In this document: positions 1-64,000 of the stretch, in pieces | Position numbering within the stretch: the stretch's first letter is position 1 | Layout: each line of letters opens with the position of its first letter | Assembly: GCA_028819215.1 (NCBI GenBank) | Contig: JAPPMG010000066.1 | Coordinates: 21,752 to 85,751, forward strand | Source of the DNA: Bryobacterales bacterium | Lineage (GTDB): Bacteria > Acidobacteriota > Terriglobia > Bryobacterales > UBA6623 | Length of the DNA stretch: 64,000 bases | Reading direction: 5' to 3' | Notes under the pieces: model-generated | Database searches by the model: none | Told to the model about the DNA's origin: nothing | What the model saw: the letters and a program-made list of their open reading frames with translations, nothing else | Position numbers and translations under genes: made by a program

Positions 1-871
1 GCTCCAGGTCATGCGCCAGCGCGGCGAGGTCGACGGGCCGGTCGCGGGCGGGAACCTGCACGGCATCGCGGCCACAGATCCGCGCTGAGGCAACCGAGCG
101 CGCTTCCAAGCGAGCGAACCGCCGCAGGCCGCAAGTCGGACAGTCCGGTCGCGGCGTGTCGGCCCGCAAGGCCGCGCGTTCGCCGCTCCAGACGTCGATC
201 GTGACCAATCTACGTTCCAAGGCGTCCGTGCGTCCCGCGAGGATCTTGAGCGCCTCGACGACCTGCAGAGAGGCAACCAGCGAGGTGACGGCGTTTAGCA
301 CGCCGGCGGTGTCACATGTCGGCTGGCGGCTCTGCGGCGCATCGTCGAACAAGCACTCCAGGCAGGCTGTCTGGCCGGGGAGCACCGGCATGATCGAGCC
401 GTGCGTGCCCACGGCCGCGCCATAGATCCAGGCGATGGAACGCTTGGCCGCAACCTCGTTGATCAGGAAGCGCGTCTCGTAGTTGTCAGTTCCGTCGAGG
501 ATCACGTCGGCCGACTCCAGCAGCCGCTCAGCATTGGCAGCCACTAGATCCTTGACCACGGGCACAACGGTGACCCCGGAATTGGCCCGGTGCAGCGCTC
601 GCGCCGCAGCCTCCGCCTTCGGCACGCCGCGCGCCGCATCGTCTTCGTCGAACAAGACCTGCCGCTGCAGGTTGCTCTCCTCGACATAGTCACGATCGAC
701 CAGCAGCGTTGTGCCAACGCCGGCCCGCACGAGCAGGGCTGCCTGCATCGTTCCAAGCGCTCCACAGCCGACCACGGCCGCGCAGCTGGCAGCCAGCCGT
801 TCCTGCCCCTCGCCGCCGATCTCGGCCAGCAGCCTCTGCCGAGAATAGCGGTCGCTGGCGTTGGTCGTCAT
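1..871 (-). CDS. ThiF/MoeB-family adenylyltransferase (partial, runs off the left edge; absent from the ORF track)
   Basis: Manual translation from ATG at 871: MTTNASDRYSRQ...VVGCGALG...VDRDYVEESNLQRQ...DGTDN...CLECL...CPTCG. Shows the RYSRQ, GxGxxG, SNLQRQ and two CxxC motifs. Confidence 0.9.
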   Translation of the reverse strand, partial: MTTNASDRYSRQRLLAEIGGEGQERLAASCAAVVGCGALGTMQAALLVRAGVGTTLLVDRDYVEESNLQRQVLFDEDDAARGVPKAEAAARALHRANSGVTVVPVVKDLVAANAERLLESADVILDGTDNYETRFLINEVAAKRSIAWIYGAAVGTHGSIMPVLPGQTACLECLFDDAPQSRQPTCDTAGVLNAVTSLVASLQVVEALKILAGRTDALERRLVTIDVWSGERAALRADTPRPDCPTCGLRRFARLEARSVASARICGRDAVQVPARDRPVDLAALAHDLE

Positions 872-964
872 GCAGCGATAGGGGACGCGGCCCGCTGTTC
901 GATGCTAGCAGCGCATCCTGCCTCGGCTGTTCGGCAGGGACTTAACCTTATAATTCTCATAGAA

Positions 965-3931
965 TTGCACCGAGCGCGGCTGACTCTTCTAGCTCTTCAC
1001 GTCCTACTGGTGGCTCCCAGCGCCGCCGGGGATTACTTCGGCGCTCCGATTTCGGGGATCGCCTTCGATCCCCCGCTCGCCGTCGAAACGCGCGCGGCGA
1101 CCGAGAAACTGCTCAGCGTGCGCGTCGGCCAGCCGCTCGAACGGGCGGCGCTGCGCGAATCGATCCAAGCCCTTTTCAGGACCGGTCGATACAGCGACAT
1201 ACTCGCTGACGCCACGCTTGGCGAGGACGGCGCGCGACTGACATTCTTGACCATGCCCGCATGGTTCGTGGGCAACGTCCGCGTGGAAGGTGTCGAGCGG
1301 CCGCCCTCCTCCGGCCAACTGATCAACGCCACCCAGCTGCGGCTCGGCACGATCTTCACCGAAGAGAAGCTGGGCGAGGCGATCAGCTCTCTGCGCGAAG
1401 TACTCATCGACTACGGCTTCCGGGAGGCGGCGATCGACCACGCCCTCGTGCGTGACCCAGAGACTCAGCAGGTTCACATCGACCTCGCGGTGACCAGCGG
1501 GCGGCGGGCCCGCATCGGCGCACTGCTGTTGGCAGGCGAGGGGCTCTCGTTGGACGCCGAGGAGATCCGCGCGATCACGGGCTGGAGGAGGGATTCGATA
1601 TTCCGGCGTGACCGCATCCAGCGCGGCATTGGGCGCTTGCGGGAGCACTTTCAGGCGCAGGGCTACTGGCAGTCTGAAATCCGAGCCCAAGCCGCCGAAT
1701 ACCGGCCGGCCGACAACCAGGTCACGTTGGTGGCGCGAATCCGACGCGGCCCGAAGACCTCCGTCCGCGTCGAAGGGGTGCGCATGAGTCAGAAGCGGCT
1801 GCGCCGGCTTCTCACGCTCTACTCCAGAGGTTCGATCGATGACGACCTGCTCCGCGCCGGGAGCGCCAGCCTAGCGGAGTACTTCCAGGGCCGGGGCTAT
1901 TTCGACGCGGCCGTGAGCTTCGAGGTCGAGCGATCCACCGCAGACGAGGTCGCGATCGTCTACCGTGTCGACCGCGGCCGGAGGCGGCAGCTGAGGGACA
2001 TCGAGATCACGGGCAACCGCTATTTCGATGACGGCACGATCCGCGAACGCCTGCAGCTAGGCACGGGCAACTCGGCCTCTAGTCCCGGATCCTTTAGCCC
2101 GGCGCTGCTCTCGCAAGACCTGCAATCCCTGCGGCAGCTGTACGCCTCGAACGGATTCCGAGAGGCCCGCGTGAATGGGGAGGTCCTCCCCGGCATCGAC
2201 GGAAACCCGAATCACTTGGCCGTCGCGATCTTCATCGAGGAAGGGCGGCAGACGCTCGTTTCCAGATTGGTCACGAGCGGGATGTCAGAGTTCCCGGCGG
2301 ACGAATCGACGTTCGAATTCGCCTCGGCCCCGGGCCAGCCCTTCAGCGAGTCCAGCATCGCCACCGACCGCCAGCGCATCCTGCGCGAATTCTTCGACGC
2401 GGGCCATCAGGATGTCAACTTCGACTGGCGCTCGGAACCGGACGAGTCGCCCGGCCAAGTAGTCGTGTACTACGACATCCGGCATGGCGAACCGAGGCAG
2501 ACTGGCCGCGCCATTCTGTCCGGCGCCGAGAAGACGCGGGGCGAAGTCTTGACGCGCCAGATCGAAGTGGCCGCGGGAGAGCCCCTCTCGCAAGCCAGCA
2601 TGTTCGCGACACAGCGCAACCTCTACGACCTCGGCGTCTTCTCCAAGGTCGAAGTAGCGCTGCAGAACCCGACTGGGATCGAAGAATCCAAGGACGTGCT
2701 GATCCAGGTCGAGGAAGCCAGGAGGTGGGCGCTCGGGTTCGGCGGCGGCGCGGAGTTCGGAAGGTTCGGGCGGAACACTGCAGAGCTGACCAATCCAGTC
2801 GGCGACGCGGGCTTCAGCCCGCGCATGACCGTCGAGGTGACCCGGCTGAACGTAATGGGCAAGGCCCACACGCTGAGCTTCAACACGCGCCTGTCATTGC
2901 TGCAGCAGCGCGGCCTGTTCACCTACGAGGCACCGCGCTGGTTCAACTCGGATCGCTGGCGACTGACCGTGACCGGCCTGTATGACACGTTCCGCAATGT
3001 CAACACGTTCACCGGCCGCAGGGTCGAAGGGGCGTTCCAGCTATCGCAAGCGATCAGCGGTCGGGAGACCGCGCTGTACCGATACGCGTATCGCAGAACG
3101 TCTATCGACCAGAACACCCTGAACATCGAGCCGCTGCTCGTTCCGCTGATTTCCCAGCCAGTGCGCGTCGGGCTGATGTCGTCGACGTACATTTCGGACC
3201 GCCGGGACGATCCGACAGACACGACTTCGGGCATGTACAACACCGTGGATATCGCGTTGGCTTCCAAGATCTGGGGCGCCCAGCCCAATTTCGCGCGCAT
3301 GTTCGCGCAGAACAGCACCTATCACCAGGTCCGGCGGCGCGTCGTGTTTGCCCGCACGCTTCAGATCGGGGTCAACGTCCCGTGGGCCGGATTCGGGAGC
3401 GAGGGAGTGGACCGCGAGGGCTTCGCTGTCCGGCCCGATCCTCGCGTGCCGCTGTCGGAACGCTATTTCGGCGGCGGTTCCGCCTCCCACCGCGGCTTCG
3501 CCTACAATCAAGCAGGCCCTCGGGACTCGGCGACCGGTTTCCCGCTGGGCGGCGGCGCTCAACTCTTCAACAGCGTGGAGCTGCGCTTCCCGCTCGCTGG
3601 CCCCGATATCTCGGCGGTGCTGTTCCACGACGCGGGCAACGTCTACTCGCGCCCAGGGCGCATCAGCCTCAGATCTAACCAGCAGGTGCGCACCAACCCT
3701 GGAGGCGGAAAGGAATTCGATTTCGACTATCTCGTCCATGCGATGGGCCTCGGAATCCGCTACCGCACACCCATCGGCCCGCTGCGGTTTGACCTCGCGT
3801 ACAGCCCCAACCCTCCGCGCTTCGTGGGATTCGATGGTACGCGCGAGCAATTGCTGCTAGGAACGGGGACTTTCCGCGAGCAGCGTGCCAGCGCCGTTCA
3901 GTTCCACTTTTCGCTCGGCCAGACGTTCTGA
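965..3931 (+). CDS. Omp85-family outer-membrane protein with multiple POTRA domains (BamA/TamA-like)
   Basis: Repeated POTRA-like segments; C-terminal barrel with ERYFGGG..HRGF, GLGIRYRTPIGPLRFD and terminal FSLGQTF. Start moved to TTG 965: it is followed by a signal peptide, has TATAAT just upstream and avoids overlap with the ThiF gene. Confidence 0.9.
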   Translation: MHRARLTLLALHVLLVAPSAAGDYFGAPISGIAFDPPLAVETRAATEKLLSVRVGQPLERAALRESIQALFRTGRYSDILADATLGEDGARLTFLTMPAWFVGNVRVEGVERPPSSGQLINATQLRLGTIFTEEKLGEAISSLREVLIDYGFREAAIDHALVRDPETQQVHIDLAVTSGRRARIGALLLAGEGLSLDAEEIRAITGWRRDSIFRRDRIQRGIGRLREHFQAQGYWQSEIRAQAAEYRPADNQVTLVARIRRGPKTSVRVEGVRMSQKRLRRLLTLYSRGSIDDDLLRAGSASLAEYFQGRGYFDAAVSFEVERSTADEVAIVYRVDRGRRRQLRDIEITGNRYFDDGTIRERLQLGTGNSASSPGSFSPALLSQDLQSLRQLYASNGFREARVNGEVLPGIDGNPNHLAVAIFIEEGRQTLVSRLVTSGMSEFPADESTFEFASAPGQPFSESSIATDRQRILREFFDAGHQDVNFDWRSEPDESPGQVVVYYDIRHGEPRQTGRAILSGAEKTRGEVLTRQIEVAAGEPLSQASMFATQRNLYDLGVFSKVEVALQNPTGIEESKDVLIQVEEARRWALGFGGGAEFGRFGRNTAELTNPVGDAGFSPRMTVEVTRLNVMGKAHTLSFNTRLSLLQQRGLFTYEAPRWFNSDRWRLTVTGLYDTFRNVNTFTGRRVEGAFQLSQAISGRETALYRYAYRRTSIDQNTLNIEPLLVPLISQPVRVGLMSSTYISDRRDDPTDTTSGMYNTVDIALASKIWGAQPNFARMFAQNSTYHQVRRRVVFARTLQIGVNVPWAGFGSEGVDREGFAVRPDPRVPLSERYFGGGSASHRGFAYNQAGPRDSATGFPLGGGAQLFNSVELRFPLAGPDISAVLFHDAGNVYSRPGRISLRSNQQVRTNPGGGKEFDFDYLVHAMGLGIRYRTPIGPLRFDLAYSPNPPRFVGFDGTREQLLLGTGTFREQRASAVQFHFSLGQTF

Positions 3932-4614
3932 TGACGAAGCTACGGTCAAGCAACATCCCGTATGCGGCCTTGCTGGCAGGCGTCGCCATGGCCGCGGCCA
4001 CCCCGAGGGCCGAGATTGTCGACCGGGTGGCGGCGATCGTCGGCAGCGAGGCAATCACGCTATCCCAAGTGCGCACCCAAATGAACGTGGTCGCCTTGCT
4101 TGACGAATCAGAGCCGGCCGGCCTTGAAAGCGGAGGCAGGGCTGCCTTGGAGGCTCTGATCGACCGGCGCCTGGCAATGCAGGATCTTGCTTTGACACCC
4201 TTCCTGCTGGCCCCGGCTGACGAGGTCGAGGGTCCGCTCCGAGCCCTGAGGGGCCGAACGTTTGCGGGCGGGCGGGACTTCCCAGCCGCGCTGGCGCACT
4301 ACGGGCTCACCGAGGATGACTGCAGGGCCTTCTTCAGGGAAAGGGCCAGTTTCGAGCGCTATGTCTCGTTCCGCTTCAAGACCGGGCAAGACGTGAGCCC
4401 CGGGGCTATCGAAGCCTTCTACCGCGACGAGTACAGCGCTGGACAGGCGGCGCTCGGCGCTCCCATCGAGCCTCTGGAATCAGTGCGGTCGAGCATTCTG
4501 GACATCTTGGCAGAGCGCCAAGCGAACAGGCTGCTCGAGCAGCGCATCATGGAACTGCGGGCCTTGACCCGCATCGAGATCTTGGCGTTCGCGCCCGCTG
4601 GGGGCGGGCAATGA
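3931..4614 (+). CDS. SurA N-terminal-domain-like periplasmic chaperone
   Basis: Signal peptide then EIVDRVAAIVGSEAITLSQV, typical of the SurA N-terminus. No PPIase domain. Overlaps both neighbours. Confidence 0.7.
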   Translation: MTKLRSSNIPYAALLAGVAMAAATPRAEIVDRVAAIVGSEAITLSQVRTQMNVVALLDESEPAGLESGGRAALEALIDRRLAMQDLALTPFLLAPADEVEGPLRALRGRTFAGGRDFPAALAHYGLTEDDCRAFFRERASFERYVSFRFKTGQDVSPGAIEAFYRDEYSAGQAALGAPIEPLESVRSSILDILAERQANRLLEQRIMELRALTRIEILAFAPAGGGQ

Positions 4615-7600
4615 TCAAAGCAGCGCTGACATCGATCCTGCGGCACAGGATCGCACTCGCCGCAACTGCCTTCATCGGGCTGGGCTGGGGTGGCTTCGAA
4701 GCCGCGATCCGCACCGATTGGTTCCTCGACACCCTGCGCCACAGGGCTATCGCGAAGCTGGAGCAGTCACTGGGCGAGACGGTATCGATCGACGAGATCC
4801 GCTTGGGCGACTCGCGACTCGCATTCGAGATCAAGGGGCTCGAGCTGCGTGCCAGCGATGACGCGGCCGCTGCCCCGTTGCTGTCAGTGCCGCATGCCGC
4901 GGCGACGCTCGGGTGGCGATCACTGTTAGGCGGCGTGACCGTGCTCGAATCGCTGAGCCTGCGCGATCCTGTCTTCAATGTGACGGTCGCCGAAGACGGC
5001 CCGGCGATTCTCGGCCAAGCTTCGCAGGAATCGCTGATCTCGGGCCTTGCGGTTCGCCGGTTTGAACTCGACGGCGGCCAACTCGTTTGGAACGGCCGGC
5101 CGTACGACCTAGAATTCCGCGGGACGGGGCTGCGGGTCGAGACGAGGTTCGATCCTCGATCGCAGCGACATACTATCGATGCCGAACTCCGTGATCCACA
5201 GGTCGGCAGTGCCGACTCGTTGGCACTGATCGGATCGACCGTGTCGATGTCGGCCGTGGCCGACACGACGGGTGTCGAAATCACGAGCGCCGAAGTTCAC
5301 GGCCAAGACCTGTCGGCCCAGCTACGCGGCACGATTCGGGGCCGACAACAGCTCTCGGCTCGCTGCGTCTTTTCTCTCCAGTCGACAATCGCGCCCTTGG
5401 CCGACCTGATCGGCTACGCAGGTCTAGGGCTGCTTGGCTCGCTGGCAGCTAGCGGCGAACTGGAATGGGACGGAGCGAGCGGCGCGGTTGCGTATTCGGG
5501 AGGATTCGCGGCATCTTCTGTCGGCTCGTCAGCTCTTGAGCTGGACCTGTCCGTAGCAGGGAGATTCTTCGGGAACGAGTCTTCCGTCGAACTGGCAGAT
5601 CTCGAGGGTGCCGCGCTCGGCGGGGGCTTGCAGGCGCAGGCCACGATCGATGCCCCGTGGCTCGAACCTCGGCTCACTTCCAACGGCAGCGTCAGCGGCA
5701 TCGCGCTCGCGAATGTCGCAACTGCGATGGGATCGACCGTACCGGCGTGGAGCGGTTCGGTGGACGCCGAATTTGACCTCTCCGGCACCGCCCCGCACGA
5801 CCTGCTGGCGAACGTGCGCTTGCAGGTCGCGCCGACCGAGGAGCCATCCACGCTGCCGGTCGGGGGGGACGCGTCATTGCACTTCAGCAGCGCGACCGGA
5901 CGCGTGTCAGTGGATGGGTTCTCGCTCGCGACGCCCAACATACGAGCCAGCGGCAGCGGCGGTTTCGCGGTTGCGGGCGGAGGCGAGCTGCTGGTTGAGG
6001 TTGAGATTGACTCCAAGCAGGCGCTCGAGCGAATCCTGGCCGTGCTGCGAATCGTCTCGCAATTGCCGCCGACCGCTCCGGACGGTCGCTACTCGTACCG
6101 AGGCAGCCTGGACTGGGGGCCCGAGCAGATCGCGAGCGCGACTCTGAGCGGAGACTTCTCGATCGAAGAGTTCACGTTGGGCGGTCAGCGCTGGGACCAT
6201 CTCGCCCTGCAAGGCGTCCTGTTCCCGGATCGCATTGACGTGATGGAAGGCCGCATGGTCGACGGAGCCGGCGACTTGAGGTTCAGCGGAAGCCTGCCTC
6301 TGCAGGAACACGGGGCCCTCGACCTGGCGATTTCCGCGACCGCGATCGACGCTCGCAAGCTGGCGCTCGCAAGCGGCTTTGCGCTTCCGATCGAAGGACT
6401 GCTAGCCATGGAAGCCTCCCTGAGTGGCACGCAGTCCGAGCCAGTCGCGGCAAGCAGCGTCATCGTCGACATGCCGACCTTCTTCGGCGAGCGTTTCGAT
6501 GGCCTCGAAGCGGAGGTTTACTACGACCCAAACGGTTTCGAGCTCCGCAACGCGTCGCTCGAGCGCGGTCAGTCCCGGCTTACCGTCACCGCGTCCACGT
6601 CCGGGCGGACCGAGGAGGCGCGGTTCAGCATGGAAAGCAACAGTTGGCCATTGGAGGAATTCACGTGGGCTCGCGCACTGGCGCCGGGAGTTACCGGCGC
6701 GTTGCGCTTCGATCTCCGGGCCGCAGGCCCGCCAACCCTGAGGGGATCGCTGGGATCGCTCGAGCTTTCTGGCACGTGGGAAGTGTCCGACCTGCGCCGG
6801 CGGGGCCTGGAACTCGGCAACTGGAGCGGCAGCGTAAGCTCCGCGCTTGATGCCGAGAACATCCAACTCGACTGGCAGGCCGACGTCTTTGACGGCACGT
6901 TCCGCGGAGATGCGACGCTGCAGCGGCAGCTCGGCCCTTCCAGTTACAACGGCAGCGTTCAATTCGACAGCCTGAGCACGCAGCGATTGGCGGAGTTTCT
7001 CGACCTGCCAAGCGGCACGCCGCTGGGCACGCTGATGGGCAGCGCGGACTTTGGCGGGGTTGTGGGCTCAGCCGGCACGTTCGTAATGGACGGAACCATC
7101 GAACGGGCCGAGGTCAGCCTGCCGAGTCCGGACGGCGAACCGCACGTGATCTCGAACGTGTTCCCTCTGCGCTGGGGGATCAGGGACGGTGACTTGCGTT
7201 TCGATTCCATGGCGCTGACCGGGCCGGACACCGACTTCCGTATCGATGGCGCAGTCGGTCTGGAGGGGGAACGGTCATTAGACGTGAGCATCGACGGAGA
7301 CGTCGACTTGAGCCTGCTCGATGGCTTCGCAGACGGCATCCAGACCGTCGGGACCACGAGGATTGGCGTGCGCATTCGGGGCACGTTGGATGATCCGTCA
7401 CTCGAAGGATCCGTGGAGCTGGTCGACGCGTCGATCAGTTCTGTCGGGCTGCCGCTCCAGCTCAGCAACCTTAACGGAGCCATCGCGTTTCAAGGCGGCC
7501 AAGGCAGGATAAGCCGGCTGACGGCGACCTCCGGCGGGGGGACGGTTCAGTTCAGCGGCGTGACATCGTTTCGTGACTCGGAATTCGAATACCGCCTACA

Positions 7601-8567
7601 AGCCTCCGCCAGCGATGTCCGCCTGAACTATCCGCCCAGTGTCGCCAGCGTGATCGACGGGGATTTCGTCTGGGCGGGGGCGGGCGGGCGGAGCATCCTC
7701 AACGGCAACATCGTGATCACACGCATGTCGACGGCCAGCGACCTGTCGTTCGCGGACCTGTTCTCGAGTCTGCAAGTGAGCGGGGGCAGCCTCGACTCGA
7801 GCCCACTGCTGGAGGGCCTGCAGCTCAACGTGCACGTAGGAGCCGTCCAGCAACTGCCGATAGAGACATCGCTTGTGCGCGACGTGCAGGCGGATTTTGA
7901 CCTGGACTTTGTGGGAACGCTGGCCAATCCGTCCCTCGTGGGCGCGATCCAGATCGTACAGGGCGAGTTGCGGATGCTCGGCACGCACTACCAGATCAAT
8001 CGGGGGGAGATCCGCTTCATCGACGCCCTGCAAGCGGAGCCCGTCCTCAATGTCGAGTTGGAGACACGCATCCGAGATGTTGATCTTGCCCTGGTGCTGT
8101 CGGGGCCGGGCCGAAATCTGGATTTGAGCTACCGCTCCGATCCGCCGCTGCCGTTCCACGACCTGGTAGACCTGGTTGCCGTTGGCAAGGAGCCGACGAT
8201 CGATCCGAGCATCGCATCACGGCGGCGAATCGAACAGCAATCGCTGGTGCAGACTGGCGCCGACAACATCCTCAGCCAAGCAATCGCCCGCCCGGTTTCG
8301 AAGCGCCTACAGCGCTTCTTCGGCGTCAGCCGGCTCAAGGTGGACCCGCAAGTCGGCGGTCTGGAGTCCAACCCGACCGCCCGCCTGTCGACCGAACAGC
8401 AGATCGCCGACGATATCACGCTGATCTACAGCTACGATCTCTCGTCGGCCCAGCAGCAGGCCATCCGCTTGGAGTGGAATCCCGACCGCAACTGGTCGTT
8501 CATCATGACGCGGGACCAGAACGGCCTGCTGGGTTCCGACGTGCTGTACAAGCTGCGGCTGAGATAG
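4611..8567 (+). CDS. tamB: Translocation/assembly module TamB (AsmA-like) protein
   Basis: 1318 aa with an N-terminal TM anchor, a long Gly-rich beta-taco-like body and a C-terminal DUF490-like region (YRSDPPL...). Confidence 0.85.
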   Translation: MIKAALTSILRHRIALAATAFIGLGWGGFEAAIRTDWFLDTLRHRAIAKLEQSLGETVSIDEIRLGDSRLAFEIKGLELRASDDAAAAPLLSVPHAAATLGWRSLLGGVTVLESLSLRDPVFNVTVAEDGPAILGQASQESLISGLAVRRFELDGGQLVWNGRPYDLEFRGTGLRVETRFDPRSQRHTIDAELRDPQVGSADSLALIGSTVSMSAVADTTGVEITSAEVHGQDLSAQLRGTIRGRQQLSARCVFSLQSTIAPLADLIGYAGLGLLGSLAASGELEWDGASGAVAYSGGFAASSVGSSALELDLSVAGRFFGNESSVELADLEGAALGGGLQAQATIDAPWLEPRLTSNGSVSGIALANVATAMGSTVPAWSGSVDAEFDLSGTAPHDLLANVRLQVAPTEEPSTLPVGGDASLHFSSATGRVSVDGFSLATPNIRASGSGGFAVAGGGELLVEVEIDSKQALERILAVLRIVSQLPPTAPDGRYSYRGSLDWGPEQIASATLSGDFSIEEFTLGGQRWDHLALQGVLFPDRIDVMEGRMVDGAGDLRFSGSLPLQEHGALDLAISATAIDARKLALASGFALPIEGLLAMEASLSGTQSEPVAASSVIVDMPTFFGERFDGLEAEVYYDPNGFELRNASLERGQSRLTVTASTSGRTEEARFSMESNSWPLEEFTWARALAPGVTGALRFDLRAAGPPTLRGSLGSLELSGTWEVSDLRRRGLELGNWSGSVSSALDAENIQLDWQADVFDGTFRGDATLQRQLGPSSYNGSVQFDSLSTQRLAEFLDLPSGTPLGTLMGSADFGGVVGSAGTFVMDGTIERAEVSLPSPDGEPHVISNVFPLRWGIRDGDLRFDSMALTGPDTDFRIDGAVGLEGERSLDVSIDGDVDLSLLDGFADGIQTVGTTRIGVRIRGTLDDPSLEGSVELVDASISSVGLPLQLSNLNGAIAFQGGQGRISRLTATSGGGTVQFSGVTSFRDSEFEYRLQASASDVRLNYPPSVASVIDGDFVWAGAGGRSILNGNIVITRMSTASDLSFADLFSSLQVSGGSLDSSPLLEGLQLNVHVGAVQQLPIETSLVRDVQADFDLDFVGTLANPSLVGAIQIVQGELRMLGTHYQINRGEIRFIDALQAEPVLNVELETRIRDVDLALVLSGPGRNLDLSYRSDPPLPFHDLVDLVAVGKEPTIDPSIASRRRIEQQSLVQTGADNILSQAIARPVSKRLQRFFGVSRLKVDPQVGGLESNPTARLSTEQQIADDITLIYSYDLSSAQQQAIRLEWNPDRNWSFIMTRDQNGLLGSDVLYKLRLR

Positions 8568-8591
8568 GCCTCGGGCGTCTCGCCGGCCGCA

Positions 8592-9674
8592 CTACGCCAG
8601 CTGCAGCGCGGGCTGGGGGGCAAGGCCGAATCCGTCGAATTGCTTGCGCCTCAGGCGGGGGTAGGCCGCGGCGGCGATCATGGCGGCATTGTCAGTTGCC
8701 AGCGCGAGCGTCGGGAAATAGCACGGCAGCGGCAACGACTCGAACGACGCGCGCAAGCCCGAATTGGCCGCGACGCCGCCCGCGACGATGATCGACTCGA
8801 CTTGCTCCTCTTCCGAAGCTCGCACCGCTCGCCTGAGCAGCTCGGAGACGGCGCGCCGCTGAAACGAAGCGATCAGATCGAGGCAGCCTTGGCTCGATGA
8901 GTCCAGCAGGGCCTGGAAGGTGGGGCGCCCGTTGTTCCACAGGGCGCGTCGCGACTCGATCTCCTCGCCGAGGCTGGCGCCTTGAACATAGTGGCGGATC
9001 GCCGTCTTCAACCCGCTAAAGCTCATGTCGAGCGGATTGCCCTTCATGTGCACGACTGGCAGGGGAACCCCTCCGGGGTCGCCGTGCGGTGCCAGCCGGT
9101 CAAGAATCGGCCCGCCCGGGTAGCCGAATCCGAGCAGCTTCGCCACCTTGTCGTAGGCCTCTCCGGCCGCATCGTCGCGCGTGCGCCCCAAGAGCCGGTA
9201 CGCGTAGGCATCCCGGTCACGCCGGTGGACGATGAACATATGGCTGTGGCCGCCGCTCACCACCAAAGCCAGGGCTGGAAACTCAACCTCCCCTCCGGCC
9301 GCTCGACGCTCGAGCACGACGGAATGAATATGGCCCTCGATGTGGTTTACGCCGATCAACGGCACCCCTAGGGATGCCGCCAGCCCTTTGGCGTAGGTGA
9401 CGCCGACCAGCAGCGCCCCGATCAGCCCCGGACCGTAGGTCACCCCGATGGCATCGACGTCTTGGTATCCGATCTCGGCGCGCGCCAGCGCTTCCCGAAC
9501 GACGGGCACGATGGCACGCAGGTGCTCGCGGGAGGCCAGTTCCGGCACCACGCCGCCATACGCGGCATGGACATCGAACTGCGAAGAAATCACATTGGAC
9601 AGCAGACGGTCCCCATCGGCGACCACGGCAGCCGCGGTCTCGTCGCAGGAAGTCTCGATCCCAAGCAGGTTCAT
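8592..9674 (-). CDS. tsaD: tRNA N6-threonylcarbamoyladenosine biosynthesis protein TsaD
   Basis: [57 protein letters not shown]. Confidence 0.97.
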
Positions 9675-9686
9675 CACATACAGGAA

Positions 9687-9718
9687 TGCCCCCGCGAGCG
9701 CTCGCGCCCGCGAGGGCA
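9687..9718 (-). promoter_or_regulatory. 14-bp GC-rich hairpin just upstream of the tsaD start (weak terminator or RBS sequesterer)
   Basis: Minus strand TGCCCTCGCGGGCG-CGAG-CGCTCGCGGGGGCA pairs fully with two G-U pairs. Followed by TTCCTG and then the start codon. Confidence 0.5.
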
Positions 9719-9844
9719 AGGTCGGCGCTGTCGCGCCGGTTTAGATTGCACTGGCAGCACCCTTGGCGCGGCGAGTTGCCGGTCCACGGTCACTACGGCC
9801 CCGCACTGGCAAGAACGGGGCATCGGAACGTCCGAGCAGTCGCG

Positions 9845-9901
9845 CTAACTCTCGGCCACCTCTCCGTCCAGATGAATACTACCAGCAGTACTGTCGTTCA
9901 T
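9845..9901 (-). CDS. Putative 18-aa small ORF / leader peptide MNDSTAGSIHLDGEVAES
   Basis: Perfect Shine-Dalgarno AAAGGAGGTGA (9921-9911) 9 nt before the ATG, downstream of a sigma70-like promoter. Confidence 0.5.
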   Translation of the reverse strand: MNDSTAGSIHLDGEVAES

Positions 9902-9939
9902 GTCTCTGAATCACCTCCTTTGGCCAGTTTGGTAGCCCC

Positions 9940-9969
9940 ATGCTAGCGCAGGGGCGAAATCTCAGTCAA
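9940..9969 (-). promoter_or_regulatory. Sigma70-like promoter driving the sORF/tsaD leader
   Basis: Minus strand TTGACT-N18-TAGCAT. Confidence 0.55.
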
Positions 9970-10057
9970 TCCCCACAACACGACCGAGATTTGAGCGCGG
10001 GAATTCGGTAAACCGCGGCTGCGGCTATGTTTGGCCTCCCGTGCCCCGCGGCGAGCC

Positions 10058-10606
10058 TCACTGCGGGGAGGGGGGCCGCATGAGCCGGTACTCGCCGGTC
10101 ATCGCGGGGTCCTCGAACTCTAGGAACGTGTCGCCATCGGCCCCGCGGTACCGCCACACCTCGAACGGGTGGCTCGCGGTGAGCACGCCGCCTTCGCGGG
10201 ACGGTCGCCGATACTGGCCGCCCGACGGGTGCGACTCGATCTCGTCCGGCGGCCCGCGCGTGATATAGGTCCGGCCGCGATCGGTCTTCCAGCCGGGAAT
10301 CCGCACGCTGAACCGATCGTTGGCCCAGGCGATGCGGCGGTAATGCTCTTCCTTGTATTCGTTCGCGGTGGAGTCCGGAGTCTGGTCGCGCCGCATCCAG
10401 AACGACTCGATGAAGTCCTCGCGCTGCGCGTCCGTTGTCAACCGCACGAACGCCTCGCGCTCTTCGCTCGTGATGATGTAGGGGACATCCTCGTCGAGCC
10501 AGCGCTCGAAGGGCCCTGGAAGCTCCTCCGCGGTCTGTGCCGCAAGTGGCCCCACCAAGCCGGCGGCAGCCAGCGCCGCAATCCAGATCGCAAATCCGCT
10601 AAGCAT
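10058..10606 (-). CDS. GWxTD domain-containing protein (secreted)
   Basis: Signal peptide, WLDEDVPYII, FW..RD, EHYRRIAWAN..F, GWKTDRGRTYI. Confidence 0.9.
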   Translation of the reverse strand: MLSGFAIWIAALAAAGLVGPLAAQTAEELPGPFERWLDEDVPYIITSEEREAFVRLTTDAQREDFIESFWMRRDQTPDSTANEYKEEHYRRIAWANDRFSVRIPGWKTDRGRTYITRGPPDEIESHPSGGQYRRPSREGGVLTASHPFEVWRYRGADGDTFLEFEDPAMTGEYRLMRPPSPQ

Positions 10607-10874
10607 CGCTCCTCCTTCCTCTCCGGTGCCGTGCGCAATCGAGAGGGCTCCCCGGCCTGCCCGACCGCTTCAGGCTCTTGCGCCTTCGGGCGGCCTCTCC
10701 AAGTCTGACTCTAGGGTCACCGGCGCGGATGGTCAAGTCAGAGATCGGGAGCAACACGCACACCGGTGCAGCGGCCTCGCGCCGCGGCGACGCACGCTTG
10801 GCGGGCCGGGCCGGAAGGCAGGCCAGGCCCGTGTCGATAGAATGAAAATTGCCGCCATCGTGCGGACGAGACCC

Positions 10875-11795
10875 ATGTACGAAGTGATTGTGATCGGCTC
10901 CGGCTGCGCCGGGAGCACCGCTGCCATCTATGCGGCCCGTGCAAGCTTGAAGCCCCTGGTGATCGAGGGCCTGGAAGCGGGCGGCCAGCTGACGCTGACC
11001 ACGGACGTGGAGAACTATCCCGGGTTCCCGGAAGGCATCATGGGACCTGATCTGGTCGATCGCATGAAGCAGCAAGCCCAGCGCTTCGGCGCCACCTACA
11101 GGCACGGCGCCGTAACGCGAGCGGATCTGTCCTCCCGCCCGTTCAAGCTCTGGATCGGCGACGAGCGGCTCGAGGCGCGGACCCTCATCGTCGCTTCCGG
11201 CGCGTCCGCCCGCTGGCTGGGGCTGCCATCGGAACAGGCCCTTGTTGGCCATGGCGTCAGCTCATGCGCGACGTGCGACGGGTTCTTCTTCCGCGGACAG
11301 CCGGTGACCGTCATTGGCGGCGGCGACAGTGCCATGGAAGAGGCGCTGTTCCTGACTAAGTTCGCCACCGAGGTGACCATCGTGCACCGCCGCGAGGAGT
11401 TCCGGGCCTCGAAAATCATGCTGGATCGCGCACGGTCCAACGAGAAGATCAACTGGATCACCAACGCGACGGTCACGGAGGTCGCCGATCCGGCGGCCCA
11501 GGCCGTGACGGGCCTGAGACTGCGCAGCACTGTCAACGGCAAGGAATGGGACCACAAGACCAGCGCGCTGTTCCTTGCCATCGGGCACGTGCCCAACACA
11601 GACATCTTCAAGGGCCAGCTCGACCTTGACGAACAGGGCTACATCGTGTCCCACGGCGGCGCGCGGACGAACATCCCGGGCGTCTTCCACGCCGGTGACG
11701 TCGAGGACAGAGTCTACCGGCAAGCCGTCACGGCGGCCGGCGCGGGCTGCAAAGCCGCCATCGAGGCGGAGCGACTGCTGGAAGCCGAGGGCTAG
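10875..11795 (+). CDS. trxB: Thioredoxin-disulfide reductase
   Basis: GxGxxG, GGQL..TT.VENYPGF, CATCDG active site, GGGDSAMEEA, YRQAVTAAG. Confidence 0.97.
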   Translation: MYEVIVIGSGCAGSTAAIYAARASLKPLVIEGLEAGGQLTLTTDVENYPGFPEGIMGPDLVDRMKQQAQRFGATYRHGAVTRADLSSRPFKLWIGDERLEARTLIVASGASARWLGLPSEQALVGHGVSSCATCDGFFFRGQPVTVIGGGDSAMEEALFLTKFATEVTIVHRREEFRASKIMLDRARSNEKINWITNATVTEVADPAAQAVTGLRLRSTVNGKEWDHKTSALFLAIGHVPNTDIFKGQLDLDEQGYIVSHGGARTNIPGVFHAGDVEDRVYRQAVTAAGAGCKAAIEAERLLEAEG

Positions 11796-11817
11796 CCCGC
11801 GCGCCCAGGCGTCAGGC

Positions 11818-12318
11818 TCAGGCGGACTGCGGGAAGAGGTCCAATTGGCCGGGCAGCGTCTTGGACACCTTGGGTCGGCGGCGGAAGGCGTCCGGCTTGC
11901 CGATGACCCCCATCACGACGCACATCTGCACTGCGGCTTGCGGCACGAACACGCGCCAGGCGAGCCCCCTGGAGTCGGGCGGCGTCAACGTGACGCCCGG
12001 GGCGCCGAGCACGCGCAGGTCGTTGGGGATCACGCCCTCTAACTCCCCGCCGTCCAAGAAACGCAAGCGAATCCAAAGCCCGCCGAGCTTCGGCCGGGAG
12101 ATGAACTCCTTGCGCTGGCCGCGCTCGGGATCCTTGTCGAACTCCCGCACAAAGTACACGGCCCGCACCTGGTCGTACGGGATGACCGCCGGCTCGGCCG
12201 TGCGCGTGATCAGCTCGATCCCGGCGCTGCTCAGATACTGCTGAGGGTCCACCCAGCCCTCGACCCTGTCGAGCCCGAAGCGTCGCACGCAGACCTTCTT
12301 GGCTGTGGAATTCAACAA
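11818..12318 (-). CDS. Conserved hypothetical protein (DUF6982-like, two duplicated beta modules)
   Basis: KKVCVRRF...VRAVYFVREF / GLWIRLRFLDG..LEGVIPND...RVFVP. Start is probably the TTG after GGGG, because the upstream ATG lies inside the -10 box. Confidence 0.6.
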   Translation of the reverse strand: MLNSTAKKVCVRRFGLDRVEGWVDPQQYLSSAGIELITRTAEPAVIPYDQVRAVYFVREFDKDPERGQRKEFISRPKLGGLWIRLRFLDGGELEGVIPNDLRVLGAPGVTLTPPDSRGLAWRVFVPQAAVQMCVVMGVIGKPDAFRRRPKVSKTLPGQLDLFPQSA

Positions 12319-12345
12319 TTGCCCCCGAAATGTTTGGCCATTCGC

Positions 12346-12405
12346 CATGCTAGTACGCACATACAGGGGTGTCAAGCAGGGCTCCCACAAGCAGTCCGGT
12401 ATGAT
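12346..12405. promoter_or_regulatory. Divergent promoters between the DUF6982-like gene and xerD
   Basis: Minus strand TTGACA-N17-TAGCAT. Plus strand TATGAT (12400-12405) lies 6 nt before the xerD GTG. Confidence 0.6.
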
Positions 12406-12411
12406 TGGCCT

Positions 12412-13305
12412 GTGGAGCGGGCAGACTCCTCGCTGCAGGAATACCTAGCCTACGCCAGTATCGAAAAAGGCCTGTCGGCGAACAGCATCGCCGCGTATCG
12501 CCGAGATCTGACCCGCCTCGCGGAGTTCCTGGAAGGGCGGGGCGCGCCCGTATCGGGGGCCAGCAACGCCGACCTGAGAGGCTTTGTCGACGGGCTCTAC
12601 GAGGCGGGCTTGAGCGCCCGGTCGGTCGCTCGGTATCTCAGCAGCATCCGCAGCCTGTATCGCTATCTGGTAGATCAAGGCCAGATCGTCGAGGATCCCT
12701 CGGCCAACCTCGCTTCTCCGGGCCAGTGGAAGACGCTACCGAAGTTCCTCACCTATGACGAGGTTGACCAGCTGCTCGCCGCGCCGCCGCCCGAGACGCC
12801 CCTGGGCAGCCGCGATCTCGCGATGCTGCAACTGCTGTACGCAACCGGACTGCGGGTCTCGGAGCTGATCGCGGTGCGGCTCTCCGACCTCGACTCCAAG
12901 ACGGGGATCGTGCGCACGGTTGGCAAGGGCAACAAGACGCGCCTGGTGCCAGTCGGCCGGACGGCCCTTGACGCGATCGAGAGCTACGTCGAGCAACATC
13001 GGCGGGCGATCCTCAAGAACGCTTCTTCGGAGTTCCTGTTCGTCACCTCACTCGGCAAATCGATGTCCAGGCAGGCGTTTTGGAAGCTGCTGCGCAAGTA
13101 CGGCCTTGTCGCCGGCATCGACAAGCGGATCACGCCCCACGTGCTGCGGCACAGCTTCGCGACGCACCTGTTGGAGCGCGGCGCCGACCTGCGCAGCCTC
13201 CAGCTGATGCTGGGGCACGCGGACATCTCCACGACCCAGATCTACACCCACGTGCTGCGGTCCCGGATGCGCAAGATCTACGACAGCTACCACCCGCGCG
13301 GCTAG
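12412..13305 (+). CDS. xerD: Site-specific tyrosine recombinase XerD
   Basis: EKGLSANSIAAYRRDL, LYATGLRVSEL, GKGNKTR, TPHVLRHSFATHLLERGADLR, LGHADISTTQIYTHV, YHPRG. Confidence 0.93.
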   Translation: MERADSSLQEYLAYASIEKGLSANSIAAYRRDLTRLAEFLEGRGAPVSGASNADLRGFVDGLYEAGLSARSVARYLSSIRSLYRYLVDQGQIVEDPSANLASPGQWKTLPKFLTYDEVDQLLAAPPPETPLGSRDLAMLQLLYATGLRVSELIAVRLSDLDSKTGIVRTVGKGNKTRLVPVGRTALDAIESYVEQHRRAILKNASSEFLFVTSLGKSMSRQAFWKLLRKYGLVAGIDKRITPHVLRHSFATHLLERGADLRSLQLMLGHADISTTQIYTHVLRSRMRKIYDSYHPRG

Positions 13306-13362
13306 CCGGGCCGGATCTGAGCCGGGCAGTGTCCCGAGACGGCTCTCTGCTACGCTGCCAGC

Positions 13363-14580
13363 ATGAATCTGGACGAGATGCTGTCGCGGGACGCGCGCGG
13401 GATGCGTTCGTCGCTGATCCGGCAGCTCACCGGCTTGGTCAACCAGCCGCACGTGATCTCGTTCGCCGCCGGCTCGCCCAACGCGCAGACTTTCCCGCAC
13501 GAGAAGTTGCGCCAAATCCTGCACGATCTGGTCGAGCGCGAGCGGGGCCATGTATTCCAGTACTCCGTGACCCGCGGCAACGCGCAGCTAATCGATGCGG
13601 TCTGCGAGCGCGACCGCTCGCTCAAGTGCATCGAGTCCACCCCCGCCGAGACCCTGCTCGCCAGCGGCTCCCAGCAGGGGCTGGATTTCATCGCCAGAGT
13701 GCTGCTCGACCCGGGCGACGCGGTCTTCGTGGAGACGCCGAGCTTTATCGGCGCCATGTCGTCCTTCGAGAACTTTCGCGCCAAGCTGTTCGCAGTCGAT
13801 TGCGACGAGGACGGCATGGACATGGGCCACCTCGCTCGGCGCATCGCCGAGGCGCGCTCCCAAGGCCGCCAGTGCAAGCTCATCTATGTCGTCCCGAACT
13901 TTCAAAACCCTGCCGGAACGGTGTGGTCGCAAGCGCGGCGGCAAGCACTGTGCGAGCTCTCGCGCCACGAACGGGTAGTGGTGGTGGAAGACGACGCATA
14001 CGGCGAACTCTACTTCGACGGGATCGATCCCGAGGCCCTGGCACCAATCAAGTCTTGTCCCGATAGCACCCACGTGATCTACGTCTCGACGTTCTCCAAG
14101 ATCCTCGCGCCCGGACTGCGCGTGGCGTGGATGCACGGCCCGGCCGAGATCATCCAGCGGATCGAGTACTGCAAGGAAACCGGTGACCTGTGCACGCCGA
14201 CGCTGAGCCAAAGGCTGGTGCTGGAATTCCTCGAGCGAGGCTGGATGCCGGCGCAGGCAGGCCTGGCCCGAAACTTCTACGCCGCCAAGTCCAAGACGAT
14301 GCAGACCGCCCTGCGAGGGCACTTTTCCGGCCTGGCGCGCTGGCGCGCTGCGCGCGGCGGCTTGTTTCAGTGGCTGGACCTGCCGGAGGGCGTCGACGCT
14401 CTGGACCTGCTCCACGACAGCCTCGAACAGGACCAAGTCGCCTTCATTCCCGGAGGGCCGTTCTTCGCCGAAGCAGGACGGTCCAATGCGGTGCGACTTT
14501 CTTTTTCGAACGTAAGGGACCAAAATATTGATATCGGCCTGTCCCGCCTGAGTCGGCGGATCCGGCAAGCGCTCGCCTGA
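13363..14580 (+). CDS. PLP-dependent class I/II aminotransferase (2-aminoadipate transaminase-like)
   Basis: ISFAAGSP, PNFQNPAG, EDDAYGEL, STFSKILAPGLRVAW (PLP lysine). Confidence 0.9.
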   Translation: MNLDEMLSRDARGMRSSLIRQLTGLVNQPHVISFAAGSPNAQTFPHEKLRQILHDLVERERGHVFQYSVTRGNAQLIDAVCERDRSLKCIESTPAETLLASGSQQGLDFIARVLLDPGDAVFVETPSFIGAMSSFENFRAKLFAVDCDEDGMDMGHLARRIAEARSQGRQCKLIYVVPNFQNPAGTVWSQARRQALCELSRHERVVVVEDDAYGELYFDGIDPEALAPIKSCPDSTHVIYVSTFSKILAPGLRVAWMHGPAEIIQRIEYCKETGDLCTPTLSQRLVLEFLERGWMPAQAGLARNFYAAKSKTMQTALRGHFSGLARWRAARGGLFQWLDLPEGVDALDLLHDSLEQDQVAFIPGGPFFAEAGRSNAVRLSFSNVRDQNIDIGLSRLSRRIRQALA

Positions 14581-14640
14581 AGTCGCGGCGTGCGGGTCTC
14601 GGACGCGAGGCACGCGTCCGGCCGGTCGCGAGCCTGAGCT

Positions 14641-17565
14641 ATGCCCGCATACCCGAGCGACCTCGCTGCACAAATCAGCCGCCAGATCGAGGGCGAGGTG
14701 CGCTTCGACCGCTACTCGCGAGTGCTGTACTCCACCGACGCCTCGGTCTGGCAGATCGAGCCGATCGGAGCGGTCATCCCCAAGCACCACGGAGACGTCA
14801 GGTCCCTGGTCCAGCTCTGCTCGAAGCATCGAGTGCCCGTCCTGCCACGCGGCGGCGCCACGAGCCTTTCCGGCCAGACCGTGGGCGAGGCCGTCCATGT
14901 CGATTTCGCCAAGTACATGAACGGCATTCTCGAGACCAACCTCGAGGAGGGCTGGGTGCGCATCCAGCCGGGCGTCGTCCAAGACCAGCTGGGCAGGCAC
15001 CTGAGGCCGCTGGGCTATCAATTCGGCCCCAACACGTCTTCCGCGAGCCGCGGCACCATCGGCGGCATGATCGGCAACAACTCGGCCGGTTCGCACTCGA
15101 TCCTGTACGGCAAGACGATCGATCACGTGCTGGAACTCCGCTGCGTCTTCGCCGACGGCTCCGAAGCGTGGCTGAAACCAGTCGCGAACCGCGATTTGGA
15201 AGCACTCGGCAGGGGCGACGATTTCGTGGCCTCCTTGTATCGCCAGCTGCCCCAGATCGGAGCGCAGTACCGCGACGAGGTCTTGACCAGGTTTCCGCAG
15301 ATCCTGCGGCGCGTCAGCGGCTACAACCTAGACGAACTCGTGCGCGACGGCGACGCCTTCGGCGCGGGCTATTCCAGCCGTCCCGGCCCGCTCAACCTCA
15401 GCCGGGTCGTTGTCGGCTGCGAGGGAACCCTGGCGGTCGTCACCGAGGCAAAGCTGCGCATCGTCCGCTCGCCCGCTAACAAAGGCATCCTCGTGGTGCA
15501 TTTCGACTCCGTCTTCGCCGCGGTCGACGCCGCCGAGATGATCGTTTCGACCAACCCGTCCGCAGCGGAGCTGATCGACGAATTCATCCTCAACAACGCC
15601 CGCGCCAACCCGTCGTTCGCGGGCAAGCTGGACTGGGTCGACCACGGCGCCCAAGCGCTGATGGTCGTGGAGTACCAAGGCCAGACCGCGGGCGAAGTCG
15701 ACGCCAAGCTCAGCGCACTGCGCCATCTGCTGGAGCGGAACGGCACCGGATTCGGCTACCTGCCGATCAGCGATCCGGCCAAGCAAGCACAGGTCTGGGG
15801 AGTGCGCAAGGAAGCCCTCGGCATCCTGATGTCGGTGAAAGGCGACCACAAGCCGATCGCATTCGTGGAGGATCCGGCAGTGCCCATCCAGCAGATGGGC
15901 AGCTTCCTCAGGGACTTTCGCAACATTCTCGAGAAATACGAGGCCCACGGCGGCTACTACGGACACGCCTCGGTGGGCTGCCTGCACGTCCGTCCGATGG
16001 TCAATCTCAAGGATCCGGCGGAAGTGCGCAAGATGGCGGCGATCGCCGACGAGGTCTTCGGCATCGTGATGAATTACGGCGGCTCGATGTCCGGCGAACA
16101 CGGGGACGGCATCGCCCGCAGCAAATACAACCAGTGGCTCTTCGGCGACAAGATCTACCAAGGCTTCCTGGACTTGAAACGGGCCATGGACCCGCACAAC
16201 ATACTCAACCCGGGCAAGGTGGTCAACGCTCCCGAACTCACCGATGACCTGCGCTGGGGCGCGGACTACAAGATGCGCCAAGTGAAGACGACGCTGGACT
16301 TTTCCGGCGACGGAGGGTTTGACCGGGCGATCGAGCTGTGCAACGGCGCGGGCGTCTGCCGCAAGCGCATGACGGGTACGATGTGCCCCTCGTACCACGC
16401 CACGATGGACGAGGAGCACTCCACGCGGGGCCGCGCCAACGCCTTGCGCGCCGCCCTGTCCGGGGCGCTTCCGCCCGAGGAGTTCACGTCGCGCCGAATG
16501 CACGACGTGCTGGACCTGTGCCTCGCCTGCAAGGCGTGCAAGACCGAGTGCCCCTCCAACGTGGACATGGCCAAGATCAAGTACGAATGGCTGTCCCACT
16601 ACTACGACGAGCACGGCGTGCCGCTGAAGGCCAAGGCCTTCGGGCACATCGAGCGAATCTACCGCCTAGCCGGCAAGGTGCCGCGCCTGTTCAATTTCGT
16701 CGGTTCGCTCCCGCCTGTGCGATGGCTGAACGAGGCCCTCCTGCACGTCGACCGCAGGCGGAAGCCGCCCAGCATGGCGGTGCAATCTTTCCGCGATTGG
16801 TTCGCGCGCCGTCCCGCCGGAGACCCCACGGCCGGCCGCGGACAGGTGATTCTGCTGGACGACTGCTTCATGAACTTCAACTACCCGGAGGTCGGCAAGG
16901 CGGCGGTCGCCCTGCTCGAGGCTGCCGGCTATGAAGTCCTGCTGGCCGACCACCGCTGCTGCGGCCGCCCGATGCTCTCGCACGGTCTGCTGGAAGACAC
17001 CCGCGAGGCGGCCGTCCACAACGTGCGCGAACTCGACGCGCTGGCCAGCGGCGACGCGCAGATTGTCGGCTGCGAACCCAGTTGCCTGCTCACGCTGCGA
17101 GAAGAATACCCGGAACTCGTGCCGGACAGCGCGGCTAGACGCGTCGCTTCCAAGGCCCTGATGCTGGAAGAATTCTTGCTGCAACTGGCCGACCGGAACG
17201 AACTCGACATCGGCTGGCAGCCACTCGAGCGCAACGTTCTGTACCACGGGCATTGCCATCAAAAGGCCCAAAGCGGCACGCGGGCGACCCTGCAAACCCT
17301 AGAGCTCGTGCCCGGGCAGCGAGTGGAGGAGATCAATTCCGGCTGCTGCGGAATGGCCGGATCCTTCGGCTTCGAGAAGGGCCACTACGAGATCTCCCAA
17401 AAGATCGGGGCGGAGCGGCTCTTCCCGGCAGTGAATTCTGCCGCCGCCGATACGGAGATCGCTGTCAGCGGGGTGTCCTGCCGCCAGCAGATCGACCACT
17501 TCACGAATCGAACGGCCCGGCACGTGGCCGAAATCCTCTGCGACAGCCTCAAGGACTCGCGATGA
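14641..17565 (+). CDS. FAD-linked, Fe-S-containing 2-hydroxyacid oxidoreductase (YdiJ/GlcD-GlcF fusion type)
   Basis: PRGGATSLSGQ, GHASVGCLHVRP, SGEHGDG, CNGAGVC, CLACKACKTEC, and two CCG domains. Confidence 0.92.
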   Translation: MPAYPSDLAAQISRQIEGEVRFDRYSRVLYSTDASVWQIEPIGAVIPKHHGDVRSLVQLCSKHRVPVLPRGGATSLSGQTVGEAVHVDFAKYMNGILETNLEEGWVRIQPGVVQDQLGRHLRPLGYQFGPNTSSASRGTIGGMIGNNSAGSHSILYGKTIDHVLELRCVFADGSEAWLKPVANRDLEALGRGDDFVASLYRQLPQIGAQYRDEVLTRFPQILRRVSGYNLDELVRDGDAFGAGYSSRPGPLNLSRVVVGCEGTLAVVTEAKLRIVRSPANKGILVVHFDSVFAAVDAAEMIVSTNPSAAELIDEFILNNARANPSFAGKLDWVDHGAQALMVVEYQGQTAGEVDAKLSALRHLLERNGTGFGYLPISDPAKQAQVWGVRKEALGILMSVKGDHKPIAFVEDPAVPIQQMGSFLRDFRNILEKYEAHGGYYGHASVGCLHVRPMVNLKDPAEVRKMAAIADEVFGIVMNYGGSMSGEHGDGIARSKYNQWLFGDKIYQGFLDLKRAMDPHNILNPGKVVNAPELTDDLRWGADYKMRQVKTTLDFSGDGGFDRAIELCNGAGVCRKRMTGTMCPSYHATMDEEHSTRGRANALRAALSGALPPEEFTSRRMHDVLDLCLACKACKTECPSNVDMAKIKYEWLSHYYDEHGVPLKAKAFGHIERIYRLAGKVPRLFNFVGSLPPVRWLNEALLHVDRRRKPPSMAVQSFRDWFARRPAGDPTAGRGQVILLDDCFMNFNYPEVGKAAVALLEAAGYEVLLADHRCCGRPMLSHGLLEDTREAAVHNVRELDALASGDAQIVGCEPSCLLTLREEYPELVPDSAARRVASKALMLEEFLLQLADRNELDIGWQPLERNVLYHGHCHQKAQSGTRATLQTLELVPGQRVEEINSGCCGMAGSFGFEKGHYEISQKIGAERLFPAVNSAAADTEIAVSGVSCRQQIDHFTNRTARHVAEILCDSLKDSR

Positions 17566-18494
17566 GTCCTGCCCCGGCCCGCCTCGCTGCTACGCGCCCC
17601 GTCACATGGAAGGTCGGACTGTTCGCGCTGCTGATCAGTTTCTTCTGGAGCGGCAACATTGTTTCGATCAAGTTCGGGCTAGCCACCATCCCGCCGTTTT
17701 GGAGCGCTTTCTGGCGCATGGCCATCGGGGCGCTGGCGGTCTCGGCGTGGGCTTGGTTGCTGCGCAAGCCGGTCTGGATCGAACGCGAACAGCTGCGCGA
17801 TTTCCTGCTCCTGGGGGCGATGTTCACGGCCCAGATCGCGATCTTCAACCTATCGGTGTTCTACACGTCTCCGGCCTACGCCGTGATCCTGCTCAACACC
17901 AACCCCGTGATGGTCAACCTGATCAGCCACCACTTCGTGAAGGCCGACCGGCTCAGCGCGAGCAGGCTGCTCGGGCTGGCCATCGCCTTCGGGGGCATTT
18001 CGTACGTGATGCTCGGTCAGCCGGACGCGACCTTGGCCCCGAATCCGATGCTCGGCAACCCGCTGATGCTCGTCTCGTCCTTCCTGCTAGCGCTGCGCAT
18101 CGTGTACACGCAGCGCATGGTGCGCCGTGTCGGCGCGTATAGGCCCGTGATCTGGCAGATGGTGCTGTCGCTGCCCGGGTTTCTCGCGCTGGCACTCGCC
18201 TTCGAGGAACCACTGCTCCAGCCGCTGTCGTATGAGCCGGTGCTGGCGATTCTCTACCAAGCCATCGTCGTGGCCGGCTTCTGCTTCGTCTCGTGGACGA
18301 ACCTGCTGAGGCTCTACAGCGCCGGCAATCTCGCGATGTACACCTTCAGCGTGCCCATCTTCGGCATTTTTCTCGCAGCGGCACTGTTCGACGAGCGCAT
18401 TACCGGACGCCTGCTCGTAGGTGCCGTAGCGGTTGCGGCGGGCATTGCGATCGTCACCAAAGCGAGGATGGGAGAGGCTTCGCGTGCCCGCTAA
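17562..18494 (+). CDS. DMT/EamA-family transporter
   Basis: About 10 hydrophobic helices in two repeats. ATG overlaps the upstream stop. Confidence 0.85.
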   Translation: MSPAPARLAATRPVTWKVGLFALLISFFWSGNIVSIKFGLATIPPFWSAFWRMAIGALAVSAWAWLLRKPVWIEREQLRDFLLLGAMFTAQIAIFNLSVFYTSPAYAVILLNTNPVMVNLISHHFVKADRLSASRLLGLAIAFGGISYVMLGQPDATLAPNPMLGNPLMLVSSFLLALRIVYTQRMVRRVGAYRPVIWQMVLSLPGFLALALAFEEPLLQPLSYEPVLAILYQAIVVAGFCFVSWTNLLRLYSAGNLAMYTFSVPIFGIFLAAALFDERITGRLLVGAVAVAAGIAIVTKARMGEASRAR

Positions 18495-19506
18495 GGCTCC
18501 CCAGAAGCCGGGACGGGTCGCGATTGCCACGGCATTGGTGCTGTCGGCGATGTGGGGCCTGAACATCGTCGGCATCAAGGTTGCCCTCGCCACGTTCCCG
18601 CCAGCCTGGAACGCATTCTGGCGCGCACTGCTGGGCTGGCCGGTGCTATGGGTCTGGGCTCGCCAAGGCGGGGTCCGTCTCAAGCCGCTGCCGGGCGAGA
18701 CCCGCCCGCTGGTCCAGCTCGGGGTGTTCTTCGCGATCCAGATCATCATGCTGAACCTCAGCCTGGACTGGACATCGGCCGGGTTCGCATCCGTCCTGCT
18801 CAATGCCGCGCCGGTCTTCATCAACACGTTCGCTCACTTCTACGTGCCCGGAGACCACCTTTCTGGTCAGCGACTGGCAGGCCTGGCCATGGCCTTCGGA
18901 GGCGTGGCCATACTGTTCCTAGGGCAGCCGGACCCCTCCCTGGCTCCGCGCCCGGTCCTGGGCAACGTCCTGGCCTTCGTCACCGCCGCGGTCATCGGAG
19001 GTCGCATGGTCTACACGCAACGGTTGGTGCAGCACATGGATTCTATGCGGGTGATCTTCTGGCAGGTCGGATTTTCCCTCCCGGTCTTCCTGCTCTTTGC
19101 GGCCATCTTCGAACCGCTGATGGTCGGCCCCTTGACGCTGTGGCCGTTCGTGTCTTGGATGTACTGCTCGTTAGGCGTGGTGGGCATCGCATTCGTACTG
19201 TGGATCCGCCTCCTAGAGAAGAACTCGCCCGCGCTGCTGTCCGTGTTCGTGTTCCCCACTCCGATCTTCGGAGTCGCGTTCAGTGCATTGATCTACTCCG
19301 AAGCACTGCCAGTGGAACTGGTCATCGGGGTGCTATGCGTGGCCTTTGGGATCCTGATCGTCATGCTCGAGAAGCGCCGCCAAGCAATAGAACCCTTTCC
19401 CGAGCGGACCGCCGGCACGCCGCGTGCGGAACGGTCAGAGTCGGAGCGCGAACCGCAGTACCGGGGCGAACCCGAGACCGTTGGGGTCTCCCGGGCGGGC
19501 GACTAG
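18484..19506 (+). CDS. DMT/EamA-family transporter (paralog of the upstream gene)
   Basis: About 10 TM helices, with shared motifs ATFPPAWNAFWR and GQPDPSLAPRPVLGN. Confidence 0.85.
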   Translation: MPAKAPQKPGRVAIATALVLSAMWGLNIVGIKVALATFPPAWNAFWRALLGWPVLWVWARQGGVRLKPLPGETRPLVQLGVFFAIQIIMLNLSLDWTSAGFASVLLNAAPVFINTFAHFYVPGDHLSGQRLAGLAMAFGGVAILFLGQPDPSLAPRPVLGNVLAFVTAAVIGGRMVYTQRLVQHMDSMRVIFWQVGFSLPVFLLFAAIFEPLMVGPLTLWPFVSWMYCSLGVVGIAFVLWIRLLEKNSPALLSVFVFPTPIFGVAFSALIYSEALPVELVIGVLCVAFGILIVMLEKRRQAIEPFPERTAGTPRAERSESEREPQYRGEPETVGVSRAGD

Positions 19507-19650
19507 CCCGATCACCGCAGATGCTGAGCATCGCATCCATCTCTTTGAAAACAAATATCTTACTCGACCTCTGGAGGCATTCTGGGCGGCGCGTGGGATA
19601 TAATCGCAGTTTCGCTCGAGGCGGGCCCGCCGCTCTCCGGGGCTCCTGCG

Positions 19651-20094
19651 ATGTTGAACATCGAAGAAATCCAGAAGATCCTGCCGCACCGCTACCCGAT
19701 GCTGCTGGTGGACAGGATTGTCGAGATGTCGGACAAGCGGATCATCGGCATCAAGAACGTCACCTTCAACGAGCCCTTCTTCCAAGGCCACTTTCCGGGC
19801 AACCCGATCATGCCCGGCGTGTTGATCGTGGAGGCCATGGCCCAGTGCGGCGGCGTACTGGCCCTAGGAGCGATCGCAGACCGCGAGCGCAAGGTGGTGC
19901 TCTTCACCTCGATCGACGATTGCCGCTTCCGCGTCCAAGTGACGCCAGGCGACCAACTGCGCTTGGAGCTTGACATCTTGCGGCAGCGCGGCAATGTGAT
20001 CAAGATGCAAGGCCAGGCCTATGTGGGCGACCGGCTTGTAGCGCAAGCAGTGCTAATGTGCAGCATCGCCGACAGGCCCGCGGCATACGCGTGA
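19651..20094 (+). CDS. fabZ: 3-hydroxyacyl-ACP dehydratase FabZ
   Basis: LPHRYPMLLVDR, KNVTFNEPFFQGHFP..PIMPGVLIVEAMAQ. TATAAT near 19598. Confidence 0.97.
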   Translation: MLNIEEIQKILPHRYPMLLVDRIVEMSDKRIIGIKNVTFNEPFFQGHFPGNPIMPGVLIVEAMAQCGGVLALGAIADRERKVVLFTSIDDCRFRVQVTPGDQLRLELDILRQRGNVIKMQGQAYVGDRLVAQAVLMCSIADRPAAYA

Positions 20095-20870
20095 TGGCGA
20101 TCCACCGCACGGCAATCGTAGACCCCGCCGCGAGCGTCGACCCGACCGCCGAGATCGGACCGTACTGCATCGTCGGGCCGGGCGTTCGGGTTGGAGCCGG
20201 CACGCGCTTGATGGCCCATGTCTACGTCGACGGCGACACGGAGATCGGGCGTGACAACCGCTTCTATCCGTATTCAACCGTGGGAGTAGCTCCCCAAGAT
20301 CTGAAGTACCGAGGCGAGCCTTCGAAGACGACCATCGGCGACCGCAATCAGATCCGCGAATTCTGCACCGTCCATCGCGGCACGGCGGGCGGCGGGAGCC
20401 TGACCGCAATCGGAGACGACAACCTGCTGCAGGCCTATGCGCACGTCGCGCACGATTGCTTCGTCGGCTCGCACTGCGTCTTGTGCCACTCGGCAACGCT
20501 GGGCGGGCACGTCGCGGTGCAGGACTATGCCTGGGTGGGCGCTCACAGCGGCATCCATCAGTACTGCCGCATTGGTGCCCACAGCTTCGTCGGCGGGTTC
20601 AGCGTCGTCACCCAAGACGTGTTGCCGTTCGCGACGGTCGTGAGCGAGCGGGAGACCAAGACCCACAACGTCAACGGAACCGGGCTGAAGAGACGAGGCT
20701 TCTCTAGCGAGGAGATCCAGTCTCTCAGGCGGGCATTCAAGATCTTGGTCCAATCGGAGCTCAACAACGACCAAGCCTTGGCCAAGATCGCCGCAGAACT
20801 GCCTGCGTCGCCATACCTCGATCAGCTTCGCGACTTCGTCCGCAGTTCCAAGCGGGGATTCGTCCCGTGA
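20094..20870 (+). CDS. lpxA: UDP-N-acetylglucosamine O-acyltransferase LpxA
   Basis: Hexapeptide repeats, PQDLKY, HRGT, AHVAHDC, C-terminal GLKRRGF. Confidence 0.96.
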   Translation: MAIHRTAIVDPAASVDPTAEIGPYCIVGPGVRVGAGTRLMAHVYVDGDTEIGRDNRFYPYSTVGVAPQDLKYRGEPSKTTIGDRNQIREFCTVHRGTAGGGSLTAIGDDNLLQAYAHVAHDCFVGSHCVLCHSATLGGHVAVQDYAWVGAHSGIHQYCRIGAHSFVGGFSVVTQDVLPFATVVSERETKTHNVNGTGLKRRGFSSEEIQSLRRAFKILVQSELNNDQALAKIAAELPASPYLDQLRDFVRSSKRGFVP

Positions 20871-21679
20871 AGTACGGACTCATCGCAGGGGGCGGCAGCT
20901 TTCCCATCCTCACGTTGAAGGCGGCGCGCGCAGCGGGCCACCAAATGGCCGTGGTTGCCGTCAAGGAAGAGGCCGCGCCGGAAGTGGAGGAACTGGCCGA
21001 TTCCTGCCAGTGGGTGTCGCTCGGCCAGCTGTCCAAGCTGATCGAAACGTTCCACGCCGAAGGAATCAGCCAAGCGGTGATGAGCGGGCGCATTCAACAC
21101 AAGCAGATCTTCTCGGCAATCCGCCCGGACTTGCGCCTGCTCAAGTTGCTCAACAGCCTTCGGCGCAAGAACACGAATTCCCTGCTCGGCGCGTTGGCGC
21201 AGGTCTTGGAGGACGAGGGCATCTCGCTGCTCGATTCGACACACTTCCTTTCCTCGAGCCTCGCGCGTCCGGGGCCTAACGGGAGGCGAAAGCCTTCAAA
21301 GGGCGAATCGAGCGATATCGCGTATGGCCGGGAAATTGCGCAGGCGCTGGCGGGATTCGACATCGGCCAGAGCGTGGTCATCTGCGAGCAGGCATGCGTG
21401 GCGGTCGAAGCCATGGAAGGCACGGACTTGTTGCTCGAGCGCGCGAAGGCCCTGTCCAACGGGCGGCGGCTGACGCTCGTGAAAGTGGCCAAGCCCAACC
21501 AAGACATGCGCTTCGACGTGCCGGTGATTGGCACGCGGACGATTCGGAAGATGCGGGCTGCGAACGCCACGGCCGTCGCGGTCGACGCGGCCAAGACACT
21601 GTTGCTCGACAAGGAGCAGTTGGTAGCGGAGGCGGATCAGGCGGGTATCGCGGTGTTCGGGCTTGCCGCACCCGCCTGA
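20867..21679 (+). CDS. lpxI: UDP-2,3-diacylglucosamine diphosphatase LpxI
   Basis: GLIAGGGSFP, DIGQSVV, AVEAMEGTD, KP.QDMRFDVPVIG; follows lpxA. Confidence 0.93.
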   Translation: MKYGLIAGGGSFPILTLKAARAAGHQMAVVAVKEEAAPEVEELADSCQWVSLGQLSKLIETFHAEGISQAVMSGRIQHKQIFSAIRPDLRLLKLLNSLRRKNTNSLLGALAQVLEDEGISLLDSTHFLSSSLARPGPNGRRKPSKGESSDIAYGREIAQALAGFDIGQSVVICEQACVAVEAMEGTDLLLERAKALSNGRRLTLVKVAKPNQDMRFDVPVIGTRTIRKMRAANATAVAVDAAKTLLLDKEQLVAEADQAGIAVFGLAAPA

Positions 21680-21682
21680 CAG

Positions 21683-22213
21683 ATGACTTCGATCGATCCC
21701 TTCGCGACACGGGCGTCCGGGAGGCTGAGGCTTTTCGTGTACGGCACGCTCAAGCGCGGGTTTGCGAATCACGAGCATTTCTGCCAAGGCCTCTTGGATT
21801 TCCACGAGGCAGAGATCCGCGGCCGCCTTTACGATGGCCCTGGATTCCCGCTCCTCCAAGTCCCAGGCGAGGACATCCTCGCAGAAGGGACGGGACGGGC
21901 CATGCACGACCTCGCCGTGCAGTTGCGTGCTGCGGATCAGGTTCGGTCGTCCTCGCGTTCGGCCGACAGATCCGCCGTCACTGGTTCGTGGGACACGGTA
22001 TACGGAGAGTTGTTCTCCTTCTCCGACCCCGAGGCAAGGCTACCCGCTATCGACAGGCTGGAGGGCTTCAACCCAGGCCACGCGAGCCTCTATCGGCGGG
22101 TGTTGGTGCCAGTCGTGACCCGCGATGCCTGCGAGGTGACTTGGGTCTACGTCGTGGAAACGCCTGGCTTGAAGGAGCGTCGGCTCTACAGCGGCCGCTG
22201 GCCTGAGGTTTAA
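21683..22213 (+). CDS. Gamma-glutamylcyclotransferase (AIG2-like) family protein
   Basis: LFVYGTLKRG, GEL, DRLEG, YRRV. Confidence 0.85.
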   Translation: MTSIDPFATRASGRLRLFVYGTLKRGFANHEHFCQGLLDFHEAEIRGRLYDGPGFPLLQVPGEDILAEGTGRAMHDLAVQLRAADQVRSSSRSADRSAVTGSWDTVYGELFSFSDPEARLPAIDRLEGFNPGHASLYRRVLVPVVTRDACEVTWVYVVETPGLKERRLYSGRWPEV

Positions 22214-22235
22214 ATCCTTGATCACCGAGTCCCTC

Positions 22236-22273
22236 TTGACGCAGCGTCGGCATTAGTCATATAGTTAGCTAAC
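22236..22273 (+). promoter_or_regulatory. TA operon promoter with palindromic operator
   Basis: TTGACG-N18-TATAGT overlapping the perfect palindrome GTTAGCTAAC (22264-22273). Confidence 0.6.
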
Positions 22274-22295
22274 ATTGTCAGGCGAGGTATCGCCA

Positions 22296-22526
22296 ATGTC
22301 CATGGTGAACATCCATCAGGCAAAGACCCAGCTGTCACGGCTGTTGGTACAGGTCGAGGCTGGCGAAGAGGTCGTAATTGCCCGCAACGGAAAGCCTGTA
22401 GCGCGACTCGTGCGTTTTCGCGACCGTGGCAAACGGCGATTCGGAGCACTGCGGGGAAAGATCAGCATCGACGAGAGTTTCTTCGATCCGCTCCCAGAAT
22501 CCGAGTTAGCTGCTTGGGAGCGATGA
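22296..22526 (+). CDS. Phd/YefM-family antitoxin
   Basis: VNIHQAKTQLSRLL..VEAGEEVVIARNGKPVARLV...FFDPLPESELAAWE. Confidence 0.93.
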   Translation: MSMVNIHQAKTQLSRLLVQVEAGEEVVIARNGKPVARLVRFRDRGKRRFGALRGKISIDESFFDPLPESELAAWER

Positions 22527-22529
22527 ATC

Positions 22530-22916
22530 GTGCGGACGCTGCTTGACACGCACGCGTTCTTGTGGTGGCTGGACGGAAGCGAGAAACTGTCGCAATCTGC
22601 CAAACGAACGATTTCAGACGAAGCAAACGAGATCCTGATCAGCGCCGCGTCTGCGTGGGAGATCGCCACCAAGTGGCGTCTCGGCAGACTTTCGGCCACG
22701 GAGGCTGTAGCACGAATTATCCCCGAGACGATCGCTGATCAGGGCTTCGACGAGCTGCCGATCACTGTTGAGGACGCCACGCGAGCGGGTTTGCTGCCCG
22801 GCCCGCATCGTGACCCGTTTGACCGGATGTTGATCGCGCAGGCTCTGGCGCACGAGCTTGTGCTCATTTCGATCGAGGACTGCTTCGATGCCTATGGCGT
22901 AGCCCGTCTCTGGTAG
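22530..22916 (+). CDS. vapC: VapC-family PIN-domain toxin
   Basis: LLDTHAFLWW, SAASAWEIATK, HRDPFDRMLIAQA. Confidence 0.93.
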   Translation: MRTLLDTHAFLWWLDGSEKLSQSAKRTISDEANEILISAASAWEIATKWRLGRLSATEAVARIIPETIADQGFDELPITVEDATRAGLLPGPHRDPFDRMLIAQALAHELVLISIEDCFDAYGVARLW

Positions 22917-23040
22917 TTCCACCTCATTCTCAATGCGGACCCACCCAAGCGCCGGGACAGCGTGGGTGCGGCAGTTTCCCTGACGAGGGTCAGCAACTGT
23001 CTCAAGTGTGTCCGATCGCTGGATGAACTGAGCGCCTGAG

Positions 23041-25696
<2,656 letters not shown>

Positions 25697-25699
25697 CGT

Positions 25700-27454
25700 C
25701 TATTCGGGCACGGCCCGCCGCGCTGTCGAGTACACTTCGCGACCGCCCAACATCGTCGCCAGGACTCGCGTGTCGCGCAGCTCCTGCTCGGCGCAGGTCA
25801 ATATGTCGCGGTCGACGACCACGAAGTCGGCATACTTGCCGGGCTCCAGCGATCCCTTGACATCTTCCTCGAACGTCAGATAGGCCGCATTGAGCGTCCA
25901 CATCCGCAACGCCTCCTCGCGGGTGATTCGTTGCTCGGGATTATGCACTGACCCGTCTGCTGTCGTTCGGGTCACGGCGATCCACATGCCGAGGAATGGA
26001 TCGAACGGATTGACGGATTCCCGGGCGTCGAACTTGATCATGTGATCCGAACCGCCGGCAACGACGACACCCGCGTCGATGATCGAGCGATAGGGCTGCA
26101 AGGTGCCCATGCGATCCGGCCCGAGCACGCGGGCTAGGGCCGGCCCGTCGAAGTGGTACCAAGCGGGCTGCATGTCCGCCACGACCCCCAGCGCTGCTGC
26201 TCTGCGAATCGCGTCCCCGCTGAGGAAGTTGGCGTGAGTGAGGGTGAATCGACGATCCGTGATCGGCACCTTGCGATTGACCGCTTCGTAGGCGGCGAGC
26301 AGCACGTCAGTGGATCCGCCGCCGGTCGTATGGGCGGTCATCTGCCAGCCGAGGTCAGCGGCCAACGTCACGATTTGCTCGAGATCGCCTGGACGGATGC
26401 GCAATTCGCCGCGGTAGTCGGCGTCCTCAAACCCATAGACCTGGGTGTTCTGGCCGTAGGGCGCCCTCATATAGGCTGTGCCGAGCAAGATGCCGCCATC
26501 CAGAACGACCTTCAGCGCGCCCACGCGGAACATTTCGTCGCCGTGGCCGGTGACGGCTCCGATCCCCTCGATTTCCCGCAGGACCTGCTCGACCGGCCGC
26601 TCTGCGTTGACCACGCGAGTGACCGATGTGCGCACTTGCAACTTGCCCTGCTGCCACAGTTCCTGATAGGCGCGAAACCCAGCAGCAGTCTGACTGCGAT
26701 CAATGACGCTGGTCAGTCCGGCCATGCTGTACGCGCTCTGCATCGCAGCCAAGGCAGAGACCATCTGGCCGTGGCTGTAGGTGCGCGCCTCCAGCAGAGG
26801 CGCCACGAGTTGGCGCGCGCCGATGATCAGACCGGTGGGCTCGCGCGCGCTGTTCCGCAGCAGCTTTCCGTTGGTCGGATCCGGGGTGCCGGCCGAAATG
26901 CCTGCCAGTGCCAGGGCCGCCGAGTTCAGCACCGCGGCATAGCCGTTGTCGAGCATGACGGGTCGCTCGCCGGCATATTCGTCGATCTCCCAGCGATCCG
27001 GATAGCGGCGCTCCCGAAGGCGGGTGGAATACACCTTCGGGACGAAGATCAAACCCTCGCCGGCAGGCTGCGCTTGAATGTGTCGGCGCACGGCCTCGAA
27101 ACTCCGCAAGACGGGAATCTCGCCGTCCGCTTCAGCCAGGGCTGCCTTGATGGGGTGGACATGGCTATCGATCAATCCCGGGAGCACCGTCTTGCCCTGC
27201 AGGTTCACCTGGCGGGTCCGCGGACCGGTCTTGCGGCCCACTATCTGCGTCGTGCCGACATCCAAGACGCGCCCGGAGGAGACCGTCATGGATTCGACCA
27301 CGGGGCGCTCGTCCCACATGGTGATGATCTTGCCGTTGTAGTAGAGGGTGTCGGCCGGCCCGGCCGGAACGTCACGCTTGGGCGGCCACTGCTGCGGCGA
27401 CGCCTCCGCGCCGAGAAGAAGCAGCAGCGTGACGAGGCGCAGCGCCACAATCAT
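25700..27454 (-). CDS. Secreted amidohydrolase (YtcJ-like, amidohydro_3)
   Basis: Signal peptide, PGLIDSHVH, K..LDG, GSD, GSLEPGKYADFVV. Confidence 0.9.
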   Translation of the reverse strand: MIVALRLVTLLLLLGAEASPQQWPPKRDVPAGPADTLYYNGKIITMWDERPVVESMTVSSGRVLDVGTTQIVGRKTGPRTRQVNLQGKTVLPGLIDSHVHPIKAALAEADGEIPVLRSFEAVRRHIQAQPAGEGLIFVPKVYSTRLRERRYPDRWEIDEYAGERPVMLDNGYAAVLNSAALALAGISAGTPDPTNGKLLRNSAREPTGLIIGARQLVAPLLEARTYSHGQMVSALAAMQSAYSMAGLTSVIDRSQTAAGFRAYQELWQQGKLQVRTSVTRVVNAERPVEQVLREIEGIGAVTGHGDEMFRVGALKVVLDGGILLGTAYMRAPYGQNTQVYGFEDADYRGELRIRPGDLEQIVTLAADLGWQMTAHTTGGGSTDVLLAAYEAVNRKVPITDRRFTLTHANFLSGDAIRRAAALGVVADMQPAWYHFDGPALARVLGPDRMGTLQPYRSIIDAGVVVAGGSDHMIKFDARESVNPFDPFLGMWIAVTRTTADGSVHNPEQRITREEALRMWTLNAAYLTFEEDVKGSLEPGKYADFVVVDRDILTCAEQELRDTRVLATMLGGREVYSTARRAVPE

Positions 27455-27531
27455 TGGCCGCCTCCGCGAGATGCGAACTCCGAGGAACCGAGCCGGCGCC
27501 AACCGGCACTCCGCGAATTCGTAAGCCGGCG

Positions 27532-28398
27532 CTACCAAGTCGGATCGCCCGGTCGGCCAACCACCGGCTGGCCTTCGACGTATCCGAGAGAGGCCAAGAA
27601 ACGGTCCATGTGCCAGACCGTGCTGGTGTACGCGGCACGGCTGCGGCCGTAGTTGAAGAATCCATGCGGCCGGCCTTCGTAGCCGACCAGCTCGCAGCGG
27701 TTGCCTGAATTCTTCATCGCATCGCAAAACGTCTCAGCGGTCTCGAACGCAACCGTGGTGTCCGCCTTGCCGTGGAAGACAATCGTCGGCGGATCACCGG
27801 CGTCGACGTGGTGTAGCGGCGAGCCCGCTTCCGGATCATCGCCCCAGCGCCGGGACATGGCGACGAGGTCCGTGACTGGATTGAACAGCAGAAGCGCGTT
27901 GGGCTTGGAGCTGACAGAGGAGTCCTCGCCCTTCTCTTCGAGCCCGTCAATCACCCCGGTAGTGGCCGCCACGTGGCCGCCGGCGGATCCGCCGCCCGCC
28001 GCGATCCGGTTGGGATCGACACCCAGTTCCGCGGCATGCTCTCGAACCCAGCGCACCGCGGACTTGCCATCTGCGACACACTGCCTGGGCGTCGTGCCGT
28101 GGCTGCCACGCGTGCGGTACTGGGCGCTGATGGCAACCATGCCGCGCGAGGCCAGATAGCGGCTGTGCGGGAAGAACTGCGTAGGGGTGCCGCCAACCCA
28201 GCCCCCGCCAAAAAAGAAGACGGCGGCGGAGCGCCTGTCGCTAGACTTCCAGCCTTCGGGCAGGAAGACATGCAGTTCCAGCGGGTCCTTTTCGAACTGC
28301 TTGAACACGATCTCCTTGTCAGGCTTGAATTCTCGCTGCTGTGCGAAAGCAGCGACACTGGCCAAGGCGAGCAGGCAGGCGAGGGAACGCAGTTTCAT
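27532..28398 (-). CDS. Secreted alpha/beta hydrolase (esterase/lipase)
   Basis: FGGGW oxyanion motif, GGSAGG nucleophile elbow, D and H of the triad (HGKADT, HGFFN). Confidence 0.9.
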   Translation of the reverse strand: MKLRSLACLLALASVAAFAQQREFKPDKEIVFKQFEKDPLELHVFLPEGWKSSDRRSAAVFFFGGGWVGGTPTQFFPHSRYLASRGMVAISAQYRTRGSHGTTPRQCVADGKSAVRWVREHAAELGVDPNRIAAGGGSAGGHVAATTGVIDGLEEKGEDSSVSSKPNALLLFNPVTDLVAMSRRWGDDPEAGSPLHHVDAGDPPTIVFHGKADTTVAFETAETFCDAMKNSGNRCELVGYEGRPHGFFNYGRSRAAYTSTVWHMDRFLASLGYVEGQPVVGRPGDPTW

Positions 28399-28580
28399 CG
28401 CATCAAGTCTAGCACCGGGATCATTCCGCATCGGGACCATCAGCCCCGACGAAACGAGGCGCCGGGAGACTGCCCGACATGTCCCTTTCAGGGTCTCAGG
28501 CGTGGCATGCGACCTCGCGGCCGGGCGGGCCGCCATATCCCTCCCATCGAGCGTGTTCAGACAACGCGCGGCGTAGCGCG

Positions 28581-31274
28581 CTAGTCATACTTCGCCACGA
28601 ACGGCGTGCCGGGCTCGTCGACGAGAGCATGAATCGAGTGACTGATCTCGGTGTCGATGCGATCGCCGGCAGCCGTTCGGATACTGATGTAGGTCATCAT
28701 CTGCATGACCGGCCTGAGATCGTCCACAACAATCCGGACCGTCTTGCGATCGGGCAGCAGCGTGGCGGACCGCACCGTCATCTCCTCGACTCCCTGGTCG
28801 CCATTCAGCTTCCAGCGATCAGAGCCGTAGCGGCTGAGCCACTTGTAGTTCCAGCGCTTTGCGCTGTAGTTGGCGGGATCTTCTGCGCTTGCCGGGTCCA
28901 GCTCGTGCAGGAAGGATACATCGATGCCTTTCTTGCTCACATGCAGCTCGCTCGGGACCAGCACCTTGCCGCCTGTGAATCGCGCGCGATAAAAGCCGCC
29001 CACCGCCTTGCGCTTGGTGCCCCAGCCATACAGGCCCGCTAGGTAGAGGTTGCCGTCTGCCTCGCGGAAGTCCGGCCGCATGATGCCGGAATCAAAATCA
29101 ACAGGCAGCTCTACTGCGCCTCCCTGCACTCCATCGCCGGTGTTCTCCATCAGCACCAGGAAGATCTTGCCCCGCCCGAACGACGAATGCACCAAGTGCC
29201 CCTTGAACGGCCCCCATTTGTCGGTCCCGACCCACGCCTGGCCAGCGCCGGAGTTGTCCACGGAGATCGGAAGCCAAGTGATCGGATTGTCATACGTGGT
29301 CCGGTCACCGATGCTGCCGCCCCACATGTAGCCATGAAAGCTGCCCGGCGAGCACAGGTTCACGCGAGTGGAAGGAATCCAGTGGCCTTCTTGGTCGGAG
29401 GTGGTGATTTCTCCGTTGGGTCCGACGGCGACTCCGTTGGGCACGCGGAAGCCCGTGCAGACAATCTCCAGGTTCTTTCCGTCAGGGTCCATCTTGAAGA
29501 TGACCCCGTGGTGCTTCACCTTGGCGGGCAAGGCGTGACGGGCAGCTTTCGCAAAGTAGAAATTGCCGGCGCGGTCCCGGTCGAGATCGAAGGTGAACTC
29601 GTGAAAATGGTGCGTGACGTGAAATTCGTTGTTGAAGTTCTCGTAGTAGTCAGCTTGGCCGTCTCGGTTCAAATCGTGTAGAACCGTGATCTGGTCGCGA
29701 TCCAAGACATACACCTTGCCGTCCACAACTTCCAGGCCTTGGGGCATGTGGAAGCCGACGGCGTAGCGACTCCACGTGAGCTTGTCCAAGTCCTCGTCCA
29801 CTCCATCGACGATCCAGATGTCGCCCGACCACGTCGCGACGGCCGCTCGATCATCGTCGAAGAAGGCGAAGTCAGTGGGCCGGAACCACGATTTCCAGGG
29901 GTTGTCGAAGGGCAGCGTGATCTCGTCCACGGTCCACGCGGCGCCACCACCTCCAAGGCGTCCCTGTGTTTCCACGGTCTTGCGGTAGGTTCGCGGCCCG
30001 CCCCGGGTGTAGGGCTCAAGGCGCTCGGGCCGAGGGGCTTGCCGCAACGCACCAGCGAACGCCCCTAGACGCTGGGAGCGCACATCAGCGTAGTAGAGGG
30101 TGAAGCGCTGCTCCTCGCCAGACCGAGGAATGCTCAAGCGCACCTCGCCCGCCGCCGACAGGTCCCATCTGGCCTTCTTGCTCAGCCCGGCGACACCGAC
30201 AGCCGTGCCTTCGTCTCCTCCGAGATACACAAGGTGTTCAATCGCCGGCCCGTTGCCTTGGTTGAGGTTCTTGAGCGAGAGCTGACGGACCTGCCCGCCC
30301 TGCACGGCGGCCACTTCGAGCAAGAGCGATTCGCGCGAGGGGCCGACTTCGATGGTCCGAGTCAGTGCCTCAACGCCCCAATCGGTCTCGAGGCCCGGCA
30401 TTTCGAGCACGTTGGCGTCGCCCACGCTGTACTCAAGCACCACCCTGTCGCCGAACATGTAGCGCCCCTTGTACCGCGCCCACTCCGCGGGCAGCGGACC
30501 GAATCCTTCAGTGCGGGGATCGGCGAAGCTGCCATCACGAGCCCAGCCCGGGGCAACCGGGGTCTCGAACACGGGCTTGCCGTCCAAGTGCGGGTGCGGC
30601 CCGTGCCTCCAGTCATAGACCGTGCCGGTCAATACGTATTGCGGGCCGTTCCATCCAGCCGACATGCGCAGCAGCTCGGTGTCAAAAATGACCCCGGCGC
30701 GGCGCTCAGCCTCCAGCATGATGGCGTGGGATTTGTAGCTGATGTTGTCGCCCGGCTGCTTGTCCGCCCGGGGATCTTCCGGCTCCTTGACCGTTACGCT
30801 GGCGGAGATTACAGGACCGTAGTCCATGTGAACCCAAGGCTGCTCCTCGCGCCTAGTGCTGTCGTCGAACCGGGTGCTGGCGAACGGCGCGCCTTGGTCG
30901 ATCCAAGCGCGCAGGATGCCGATCTGTTCGTCCGTCAGGGGGCCGCCGGCCGGCGGCATGATCAGATTCTCTTCCAAGCCCGCAACCAAGTGGATCAGGC
31001 GGCTGTTCGCGCTATCGCCTGCGATGAAGCCGGGCTGGCCCGAGTATCCTCCGCGTGCGGCGGACTTCTTCCGCCACAGACTGTAGCCGTTCATCGCGGC
31101 ATCGTCGCCATGGCAGGCATAGCAGTGCTGGACGAAGATCGGATCGACGTCGCGCATGAAGTCGATCTTGCGATCGACGGGAGTCGGCAACTCGGCGGCG
31201 CACAAGAACTGGCATGTGCCGGCCAGAGCAAACAGCATGCCGGCGGTCATGGGCAAGCGGGGTCGTAGGGGCAT
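28581..31274 (-). CDS. Planctomycete-type cytochrome c domain plus DUF6797-like/beta-propeller protein
   Basis: Signal peptide; DF.RDV.PIF..HCYACHG...MPP...LRAWIDQGA (PSCyt1-like); GFRVPNG and DQEGHW propeller motifs. Confidence 0.75.
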   Translation of the reverse strand: MPLRPRLPMTAGMLFALAGTCQFLCAAELPTPVDRKIDFMRDVDPIFVQHCYACHGDDAAMNGYSLWRKKSAARGGYSGQPGFIAGDSANSRLIHLVAGLEENLIMPPAGGPLTDEQIGILRAWIDQGAPFASTRFDDSTRREEQPWVHMDYGPVISASVTVKEPEDPRADKQPGDNISYKSHAIMLEAERRAGVIFDTELLRMSAGWNGPQYVLTGTVYDWRHGPHPHLDGKPVFETPVAPGWARDGSFADPRTEGFGPLPAEWARYKGRYMFGDRVVLEYSVGDANVLEMPGLETDWGVEALTRTIEVGPSRESLLLEVAAVQGGQVRQLSLKNLNQGNGPAIEHLVYLGGDEGTAVGVAGLSKKARWDLSAAGEVRLSIPRSGEEQRFTLYYADVRSQRLGAFAGALRQAPRPERLEPYTRGGPRTYRKTVETQGRLGGGGAAWTVDEITLPFDNPWKSWFRPTDFAFFDDDRAAVATWSGDIWIVDGVDEDLDKLTWSRYAVGFHMPQGLEVVDGKVYVLDRDQITVLHDLNRDGQADYYENFNNEFHVTHHFHEFTFDLDRDRAGNFYFAKAARHALPAKVKHHGVIFKMDPDGKNLEIVCTGFRVPNGVAVGPNGEITTSDQEGHWIPSTRVNLCSPGSFHGYMWGGSIGDRTTYDNPITWLPISVDNSGAGQAWVGTDKWGPFKGHLVHSSFGRGKIFLVLMENTGDGVQGGAVELPVDFDSGIMRPDFREADGNLYLAGLYGWGTKRKAVGGFYRARFTGGKVLVPSELHVSKKGIDVSFLHELDPASAEDPANYSAKRWNYKWLSRYGSDRWKLNGDQGVEEMTVRSATLLPDRKTVRIVVDDLRPVMQMMTYISIRTAAGDRIDTEISHSIHALVDEPGTPFVAKYD

Positions 31275-31412
31275 GTTGAATCGCCACTATTGTAGGTGGG
31301 CGGTGGGGCGTACTGCCGACGCGGGACCGTGGCCGCCCACATGACTTAGCCGCGGACCCGATGCAGCGCCGAGACCCAGTCCCGGAAGCTCAAGGCCGCT
31401 GGACCCACAGGA

Positions 31413-31492
31413 TTGACAACACCACTAGATTTTCCCGTACGATCAATTTCTTCCGAAGATTCACTCCAATCGCATGAATTTTCCCGTACGAT
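31413..31492 (+). promoter_or_regulatory. hipBA promoter with two operator repeats
   Basis: TTGACA at 31413. ATTTTCCCGTACGAT repeated exactly at 31429-31443 and 31478-31492, each centred on the palindrome CGTACG. Confidence 0.7.
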
Positions 31493-31498
31493 AAAAAA

Positions 31499-31801
31499 GT
31501 GGTCAGTGCAAACAAGACTTGGGAGCCTGCATACGGAACCGTTCGGTCGGCCCGCGACCTCGGCCGGCTAATGCGCTCGCATCGGAAAAGCAGGGGCTGG
31601 ACTTTGCAGCAGCTTGCTGGATTTGCCAACGTGAGCATGCGCTTCCTGTCCGAGCTCGAGAGGGGCAAGGAGACCGCAGAGATCGGAAAGGCCTTGCATG
31701 CACTGCGACTGCTTGGCCTCGAAGTGGTGCTCTCCCCTAGGGCTGAGGTTCCGGTTTCGGCACGCGCCGAAATCAAGGGGGTGTCGGAAGTAAGGAGATG
31801 A
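31499..31801 (+). CDS. HipB-like XRE-family HTH antitoxin
   Basis: LGRLMRSHRKSRGWTLQQLA..ANVSMRFLSELERGKETAEIGK. ATGA overlap with hipA. Confidence 0.88.
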   Translation: MVSANKTWEPAYGTVRSARDLGRLMRSHRKSRGWTLQQLAGFANVSMRFLSELERGKETAEIGKALHALRLLGLEVVLSPRAEVPVSARAEIKGVSEVRR

Positions 31802-33060
31802 CTGGCGAATCGCTCGTGGTGTGGCTCGGGGGCCGGCGCGTCGGCCTGCTACGAAGCAGTCCGGGCCACGGTATGGAATTTGAGTACGAACCGGGATGGA
31901 TTCGAGCGGGCGGGGTCGCGCTTTCTCAGTCGATTCCTCTACAGCAGTCCGGAGAATTGACTGTCAGCGACAGCCGCGCTCATCGTTTCTTCGCAAACCT
32001 GCTGCCAGAGGCGATGGCCCGAGCGCGAATCGTACGTCGGTGTAGAATCCCGGACGACGACTTTGCGCTGCTGCGAGCCTTGGGGAGAGAGTGTGCAGGT
32101 GCTGTCGAGATCCTTCCCGAAGGCAACGAGCCCGACGATCCAAGCTCTCACCGATACGAACGAATCGACCACAGTAGGCTCGCAGACCTCCAGTTCAAAA
32201 GCGGCTGGGACTTCGAAGGTCTTGAACGGCGGCCCGCTCCCCACCCTGCTCTGGCCGGAGCGCAGGACAAGACCGCGCTGGCCCTGTTCGACAACAAGAC
32301 CTGGCTGCCCAAGGGAACTGCTCCGTCAAGCCACATTCTGAAGTTCGACTCTGTCGAATACTCCGACGTCCTTGCATTCGAGTGCTTCGCTACGCTGCTC
32401 GCCGAGTTCGTAGGACTACCGGTGGTGGATTTCGAACTTCGTACCGTAGGGCGAGACTCCATCGCACTGATAGAGCGTTACGATCGAATCCTTGAGGATG
32501 ACGGTCGGATCCGGAGGCTACACCAAGAGGACTTCTGCCAAGCGATGGGCTTGAGCAGCCGAAACAAGTACGAGACCGATGGCGGCCCGTCGTTCGCTGA
32601 CTGCTACCGGCTTATACGGGACGTGTCCGACGCGCCCCTCGACGACTTGGAGCGGTTGCTTCGCTGGCAAGTCTTCAACGTGCTCGCCGGAAACTCGGAC
32701 GGCCATGCCAAGAACCTCTCGCTGCTATACGGATCGGACGGAGCGACCCGTCTGGCTCCTTTCTATGACTTGGTTCCTACCAGAGCAATCGAGAATCTCG
32801 ACCACGACCTGGCAATCGGCGTTGGCGGGATGCGAAACCCCGGCAACGTAGGCCGCAGACATTGGGAATCGCTGGCTGCCGAGTGTGATGTCCGATCAAA
32901 TGTCGTTCTGTCCCTGGTCGAAGAGACCGCCGAGTTGCTGATGGTACATTCCGCGGAAGCCAGGGCACGGTTCGAGGACACGCACGGCAGACTCCCGGCG
33001 CTTGACCGTGTCGAGCGAGTGGTGTCTCGCCAGTGTCAACGTGCTACACGCATAGACTGA
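31798..33060 (+). CDS. hipA: HipA-family Ser/Thr kinase toxin
   Basis: FFANLLPE, LAGAQDK, HILK, ERYDR, RLHQEDFCQA, GNSDGHAKN, LAPFYD. Confidence 0.93.
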   Translation: MTGESLVVWLGGRRVGLLRSSPGHGMEFEYEPGWIRAGGVALSQSIPLQQSGELTVSDSRAHRFFANLLPEAMARARIVRRCRIPDDDFALLRALGRECAGAVEILPEGNEPDDPSSHRYERIDHSRLADLQFKSGWDFEGLERRPAPHPALAGAQDKTALALFDNKTWLPKGTAPSSHILKFDSVEYSDVLAFECFATLLAEFVGLPVVDFELRTVGRDSIALIERYDRILEDDGRIRRLHQEDFCQAMGLSSRNKYETDGGPSFADCYRLIRDVSDAPLDDLERLLRWQVFNVLAGNSDGHAKNLSLLYGSDGATRLAPFYDLVPTRAIENLDHDLAIGVGGMRNPGNVGRRHWESLAAECDVRSNVVLSLVEETAELLMVHSAEARARFEDTHGRLPALDRVERVVSRQCQRATRID

Positions 33061-33236
33061 GACACTCCGACCGGGACTGGGCCGGCGGCGATGTGACTGA
33101 ACCTCAGCGTGAACTCGACGGTAGAGTTGACTGGAAGTGCGGGCCTCAAGGGAATGGAAGTCCTCCTCGTTGCGGCGCAGCGCCGGGCGCGCCGCCATGG
33201 CACAGTGATCGTGGCCGCCGCAGACTATGCGTGGCC

Positions 33237-33791
33237 CTACACAATTGCGGCCACACCAGCGCCCGTCGCGTATGCGACGACCGCCACTAGCACGCCCAGT
33301 GCTAGCATTTCGAGGCCGCTGACCCACCATCGGCTGGCCGTGACGAGGGCACGCAGGGCTCCGACCGCGAATTGCGCGAGGAGCGCCAGCACCGACGCCA
33401 GCAGGAAGCGATGTTCCAGTTCAGGAACGACATAGGGCACGAGAGGAATCGCGCCGGCCACGGCGAATGCCAAGAACGTCGCAAATCCGTGTCGCGCCGG
33501 GTTCGCCTCCTCCTCGGGCAGGTTCTGCCTTTCCCTAGCGCTCTCCCGAGCGCGAATGCTCAGAAAATTGCCAACACCCATCGATAGTCCGTCCGCAAAC
33601 AGATTGGCAATTCCGACGATGAGCACGGCGGTCGATGAGAGGGCCCCTCCGGAGACCCCGGCTACGATTGCGTAACTGGTCAGGAGGCCGTCATTCGTGC
33701 CATAGATGAGATCACCGATGTAGTGTTGTGCTGTCTCGAATGCTCCGTGCGGAGCGCGGTGCAGAGAGGGTCGATTCGTGGAGCGTCGCAT
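33237..33791 (-). CDS. VIT1/CCC1-family Fe/Mn transporter
   Basis: IYGTNDGLLTSYAIVAG, ANLFADGLSMGVGNFLS, GAIPLVPY. Confidence 0.88.
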   Translation of the reverse strand: MRRSTNRPSLHRAPHGAFETAQHYIGDLIYGTNDGLLTSYAIVAGVSGGALSSTAVLIVGIANLFADGLSMGVGNFLSIRARESARERQNLPEEEANPARHGFATFLAFAVAGAIPLVPYVVPELEHRFLLASVLALLAQFAVGALRALVTASRWWVSGLEMLALGVLVAVVAYATGAGVAAIV

Positions 33792-33886
33792 TGCCGCATG
33801 GTAGCGAGAGTTCGGTTGTTTCAGAAGATCGCGAATCGATCGGTTCGTTCCTGCCTTGTCGATGCCGGTTAGAAGTCCACACGTGT

Positions 33887-35050
33887 TTATGGCAGCGGTT
33901 GACCCGGCATGATCTCGTGGAGCAGTTCTTCCACTGGCAAGCACAGGATTCCATCGATCTCAAGCCGCTCAGCCCCCCTGTACGCAAGACGTGGACGGGC
34001 CTCCGGGTAGTCTTGGCGGAACCGCTTGAGGTGACGGAGGTCGGCCAGCCGCACCCGCCGGGAGTGTTTGACCTCCAGCGCCCAGAATTCGTCCCTGCCA
34101 TACACCACGAAGTCAACCTCGCTTCCAGCGCGAGTCTTCCAGTAGTAAAGATTGGCAGACGATCGGGAGTAGGCCAGCCAAGCCCTCAGATGTTGCGCCA
34201 CGAGCCCTTCCAGGGCTGCCCCGCGAGCCTCTTCGGGACGGTCCAGCGGGCCGGCGGGCCGAAGCGACCGGAATATTCCTGTGTCGGCGAAGAAGAACTT
34301 GGGATGTGCAGTCATGTGCCGTCTTGCACGCTTGGTGAAGACGGGCACACGGAACGCTAGAAGCAAGTCTTCGACGATCTCCACGTATCCTTCGACTGTC
34401 TTGCGACTGACCGCGCATTCCCGGGCGACCTCGCTTACGTTGAGGATCGCCCCGTGGGCGAAGCTGATCGCTTCGAGAAAACGATGGAATGCCCCGGTGT
34501 TTCGGACAAGGCCCTCCGTCTGCACCTCTTGCTGCACGTACAGGCCAACATAGGAGCTCAGGGTATCCGCAGGGTCTCTCGCGTCCCAGACGATGGGCAG
34601 CAATCCGACTTCAAGTGCAGCGTCCAGACTGAATCTCGGCCCAAGTTCCGCAGCCATGAATGGATGCATGAGACGGAGCGTTGCACGACCTGCCAGCAAA
34701 TCGACACCGGCTCGCTTGAGCTTCCTTGAGCTGGAGCCCGAGAGGACGAAGCGCGGACAGTTGGGAAGCTCGATCAACTGGTGCACGACCGTGAGTAGTT
34801 CTGGCACCCGCTGCACTTCGTCAATCACGACATCCTCCGAGCCGGGGTTGGCCGCGACCAGTTCGCGCAAGCGCTCGGGACGGGCGGCATAGAGACGCTG
34901 CTGGGCCGGAGAGAGAAAATCAACCCAGACAGCGTTCGGAAGGGCGCTGTGCAACCATGTGCTCTTTCCTGTTCCGCGCAGTCCGAACAGGAAGGAATGC
35001 CCCGCAGGAGGGCGAAAGAATTTCCTTTCAATCGCCATTATTCGACTCAT
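33887..35050 (-). CDS. AAA_14 ATPase with DUF4143 and a C-terminal nuclease-like motif
   Basis: Walker A GLRGTGKST, VIDEVQR, LSGSS, LAGRA, PKFFFADTG, EVDFV..ALEVK. Confidence 0.9.
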   Translation of the reverse strand: MSRIMAIERKFFRPPAGHSFLFGLRGTGKSTWLHSALPNAVWVDFLSPAQQRLYAARPERLRELVAANPGSEDVVIDEVQRVPELLTVVHQLIELPNCPRFVLSGSSSRKLKRAGVDLLAGRATLRLMHPFMAAELGPRFSLDAALEVGLLPIVWDARDPADTLSSYVGLYVQQEVQTEGLVRNTGAFHRFLEAISFAHGAILNVSEVARECAVSRKTVEGYVEIVEDLLLAFRVPVFTKRARRHMTAHPKFFFADTGIFRSLRPAGPLDRPEEARGAALEGLVAQHLRAWLAYSRSSANLYYWKTRAGSEVDFVVYGRDEFWALEVKHSRRVRLADLRHLKRFRQDYPEARPRLAYRGAERLEIDGILCLPVEELLHEIMPGQPLP

Positions 35051-35341
35051 TATGGCAGGTTATGTTGCATTTTGCAGAAAGACTCATCAAGACGGCGATC
35101 GAATCGCAGATTCGGCCCAGTTCGAACTTCGTTGCATTCAAGTAGTTGATAGAGCAACGGGACCGGGCGGCCGGCCTTGGCCCGAGCCGGAATGATCGAA
35201 AAACGATCAGTGCGACCACGCAGGATAGTGAAAACATGCTCTCGGCGCTGAAGCCGAGTTTGAGGTTTCGCTCGACGCGGCAAAGTCGATCGGACTGCGC
35301 CACGGGCGGAACGCTGACCGGGATGCTCTATGCTGTGTCCG

Positions 35342-36820
35342 ATGCGACTCGCACTAGGTCTTGCCGTCTTGCTGGGCTCGGCGGCTCCGGCGCTCCCGAA
35401 TCCCAATGTCGTCATAATTCTGACCGACGATCTTGGCTACGGGGACGTGGGAGCCTATAACCCGGAATCCAAGATACCGACTCCGAACCTCGACGGCCTG
35501 GCCGCAGAGGGGATGCGCTTCACAGACGCTCACACCCCGGACGGCGTCTGCACTCCAACGCGCTACGGGCTTCTGACTGGCCGCTACGCGTGGCGCACCT
35601 GGTTGAAGCGTGGGGTGTTGAACGGATCCTCGCCTCCTCTCATCGAGCCGGAGCGACTGACACTGGCCGACATGCTTCGCCAGCAGGGCTACGAGACCGG
35701 CATGGTCGGCAAGTGGCATCTCGGGCGTCGCTGGCATCTTCTGGACGAATCGCGAGACCAGATCGTGGCGAACGTCGACTGGTCGAAGCCCGTGATCAAT
35801 GGCCCAGCGCAACATGGCTTCACCTACTCCTTCGGGCTTGCCAAGCCCGCCTGGGGGTTTGTCGAGAACGGCAAAGTGCTGGCGCGACCGACGCTGGCAT
35901 TTGACCTCACGCACCTGCCTGCCTATCTCATGGGAGGCAACAATAACAAAGGAACGAAGTCGCCCGGCTTCGAATTCGAGCGCATGCTGCCTCGATTCAC
36001 AGAGGAAGCGGTGGGCTTCATTGCGAGGGCGGCAGAGCAGACGCAGCCTTGGTTCCTCTACTTCGCGCCGCTGGCACCGCACCGCCCCGTCGTGCCGAAC
36101 AAAGACTTCACAGATCAGAGCGCAGCCGGCCTCTACGGGGATTTCGTCGCAGAAGTCGACTGGTCCGTCGGAGAGGTGCTGGCGGCGATCGAAAGAAGCG
36201 GGCAAGCCGACAACACCCTAGTGGTCGTGACTAGCGACAATGGCCCGGAGGCTGACGCCTATCGGCGGATCTTGGAATACCGCCACGCCAGCATGGCCAA
36301 GCTGCGGGGCCTGAAGCGGGACCTTTGGGAGGGCGGCCATCGCGTGCCGTTTCTGGCCCGCTGGCCCGGCAAGATCCCAGCAGGCAGCGTGCAGGACGAG
36401 GTGCTGTGCCTGACCGACCTGATGGCAACGGTGGCGGCGATCGTCGGCTTCCAGCTGCCAAGCGACGCGGCGGAGGACAGCTACGACATGAGCGATGCGC
36501 TCTTCGGCGCCGACAGCGACTCGCCCGTGCGCGAGGCGACCGTGCATCATGGCTCGCGAGGCTGGTTCGGAATCCGGCAGGGAGATTGGGTGCTGATCAA
36601 TCACCCAACTGGTGACAACAACGGCGGAGCGAATCGCGAGCCGGAATGGTTCCGTCAACAGCGCCTCGCGAAGGTCCACGACCAAGACGTAGAACTGTAC
36701 AACCTGAAGGAAGATCCCGCCCAGACGACCAATCGTGCGGCGGAAGCCCCGGAACGCGTGCGCAGCATGCAGCGCTTGCTCGAGAGTTACAAGCAAGACG
36801 GCCGGAGCGTGAGCCGCTGA
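35342..36820 (+). CDS. Arylsulfatase (formylglycine-dependent S1 family)
   Basis: Signal peptide, DDLGYGD, CTPTRYGLLTGRY, GKWHLG, SDNG, EGGHRVP. Confidence 0.95.
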   Translation: MRLALGLAVLLGSAAPALPNPNVVIILTDDLGYGDVGAYNPESKIPTPNLDGLAAEGMRFTDAHTPDGVCTPTRYGLLTGRYAWRTWLKRGVLNGSSPPLIEPERLTLADMLRQQGYETGMVGKWHLGRRWHLLDESRDQIVANVDWSKPVINGPAQHGFTYSFGLAKPAWGFVENGKVLARPTLAFDLTHLPAYLMGGNNNKGTKSPGFEFERMLPRFTEEAVGFIARAAEQTQPWFLYFAPLAPHRPVVPNKDFTDQSAAGLYGDFVAEVDWSVGEVLAAIERSGQADNTLVVVTSDNGPEADAYRRILEYRHASMAKLRGLKRDLWEGGHRVPFLARWPGKIPAGSVQDEVLCLTDLMATVAAIVGFQLPSDAAEDSYDMSDALFGADSDSPVREATVHHGSRGWFGIRQGDWVLINHPTGDNNGGANREPEWFRQQRLAKVHDQDVELYNLKEDPAQTTNRAAEAPERVRSMQRLLESYKQDGRSVSR

Positions 36821-36850
36821 CTCAACGCCTCGGTACGGCTCGTCAGGCCC

Positions 36851-38131
36851 TCACGCGATTTGGCGAGCGCCCTGAATCACCGCCGTGATGTCCCGGATCC
36901 CGACGCCCGGGCCGGTTGGTACGGCGAGCTTGCCGTCTCGGATAGAAAGCGCCGGATCGAACCAGTCCGCGTACCGTTCGATGTTCCGCTTGTACTCTTG
37001 GTACCGTCCGATGTCTTTTGTGCGGGACGCAAAGTGCAACATATAGACGAAGCCGAAGCCTCCGGATATGTGGACGGTAGTCGGCATCTGGGCCAGCTCG
37101 GCCATGTTGGCAACCCGGGCCGACCGGATCATGCCCCCGTAATAGTGCAGGTCAGGCTGGACGATGTCGACGCCCCGATTGGCAATCATCCAACGGAACC
37201 TGCGCTCGCTGTATTCTTGCTCCCCTCCGGAAACCGGCAGGGACAGCGAATCTGCCACGACCTTGGTGTCCTCGAGATGGTCGAACGGGCAGGGCTCTTC
37301 AAAGTAGACCGCTCCGACCTCTTCGAGAAGGCGCCCGATCGGCAGCGCGTGGTCGGGGTCGTAGGAACTGTTCGCGTCGCCGTGCAGGTCGATCGCGTCT
37401 CCCAGCCCCTTTCGAGCTAGCGGAATCAGGGCTTCCGATCGCCCCGGAGAAGCGTCGAGGTTGCGGCTCATACGCCCGCCGAGCCGGAACTTGACCGCTT
37501 TCGCGCCGGTCTCGTCGACCAAGGACTGCAAGTACTCGACTTCCTCTTCCGGAGACGAGTCCCGGCGGCCGCTTGCCACGTAGAAGTCGATCTCGTCGCG
37601 AAGCGTCCCGCCCAGCAGGTCACCGATCGACTTGCCGCAGGCGCGGCCCAGCAAGTCGAGCAGGGCGAATTCGACCCATGCCTGCACAGACCACAGCGCG
37701 AGCCCTTGGAGCTTGTAATTGCTGCGATGCCGATACAGTTCGAAGAGCAGCTCGGACTCTAGCTTCCGGGCGTCTTTGCCGAGGAAGAACGGGATCACCA
37801 GTTCTTGGAGAATCGAGCTCAGATAGCGGCGACCATTGGTCAACGACACCCCTTCAGCCCCGTCCTTGGAACGGACATGGACGAACTGGTTCCCGTCCTT
37901 CTCCAAGAGGCGGATGGAGTCGATGATCAGAGGAGTGTCCAGCCCAGACACGTCGAGTACCGGCCGTGCAGCGGCGGCATCGAGGTCTGCGGTCGTCAGT
38001 CCAGCCGGTTCGTCTCCGGGAGCGCCGCCGCACGCTACCAAGGGTGCGCTGGCTGCCGATGCAGCGATGAATTTCCGCCGTGTCAGGCGGCTGCGGAAAC
38101 TATCCCGGAATGTTCTGACGCCTCGTGCCAT
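36851..38131 (-). CDS. Mandelate racemase/enolase-superfamily enzyme with Tat-lipoprotein signal
   Basis: TRRKFI..LVAC signal, KFR, D(AN), EEP, GEQ, QPD. Confidence 0.85.
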   Translation of the reverse strand: MARGVRTFRDSFRSRLTRRKFIAASAASAPLVACGGAPGDEPAGLTTADLDAAAARPVLDVSGLDTPLIIDSIRLLEKDGNQFVHVRSKDGAEGVSLTNGRRYLSSILQELVIPFFLGKDARKLESELLFELYRHRSNYKLQGLALWSVQAWVEFALLDLLGRACGKSIGDLLGGTLRDEIDFYVASGRRDSSPEEEVEYLQSLVDETGAKAVKFRLGGRMSRNLDASPGRSEALIPLARKGLGDAIDLHGDANSSYDPDHALPIGRLLEEVGAVYFEEPCPFDHLEDTKVVADSLSLPVSGGEQEYSERRFRWMIANRGVDIVQPDLHYYGGMIRSARVANMAELAQMPTTVHISGGFGFVYMLHFASRTKDIGRYQEYKRNIERYADWFDPALSIRDGKLAVPTGPGVGIRDITAVIQGARQIA

Positions 38132-38220
38132 CTCGTCTCGCCCCGCCGGACCGCACAAGCGGCATCGGCGGCTCCGACTAGACCGTAGCATGACCCGCTG
38201 TTCTCCGAGCCGGCGCGAGC

Positions 38221-38781
38221 CTACCCGGTCGCTATTTTCAACAAGTTCTCGACCGTTCTCCAGTTGCGGAACGTAGCTGGCGTCGCAAGCACTCGTTCCA
38301 CGTAGCTGGCAGTGAAGCGGGTTCCTGACATGCCGTTCGGCAGGCGCAGATAGATCTCCTTCCCGCGCACTACGAACTCGTCGGGCGGAGACCGATCCGG
38401 GTCAAGGCTCGAGACTCGGTCTTGAGATGGCTTGTCGGCCAGGAAGCCCACGTGCAGGACGCGGGGGTCCTGCGATGCGTCCAGAAACGGGTTCTCGTCG
38501 ACTACCCGGGCCAAGTCGGCGACAGACCGGAGAATGACGGGGATGTCCGTGCCCATCCGGGCGGAGACTGCGGCCCCCACGGATTCCCGCGCGTTCAGTG
38601 CGATCGAGGGTGCCGCCGCAAATACGACGTTCCCACTCTGGATGTAGGTTCTCACTGAAACACACCCAGCTTGCTCGAATGACCGAGCCAGCTCGGCCAT
38701 CGGCAGACGGTTCCGTCCGCCGACATTGATTCCGCGCAGTAGCGCGACATAGGTGTCGCGGCTCGTTTCGAGGCTCTCCAC
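38221..38781 (-). CDS. DUF1697 family protein
   Basis: YVALLRGINVGGRN.LPMAEL, VRTYIQSGNVVF, T.RNWRTV. The long N-terminal part of the tracked ORF overlaps the symporter and is spurious. Confidence 0.9.
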   Translation of the reverse strand: MESLETSRDTYVALLRGINVGGRNRLPMAELARSFEQAGCVSVRTYIQSGNVVFAAAPSIALNARESVGAAVSARMGTDIPVILRSVADLARVVDENPFLDASQDPRVLHVGFLADKPSQDRVSSLDPDRSPPDEFVVRGKEIYLRLPNGMSGTRFTASYVERVLATPATFRNWRTVENLLKIATG

Positions 38782-38792
38782 GTCGATTCCGG

Positions 38793-40565
38793 CTAGAAGC
38801 ACTCGACATTGCGCCGCCAAACACGGACCAATCCGAGGCCGCTGAGTCCTGCCACGAGGGCGGCCGCCAACGCATGGGCAATCTCCCCGTACAACAGGTA
38901 TCCGGTCGAGAACATGAAAGCGTAGATCGCGATCGAGCCGAGCAGCGACGCGACCAAAGGCGGCATCAGGTGGCGGGCTTGGGCCAAGGCTACCTCTGTC
39001 CCGGCCTTGCGCGCGACACGCTTCCAGCCGGGACCTGTTGGACGAACCTTGCGATAGAAGCTGACCAGAGTCGCTTCGTCGGTCGGAGCGCCGAGGTAGG
39101 CGAACGGCAGCCAGCAAGCCGTGGTCAACCCCACGCCGATCACAAGCCGCAGCCACGCATCCAGTTCCGGGGCTATCGCCGGCAGCGCCACGGCAACCGA
39201 GAACGATGCGACCATCGCGGCCAACTCGGTCGCAGCGTTGATGCGCCACCAGAACCAGCGCAACAGGTACAGCAATCCCGTCCCTGCCCCGATTTGCAAC
39301 AAGATCTGGAATACCCCCAGAGCACTCTCCACGGTCAAGGAAACGGCGCATGCAAGCACCATCAACAGGACAGTGAACCACCGCCCTGCCCAGACCAGTT
39401 GCGCTTCGCTGGCACCAGGACGCAGGAAGCGGCGGTAGACATCGCCGACCAAGATCGAAGACCCCCAGTTCAGCGAAGTCGACATCGTGGACATGTAGGC
39501 GGCGGCGAGCGATGTGACCACCAAGCCCAGCAGCCCCGGCGGCAGGAACGTCAGCATGGCCGGATATGCCAGATCGTTCCGCACCACACCGGCCGCCACA
39601 TGCGGGAAGCGCTGCTGAATGGAGCCAAGGTCCGGAAATACAATCAGCGACGCCAAGGCGACAACAATCCACGGCCACGGCCGCAAGCCGTAATGCAGCA
39701 GATTGAACAGCAGGGTCGCGCCGAGCGCATGCGACTCGTTCTTGGCTGACAGCATGCGTTGGACGAGGTAGCCACCGCCGCCCGGCTCCGATCCGGGGTA
39801 GTACGCAGCCCACCACTGCACTATCAGCGGCACTAAGAACACCGGTGCCAGATCAATCCAAGACATCGTTTCGAACGATGGCCAGAACGCTGTCCGCTGG
39901 CGCACTGCCTCGTGCGCCAGCATGCCGCTCAGCCCGCCGACTTCGGGCAGCCGGACGATGTAGACGGTCGCGGCCACCGATCCGACCATGGCCATTCCGA
40001 ACTGGACCATGTCCGTCAGCAGCACACCCTGCAGCCCGCCCAGAGCGCTGTAGGCCAAGGTTACGCCGGCGGCGACGACCAACGTCTGGCCGGGGCTCCA
40101 GCCGAACATCACCGAGCCGATCTTGATCGCCGCGAGCGAGACCGCGGCCATGATCAAGACGTTGAACACCAGCCCTAGGTAGACGCCCCGGAAGACCCGC
40201 AGGAACGCCGCCGTCTTGCCTGAGTAGCGCAGCTCGTAGAACTCGACGTCCGTCGCGACGCCGGAGCGACGCCAGAGCTTGGCGTACAGGAACACCGTCA
40301 GCATCCCGGAGAGCAAGAAAGCCCACCAGGTCCAATTGCCCAGCACGCCGTCCCGACGGACGATGTCAGCGACCAAGTTGGGCGTGTCGGTCGAGAAGGT
40401 CGTGGCGACCATCGAAACACCCAACAGCCACCAAGGCTGGCGGCGGCCAGCCAAGAAGAAAGACGAGAAGTCGCCTCCCGCACTCTTGGCGACCCGCAAG
40501 CCGACCAGCAGCGAGAAAGCGAGAAAGGACGCCAAGATCGCCCAGTCGACGGCGGTCAGTTGCAT
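38793..40565 (-). CDS. Sodium:solute symporter family protein
   Basis: FFLAGR..PWWLLGVSMVATTFSTDTP, QRMLSAK, AAYMST, about 14 TM. Confidence 0.92.
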   Translation of the reverse strand: MQLTAVDWAILASFLAFSLLVGLRVAKSAGGDFSSFFLAGRRQPWWLLGVSMVATTFSTDTPNLVADIVRRDGVLGNWTWWAFLLSGMLTVFLYAKLWRRSGVATDVEFYELRYSGKTAAFLRVFRGVYLGLVFNVLIMAAVSLAAIKIGSVMFGWSPGQTLVVAAGVTLAYSALGGLQGVLLTDMVQFGMAMVGSVAATVYIVRLPEVGGLSGMLAHEAVRQRTAFWPSFETMSWIDLAPVFLVPLIVQWWAAYYPGSEPGGGGYLVQRMLSAKNESHALGATLLFNLLHYGLRPWPWIVVALASLIVFPDLGSIQQRFPHVAAGVVRNDLAYPAMLTFLPPGLLGLVVTSLAAAYMSTMSTSLNWGSSILVGDVYRRFLRPGASEAQLVWAGRWFTVLLMVLACAVSLTVESALGVFQILLQIGAGTGLLYLLRWFWWRINAATELAAMVASFSVAVALPAIAPELDAWLRLVIGVGLTTACWLPFAYLGAPTDEATLVSFYRKVRPTGPGWKRVARKAGTEVALAQARHLMPPLVASLLGSIAIYAFMFSTGYLLYGEIAHALAAALVAGLSGLGLVRVWRRNVECF

Positions 40566-40671
40566 GCGTCACCCACTCTCGAGTGTGGCCACAGAATCGC
40601 CGCCGCGAATGTGCGGGGAGCCGTGGTGTGCGATCGCCTCGCTACGCGCGCGAACCGATCATCGCGGCCCG

Positions 40672-41601
40672 CTAGACACGCTTGACGGCCGCCAGCAGCC
40701 CCTTCAGCGAATGCTCGCTGGCGGCAGCCTTGCTGCCTTGAATCGTGTAGTGGGTTTCCAGCGAGACTACGCCATCGTAGCCATCGTCCAGCAGCGCGCG
40801 GAGCTGGCCCACATGATCGAACTCGCCATCGCCGACTCCGCACCACTCGAAATCACCCTCCTTCGTACGGCGGTAGTCGCGGACGTGAACGTGCAAGATT
40901 CGCGAGCTGTCCAAGGATTCGTAGCCGGCGGGGAACGGCTCGTCGTCTCCGGCTCGGGCGGAGTTGTTCGGATCCCACGTCAGGCCCAAGGCGGGCGAGC
41001 GCACCTGCGCCAGCAGTTCCGCCGAATGGGCCGCCGTCTCCACGTAGCTGCCTGCGACGTTTTCGACAGCCAGCTGGAAGCCAGCTCGCTGGGCCCGCTC
41101 GGCGGACTCGCCTACTAGTTCGAAGACCCTCGGATAGGCTGCGGGATCCGGCTGGCCGCCGCGGGGATAGGTGAACGCAAACGTTCGAATCAGGCGCGTG
41201 TCGAGGAGTTCGGCCCGCTCGAAAGCCCGGTCGAGCAGGTCCCACTGCTTCTTCAGCGCCTTAGCGCCATCGGCGGAGCTGCTGTCCGGCAACGGAACCT
41301 TGAAGAATCCTGTGTCGAGGATCGCAAGCCGAATGCCGGCGTCGTTTAAGAGGGTCCGCGCGTGCCGGATCTTCTCGACCGGCAATGAGGTGTTGTACTT
41401 GCCCCACAGATGGCGGATTTCGCAGTAGTCCAAGCCATGCCGCCCGAGAAAATCGAGCGCGATACGAAGATCGTCGTCAATCTCGTCGGTAGTGACGGCC
41501 AAACGGATGCGCGATGAGGAGTCATTGGCCAAGGCGCTGGCTAGGCCGGCCGAGAGCGCCATCCCCGCGCCGAAGAATTCCCTTCTTGATGTGCGTGCCA
41601 C
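40672..41601 (-). CDS. Tat-exported sugar phosphate isomerase/epimerase (xylose isomerase-like TIM barrel)
   Basis: SRREFF signal, TDEI, VEN, WDPNN, HVHVRD, SLETH. Confidence 0.88.
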   Translation of the reverse strand: MARTSRREFFGAGMALSAGLASALANDSSSRIRLAVTTDEIDDDLRIALDFLGRHGLDYCEIRHLWGKYNTSLPVEKIRHARTLLNDAGIRLAILDTGFFKVPLPDSSSADGAKALKKQWDLLDRAFERAELLDTRLIRTFAFTYPRGGQPDPAAYPRVFELVGESAERAQRAGFQLAVENVAGSYVETAAHSAELLAQVRSPALGLTWDPNNSARAGDDEPFPAGYESLDSSRILHVHVRDYRRTKEGDFEWCGVGDGEFDHVGQLRALLDDGYDGVVSLETHYTIQGSKAAASEHSLKGLLAAVKRV

Positions 41602-41630
41602 GGTTTCAGAGATTATAACGGTTGGCGACG

Positions 41631-43982
41631 ATGAGTCGTGGGTTTGAACTGGCTGCGAATCGTGCGACCGACTTCGTAACGGGCATGGCGGGCTGCCTGC
41701 TCGGGGCGTGGCTCGTGAACGCGCTACGCACCTCATGCACGTGGATCTTGCTGGCATTCGGTGACGCCGAATTGCTCGAGGGTCGCTTTGGCGCGCAGGT
41801 GGCGCTGCCGCATGGCACACCTTGGATCCTGCACGCGCTACAAGAGTTTGGCCCGCTGCTGCTCACTGTGGTCGCCTTCGGAGCGGCGGCGTGGCTGGCC
41901 TGCCGCACTAGGTTGGCAGCCTCGCTCGCATCCGCATGCGTGGCATTCTGGCTCGGCGCCTCGCTCTGCATCGAGCTGCTGCGGTACGGGTGGGCCAGCC
42001 GCGGGCCGTTGGAACTGTTGCTGCAATCCTTGGGCGTGCCGCAGGGCGGTGAGTTCGTGCAACGAGTGCTGGCAGTTTTGCTCGCGCTCGGCATCGGGCT
42101 GCTTCTGCGCTCCGGGCTGAGGCGATCCGGGCTGCTGCCGCTGAGCGCATTCGCCGCGCCGGCTTGCCTGCTGTACTTTCTTGTCGGGGATCTCCAACTC
42201 GACTCGCCGTTCCTGGCGCGCCTCGGTGCGAGTTACGTGCCCTTGGCGTTGGCGGTTGCGGCCACTGCGGCGGCATCGTTTCCGTGGCGCACTTGGCAAA
42301 AGCCCTCGTTGCGAAGCGCGGCGATTCTGTCGGTGGGGGCCGGGTTGGCGGTGGCCCTGCCGATTCCACCCCCATCGCGCAATGATTCGGTCGCTTGGGC
42401 CGAATTGGCATCTGACCATTGGAGCGTCCGATTCGACCGGGCTCGATTCACGCCTGAGGCCCGGCGCCTCTGGGTCGAGCGCGCCGACGAGCGATTGCCG
42501 CTCTACCGAGAACGGCTGGGACTGCCCTCGTCGAACGGGCGGATCTCCGTGCACGTGACCGACTCGGAGCGGGTGATGCGCAGTCTGGGCGCCGGGCGCA
42601 ACGTCGCCGATAGTTTCGCTTTGGACACGACGAGCGGCGCGGTGCTGATGGGCACGCCCGATCTCTTGCCGGAAGATCCGCGCTCGGAGCCGCTGCTAGC
42701 CATGCGCGAAGCCTGGGGCGTGCCCGGATCGGGAGCGATGGCCCTAGCACTGGCTCGCTACGCTGTTGGCCAATATGAAGGCTTGGGCTTGCGGGAGGCG
42801 GCCTCCCGGATCTCCTGCCAAGAAGCCCGCTATACGGCCGCAGCAGCGTTTGGCATCGAAGGCCGCCAGCTTTCCCCGCTTGCTCGCGACGCCGTCGGCG
42901 GGGCGTGGGTCGAGGGTGTCGCCGCGAAGCACGGAACCTCAGTGCTAGAGACGCTGTACCGCCAACCAGCGGAGGCCTCGTTGCAGCTCTGCACGAACTG
43001 CATTCCGCCCTGCGAGACGAGCATCCCGGCCACGAGACCTCCTGAGCGGACACCCGCGTATTTCAAGGGCATATCGTTCTCGCACGAAGGCCGGGGAGTT
43101 GGCGGCTACGGAAGCTTGGCTGCTGGTCGAGAGCTGGCCCGCATCCGCAATCTGGGCGCGAACACCGTCGCTCTGGTGCCGTATGCCTTCACGGCAGCGC
43201 CTGAGGAGACCTCCATTCGATTCCAGACGCTCGAAACGGATGCAAGGCTATCCAGGTCAGTGGCGCAGGCCCGGCGGGCCGGGCTCGCCGTCATGCTCAA
43301 ACCGCATCTCTGGGCAGGACGCCGATTTCACGGGGACATTTCATTCCGGGACGAGAGCCGATTCGACGCATGGTTCGAGGACTACCGAAGCTGGATGCTC
43401 CACTACGCACGGTTCGCGCAGGCCCATGGCGTGGAGGTCTTGTCCGTCGGCAACGAACTAGCCGGCCTGACGATGCGGGAAGAAGCCTGGCGAGGCTTGA
43501 TTGCGCAAGTCCGGCGGATCTACCGGGGTCCGGTGACCTACGCGGCGCACTGGGAGCGCGAACTCGAGCAGATCGCGTTTTGGGATGCCCTGGACTATAT
43601 CGGGGTCAACTTCTATTTCCCGATCGCGCGAGCGGGCGCATCTCCACAGCGTGATTCGCCCGAAATTCTAGCGGCCAGACACCGCATCAATGCGGTGCAA
43701 TCCGACTTCCAGCGACCGGTCCTGTTCACGGAGGTCGGCTTCCCCGCCCTCGCAACAGCGGCCAGCCGCCCTTGGGAGGAGAACAGCAGTGCCCTGGATG
43801 CCGAGCTGCAATCCCGCTGCTATGCGATCTGGCTGGAAGAGTTCTCCCAGGCCCCGGAGGTGAAGGGGATGTTCTGGTGGAAGTGGCCCAGCCACGGCCG
43901 AAGCAGCCCCTTCGACCCATCCCATCGCCCGCTTGCCAAGCCCGCGCTACGCGTGCTCGGGGAATGGTTCAAGCGCCTTTGA
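41631..43982 (+). CDS. Membrane protein with C-terminal GH113-like (clan GH-A) TIM-barrel glycoside hydrolase
   Basis: About 7 N-terminal TM helices; C-terminal VMLKPHLW, GNEL, TYAAHW, FWDALDYIGVNFYFP, FTEVG, GMFWWKW. Exact start uncertain. Confidence 0.75.
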   Translation: MSRGFELAANRATDFVTGMAGCLLGAWLVNALRTSCTWILLAFGDAELLEGRFGAQVALPHGTPWILHALQEFGPLLLTVVAFGAAAWLACRTRLAASLASACVAFWLGASLCIELLRYGWASRGPLELLLQSLGVPQGGEFVQRVLAVLLALGIGLLLRSGLRRSGLLPLSAFAAPACLLYFLVGDLQLDSPFLARLGASYVPLALAVAATAAASFPWRTWQKPSLRSAAILSVGAGLAVALPIPPPSRNDSVAWAELASDHWSVRFDRARFTPEARRLWVERADERLPLYRERLGLPSSNGRISVHVTDSERVMRSLGAGRNVADSFALDTTSGAVLMGTPDLLPEDPRSEPLLAMREAWGVPGSGAMALALARYAVGQYEGLGLREAASRISCQEARYTAAAAFGIEGRQLSPLARDAVGGAWVEGVAAKHGTSVLETLYRQPAEASLQLCTNCIPPCETSIPATRPPERTPAYFKGISFSHEGRGVGGYGSLAAGRELARIRNLGANTVALVPYAFTAAPEETSIRFQTLETDARLSRSVAQARRAGLAVMLKPHLWAGRRFHGDISFRDESRFDAWFEDYRSWMLHYARFAQAHGVEVLSVGNELAGLTMREEAWRGLIAQVRRIYRGPVTYAAHWERELEQIAFWDALDYIGVNFYFPIARAGASPQRDSPEILAARHRINAVQSDFQRPVLFTEVGFPALATAASRPWEENSSALDAELQSRCYAIWLEEFSQAPEVKGMFWWKWPSHGRSSPFDPSHRPLAKPALRVLGEWFKRL

Positions 43983-44206
43983 GAGCGGACACTCTCAATC
44001 GGCGGGACAAGTACCCGCGTCGAGGTCGGACACGGCGCGCGCGAGACAGACCGACAGTGCAACCTGCCCACCTTCGGTGCAGTCTGAGCAGAGCTAGCTA
44101 TGGTATCCTGTGTTGAAGCGGGGTCATTCAGCGTACTTTGTATGTTGTCCCGCAGGATCCATCTAGGGTGCGAGACTCTAAAGCGAACAGGAACCATTCG
44201 GCCCCA

Positions 44207-44617
44207 ATGGGACACAACATCTTTTTCGGCAACCTGCCGACATGGGTCACGGCGGACGATATCAAGTCGTGGCTGGATAGCAGTGACTTGGTGTGCGACG
44301 CCGTCCGCGTCATCCGCGACTTCGAGACGCAAGAATCCAAGGGCTACGCATTCGTGGAAGCTCCTAACGACGAGGAGATGCACGCCATCATCCGCCGCTT
44401 CAACCGCGCTCCGATCGACGGCAAGCTCCTGCGGGCCAAGGCCGCCCACCCCAAGGGCGAGCGCGACCGCAACCAAGGCAGCCGCAATGCGAAGGCCCAG
44501 CGAGGGGGGCGGCGGTCACCAGAGCGCCAGGCCAGGCCGCGCAAGGAAAAGGAAGCTGCGGACAACAAGATGGGCTCGCTGGGCGAGGCCTTGCGCAGGG
44601 CCCAGCAAGCCGAGTAG
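44207..44617 (+). CDS. RRM-domain RNA-binding protein
   Basis: RNP2 IFFGNL, RNP1 KGYAFVE, basic C-terminal tail. Confidence 0.9.
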   Translation: MGHNIFFGNLPTWVTADDIKSWLDSSDLVCDAVRVIRDFETQESKGYAFVEAPNDEEMHAIIRRFNRAPIDGKLLRAKAAHPKGERDRNQGSRNAKAQRGGRRSPERQARPRKEKEAADNKMGSLGEALRRAQQAE

Positions 44618-44647
44618 CGCAGCAGCCGGTTTCGCCTTCCCCGGCCC

Positions 44648-45982
44648 TCATGCAGCCGGGCGTTTCTGGTAGGCGGGCGGAGCGTCAGGATCGTTGCTTC
44701 CGCTCCCCTCGTAGCCGGGATGCCGCGGCGCGACGTCCGTCAGGATTCGCTCGCTCTGCGGATCAAAGCCCATCATGCGGCCAGTCCGGTAGGACTCCAC
44801 GCCCAAGCCGATCGCAACCATCACTTGGTAGCCGAACCACGCGTCGAAGATCGGCTTTTGGCGGGTTCGCACGCACTGCAGAAAGTCGCGCATGTGCGCG
44901 GTTCGCGCGGTCTGCTGGTCTCGATTGTCAACTTCGACTTCGAGCATGTCCGCGCCGGCTTGCTGGCGGAACGTCTCGGCATATAGGCGTTCGGGCGTCA
45001 CCCGAACCATGCCGGGGAGTATCGCGACAGCGGCACGCTGGCCGAAGAGGGCCGGGCCGTGGAGCCTGTTCGAGGCTTGGGATCCGCAAGAGCCCACTAA
45101 GTTCACGACGAGGTCGTCGTATTCGACAGTGGTCGAGTATGTGTCCGGCACCTCGCGGTTTCGGAAGAGATAGATTCCGCCATGCGCGCTCACCCGGCGA
45201 GGAAAGCGCGGCCCCAGCGCATGGAGCAGCGGACTGAGCCGGTGGTACAGGAAGTCGGTGCCGATCCCGCCGGAGAAATCCCAGTACTTGCGCCAGCGGA
45301 AAAACCGCTCGCCGCTGAACGGCTGCTCCGGCGCGCCGCCCAAGAAGCGCTGCCAATCCACCGTCGACGGATTGGCCTCTTCGTCCACGTAGTACTGCCA
45401 GACGCCGGCCGCGTGGTTCGAAGAGTAGCTCGACTGGGCCATCACGACTGGCCCGACCAAGCCGTTCTGCACCATCTCCCGTGCGCGAGCATACGCTGGG
45501 TCGGACACCCACTGGCTGCCGACCTGCAAGACCCGCCCCGTTTCCCGCGCGGTCTCGGCGATGGCCTTGGCCTCGGGGATCGTGCGCGACATGGGCTTTT
45601 CGAGGTAGACATCCTTGCCCGCGCGCATGGCGTCGATCGCCATCCTGGCGTGGAGGTGGTCCGGAGTGCAGATCACAACGGCATCCACGTCATCGCGGGC
45701 CAGCAGGTCCTGATAGTCATGGTGCACGTCGCGGTCGGCCAAGCCGATGAGCTCCTTGGCGCGGAACTTGGCACGGTCGTAGATGTCACTGGCTGCGACC
45801 ACGTCGATGGTTCCCTCGCCGCGCATCATGGGCAGCAACCGCCGCTGCAGGTGCCGCGTGCCGATATTGCCGACGCCGATGATCCCGGCCCGGACACGGT
45901 CGTTGGCTCCGGGAACCCGGGCAGCTGACGCAGCAACGGCACTTCCGATGAAGGCACGACGCGCAAGAAGGGACTGGCTCAT
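44648..45982 (-). CDS. Tat-exported Gfo/Idh/MocA oxidoreductase
   Basis: ARRAFI signal, GIIGVGNIG, TPDHLH, VYLEKP, WRKYWDFSGG. Confidence 0.93.
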   Translation of the reverse strand: MSQSLLARRAFIGSAVAASAARVPGANDRVRAGIIGVGNIGTRHLQRRLLPMMRGEGTIDVVAASDIYDRAKFRAKELIGLADRDVHHDYQDLLARDDVDAVVICTPDHLHARMAIDAMRAGKDVYLEKPMSRTIPEAKAIAETARETGRVLQVGSQWVSDPAYARAREMVQNGLVGPVVMAQSSYSSNHAAGVWQYYVDEEANPSTVDWQRFLGGAPEQPFSGERFFRWRKYWDFSGGIGTDFLYHRLSPLLHALGPRFPRRVSAHGGIYLFRNREVPDTYSTTVEYDDLVVNLVGSCGSQASNRLHGPALFGQRAAVAILPGMVRVTPERLYAETFRQQAGADMLEVEVDNRDQQTARTAHMRDFLQCVRTRQKPIFDAWFGYQVMVAIGLGVESYRTGRMMGFDPQSERILTDVAPRHPGYEGSGSNDPDAPPAYQKRPAA

Positions 45983-46043
45983 GGCCAGTTCATTCTGTCA
46001 TAGCAGGGAGCTGCCGCGAACGCCGACAGCCTACGTGCCATGA

Positions 46044-46790
46044 CTACAAGGACTGCAGCATCTGCTTGGCCCGATCGATGCCGGGAAAGCGCCGCTCGTC
46101 GGCCAAGAACTCCGGCGTGTGCACGCAGCGCGTAGTCTCGCGCAACTGCACGGGATGTTTGACATGCAGCATTTCGTGGTAGAGCACGTACTCCAAGGCC
46201 AGCTGCGGCACGGCCTTGCGGTCGAGGATTCGGCTGATGGCGATCACGTCATGAGCGGGATCGTAGAAGCCGAGCCGCCTCCGCGAGGACCGGTAGCTCC
46301 AGCCCAGTTCCGGCTTGTGCAGACTAGAAGCGAAGTGCCTCGCGTTCAATCGATCGAATAGCGTGTCGAGATCGTAGACTTCTCCGGCCGCCGACAGGAC
46401 TCTCTTTCGCCCCCGATCCCTGCGGATCTCCAACATGCCCTGCTGCGTAGCCGGCGCGTGCACCCAGCGGTTGTACTGATCGCGTACTGCAGTGGAAACG
46501 CGCCTGCGATACAGCTTGGACAGCAGGATCGTGGCCAGCGCCTCGACGACTTCGGGCGGAGCTTGCTCCACGAGGTCGGAGATGTCCGCCCGGATGGTCG
46601 CAGTTGCGGCATCAAAGCGGATGCTGGATTTCAGCCTCGCGTAGCGTCGGTAGCGCACATCGAATTCGGGCGGCTCCGTGCGGGGCTTCAACCGTCGGAA
46701 TGCCCGCCGGAAGATGCTCTCGGGCTCTTCGACGTCCAGCAGCGGTTGCGGCGGCTCGACGCCGTTAGCGCGCTTGGCCGGGCGCGACAT
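46044..46790 (-). CDS. YgjP/SprT-like zinc metalloprotein (DUF45/M48-like)
   Basis: YVLYHEMLH zincin motif, downstream H..EF. Confidence 0.8.
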   Translation of the reverse strand: MSRPAKRANGVEPPQPLLDVEEPESIFRRAFRRLKPRTEPPEFDVRYRRYARLKSSIRFDAATATIRADISDLVEQAPPEVVEALATILLSKLYRRRVSTAVRDQYNRWVHAPATQQGMLEIRRDRGRKRVLSAAGEVYDLDTLFDRLNARHFASSLHKPELGWSYRSSRRRLGFYDPAHDVIAISRILDRKAVPQLALEYVLYHEMLHVKHPVQLRETTRCVHTPEFLADERRFPGIDRAKQMLQSL

Positions 46791-46815
46791 CGCTCACGCG
46801 CTTGCAGGTACGGTC

Positions 46816-47436
46816 CTAGCGCTTGGCAGCGCTGGTGCGCTGTGCGACATAGTCCAAGTAGCTGCGGTGAACCAATATGTGGAACGCAGGCTGCTTGAAC
46901 TCCTCGATCGCGTACAGGTATTTCTTCGAGCGCAGCTGGTACAAGACGTTGCGCACCCACGCCAGCTGGCTGCGGGTCATGCCCTTCTTCGAGATATCGA
47001 GGCAGGCACCGGTGAGATGGGCGGACGCCTTCGGGCCGGTGGCAGCGGCCGCGTTGCCGTTGCGACGCGCTAACTGACGCTGGTAGCTGACCGTCCGCAC
47101 CAAGCTGGTGACGCGCAGCGGGTGGCCGAAGCGGGCCCGAAACTGGCTGGCCAACCGCTCTAGCAGCAGGCGCGCCCACGGCCGCAAGTAGCGGTAGTCA
47201 GAGGGCACGGCGTGCAAGTAGTAGTCCCTCGTCTTCTCCTTGACCGGAACCAGCAATTCCAAGCGGGTCCAGCGCTGGAGCATCTCCTTATCCAGCATGC
47301 GCGACAGATGGTCGGCGTCGGCGAGGCGGTTCTGCTCGGCCTGCGAGAGCGAGGTGGCTCGCAAGCTCGGTGCGGCGCGGGCCACCACGGAAGCAGCCAA
47401 AACAATTCCAAACAGTATTGGAATCAATTTCCGCAT
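46816..47436 (-). CDS. DUF5715-like secreted protein (M15/Hedgehog-fold peptidase-like)
   Basis: Signal peptide, VTSLVRT..YQ..L...N.NAA, SAHLTGACLDI, FHI. Confidence 0.75.
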   Translation of the reverse strand: MRKLIPILFGIVLAASVVARAAPSLRATSLSQAEQNRLADADHLSRMLDKEMLQRWTRLELLVPVKEKTRDYYLHAVPSDYRYLRPWARLLLERLASQFRARFGHPLRVTSLVRTVSYQRQLARRNGNAAAATGPKASAHLTGACLDISKKGMTRSQLAWVRNVLYQLRSKKYLYAIEEFKQPAFHILVHRSYLDYVAQRTSAAKR

Positions 47437-47550
47437 TCTATAGAGATACCACAGCTCAGGACTTTCTTCTAGCCGAATCCCTCCCTGCGGGGTTTGCTGT
47501 CAAACTCCAGGGCGGACTGCCACAGCGGTCACGCTCTGATGCGCCCCGGC

Positions 47551-48132
47551 TCAGCCGCCCGCGCCGAAATCGACCGTCGGGGGAGCTTCGCGGTTCGACT
47601 CGTCGGTCTCGAAGTAGGCATCCTCTCGCGCGAAACCCGTCATCGAGGCGACAACGTTGGCCGGGAACTTCGCGATCGTAGCGTTGTAGGCCTGGACTGA
47701 CGAGTTGTACTTGCGCCGCTCGACGGCAATCCGGTTCTCCGTTCCGGCCAATTCGTCCTGCAGCCTGATGAAATTCTGACTGGACTTGAGATCGGGATAG
47801 TTCTCCACCACCACCAGCAGCCGCGAGAGCGCCCCGCCCAGCATGTCGTTGGCGGCGATGCGTTCGGATGGTGTCCGCGCTCCGCCCAATGCGGCGCGCG
47901 CCTCCGTGACTTGCCCGATCACCTCCTGCTCCTGGGCCGCGAAACCCTTGACCGTGTTGACCAGATTGGGAATCAAATCGGCGCGCCGCTGGATGACGTT
48001 GTCGACCTGTGCCCACGAGCCGCGAATATTCTCCCGGAGATCGACCATGGAGTTGTAGTGCCCGGTGAACCAGCCCCCAAGAAGCAGTGCGAGCAACAGC
48101 AGCGAGCCGATCGCGATGAGCGCGTATTTCAT
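47551..48132 (-). CDS. lemA: LemA family protein
   Basis: N-terminal TM, QRRADLIPNLV.TVKG, ENYPDLKS, L.GTENRIAVERR.YN. Confidence 0.95.
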   Translation of the reverse strand: MKYALIAIGSLLLLALLLGGWFTGHYNSMVDLRENIRGSWAQVDNVIQRRADLIPNLVNTVKGFAAQEQEVIGQVTEARAALGGARTPSERIAANDMLGGALSRLLVVVENYPDLKSSQNFIRLQDELAGTENRIAVERRKYNSSVQAYNATIAKFPANVVASMTGFAREDAYFETDESNREAPPTVDFGAGG

Positions 48133-48193
48133 GAGAACCTCTTGCTTCCACGGGGCCGCCAGCGCGACGCTGCAATGCCCCTCGATACCACAG

Positions 48194-48949
48194 TCACCCT
48201 CCTGCCGCCGTCGCTGCCTTGTCAATCCGATCGACGTGACCGGCCATCTTGGTGATCTCTTGAAGGTAGGCGAGAAACAGAGGCCGGAGCTCGGCATTGG
48301 CAATGCGCTGCGTTCCCTGCCGCAGCGCCAGGACTGTCTCGAACGGTTCCGGGGAAATCCCGAACGCTTCGGCTGCTTGCTGGAATACCTCGTGCTTCTT
48401 CACGGCGGTCTTGCGGCCATCCAGGATCACCGCATGCCGGAAGAGCGTGCTGAAGCTCGGCAACGAATCCGTCAGCAGGGCCCGCAGCGCCTTGGTGTCC
48501 TTCTGCATGCCGAGGTACCGTTCCCGAAGCCGTAGCAGCAGAGAGCGGAGCTCGTGTTCGACCTGATGGCGGTGGTGGGCGCTCTCGACTTCGATAGATC
48601 CTACGAGATCCTCCCCGTGCAGGATGCGGTAGGCCGCGCGAATGTCTAGGAATTCGATCGCGAACGCATCGCTGGCGTTCTGGATTTCCTCGACGGAGAG
48701 CACGATCGGCGCGGGCTGCTTTCGGTTCAGCCACCAGTTGACCGGCCCATAGGCCTGCTCGAGCTGCCTCTCGCCGATCTCCGCAAGCACGGCAAGGACG
48801 TTGAGGTCTGAGACACGCTCTTGGAAGTCGTCGGCGGCAGCGGAGCCATACAGCACCACGCTGACCAAGTCCTCCCCCAGAGCGTCGGAAAGGCGCCGAA
48901 CAAGTTCGTCGAGCAAGCGTTGCGTATCCAGCATCGTGCGGCCTACCAT
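48194..48949 (-). CDS. Pol-beta-superfamily nucleotidyltransferase with C-terminal helical domain
   Basis: LVSVVLYGSAA.DD....SDLNVL, F.IEFLDI, LHGED. Start (48949 or 48934) is coupled to the TPM stop. Confidence 0.8.
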   Translation of the reverse strand: MVGRTMLDTQRLLDELVRRLSDALGEDLVSVVLYGSAAADDFQERVSDLNVLAVLAEIGERQLEQAYGPVNWWLNRKQPAPIVLSVEEIQNASDAFAIEFLDIRAAYRILHGEDLVGSIEVESAHHRHQVEHELRSLLLRLRERYLGMQKDTKALRALLTDSLPSFSTLFRHAVILDGRKTAVKKHEVFQQAAEAFGISPEPFETVLALRQGTQRIANAELRPLFLAYLQEITKMAGHVDRIDKAATAAGG

Positions 48950-49743
48950 CCCCCAGAGGCGCCGCCGCCCCCGAAGCCGCCGCCCCCGAAGCCGCCGAAG
49001 CCGCCGCCCCCGAGACTTCTTCCAGCATATCCGCCCGCCATTCCCCCGGACATCCCGGCGAGCATCCAGGCGGTGGTCATCGGTCCGCCGCGCCAAGCGC
49101 CCCCAACCCTCCGCCGCCGCGTCAGCAACAGCGGCGCGAATATGAGCAGGGGCAGCCAGCCGCCGGGGCCGCGGCTGCGTTGTCGGCGGGAAGAGCGTAC
49201 GGGCTGGCCCGAAAGCGTGACGCCCGAATCCCTTGCGACGATGGTGGCAACCGCACTGACGCCGAATGCGACCGCGCCGCTGTAGTTGCCTTGCCGCAGG
49301 TAGGGAGTCATGCCGTCGCGGATCTCGCCGGCGAGACCGTCAGGGATGACGCCCTCCAAGCCGTATCCGACCTCGATTCGCAGGCGGCGTTCTTCGATGG
49401 CCAGCAGCAGCAGGACGCCGCGGTCGGCTTGATCTCCGACGCCCCAGTGCTCGGCGACTCGGTTCGTGTAGTCCTCAAGCGACTCACCGCCCAAGGACTG
49501 CAGGACGGCGACCGCGACTTCAGCGCCCGTCTTGGCTTGCAAGTCCTGGGCTAACGCCTCCAGGCTGGCGCGCATTCGCTCGTCGACCACACCCGCGTAG
49601 TCGTTGATGAAACCGCTCGGCTGTGGAAGCGGCTGTTGCCCGAAGAGCGACGCGAGAAGGAGGACGGAAAGGACCGCGCCGAGGGCGAGCTTAGACCACT
49701 TGGGGATGCGCCGTTTCGAACCGAGGAGGGACAAGGCGCTCAT
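48943..49743 (-). CDS. TPM-domain membrane protein
   Basis: INDYAGV, GAEVAVA, WGVG, GVLLL, RIEVGYGLEG.IPDG, TM helix, Gly-rich tail GGGGASGGW. Confidence 0.93.
   Translation of the reverse strand: MSALSLLGSKRRIPKWSKLALGAVLSVLLLASLFGQQPLPQPSGFINDYAGVVDERMRASLEALAQDLQAKTGAEVAVAVLQSLGGESLEDYTNRVAEHWGVGDQADRGVLLLLAIEERRLRIEVGYGLEGVIPDGLAGEIRDGMTPYLRQGNYSGAVAFGVSAVATIVARDSGVTLSGQPVRSSRRQRSRGPGGWLPLLIFAPLLLTRRRRVGGAWRGGPMTTAWMLAGMSGGMAGGYAGRSLGGGGFGGFGGGGFGGGGASGGW
48960..49012. repeat. Coding tandem repeat (GCCGCCGCCCCCGAA-like units) encoding the GGGGF tail of the TPM protein
   Basis: About 15-bp imperfect tandem units visible in the sequence. Confidence 0.7.
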
Positions 49744-49882
49744 CAGGGATGCCTTCAGTGTACTCCGGCACCGAGCGCTTCGGCTGGAACGCGTGCTGGG
49801 GCCTCGCCGCGCCTGTTTCACCGCCCGTGCCCCTCCGCTGCTCCCAACTTCGGCGAGAACTGCCGGATAATCAGGTACGACG

Positions 49883-51607
49883 ATGCTTCTGCCCCGCAGC
49901 AGCAGATCCGTCCTCGGTGTCGCCGCGTCGCTGCGGACCGCCGCCGCTCTCGCCCTCGCGCACAGTCTGTCCGCCCAGCCGGGATGGGTGGCGGAAACCC
50001 CACACTTCCGCGTGCTCGCACTCGAAGCTCCGGGCATTGATGCGGCTGCTGCCGGATTCGCAGCGACCGTTCTGGAGCAGATTCGTCAACAGTTCCGCCT
50101 CTTCGGCGCGGGCCTGCCCGAGCGGGCCGACGGTCCGCTGGAAGTGCTTGTGGTGCCCAACGAGTTCGAGCTGCACGAGTTGCTTCGCGAAGCGCCCGAT
50201 TCCCGAACGCGCGGCATTACCGTGGGAGGGCTCGACCGAGACTATGTGGTAATACCGTGGCACGCGGTCCCCGGCCCTCAGATCACTCTCGCGCACGAAT
50301 ACGCGCATCAACTCGACCGGCCTCGCTGGCCGCTCTGGTTTCGCGAGGGCAGGGCCGTGTACCTCGCCCGCCGGACAGCCTCGCCGTCCGGACAGGACAC
50401 GCGCATGCCCTTGCTCACGATGCTGGAGGGCTCCGAATGGCTGGACTGGCGCGCCTTACTGGAGGCCGAACGCGACAGCGCCGCGGTCAACGACCAGCTG
50501 TTTCAGGCGCAGTCGTGGCTGCTGGTCCAGTGGCTGGCGACTCGACGCGGGCCCCTGGCCCGCCTGAGGCCCGACCACGGCAGCGCGGCGCTGTCTGAAC
50601 TGGGCCAGGACCTACTCACGACCTCGCTGCGCGAGCATCTCGCAACCATGCGCGACGGATCGCGCGAGGAACTCGCGACCCTGCCCCCGACCGACCTCGA
50701 AGCCGACACGAGGGCGGCCGCTGAATGGGAGGTGCCCCTCGTCCGGGCCGAGATCGAGCGGGAGTTGCGATTCCACGACGTCGCGGAGCGAAAGTTGCGC
50801 TCCATCGCCCAGAGCTTCCCAGGCGCCGCCCGTGCCCAAGCCGCCTATGCGAGCATGCTGCTCATCCGAGGCGAGCTGGATTCGGCCGAACGACATTTCC
50901 GCACGGCGATCGAGCTGGGCGACGCCCGGTCGCGGACATCCTATCGCTATGCGCTGCTGTTGATGCGTCCGGGGGAGCTGCCCCGAATCCGGGCCGAAGC
51001 GGCTCTACATGCCGCGAAGCGAGCCCTCGCGACAAGCCCGTCAGAACCCCTCAACCAACTAGCCGTCGCTCACGCGCGAATGTTGCTTCACGACTGGAAC
51101 GGCGCGTTCGCCGAGTTGCTCAAGCTGTCGCGCTTCGCCGGGTGGGCGGACCGCGCCGCCAAAGAAGCTGCCGAGGTCGTTCGCCGCAAGGTGCAATCGA
51201 TCCAGTCGGCGCCGCCCCCGGACCTTGCCGCAGAACCGGCACCGATCCCTGACCTGCTCGCTCGCATGGCGGTCGTGGAGGGAAAGCCGGATCCGTGGAA
51301 ACCTCCCAGCGCGACGACGAGTCCTCTGCCGCAGCCGTACCCCTGGGCTCCGCACGGGGCGTGGATCGCGCACGGCAGAATCGCCTGGGTGGATTGTTCG
51401 AATAACGCCAGAACAGTGATCTTGCACTCGCCCTACAGGCGCTACGCGTTTCGCGAGAACCCAGAGCGGCCGCCGGTGCTGATCAACCGGCCGTTCCGGG
51501 CCAAGGCCGTGCCGTGCAACACGCGGGGCTATGTGGTCAGGATTTCTTACCGCAGGCTCTCCGAAGAGGGCGGCCCGGACGGTGAGATCTTCGGGATCCA
51601 CTTTTGA
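49883..51607 (+). CDS. Secreted protein with zincin-like (DUF1570/peptidase MA-like) domain and TPR-like repeats
   Basis: Signal peptide, W...ETPHF, AHEYAH, PLWFREG.A, Ala-rich helical repeats. Confidence 0.7.
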   Translation: MLLPRSSRSVLGVAASLRTAAALALAHSLSAQPGWVAETPHFRVLALEAPGIDAAAAGFAATVLEQIRQQFRLFGAGLPERADGPLEVLVVPNEFELHELLREAPDSRTRGITVGGLDRDYVVIPWHAVPGPQITLAHEYAHQLDRPRWPLWFREGRAVYLARRTASPSGQDTRMPLLTMLEGSEWLDWRALLEAERDSAAVNDQLFQAQSWLLVQWLATRRGPLARLRPDHGSAALSELGQDLLTTSLREHLATMRDGSREELATLPPTDLEADTRAAAEWEVPLVRAEIERELRFHDVAERKLRSIAQSFPGAARAQAAYASMLLIRGELDSAERHFRTAIELGDARSRTSYRYALLLMRPGELPRIRAEAALHAAKRALATSPSEPLNQLAVAHARMLLHDWNGAFAELLKLSRFAGWADRAAKEAAEVVRRKVQSIQSAPPPDLAAEPAPIPDLLARMAVVEGKPDPWKPPSATTSPLPQPYPWAPHGAWIAHGRIAWVDCSNNARTVILHSPYRRYAFRENPERPPVLINRPFRAKAVPCNTRGYVVRISYRRLSEEGGPDGEIFGIHF

Positions 51608-51616
51608 GCGCAGCCG

Positions 51617-52300
51617 CTACATGACGCCGTACTTCGCAAAAGCCTCTTGGCTCGGCATCCCGGCTTCGATCTCGCGCTGGACAACCTTCTCAGCGCGCAC
51701 CTTTTCCAGCGCCTTGACGAAGATCGCGCTCTCGTGGCGGCGGGGAGCGACGCAGACGCCGTCGCGGTCGCCGATCACGATATCGCCGGGCTCGATCAGC
51801 ACCTGCCCGATACGGATCGGCACGCGGAAATCGACCACGTGGCCGCGCAGCCGCTGGTCCTGGGCGTAGGAGCCATAGCCAAACGTCGGAAATCCCAGCG
51901 AGGCGATCCCGTCCGTGTCCCGGTAATACCCGTCCAGCACCGCTCCGGTCGCACCCAGCACCTGTGCCCGCGTCGTCATCAGCTCGCCCCACAATGCGTA
52001 GTCCGGTGATCCGCCGCCGCAAACGTAAACCTCGCCGTCGCGCAGGTCATCAAGCGCTTCCAGCATTCTCCCGAACGGCGACGGAGACTCGCCCCCGCGG
52101 GCGTCATCGTCTAGATCCTCCACCCACACGGGCATCGCCCGGCCGACCAGGCGCCAGCTTGGGTCCAGCGGACGGATCTCAGGGGGGAGGAACTGGTGGA
52201 CCAGCCCGATCTCGTCCATCACGTCTCCGACAACCGCCGAGAACAGCTCCTTCGAAACGAGTTCGAACAGCTCGCCATCGGTGCGCCAGGGAAGTGCCAC
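51617..52300 (-). CDS. RraA/HMG-aldolase-family protein
   Basis: ALWGELM, GAVLDGYYRD, PGDIVIGDRDGV. Confidence 0.9.
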   Translation of the reverse strand: MALPWRTDGELFELVSKELFSAVVGDVMDEIGLVHQFLPPEIRPLDPSWRLVGRAMPVWVEDLDDDARGGESPSPFGRMLEALDDLRDGEVYVCGGGSPDYALWGELMTTRAQVLGATGAVLDGYYRDTDGIASLGFPTFGYGSYAQDQRLRGHVVDFRVPIRIGQVLIEPGDIVIGDRDGVCVAPRRHESAIFVKALEKVRAEKVVQREIEAGMPSQEAFAKYGVM

Positions 52301-52304
52301 AGAC

Positions 52305-53231
52305 TCAGCCCTCCCCGGGGGGGCTCGACGGCGACGCGGCGGACATCACCAGCTCCGGAGCGTATTGCTCGATGCGGTCCAGGACCAGCCGGGCCCGGCG
52401 GACGCGCTCCTTCGACAGCGCAACAGCCGTGTGTTCGATGTGGGTGCCGCTGGGATAGATGTCAGGCGCGTTGCGCAATCCGAGCTTCACGTAGAGCGGT
52501 GCGCCGACGCGAATGAAGTCGGGCACTTCGTAGTGGCGCACGAAGCCTCCGATATTGTCCGGCGCTTCGACATAGAGGTCGATCGGAGCATCAATGGCGG
52601 CGCGAACGGCAGCCAGCTGCGGCAGCGTGAGGTCGGACGGCACGTTGATGGTGGTCGCCCCGAGATCCTCGAGGACGCGCGCCGATGCCGGATTGGCCGG
52701 AGCCATCATGACCGAAGTCTTCAGGATGAGATCGTGCGGCAAATCCCCCGAGCGCTTCAGGCATCCCAAGATCTGCAACAGGCCGATATCCGAGACCAAT
52801 ACGCTCCTGATGCCAAGCCGCTCCGCCCGCCTCACGTCCTCCACGGCGTACACCAGCTGGTCGCTGCCGCGCAGGCTCAATCCCAGAGCCTTGCCCGCAG
52901 CAGCATATGCCTGCGCTCCGATGTCGAACGTAGCTCGCGGACCCACGAAGAGATTGACCTCGAGCCCCCGGCTCTCGCCCATCGACACCATCGCGCGGAT
53001 CTCGTCGTCGGTAAGCAGCATGATCCCGCTGCCCTGGCTCACCCGATGCAGCGGCACGCCCCGCGCATCCGCTTCGGAAATCACCGCCTCCAGCGCAGCC
53101 GGACCCTCTGTGCTGGGAATCTCGATCCGATACTGAGCGCCGTCTTCGAAACGCTTTGCCGAGTCCGGCGGCGGCATCGGGTCATTCGCGGGCAATCCCA
53201 GGCTAGCGAGCGACTCCCTAGTTCTTGTCAT
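52305..53231 (-). CDS. U32-like TIM-barrel protein of unknown function
   Basis: YRIEIPS.EGP, HRVSQGSG, GIRSVLVSDIG, PIDLYVEAPD.IGGFVR, YVKLGLRNA. Confidence 0.65.
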   Translation of the reverse strand: MTRTRESLASLGLPANDPMPPPDSAKRFEDGAQYRIEIPSTEGPAALEAVISEADARGVPLHRVSQGSGIMLLTDDEIRAMVSMGESRGLEVNLFVGPRATFDIGAQAYAAAGKALGLSLRGSDQLVYAVEDVRRAERLGIRSVLVSDIGLLQILGCLKRSGDLPHDLILKTSVMMAPANPASARVLEDLGATTINVPSDLTLPQLAAVRAAIDAPIDLYVEAPDNIGGFVRHYEVPDFIRVGAPLYVKLGLRNAPDIYPSGTHIEHTAVALSKERVRRARLVLDRIEQYAPELVMSAASPSSPPGEG

Positions 53232-54145
53232 CACTGCTGCGAAACATTCTTCACTACCAGCCCTGTGCGGTCAAGGTGCGGGAACATCACCTCGCTCTGG
53301 CAGCCTGCTTTCTCGAACTCCCGGGCGACAGCGTGGACAGCGTCTTCACGGCCGGTCTCGTATAGCACCAGCACGGCCGGACCGGCTCCGCTCAGTGCGC
53401 AGCCCAGCAGCCCAGGCACGCGCAATTTGAGGATCGCATCCAAGCCCGGCACGTGCGGGGACCGGTAGGGTTGGTGCAAGCGATCCTCGAATGCGACCGG
53501 GAAGGCTTCGCGATTGCCTTTCAGCAGCGCCGCCACTAGGAGAGTGGCGCGCTGGATGTTGAACACGGCATCGTCACGGGAGCAGCGGTCCGGCAACGCC
53601 GCGCGCATCTTGAGCGTGGACAGCTCATAGTCCGGACAGACCACAGCCACCGAGAACGCCCTGGGCACTTCCAGCCGCACTGCCCGCGTGACTCCGTCCG
53701 CGCCGATGGCCGCAGTTGTCACAGACCCAAGGACGGCGGCGGACACATTGTCGGGATGGCCCTCGATGCGGGCCGCCTCGTCCAGCAAGCGGTGCTCGTC
53801 CCAACCCATGTCGAGCACGCGATCCGCCAGCACGACCCCAACCACGAGCGCGGCGGCGCTGGAGCCCAGTCCTTTCCCGACCGGGATCTCGTTCTCGATC
53901 TCCAGGTAGACAGGGGGCAATTCACGGCCGTGCGCTCCGGCCACCTCGCGCGCGGTCTTGAGGATGAGATTCTCCGATTCGGCCGGGATGCTCGCGGTGT
54001 CCCGACCGCTGACGCGCACCAGGTCCTCGGACGCAATGCGAAATCGACAGTACAGATAGACGCCTAAGGCCAGCCCTAGCGTGTCGAAGCCGGGACCCAG
54101 ATTCGCGCTTGAGGCCGGCACGCGAACCTCGGTCAGCGCGCTCAT
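53231..54145 (-). CDS. thrB: Homoserine kinase
   Basis: VPASSANLGPGFD.LG, IPVGKGLGSSAA, EGHPDN, DRLHQPYR, LSGAGP. Confidence 0.96.
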   Translation of the reverse strand: MSALTEVRVPASSANLGPGFDTLGLALGVYLYCRFRIASEDLVRVSGRDTASIPAESENLILKTAREVAGAHGRELPPVYLEIENEIPVGKGLGSSAAALVVGVVLADRVLDMGWDEHRLLDEAARIEGHPDNVSAAVLGSVTTAAIGADGVTRAVRLEVPRAFSVAVVCPDYELSTLKMRAALPDRCSRDDAVFNIQRATLLVAALLKGNREAFPVAFEDRLHQPYRSPHVPGLDAILKLRVPGLLGCALSGAGPAVLVLYETGREDAVHAVAREFEKAGCQSEVMFPHLDRTGLVVKNVSQQ

Positions 54146-54233
54146 AAGCCGCGATTATAGCCCAGCGACTCAAGGCGATCATGCGTGCGGTCGAACCGCC
54201 GAGTGCCGACCCTGAACGATAAGTGCAAGCGGA

Positions 54234-55885
54234 TCAACGAAATGCGACAAAGAAGAGCACGGCCGCGGCGCTGATCAAGAGCAAAGTGGTCCGTTCGGGG
54301 CGCCAACGCCTCGATTCCGGCTGAGTCGCCCCAGTTTCCTTCGCGACCGCTGCTCGGGACCTTTCGAGCCAACCATCGCCGGCACCGCCGTAGCGCTCGC
54401 CGCGCCGACAACTGGCCAAGGTCAGCCCGCGCAGCGATGCGGCGTCCGCCGGACCGAGCAGCACCGAGCAGACGGCCATGGCACCGCCCGTCACGGCTAC
54501 CGCCCACCAGTAGCTCCACCAGACGCCGGTGAGCTGCTCGGGCAACGGCCACGCCAAGCGGTCTCCCAGCATCGAAACAAGTCCGCAGGAGACCCCGGCA
54601 AGCATGCCGACGATCCCTGAACGAGGGTGCGCGCGAGTCCACGCCCCGACCGCGAACACCGTGGCTAGGGGCACAACGGCAACGCTGGACAGCCTCAGGT
54701 AGAACGCCACCATGCCTTGGCCGAGGAACGGAATGTACACAAACGACAGCGCCACGCAGGCTACCGCGGCGATTCGCGTGACGGCCAGACTGCCTCGCTC
54801 CTGCGCGTTCGGAGCCAAGAAACGACAGTACACGTCCCGTGTGAAGACGGCGCCGAGAGCCGAACCGATCGAGTCGTAGGTCGAAATGCAGGCGGCCAGC
54901 ACCCAGCCAGCACAAGGCCCGCAAGCGGGCCGTCCAGAAAGTCGACGAAGACCTGCGGGAATGCGCCGTCAACCTGATCGAGATCGGGATAGAGCGCGCG
55001 GCTCATGATGCCGAGCGAGACGTTGCACCACATGACCGCGATGAGCGCGGCCGAGGCGATCACGACAGCCGCTCGCATGTCCCACTCGCTCCGCGCGCCC
55101 AGCAAGCGCATCGACTGGGAATGGTTGACGATGCAGTAGGCGGCATGCACCGCGATCCAACCGAACAGCACCAACGCAAGCGGCGTTCCGGGGCCGGACA
55201 GCCCGCCATAGGACAGCACCTGTGCCGGCAGTTCCGGATCGACCTCGGCCAGGCGGCCACGCAGCTCCGCCCAACCGCCGATCGCGCGCCATACCACAAC
55301 CCACAGCACGCCCGACGCGATCACGATCATGACCGTTTGCAGCGAGTCGGTCGCCACCACCGTTCGCAGGCCGCCGCTGGCCGTGTAGACCGCCGCCAAC
55401 GCTGCCAGGCCGACCACAAGCCACCACGCCCTGCCGCCCCAGCCCGTGATCGCGCCTAGCAGGAGAAACAGGGAAAAGGCCATGTTGCCCATCACATTGG
55501 TGCGCTGCTGGATCTGGACCAGTGCTCCGAACAAGCGCATGGCCGGCCCGAAGCGCGCCTCGAGGTATTCGGCATTGGTGAAGAATCCCGCCCGGTAGAC
55601 CGGCACCAGCACGACGCCTGTCGCCAGCAGCCAGCCGATGGGGATGCCCAGCCACCACGTGGAGAGATAGGCGATGCCGTACTGATAGGCACCGCCAACC
55701 ACCGCGACAAAATCGCCGCTGTCCACAGCGGTCGCGAACAAGGACAAGCCGATGGCCGGCCAGGCCAAGCTGCGAGAAGCGAGTTGCCAATCCGCGACAG
55801 TGCTCGGGCGCCGCGTGCGCAGCCAGCCCGCCGCGACCATGGCGGCGTTGATGCCCAGCGCCAGGACCCAGCCGACCAGTGTCAT
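54234..55885 (-). pseudogene. Sodium:solute symporter with a single-base frameshift
   Basis: Two ORFs (55885-54761 and 54902-54234) join into one SSS protein if one G is restored at GCT-GGG-[G]TG-CTG near 54902-54904, giving LVLAGVLAACISTYDS. Confidence 0.75.
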
Positions 55886-55908
55886 GCGAGCGGCGCGTAA
55901 CGCTGTCC

Positions 55909-56721
55909 CTAATCGGAGGTCAACGCCGCGACAAACTTCGCCGCCTCTGCCCGATGTGCCAGCACGGCGCTCTCCATGGACGGATACTCCGGCGGGTCGT
56001 TACGCAGGTCCCAATGGCCGAAGCGGTCGCGGCCCCGGACCAGGGCCGCCGATTGGTCAGGCAGCAGCGGCTTGGCGTCGGGCGTGACGTAGCGGGCCGC
56101 GAATCCGATCCGCGGCAGGTCGGAACCGTTCGCATGCGAGCCGTGGATCGCCCGCACGTGGTGCAGCGACAACTGGCCTGCTCGCAGTTCGATGTCCACG
56201 ACGTCGCTCTCGTCGTATTCGACCTGGATCTCTTGGCCCCGCGTGAGCAGGTTGTCCTCGGCATACGTGTCGGTGTGCGGCTGGATCTCCATCATGTGCG
56301 AGCCTGGCAGCAGGCGCATGCAGCCGTTCGCCCGCGTGCTGTCGGTGAGAGCTATCCAAGCCGTAGTGACCGCTCCGCCATCCAAGCCCCAGTAGGTGCC
56401 GTCTTGGTGCATGCTGACGTAGCCGGTATCGCGCGCCGGCTTCGGAAAGACCGATGCGGACCAAAGCAAGATGTCCGCGCCGAGCACGCTCTCGGCCGCA
56501 GCTAGCACCTTGGGGTGTGTCGCCAGTTCCCACGCCCACCTGTAGAAACGGTGGATCTGGCTCATCTGCACCGCCTTCGGGGCGCCGCCGAAGGCCGCGG
56601 CCACCCCAAGATACGCCCTGCAGTAGCGATCCGCCTCGGGCGGCTCCAAGGCATCGATGGGGCACAGGAAACCCGTCCTGCGGTAGAGGTCTCGCTGGGC
56701 AGTTGTGAGCGGCGGTTGCAC
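55909..56721 (-). CDS. Phytanoyl-CoA dioxygenase (PhyH)-family Fe(II)/2OG dioxygenase
   Basis: HQD motif, TAWIAL, NGCMRLLPGSH, HGS..N, distal R. Confidence 0.92.
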   Translation of the reverse strand: MQPPLTTAQRDLYRRTGFLCPIDALEPPEADRYCRAYLGVAAAFGGAPKAVQMSQIHRFYRWAWELATHPKVLAAAESVLGADILLWSASVFPKPARDTGYVSMHQDGTYWGLDGGAVTTAWIALTDSTRANGCMRLLPGSHMMEIQPHTDTYAEDNLLTRGQEIQVEYDESDVVDIELRAGQLSLHHVRAIHGSHANGSDLPRIGFAARYVTPDAKPLLPDQSAALVRGRDRFGHWDLRNDPPEYPSMESAVLAHRAEAAKFVAALTSD

Positions 56722-56795
56722 AGGCGCCTCGGCCGAACCATCATACGCCCGGGCGCTCCCAGCGCGTCGCGCAGCGGCCGGTTACAATCGTTCGG

Positions 56796-57329
56796 TTGGT
56801 GACTGAGGCACCCAGTCTCGACGTCGGCTGTGGCCGGAACAAGAGGCAGGGCGCTATAGGCGTCGATCGCATTGCCAACACGGCCGCGGACGTGCTGGCC
56901 GACATCGATCAGGGCCTGCCGTTCCTGGAGGCCACGATTGGCAGCGTCAGCCTCGTCCACGTCATCGAACACGTTGACGATGTCGTGCATGCCGTGGAAG
57001 AAGCGCACCGCGTGCTCCGACCCGGCGGGCGGCTCCATGTCGAGACGCCGCACTATTCGGACTCGAGCTCGTTCACGGACCCCACGCACCGCTGGCACCT
57101 CAACTCCTTCTCGTTCCGGTACTTCACGGAGGCCGGCGGCTTCTCCTACTACTCGCAGTGCCGCTTCCGGGAAGTGAGGACGGAGATCAAGCTGTTGCGA
57201 TTCTGGAGGCTGCTGGGCTTCGAGTTTGCCGTCAATCACTCGCGCGTCGTCCGCAAGTTCTGGGAGTACTACCTGTGCTTCCTGGTGCGCGGAAAGGCGC
57301 TGGTCTTCGAGCTCGAAGCCCTGAAATAG
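56796..57329 (+). CDS. Class I SAM-dependent methyltransferase (type 11)
   Basis: LDVGCG, HVIEH, RVLRPGG, DPTH. Confidence 0.85.
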   Translation: MVTEAPSLDVGCGRNKRQGAIGVDRIANTAADVLADIDQGLPFLEATIGSVSLVHVIEHVDDVVHAVEEAHRVLRPGGRLHVETPHYSDSSSFTDPTHRWHLNSFSFRYFTEAGGFSYYSQCRFREVRTEIKLLRFWRLLGFEFAVNHSRVVRKFWEYYLCFLVRGKALVFELEALK

Positions 57330-57350
57330 CCCTGTGGTATTCTCCGAAAA

Positions 57351-57836
57351 GTGGAACTGACCGAGGTCTACGAGGCGTTCGGCAGCGACCGCACCAGCAG
57401 GCTGGTCCGGTCCGTGTCGCTCGGTGCGCTGCGGACCTACGGCGTGTACGAAGCGATCAAGGTTCGCTCCAGGCTGCGAACCCTGAACCGCCAGAAGCTG
57501 CGCGCCGCCGCGCCGCGAATGTGGGAGCAGATCAAGGACGGCGACGCCGATCTCGCCCGGGACCTCTCGCAAGCCGTACTGGTCTCCAACATTCCGCTCA
57601 TCGTCGAAGTGCTGGACCTGCTGGAAATCGAGCACGACGAGAATGGGTTCTTCGACAAGGACAGCGACTACTCGAGCAAGCTTTCTGATGGCTGGGAGCA
57701 GCGGGTCTTCGAGCACTGCAAGGACCGCTTTGACCCGGACCTAGTGCTGCACTACATCAACCATCTCGGATGGGAGCTGGAAGCGCTGGCCGAGCCGTAC
57801 CTAGAGCCGAACGAAGTTCCCACGGCCGCTGGCTAA
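57351..57836 (+). CDS. Hypothetical protein
   Basis: 161-aa ORF filling the gap, typical codon usage, extended -10 box 7 nt upstream. Confidence 0.75.
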   Translation: MELTEVYEAFGSDRTSRLVRSVSLGALRTYGVYEAIKVRSRLRTLNRQKLRAAAPRMWEQIKDGDADLARDLSQAVLVSNIPLIVEVLDLLEIEHDENGFFDKDSDYSSKLSDGWEQRVFEHCKDRFDPDLVLHYINHLGWELEALAEPYLEPNEVPTAAG

Positions 57837-57892
57837 AGGCCGCGCAAGACCGGGCTCGCCACCCAAGGGCCACACCGGAGCGAAATTCTGAC

Positions 57893-59065
57893 ATGACTGG
57901 AAGACGCATTGGCATCCTGACCGGCGGCGGCGACGTGCCGGGCCTAAACGCTGCAATCAGGGCAGCGGTCTACGACGCTCGCGACCGCGGCATGGAGATC
58001 ATCGGCGTTCGGCGGGGCTGGAAGGGACTCACTCATGTCAACCCCGTGGATGGGGTCGACCCTGAGTACCTGCTACCGCTAGACCGTGCCAACACTCGCA
58101 CGGTCGACCGGATGGGCGGCACCTTCCTGCACTCGACCCGCACGCAACCTTCGCGCATGAAGGTTGGTGACAGCCCCGAGCACCTCCAAGGCCGGCTAGC
58201 CTCGCTGGCCGAAGTCAGCCCTGGCATCGTGGACTTCACGCCAATCGTGCTGGAAAACTTGGAACGGCTGCGCCTGGATTCGCTCATCGCGATTGGCGGC
58301 GACGACACGCTCAGCTACGCCCGCCGCCTGCACGAAGAGGGCTTCCCCGTCGTCTGCCTGCCGAAGACCATGGACAACGACGTGCCGAATACCGAGTACT
58401 GCATCGGATTCTCGACGGCAATCACGCGCGCGGTGGACAACATCGGCCGCCAGCGCACGACAGTTGGCTCGCATGAGCGTGTCGGGATCTTTCGCGTGTT
58501 CGGTCGCGACGCAGGCTTCACGGCCCTGTACACGGCCTATGTCACCGGCATCCGCTGCTGCATTCCGGAACATGTCTTCGACTTGGATCGGCTGCTGGCG
58601 CTGCTGATGCAGGACAAGCGCGAGAACCCGAGCAACTACACGCTCGTCGTGCTGTCGGAAGGTGCCACTTGGGAAGGCCGCACCGTGCAGGAATACGGCG
58701 ACGCCGACGCTTACGGTCATCGCAAGAAGATGAGCGTCGGCGAAGCGCTGAGCCAAGAGGTCAAGAAGCAGCTCAAGGAAGAGACCGTGGTCAGCGACCT
58801 GACCTACGACCTGCGCGGCGGGCCTCCCGATTTCATCGACCGGCTCGTGGCGACGACCTTTGCCGCAATGGCCGTGGAGTGCATCGCCGACGGCGGTTCG
58901 GGCCGCATGATGGCGCTCCAGAAGGGGTGCTACGTGGACGCCGAGATCCCCGGTCCCGGCGGCAAGTCCCGCAGTGTCGACGTAAGCGCGATGTACGACA
59001 CCGCGAACTTCTTGCCGAAGCGCGACAACAAGGCGGGCGCTCCGATCTTCCTCAACATGCTGTAG
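57893..59065 (+). CDS. 6-phosphofructokinase family protein, PPi-dependent signature
   Basis: LTGGGDVPGLN, GGT.LHS.R, GGDDT, PKTMDND. Confidence 0.88.
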   Translation: MTGRRIGILTGGGDVPGLNAAIRAAVYDARDRGMEIIGVRRGWKGLTHVNPVDGVDPEYLLPLDRANTRTVDRMGGTFLHSTRTQPSRMKVGDSPEHLQGRLASLAEVSPGIVDFTPIVLENLERLRLDSLIAIGGDDTLSYARRLHEEGFPVVCLPKTMDNDVPNTEYCIGFSTAITRAVDNIGRQRTTVGSHERVGIFRVFGRDAGFTALYTAYVTGIRCCIPEHVFDLDRLLALLMQDKRENPSNYTLVVLSEGATWEGRTVQEYGDADAYGHRKKMSVGEALSQEVKKQLKEETVVSDLTYDLRGGPPDFIDRLVATTFAAMAVECIADGGSGRMMALQKGCYVDAEIPGPGGKSRSVDVSAMYDTANFLPKRDNKAGAPIFLNML

Positions 59066-59116
59066 GGGCCGGCACGGCGCAGCGCCGTCCGCCGGCGGGC
59101 AAGCCCGGGCGGGCGG

Positions 59117-59473
59117 TCAGGCCCACTTCAGTGCGCGCTGGCGGAAGAGCCAGATATAGCCGGCAATCAGGATGGCCAAGAAGACCAGCATCTCGACCAA
59201 GCCGAAGAGGCCGAGCACGTCATACTGAATCGCCCACGGCAAGAGGAAGATCGTCTCGACGTCGAAGATCACGAACAGGATCGCCACGAGATAGAAGCGG
59301 ATCGAATAGCGGCCGCGCGTGTCGTCCTCGGGCGCGATGCCACATTCGTAGGGCTCGAGCTTGGTCTTTTCCGGGACGCTGGGACGGATCAACTTGGCGG
59401 CGATCAGTGTCACGATCGGAAACGCCGCGGCGATTCCGATGAAGATCATGATGGGAATGTACCCTCGGGGCAT
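59117..59473 (-). CDS. nuoA: NADH-quinone oxidoreductase subunit A
   Basis: K.EPYECG, FYLVAILFVIFDVE..FL.PWA, AL.W. Confidence 0.96.
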   Translation of the reverse strand: MPRGYIPIMIFIGIAAAFPIVTLIAAKLIRPSVPEKTKLEPYECGIAPEDDTRGRYSIRFYLVAILFVIFDVETIFLLPWAIQYDVLGLFGLVEMLVFLAILIAGYIWLFRQRALKWA

Positions 59474-59516
59474 GAACCTCTGATTATACGCACGCGGGCC
59501 GGTCGGCCGCGCGGAC

Positions 59517-60326
59517 TCAGTAGTCGACCGCAGCGGAATCGTCCGGCTGAATCCGGTCGCTGGGCGGACCGACGTGAATGTGCGGCCCTGTCGACTGGCC
59601 AGGCACGGCGCTGCGGAAAGCGATATAGGGAATCCCCAAGCTCTCCAGCATGTAGATCAGAAACATCCCCTCGTCCGAGTCCGGATGCAACGCCACGTCG
59701 ATCCGGCCGGTGTGGTCCAAGCCCATCGAACGGTGCAGGTACGTGTCACCATCGGCACTGACAGGAGGACTGCTGCCAAAGGTGTAGCGGTACATGTCGC
59801 CGACCTCTTCGAGCATCGCAAGCTCGTAATCGTCAAAGCCCTCGAAGCGATACGCCAATTCCTCGCCCTCAAGCTCTTCCAAGTAAGTCTCGGCAGCAAC
59901 CATGCGCTCCATCTGCCGGATCAGATCGGCCCGCGTGTTGGCCAGCTCGGCTTGCCGCTCGGCGCCAGCGAGCTCATCCTTGGCCTCTTGAAGGCGCTGC
60001 GCCGGGATCACGCCGGCCTCAACCCGCGCCAATGCGAGATCGAGGTTCTCGCGGGCAATTCGGACCAAGCCGTCGGCGGCATCGAGCATCAGCCTGAGCT
60101 CACCCTCCTCGAGTGTTTCGCTGAGCAGCGTGCGGTTCAAGGTCTCTCGATAGCCGCGCTTGAGCCGCTCTGTCTGCGCTTCGACAAGGGCACGCCTCGG
60201 AAGGGCTCCGGCCCGGACCAGGTTCTCGACCCGCTCCAGTTCCGGATCAGCCTGGGCATTCGCCGCGGGCATGGATGCCAAGCCGATTGCGGCGCCGACG
60301 ATCCAAGCACATGCCCGCATACGCAA
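59517..60326 (-). CDS. Secreted hypothetical protein: coiled coil plus C-terminal His-rich putative Zn-peptidase domain
   Basis: Signal peptide, helical repeats, HRSMGLDHTGRIDV and STGPHIHVG. Confidence 0.7.
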   Translation of the reverse strand: MRMRACAWIVGAAIGLASMPAANAQADPELERVENLVRAGALPRRALVEAQTERLKRGYRETLNRTLLSETLEEGELRLMLDAADGLVRIARENLDLALARVEAGVIPAQRLQEAKDELAGAERQAELANTRADLIRQMERMVAAETYLEELEGEELAYRFEGFDDYELAMLEEVGDMYRYTFGSSPPVSADGDTYLHRSMGLDHTGRIDVALHPDSDEGMFLIYMLESLGIPYIAFRSAVPGQSTGPHIHVGPPSDRIQPDDSAAVDY

Positions 60327-60511
60327 TTCATTTTAAGTGCCGAGAGCTCCCACTCTGCCACGCAGGCGATCCCGCGAACGGCGCGGAGTCCGGCCAAGCT
60401 GCCTCCCGCAAAATCGTGGCGGCAGATACCCGAAACGCCATCGCTCGCCTGCCAAGACAAATCTAAGATAATAGGTAGCCGCTTGGCCGCACTCAGGCCA
60501 GCCGAACCTTT

Positions 60512-60853
60512 ATGGAAGATTGGGAAGTTGCCGTACAGGCCGCTCAAGAGCGTAAGGCCCTCGACACGATAGTGCTAAACATCGGCCAGGTCAGCACCTT
60601 CACCGAACAGTTCGTCATCTGCCACGGCACGAACTCGCGACAAGTCCAAGCGATCGCGGACTGGATCGAGAGGAGCGTCAAAGCCCAGGGCCGCAGGCCG
60701 CTGCGCATCGAGGGCTACCAGAACGCCGAATGGATCCTGCTCGACTACGGGGACTTCGTGGTGCACGTGTTCTCGCGCGACAAGCGCTACTACTACGACT
60801 TGGAGCGGCTGTGGAAGGCGGCTCCGAAGCTTCCGATTCCAGTGGCAGCCTGA
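60512..60853 (+). CDS. rsfS: Ribosome silencing factor RsfS
   Basis: KA.D, FVIC.G.N.RQVQAIAD, WILLDYGDFVVHVF, YYDLERLW. Confidence 0.95.
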   Translation: MEDWEVAVQAAQERKALDTIVLNIGQVSTFTEQFVICHGTNSRQVQAIADWIERSVKAQGRRPLRIEGYQNAEWILLDYGDFVVHVFSRDKRYYYDLERLWKAAPKLPIPVAA

Positions 60854-60865
60854 GGGGCTCGCGCG

Positions 60866-61720
60866 CTAACGGTCGGCGATCCGGCCCTGCAAGCGCTGGC
60901 CACGCCGAAAGTGCTCTTCGGCCGAACCGTCGTCGAGCGCGTCGCGCAAGCCTTCCAATTCCCGGACGACTGCGGCGAGCGCCTCGTCAATCGGCCCAGG
61001 GTTCGTCTTCAGGATTCCGGCCCAGACGGCATGCGGGCTCCCGGCCAGCCTGGTCATGTCGCGCAAGCCATCGCCAGCAATCTCTAGGTCGCGCCCGTCT
61101 TGCAGCTGCGTGCCGATCGCAGCCGCGAGCGCGGTAGAAACCAGTTGCGGCAGGTGCGATGTCCAAGCGACGACATTGTCGTGCTGGCTGGCCTGCATCA
61201 CCCGCCGCCGACATCCCATGGCGTCCAGCCATCCGCAGAACTCCTCCACCACCGGAGACTCGGGCAGTGCCTCGCCGGTCGGCACCAGCGCGTATAGGGC
61301 ACCCCGAAACAATTCCGCCTCCGCGACTCGCACGCCCCGGCCCTCTTTGCCAGCCATCGGATGCCCGCCCACAAAGTGCGGCCCATCCTTGAACAGAGCC
61401 CCCGCCCGCTGCATGATCGCGCTCTTGGTACTGCCGGCATCGGTGACCAATGCATGCTTCGGAACGAGCTCCCGCACCTGCCCGAGCTGGTCGATGATCC
61501 GCTCCACGGGCTGCGCCATGTAGACCAAGTCCGACTGCGGCAGGGCAGTCTCAGGCGGGCAGCCGGCGTCAATTACGCCGAGCCTCTCGGCGACTTCCAG
61601 AGTCTCGGGCGAGCTCACGCCCAGAATCCGGCCGCCGTAGCCGATGCGGCGCAATGCCATCGCAAAGGAGCCGCCGATCAGGCCGACGCCGGCGACGGTA
61701 ACCGTGGCGATCGACGGCAC
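60866..61720 (-). CDS. tyrA: Prephenate/arogenate dehydrogenase
   Basis: GVGLIGGS, TDAGSTK, GGHPMAG.E, HD..VA..SHLPQ, DMTRLA.S. Confidence 0.92.
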   Translation of the reverse strand: MPSIATVTVAGVGLIGGSFAMALRRIGYGGRILGVSSPETLEVAERLGVIDAGCPPETALPQSDLVYMAQPVERIIDQLGQVRELVPKHALVTDAGSTKSAIMQRAGALFKDGPHFVGGHPMAGKEGRGVRVAEAELFRGALYALVPTGEALPESPVVEEFCGWLDAMGCRRRVMQASQHDNVVAWTSHLPQLVSTALAAAIGTQLQDGRDLEIAGDGLRDMTRLAGSPHAVWAGILKTNPGPIDEALAAVVRELEGLRDALDDGSAEEHFRRGQRLQGRIADR

Positions 61721-61724
61721 GGGC

Positions 61725-61994
61725 CTAGCTGTCCCGCTCCTGCTGGATTTCCCGCATCTCCTTGATGACGGCCTCGAAGATGCGTTCCAGCGAATCGTTC
61801 TTCAACGGGCCAAGGTTTGACGCCAGGATATTGCCGAGCACCGATTGCTCGCGCACTGGCTCGTGGACCGGCCGACCCTGCTGCCGCTTCAGAGGCGCCA
61901 AGGCCAGCACGCACTCCGCCCGGCGGTTCAGCAGCCGGACCGCCTCCCGGTCCAAGCCGTCAATCTCGGCTCGCAACTCGCTCAGATTCTTCAT
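61725..61994 (-). CDS. Chorismate mutase (AroQ, monofunctional)
   Basis: LSELRAEID.LD...V.LLN.RA, K, P.RE. Confidence 0.9.
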   Translation of the reverse strand: MKNLSELRAEIDGLDREAVRLLNRRAECVLALAPLKRQQGRPVHEPVREQSVLGNILASNLGPLKNDSLERIFEAVIKEMREIQQERDS

Positions 61995-61996
61995 CG

Positions 61997-62869
61997 CTAC
62001 ACAGCCGCCATCCTTGTCGGCCCCTCAGGCAGTTTCAGGCCCCGCTTGAAGTCCCTAGCGAGAGCCTCCAGCTTCCCCTCCAATCCCGAACTGTCCGCAT
62101 GCTCGGCGATCAGGCGCATGAAGGCGCTGCCGACAACGGCGGCGTCGGCATGCGGAGCAATCTGCTGCATCTGCTCGCGCGTTGACAGGCCGAATCCAAG
62201 AGCCAAGGGCAGATCGGTCCTCTCGCGCGTCCGCTCCAGCAGGGGTATGGCCTGGCTGGAAACGCTGGAGCTCACGCCCGTCACGCCGGCCCGCGCAACG
62301 AGATACACGAATCCGCTGCAGCGTTTGACGATCTCAGCAATCCGCGCGCCGGGTGTGCTCTGAGTGACCAAGAAAACACAGCTGAGGCCTCGCCGGCGCA
62401 TCGCTTCCACATATCCGTCCGCCTCCTCGATGGTCAGGTCAGTCAGCAATGCGCCGTCCACACCCGCCTCGGCGGCCTCGTCGGCAAAGCGCTCGAAGCC
62501 GTAGCGCAGGACGGGATTGAGGTAGCTAAACACGACCAGGGGGAGTTCCGAATCCCGGCGCAGCTGGCGGACCAGCGCCAGCACCGTTGCCACGCTGGTG
62601 CCCGCTGCTAGCGCGCGTTCGCTGGCTCGTTGGATGACTGGACCGTCCGCGATCGGATCGGAGAAAGGCACTCCCAGCTCCAAAATATCAACGCCGCCCC
62701 GCTCGAGCGCATTGACGAGGCCGACTGTCCTGTCGGGCGACGGGTCCCCGGCCGTGAGGTAGGCGACCAGCGCACGCGACCCTTGGGCCTGCAGAGCCGC
62801 GAAGGCGCGCTCGATGCGCCCGGACGTCTGGCGGGCCAGCGGTGCCAGCTTGACTTCCGCAGCGCTCAC
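61997..62869 (-). CDS. trpA: Tryptophan synthase alpha subunit
   Basis: YLTAGDP, ELGVPFSDPIADGPVIQ, YLNP, GVTG, GFG, VVGSA. GTG start at 62869 has TACAAT just upstream. Confidence 0.96.
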   Translation of the reverse strand: MSAAEVKLAPLARQTSGRIERAFAALQAQGSRALVAYLTAGDPSPDRTVGLVNALERGGVDILELGVPFSDPIADGPVIQRASERALAAGTSVATVLALVRQLRRDSELPLVVFSYLNPVLRYGFERFADEAAEAGVDGALLTDLTIEEADGYVEAMRRRGLSCVFLVTQSTPGARIAEIVKRCSGFVYLVARAGVTGVSSSVSSQAIPLLERTRERTDLPLALGFGLSTREQMQQIAPHADAAVVGSAFMRLIAEHADSSGLEGKLEALARDFKRGLKLPEGPTRMAAV

Positions 62870-63019
62870 GGCGAAGCCCCATTGTACAAGCAGCCCCGGA
62901 AGCGTTTGCGCGCTGGCCGCCGCGTAGAAGATCGTAGGGCCGGACCGCGATCCAGCAGCCATGGCCCGAGCCCGGCTGGAGTCTCGAGGACCCCGAAGAG
63001 CAAGAGATGGGTTCCTAGA

Positions 63020-63064
63020 TTGACAAGCGCACTCCGGGAAAGTTGTTATAGTTTCTTTACAACT
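63020..63064 (+). promoter_or_regulatory. Promoter with inverted-repeat operator
   Basis: TTGACA (63020), extended -10 TGnTATAGT, and AGTTGT-N12-ACAACT (63041-63064). Confidence 0.55.
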
Positions 63065-63067
63065 GCC

Positions 63068-64000
63068 ATGAGACTCGATCAGTTCGAAGTCGCCCGGTAC
63101 TCCGTGCCATTGCCGCACGTCCTCAGCGACGCCACTCACGGGGAGATTCGCGAGTTCGGACTTGTCACGGTGCGGATCCGGATCCGCAAGGGCCTGGAGG
63201 GTCTCGGCTACACGTACACGGTCGGCAACGTCGGCGCGGCCGCCATCGAGTCGATGATCAAGCGCGACCTGGCGCCGCTGCTATCGGGTAGAGACCTGCG
63301 CTGCACCGAGGCCATCTGGGCCGACATGTGGCAGGCGACGCACTATGTCGGAAGGGGCGGTCCCGCCAGCTTCGCTATCTCGGCCGTGGACACAGCCTTG
63401 TGGGACGCAAAGGCCAAGGGATGTTCCGAGCCGCTCTGGAGACTGCTGGGCGGCAGTTCTCCGAAGGTACGCGCCTACGCCGGCGGAATCGATCTGGGAT
63501 TCTCGCTGGACCAACTGGTGGAGCAAGCCAGGTCGAACCTGAGACGTGGGTTCGGCGCGCTGAAAGTGAAGGTCGGGGCCGACCGCCTGAGAAACGATCT
63601 CGAACGAGTCGAGGCCCTTCGTGATGTCCTCGGCCCAGACGGCCCGCTGATGGTGGACGCAAACATGAAATGGAGCGTGTCCGACGCGATCCGGGCGTCG
63701 CGGGCGCTGGCTGACTTTGACGTCTACTGGCTCGAGGAGCCAACCGACCCAGCAGACGTGGACGGCCACGTGCGCATCCAGCGCGAAGGCTCGCTACCGG
63801 TCGCCGCGGGCGAGAACCTGCACACGCTGGCCGAATTCGAGGCCATGATCTCGGCAGGAGCGGTAGCGTTCCCAGAACCGGACCTGACGAACTGCGGGGG
63901 CGTCACGGCCTGGATGAAGATCGCCCACCTGGCAGAGGCGCACAACCTGCCGGTCACCTCGCACGGAGTGCATGACCTGCACGTGAGCCTGCTGGCCGCA
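63068..64000 (+). CDS. Mandelate racemase/muconate-lactonizing-enzyme family protein (partial, runs off the right edge; absent from the ORF track)
   Basis: Manual translation MRLDQFEV...GLGYTYT...SAVDTALWD...KVKVG...MVDAN...WLEEP...AGEN...TSH. Confidence 0.92.
   Translation, partial: MRLDQFEVARYSVPLPHVLSDATHGEIREFGLVTVRIRIRKGLEGLGYTYTVGNVGAAAIESMIKRDLAPLLSGRDLRCTEAIWADMWQATHYVGRGGPASFAISAVDTALWDAKAKGCSEPLWRLLGGSSPKVRAYAGGIDLGFSLDQLVEQARSNLRRGFGALKVKVGADRLRNDLERVEALRDVLGPDGPLMVDANMKWSVSDAIRASRALADFDVYWLEEPTDPADVDGHVRIQREGSLPVAAGENLHTLAEFEAMISAGAVAFPEPDLTNCGGVTAWMKIAHLAEAHNLPVTSHGVHDLHVSLLAA

Follow-up and report, generated by a model that had tools for sequence, protein, structure and literature searches.

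A structured RNA with a micro-ORF upstream of tsaD in Bryobacterales, probably an acidobacterial form of Ms_IGR-5

Layout of the locus upstream of tsaD

The window, by which we mean the whole analysed stretch of 64,000 nucleotides, carries on its minus strand a tsaD gene (Pfam PF00814, E 3.5e-82), as a preliminary description of this DNA had proposed; tsaD is single copy in each genome searched. The same description had placed a promoter, a Shine-Dalgarno sequence (SD), an 18-codon ORF, a direct repeat and a hairpin before this gene. All of these were identified at 9674-9969 on the minus strand, with the repeat, TGCCAGTGC, present in two copies inside 9798-9821 and 9744-9758. The features of the locus are listed below in the direction of transcription; f1, f2 and f3 denote families of the order Bryobacterales.

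9964..9969, minus strand: -35 box TTGACT (promoter scan; TTGAC kept at equal spacing in families f1 and f3)
9940..9945, minus strand: -10 box TAGCAT (promoter scan; comparison of f1 and f3)
About 9933, minus strand: predicted RNA 5' end (from the -10 spacing and the 5' end of the Rfam Ms_IGR-5 model)
9923..9928, minus strand: pseudoknot 5' strand ACUGGC (partner is the P4 loop GCCAGU; compensatory changes)
9906..9921, minus strand: SD1, AAAGGAGGUGAUUCAG (complement of the 16S rRNA 3' tail)
9845..9901, minus strand: micro-ORF of 18 codons, MNDSTAGSIHLDGEVAES and stop (ATG at 9901, TAG at 9845; frame kept)
9878..9885, minus strand: P2 5' strand CUGGUAGU, codons 6-8 (partner 9751-9758)
9853..9862, minus strand: SD2, also the P3 5' strand, GAGGUGGCCG, codons 14-17 (partner 9770-9781)
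9798..9821, minus strand: P4 hairpin with loop GCCAGU at 9805-9810 (covarying stem; contains TGCCAGTGC copy 1)
9770..9781, minus strand: P3 3' strand CGGCAACUCGCC, anti-SD-like (partner of SD2)
9751..9758, minus strand: P2 3' strand GCUGCCAG (contains TGCCAGTGC copy 2)
9724..9737, minus strand: P6, a small hairpin GGCGCG ACAG CGCC (RNAalifold on the genus alignment; unalignable in the wider set)
9687..9718, minus strand: GC-rich terminator-type hairpin (covariation; seen in practically all copies)
9675..9686, minus strand: pyrimidine-rich tail from the hairpin to the tsaD start (U-poor here, U-rich in relatives)
8592..9674, minus strand: tsaD

The TTGACT-N18-TAGCAT promoter at 9969-9940 was the sole promoter-like site in 9400-10300 (mean of 0.1 in 50 shuffles), and sequence conservation starts at its -35 box, with none upstream of it. 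The possible tsaD starts, GTG at 9677 and ATG at 9674, lie 9-12 nt past the hairpin. The distance from hairpin to tsaD was at most 30 nt in 31 of the 41 copies having tsaD downstream, which leaves no space for a separate tsaD promoter, so that tsaD would be transcribed by polymerases reading through the hairpin. Sulfatase genes stand between the element and tsaD in two congeneric species, at separations of 3.2 and 6 kb, and the element is intact in both.

The hairpin in the window is GC-rich and has 14 bp. Across copies, the terminator-type hairpin comprised 12 pairs, 10 of them with compensatory change, and 93.4% of cells were paired. A simple terminator scan called 0 terminators in this copy because its tail, CAUUCCUGUAUGUG, is U-poor; the tails of relatives are U-richer, for example CUUCCUUUUU and GUUUUCC.

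RNA data were available for the locus, with 17 RNA runs matching an 801-nt query in 8-21% of its words. Contigs were placed from 4 RNA runs, the other 20 listed runs holding small word shares. These 4 runs, from 4 studies, yielded leader-only contigs spanning 9723-9973, 9749-9968, 9746-9891, and 9734-9916, and such contigs show no transcript ends and may reflect DNA carry-over. The contigs X1 and X2 extend upstream of the predicted start, to 9973 and 9968, respectively. None of the contigs from the four runs extended over the hairpin stretch 9678-9722; since a public DNA assembly, L044, is likewise broken by poly-G/N at this spot, the gap in the RNA may be technical.

The 16S-complementary leader, the micro-ORF and the RNA fold

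The SD, read at 9921-9906 as AAAGGAGGTGAT(TCAG), pairs with the 16S 3' end found in 5 genus genomes (...GCGGCUGGAUCACCUCCUUU) over 12 contiguous pairs, or 16 when one U.G is counted. SD1 in relatives is AAGGAGGUGAUCCAG, a perfect 15-nt complement of the 16S tail, and variants from A to G and from C to U preserve wobble pairing. The 12-nt complement is 1 of only 2 sites of at least 12 nt in the 5.86-Mb genome and the second-longest. We judged the other such site, located at C32:164143 of this genome, to be a chance occurrence: the opposite strand reads as an ORF start, and the site, which decays in L134, is kept in only 5 of the 24 genomes from the genus. The earlier remark that most genes here lack an SD agrees with a crude count, in which start codons are uncertain, of 8.3% of 4551 long ORFs having a 5-mer SD at -4..-18 vs 2.7% in a control zone. 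A translational lock formed by SD1 and the tail before tsaD was considered and dropped, as only some members of the genus have the UUCC tail.

The micro-ORF was intact in 20 of 20 aligned loci and in frame in all 54 non-redundant copies, where its length ranged from 12 to 18 codons, so that indels are multiples of three. Its ATG stands at a fixed distance from the maximal SD, and its stop always follows the GTG codon by 9 nt, with TAG, TAA, and TGA all used. Third codon positions were the most variable in the ORF, and synonymous turnover was found at Leu11 (CTG/TTA/CTT/CTC), Asp3, Gly13, and Glu17. Of 30 distinct 18-codon ORFs, 28 carried exactly the nucleotides GAG GTG and the other 2 carried GGG GTG; the synonyms GAA or GTC were seen in none of them. 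The hexamer GAGGUG always lies 9 nt before the stop, Actinobacteria included.

Comparison of the copies shows a structured RNA of about 250 nt with five covarying helices, one of them a pseudoknot. Of 200 shuffles, 197 folded less well than the window RNA (z -2.55). Pairing was found in 87.5-89.6% of cells among 41 diverse copies vs 78-80% in 500 shuffles (0 of 500 matched the observed value) and 36-53% in a slid-partner control, and compensatory change was identified in 21-24 pairs. Compensatory change affected 4 of the 7 pairs of P2, while P3 (9853-9862 with 9770-9781) had 89.7% of cells paired and 3 compensatory pairs; the 3' strand of P3 reads CGGCCACCUC or GACCACCUCUU in other clades, resembling the 16S tail. 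The P4 stem covaries as UA/GC/CG and CG/GC, and the pseudoknot joining the 5'-end ACUGGC to the P4 loop GCCAGU shows swaps from A-U to G-C and from G-C to A-U across clades. The micro-ORF is paired with the downstream strands of P2 and P3 from approximately codon 6 to its last codons. The P4 loop was also considered as an anticodon-loop mimic for TsaD and was dropped, its length and the base after GU being variable.

Distribution and relation to known RNAs

The whole unit was retained in 22 of 24 other genus genomes (BLASTN), and this, with the rare 16S complement, the stable fold and the intact ORFs, shows that the arrangement first noticed in the window exceeds chance. A pattern search of 62 genomes from the order identified a single copy of the element in each of 53 (f1 23 of 27, f2 26 of 27, f3 3 of 7; reversed-pattern control 0), and likewise a single copy in 20 of 401 genomes across Acidobacteriota (control 4). 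The element was upstream of tsaD in only two families, f1 and f3, and only 1 of the 20 phylum-wide loci, the window's own, had tsaD downstream. In the sister family f2, the element lies 163 and 226 kb from tsaD in genomes G027 and G040, and the start of an L31-like (rpmE) gene follows it in 17 of 26 loci. Unrelated genes, some of them on the opposite strand, adjoin the element in other acidobacterial families, Nocardia, and Streptomyces. Judged from these genome comparisons, the association with tsaD is lineage-specific and probably not the purpose of the family. Since the element stands beside tsaD in some lineages only, a dedicated role in sensing the tRNA modification made by TsaD is unlikely.

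We compared the element with Rfam families. Distant acidobacterial copies scored 50.6 (L135), 42.6 (L143), and 28.1 bits (L137) against Ms_IGR-5 (RF02471; threshold 45 bits), and no match to RF02471 was identified in six other acidobacterial loci scored. The window copy gave no Ms_IGR-5 match at E up to 1, nor at E up to 10 in a whole-genome scan; because it falls below every Rfam threshold, its link to Ms_IGR-5 is transitive, running through the other copies. RF02471 members from Nocardia (107.8 bits) and Streptomyces (75.5 bits) carry 13-17 nt complementary to the 16S tail, a micro-ORF ending in EVAxx, GAGGUG-N9-stop, a CAGYCACC partner, and a terminator. A profile built from 9 distant acidobacterial and 2 actinobacterial copies had 9839-9921 as its sole match in the genome (E 0.0012), an E-value that is inflated because the copies were picked by a pattern containing SD1 and SD2.

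The element shares with Ms_IGR-5 the 5' end ACAC..AAGGAGGUGRUYC with a tiny ORF 5-8 nt further on, the invariant GAGGUG placed 9 nt ahead of the stop codon, a downstream partner of the CAGYCACC type, and a final GC hairpin. The window copy differs in coming from a different phylum, adjoining tsaD, having a longer and AGU-rich ORF, and adding P2 and the pseudoknot between the 5' end and the P4 loop, whereas the Rfam consensus structure of Ms_IGR-5 is without the helix found here between GAGGUG and its partner. According to the accessible parts of the respective reports, Ms_IGR-5 is transcribed in S. avermitilis as an sRNA unit of its own (PMC8780764), was validated by RNA-seq in S. lividans (PMC8079986), and has homologues covered by ribosome footprints in M. 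abscessus and M. smegmatis (MS_IGR-5; PMC4974804). The 16S-tail complement, micro-ORF, second SD-like hexamer, and anti-SD mimic were not found described in the portions of the Ms_IGR-5 literature available to us. An sRNA family listed by Rfam for Actinobacteria only thus has similarly built relatives across one acidobacterial order and, patchily, through the phylum.

Other known RNAs resembled the element in part. The alphaproteobacterial sRNA CC2171 (RF01867) has a consensus with GAAAGGAGGUGAUCCAG and then GUG at its start and a terminator hairpin at its end, and so combines a maximal SD with a tiny ORF in a comparable way, but this consensus is without GAGGUG-N9-stop; the window scored 16.6 bits (E 0.93, a chance-level match via the SD string) and L154 24.5 bits against a threshold of 75, and CC2171 is probably analogous rather than homologous. 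A tmRNA or two-piece tmRNA was rejected, with 0 genes called by ARAGORN in 8000-12000 and no Rfam tmRNA match. The order of promoter, strong SD, short leader ORF, terminator-like hairpin, and promoterless structural gene is that of the trpL, hisL, thrL, and pheL attenuators. In contrast to these, the element has an ORF stop approximately 130 nt before the hairpin and no run of codons for a single amino acid, it is not bound to one operon, and no mutually exclusive antiterminator was found. The rnTrpL/peTrpL leader of Sinorhizobium meliloti is likewise terminated and contains a small ORF that is translated, and, as far as the consulted parts of PMC6614838 and PMC7298713 report, it remains present as an sRNA and can work independently of its downstream gene; its sequence and structure are unrelated to those described here.

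A proposed ribosome-associated RNA gene and its rivals

We consider that this stretch is probably a self-contained gene for a structured, translated RNA of approximately 250 nt, the acidobacterial form of Ms_IGR-5, with read-through of its terminator feeding tsaD. SD1 would capture a 30S subunit, and translation of the ORF would melt P2 and P3. With the ribosome at the stop codon, GAGGUG would sit 6 nt upstream of the P-site codon. As this equals the spacing between an SD and a start codon, the geometry suggests that the ribosomal anti-SD can take GAGGUG from the internal anti-SD-like strand. The RNA may alternate in this way between a closed form and a form opened by the ribosome, and most transcription at this locus would stop at the hairpin, giving a small RNA that accumulates, with tsaD reached by read-through. 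The maximal 16S complement, the micro-ORF, the second SD-like hexamer, and the anti-SD mimic point to direct interaction with the ribosome. The fallback offered in the preliminary description, an independent small protein or sRNA, is the better of its readings. Against the reading as a self-contained gene, a hairpin abutting tsaD in 31 of 41 linked copies would also be expected of a dedicated cis-regulator.

The cis-regulatory reading first advanced for this DNA was a dedicated t6A-sensing attenuator, in which tRNAs poor in t6A37 would slow ribosomes on ANN codons and raise read-through into tsaD. In the window ORF, 6 of the first 9 codons, ATG included, are ANN, and the ANN share in the variable part of 46 distinct uORFs was 43% (210/485) vs 18.4% in a background of 968,999 codons. 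AGU, which contributes most, is decoded by a t6A-bearing tRNA and is a rare codon here (3.6 per 1000 in this genome). The adjacency of hairpin and tsaD also favours such a sensor. However, the ANN share was just as high in copies unlinked to tsaD, at 45% (111/244) in f2 and 44% (86/194) in distant families. This range of 43-45% irrespective of tsaD linkage leaves t6A sensing unsupported, and, by codon composition, the ANN excess is a family trait rather than the mark of a tsaD-specific sensor. The excess consists largely of AGT, with GGT and TGT added. This periodicity of NGT codons overlaps P2, a paired strand; the third position of uORF codons was T in 56% vs 12%. Further, the element is single-copy and away from tsaD in 26 of 27 f2 genomes, occurs elsewhere in other phyla, stays intact at 3.2 and 6 kb from tsaD, and has no AGU in the two actinobacterial ORFs examined. 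A precedent exists in the thr leader, whose attenuation is tuned by a t6A derivative according to the part of PMC4132733 that we consulted. On balance, we regard a dedicated t6A sensor as very improbable. What survives of the leader/attenuator proposal is its anatomy of promoter, SD, translated ORF, and terminator-like hairpin before tsaD; the antiterminator and constant linkage to tsaD were not found. Equilibrium folds of masked and shortened RNAs, which might miss a kinetic switch, and an alignment-wide helix scan gave no conserved antiterminator dependent on ribosome position. The terminator stem formed with probability 0.95-1.0 whether the uORF was masked (in three ways) or free in the 11 of 44 copies for which the stem was correctly picked, most copies being left out as a long-range pairing of SD1 with the pyrimidine tail was taken for the terminator stem. 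In folds cut before the 3' strand of the terminator, its 5' strand had no conserved partner and paired with scattered sites that included the SD1 region and the 3' strand of P4.

These folding results also bear on an attenuator that would read general translation status, as free 30S subunits or anti-SD tails, and would set read-through into tsaD in f1 and f3 and into rpmE in f2. The maximal SD1, the anti-SD-like strand competing for GAGGUG, and the low use of SDs in this genome are in line with it, as is the service of both conserved neighbours in the order, tsaD and L31, to translation. In 15 of the 17 f2 loci with rpmE, a hairpin was found before rpmE and the gap between them was 28-97 nt, which gives space for a separate rpmE promoter; this, the unrelated or opposite-strand neighbours in other lineages, and a terminator stem that is indifferent to the uORF and whose 5' strand lacks conserved partners make this attenuator possible but not likely. 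The broader proposal that the family is a ribosome-engaging riboregulator, in which the hand-over of GAGGUG frees the anti-SD mimic or opened fold to report free ribosomes or anti-SD tails, wired by read-through to tsaD in two Bryobacterales families and to rpmE in a third, appears rather unlikely to us. A highly expressed micro-protein gene, with a functional acidic peptide of 12-18 residues (...EVA[ED]x) and an RNA fold serving only mRNA stability, would account for the conservation of the ORF in two phyla and for amino acid-level selection at Leu11 (four codons), Asp3, Gly13, and Glu17. We hold it to be decidedly unlikely, given that the N-terminal half is free in length and sequence, that E and V, the best-conserved residues, are invariant as nucleotides (GAG GTG, without synonyms) forming part of a covarying helix, and that a conserved pseudoknot plus 150 nt of folded 3' region is more than an 18-codon mRNA needs. 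Most ORF positions do overlap helices or SD-like motifs, as they would if the ORF were a by-product of structural constraints in an untranslated sRNA; the fixed distance from SD to ATG, the indels in multiples of three, a stop kept in place while TAG, TAA, and TGA alternate, and the footprints on actinobacterial homologues (in the accessible part of PMC4974804) render that reading scarcely credible.

On the preferred reading of a self-contained RNA gene, a design conserved in two phyla makes the element a good candidate for a general translation-linked regulator, and the locus illustrates that the gene next to a conserved leader need not be its target. For annotation, the element accounts for a long "empty" stretch that precedes tsaD and rpmE in Bryobacterales genomes.

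Anatomy and conservation of the element beside tsaD

All the features listed in the preliminary description, which read this region as a candidate leader peptide that senses t6A and attenuates tsaD, were present at 9674-9969 on the minus strand. The upstream gene ends at 10058, leaving a 383-nt spacer, and the gene after the hairpin is TsaD (Pfam, E 3.5e-82).

Features of the window copy
9969-9940, minus strand: promoter TTGACT-N18-TAGCAT, the sole promoter-like site in 9400-10300 (shuffle mean 0.1)
9921-9906, minus strand: Shine-Dalgarno SD1, AAAGGAGGTGATTCAG, read in the sequence
9901-9845, minus strand: 18-codon ORF (uORF), peptide MNDSTAGSIHLDGEVAES, read in the sequence
Within 9674-9969, minus strand: repeat TGCCAGTGC, two copies, read in the sequence
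9687-9718, minus strand: 14-bp GC hairpin, ending 9-12 nt 5' of the tsaD start

The 266-nt RNA folded at -120.8 kcal/mol (z -2.55). The hairpin of the window copy has a U-poor tail and for this reason escaped a simple terminator scan. The upstream neighbors, both on the minus strand, encode a GWxTD-domain protein (PF20094; 10058-10606) and a 217-residue ORF that matched no Pfam family (10599-11252).

BLASTN matched the spacer in 22 of the genus's 24 other genomes and in none of the 16 sampled from other genera of the order. Across 20 aligned loci, the conserved block ran from the -35 box through to tsaD, and the ORF was intact in all 20, each with 18 codons and a TAG, TAA, or TGA stop at one fixed place. 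Searching directly upstream of tsaD, we identified the element in every genus sampled of f1, the family that includes the window's genus, in 6 of the 6 loci having upstream DNA in a second family, f3, and in 0 of 14 tsaD upstream regions of the sister family, f2. Altogether, 54 non-redundant copies were gathered. In one f3 genome (L087, G026:C260), a hicA/hicB-like pair, recognized by eye from the translations, sits between the element and tsaD.

Ribosome-binding site, translation, and RNA structure

The 16S rRNA 3' end was ...GCGGCUGGAUCACCUCCUUU in five complete genomes of the genus; the MAG that contains the window has no assembled 16S rRNA gene. Most copies carried AAGGAGGUGAUCCAG, a 15-nt perfect complement of this tail, and in GGAAGG forms the complement extended to 17 nt with one G.U counted. 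SD1 of the window copy formed 12 contiguous pairs, or 16 including one U.G, and the A-to-G and C-to-U variants that occur preserve wobble pairing. In the window's genome, SD-led genes appeared to be a minority (a crude count gave 8.3% of 4551 long ORFs), and at least 12 contiguous bases complementary to the tail occurred at just one further site in its 5.86 Mb. This second site (L128, C32:164100-164165), with a 14-nt complement in a hairpin loop, is probably due to chance: its antisense reads like the start of an ORF (MADHLLWPWF...), and it was kept in just 5 of 24 genomes of the genus and decayed in one of those.

To judge by its sequence evolution, the micro-ORF is translated. Its length ranged from 12 to 18 codons across copies, with every length change a multiple of three, the SD-to-ATG distance was kept, and the stop invariably lay 9 nt past an in-frame GAG GTG. 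Among 30 distinct 18-codon ORFs, Leu11 was encoded by CTG, TTA, CTT, and CTC, synonymous turnover was found at Asp3, Gly13, and Glu17, and the third codon position was the most variable (entropy 0.76, 0.72, and 1.01 by position). In the same ORFs, GAG14 and GTG15 showed no synonymous change and are therefore constrained at the nucleotide level. Ribosome footprints on homologues of Ms_IGR-5, a related actinobacterial sRNA, are described in a Mycobacterium abscessus study (PMC4974804).

Helices were defined by hand and with RNAalifold on an alignment of 41 diverse copies (A2).

Structural elements in A2
Pseudoknot: 5' ACUGG with loop CCAGU of hairpin P4
Helix P2: uORF codons 6-8 with 9751-9758
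Helix P3: GGUGGCCG in the last codons with 9770-9781
P4 hairpin and terminal hairpin

In A2, 87.5-89.6% of cells were paired; none of 500 shuffles reached this share (78-80%), and sliding the partners lowered it to 36-53%. Both-sided changes were found at 21-24 pairs, and the pseudoknot swapped A-U to G-C and G-C to A-U across clades. The 9-bp repeat of the preliminary description finds its explanation here, as its first copy is the P4 loop and its second the P2 3' strand, both complementing 5' strands that bear CUGG. Most of the ORF is held in long-range helices, which a translating ribosome must melt.

Linkage to tsaD, the proposed t6A sensing, and copies elsewhere

Of 44 copies examined, 41 had a usable tsaD start. 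Their gap from hairpin to start was at most 30 nt (31 copies), 31-60 nt (4), or longer (6). A separate tsaD promoter is therefore hardly possible in most species, and read-through must supply tsaD. A ribosome-dependent antiterminator was sought and not found: the terminator stem was unchanged at 0.95-1.0 when the uORF was masked (in the 11 of 44 copies with the stem correctly picked), its 5' strand had no conserved partner in folds of shortened RNAs, and an alignment scan contained no competing helix. In two species of the window's genus, sulfatase genes (PF00884) part the element from tsaD by 3.2 kb (G012, L014:38-1417) and 6 kb (G073, C8 at about 902.8-908.7 kb), and both elements are intact, with compensatory differences between the pair.

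The leader-like anatomy before tsaD is real, and so is the ANN enrichment on which t6A sensing was proposed: in 46 distinct uORFs, ANN codons made up 43% (210/485) of the variable portion, versus 18.4% in the background. The sensing itself is not supported, since the ANN share was alike in copies without tsaD behind them (45% in f2, 44% in distant copies). AGT made up the bulk of the excess (172 versus 3.6 per 1000), with GGT and TGT alongside, and the uORFs follow an NGT periodicity, partly within helix P2, in which 56% of third positions are T. The equal share without tsaD and this periodicity indicate a trait of the acidobacterial family of elements rather than a tsaD-specific sensor. Neither a tsaD leader nor autoregulation dependent on t6A was found in the literature searched.

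A scan for SD1 plus GRGGTG-N9-stop located copies away from tsaD. Of 401 genomes sampled from the whole phylum, 20 contained the pattern (reversed pattern, 4). Within the order, it occurred once each in 53 of the 62 genomes scanned (f1, 23/27; f2, 26/27; f3, 3/7; reversed controls, 0). tsaD lay behind no copy outside f1 and f3 and, among the 20 phylum-wide loci, behind the window's own only. In f2, the element and tsaD were 163 kb (G027) or 226 kb (G040) apart, or on separate contigs, and an L31-like gene (rpmE; M.AGIHP...), of the C+ form judged by CxxC motifs, began soon past the terminator in 17 of 26 loci (L144, L145, L158-L181), at a distance of 28-97 nt wherever the hairpin finder worked (15 loci). 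In other acidobacterial families, the element stood beside unrelated genes. The A2 profile aligned the f2 copy L145 across 170 positions (E 3e-18), the remaining E-values of that search being inflated by the pattern-based choice of copies.

Related sRNA families, proposed mechanism, and expression

Three distant acidobacterial copies matched Rfam RF02471, Ms_IGR-5, at 50.6, 42.6, and 28.1 bits (threshold 45), with genuine members scoring 107.8 (Nocardia genome) and 75.5 bits (Streptomyces genome). Like the element, the Ms_IGR-5 members of these two genomes have the SD string ACACAAGGAAGGAGGUGAUCC, a tiny ORF, there of 12 codons (MEIQRTREVAVS, MYEHRTSEVAAG), GAGGUG 9 nt 5' of the stop, a CAGYCACC partner strand, and a terminal hairpin; neither of these two members is followed by a co-directional gene. 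A profile from these 2 actinobacterial and 9 distant acidobacterial copies matched the window at 9839-9921 only (E 0.0012), the sole match in the whole genome. The window copy fell below the RF02471 threshold and is no member of Ms_IGR-5 by the curated score; its architecture and a chain of similar copies make it a relative. Ms_IGR-5 is described as an sRNA validated by RNA-seq in PMC8079986 and as an sRNA transcription unit in PMC8780764. CC2171 (RF01867), an alphaproteobacterial sRNA, is a second family combining a maximal SD, a tiny ORF, and a terminator; its consensus opens with the same 17-nt SD, GAAAGGAGGUGAUCCAG, and continues with GUG and a short open reading frame, but it lacks GAGGUG-N9-stop and its score was far under threshold. 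The element represents a divergent, new form of an uncharacterised but known sRNA family in a phylum new to that family, and its ribosome-directed features merit experimental study.

The element has a promoter motif of its own, a maximal SD, a translated ORF lying in covarying helices, a pseudoknot, a terminal hairpin, and no space for a tsaD promoter. We propose that SD1 would capture the 30S subunit and that translation would open P2 and P3. While the stop codon occupies the A site, GAGGUG and the P-site codon downstream of it would be 6 nt apart, the spacing of an SD to its start, so that the ribosomal anti-SD could displace the internal anti-SD-like strand of the RNA. Such a hand-over would explain the invariant 9-nt distance from Acidobacteria to Actinobacteria. 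The hairpin would end most transcripts, the remainder serving as tsaD mRNA.

Seventeen RNA runs contained 8-21% of the words sampled from an 801-nt query. We mapped contigs of four runs from four studies of sponge and marine metatranscriptomes, three of which had short leader contigs only (9749-9968, 9746-9891, and 9734-9916); the fourth had a contig at 9723-9973 plus a separate 6.6-kb contig of a relative ending at the tsaD start. This fits an abundant small RNA, as far as contigs that cannot show ends and may include DNA carry-over allow, and two of them extend upstream of the predicted transcript start. A public DNA assembly (L044:486-913) breaks up into stretches of poly-G and N precisely at the terminal GC hairpin, which seems hard to sequence; this difficulty may explain the gap in the RNA contigs at 9678-9722.
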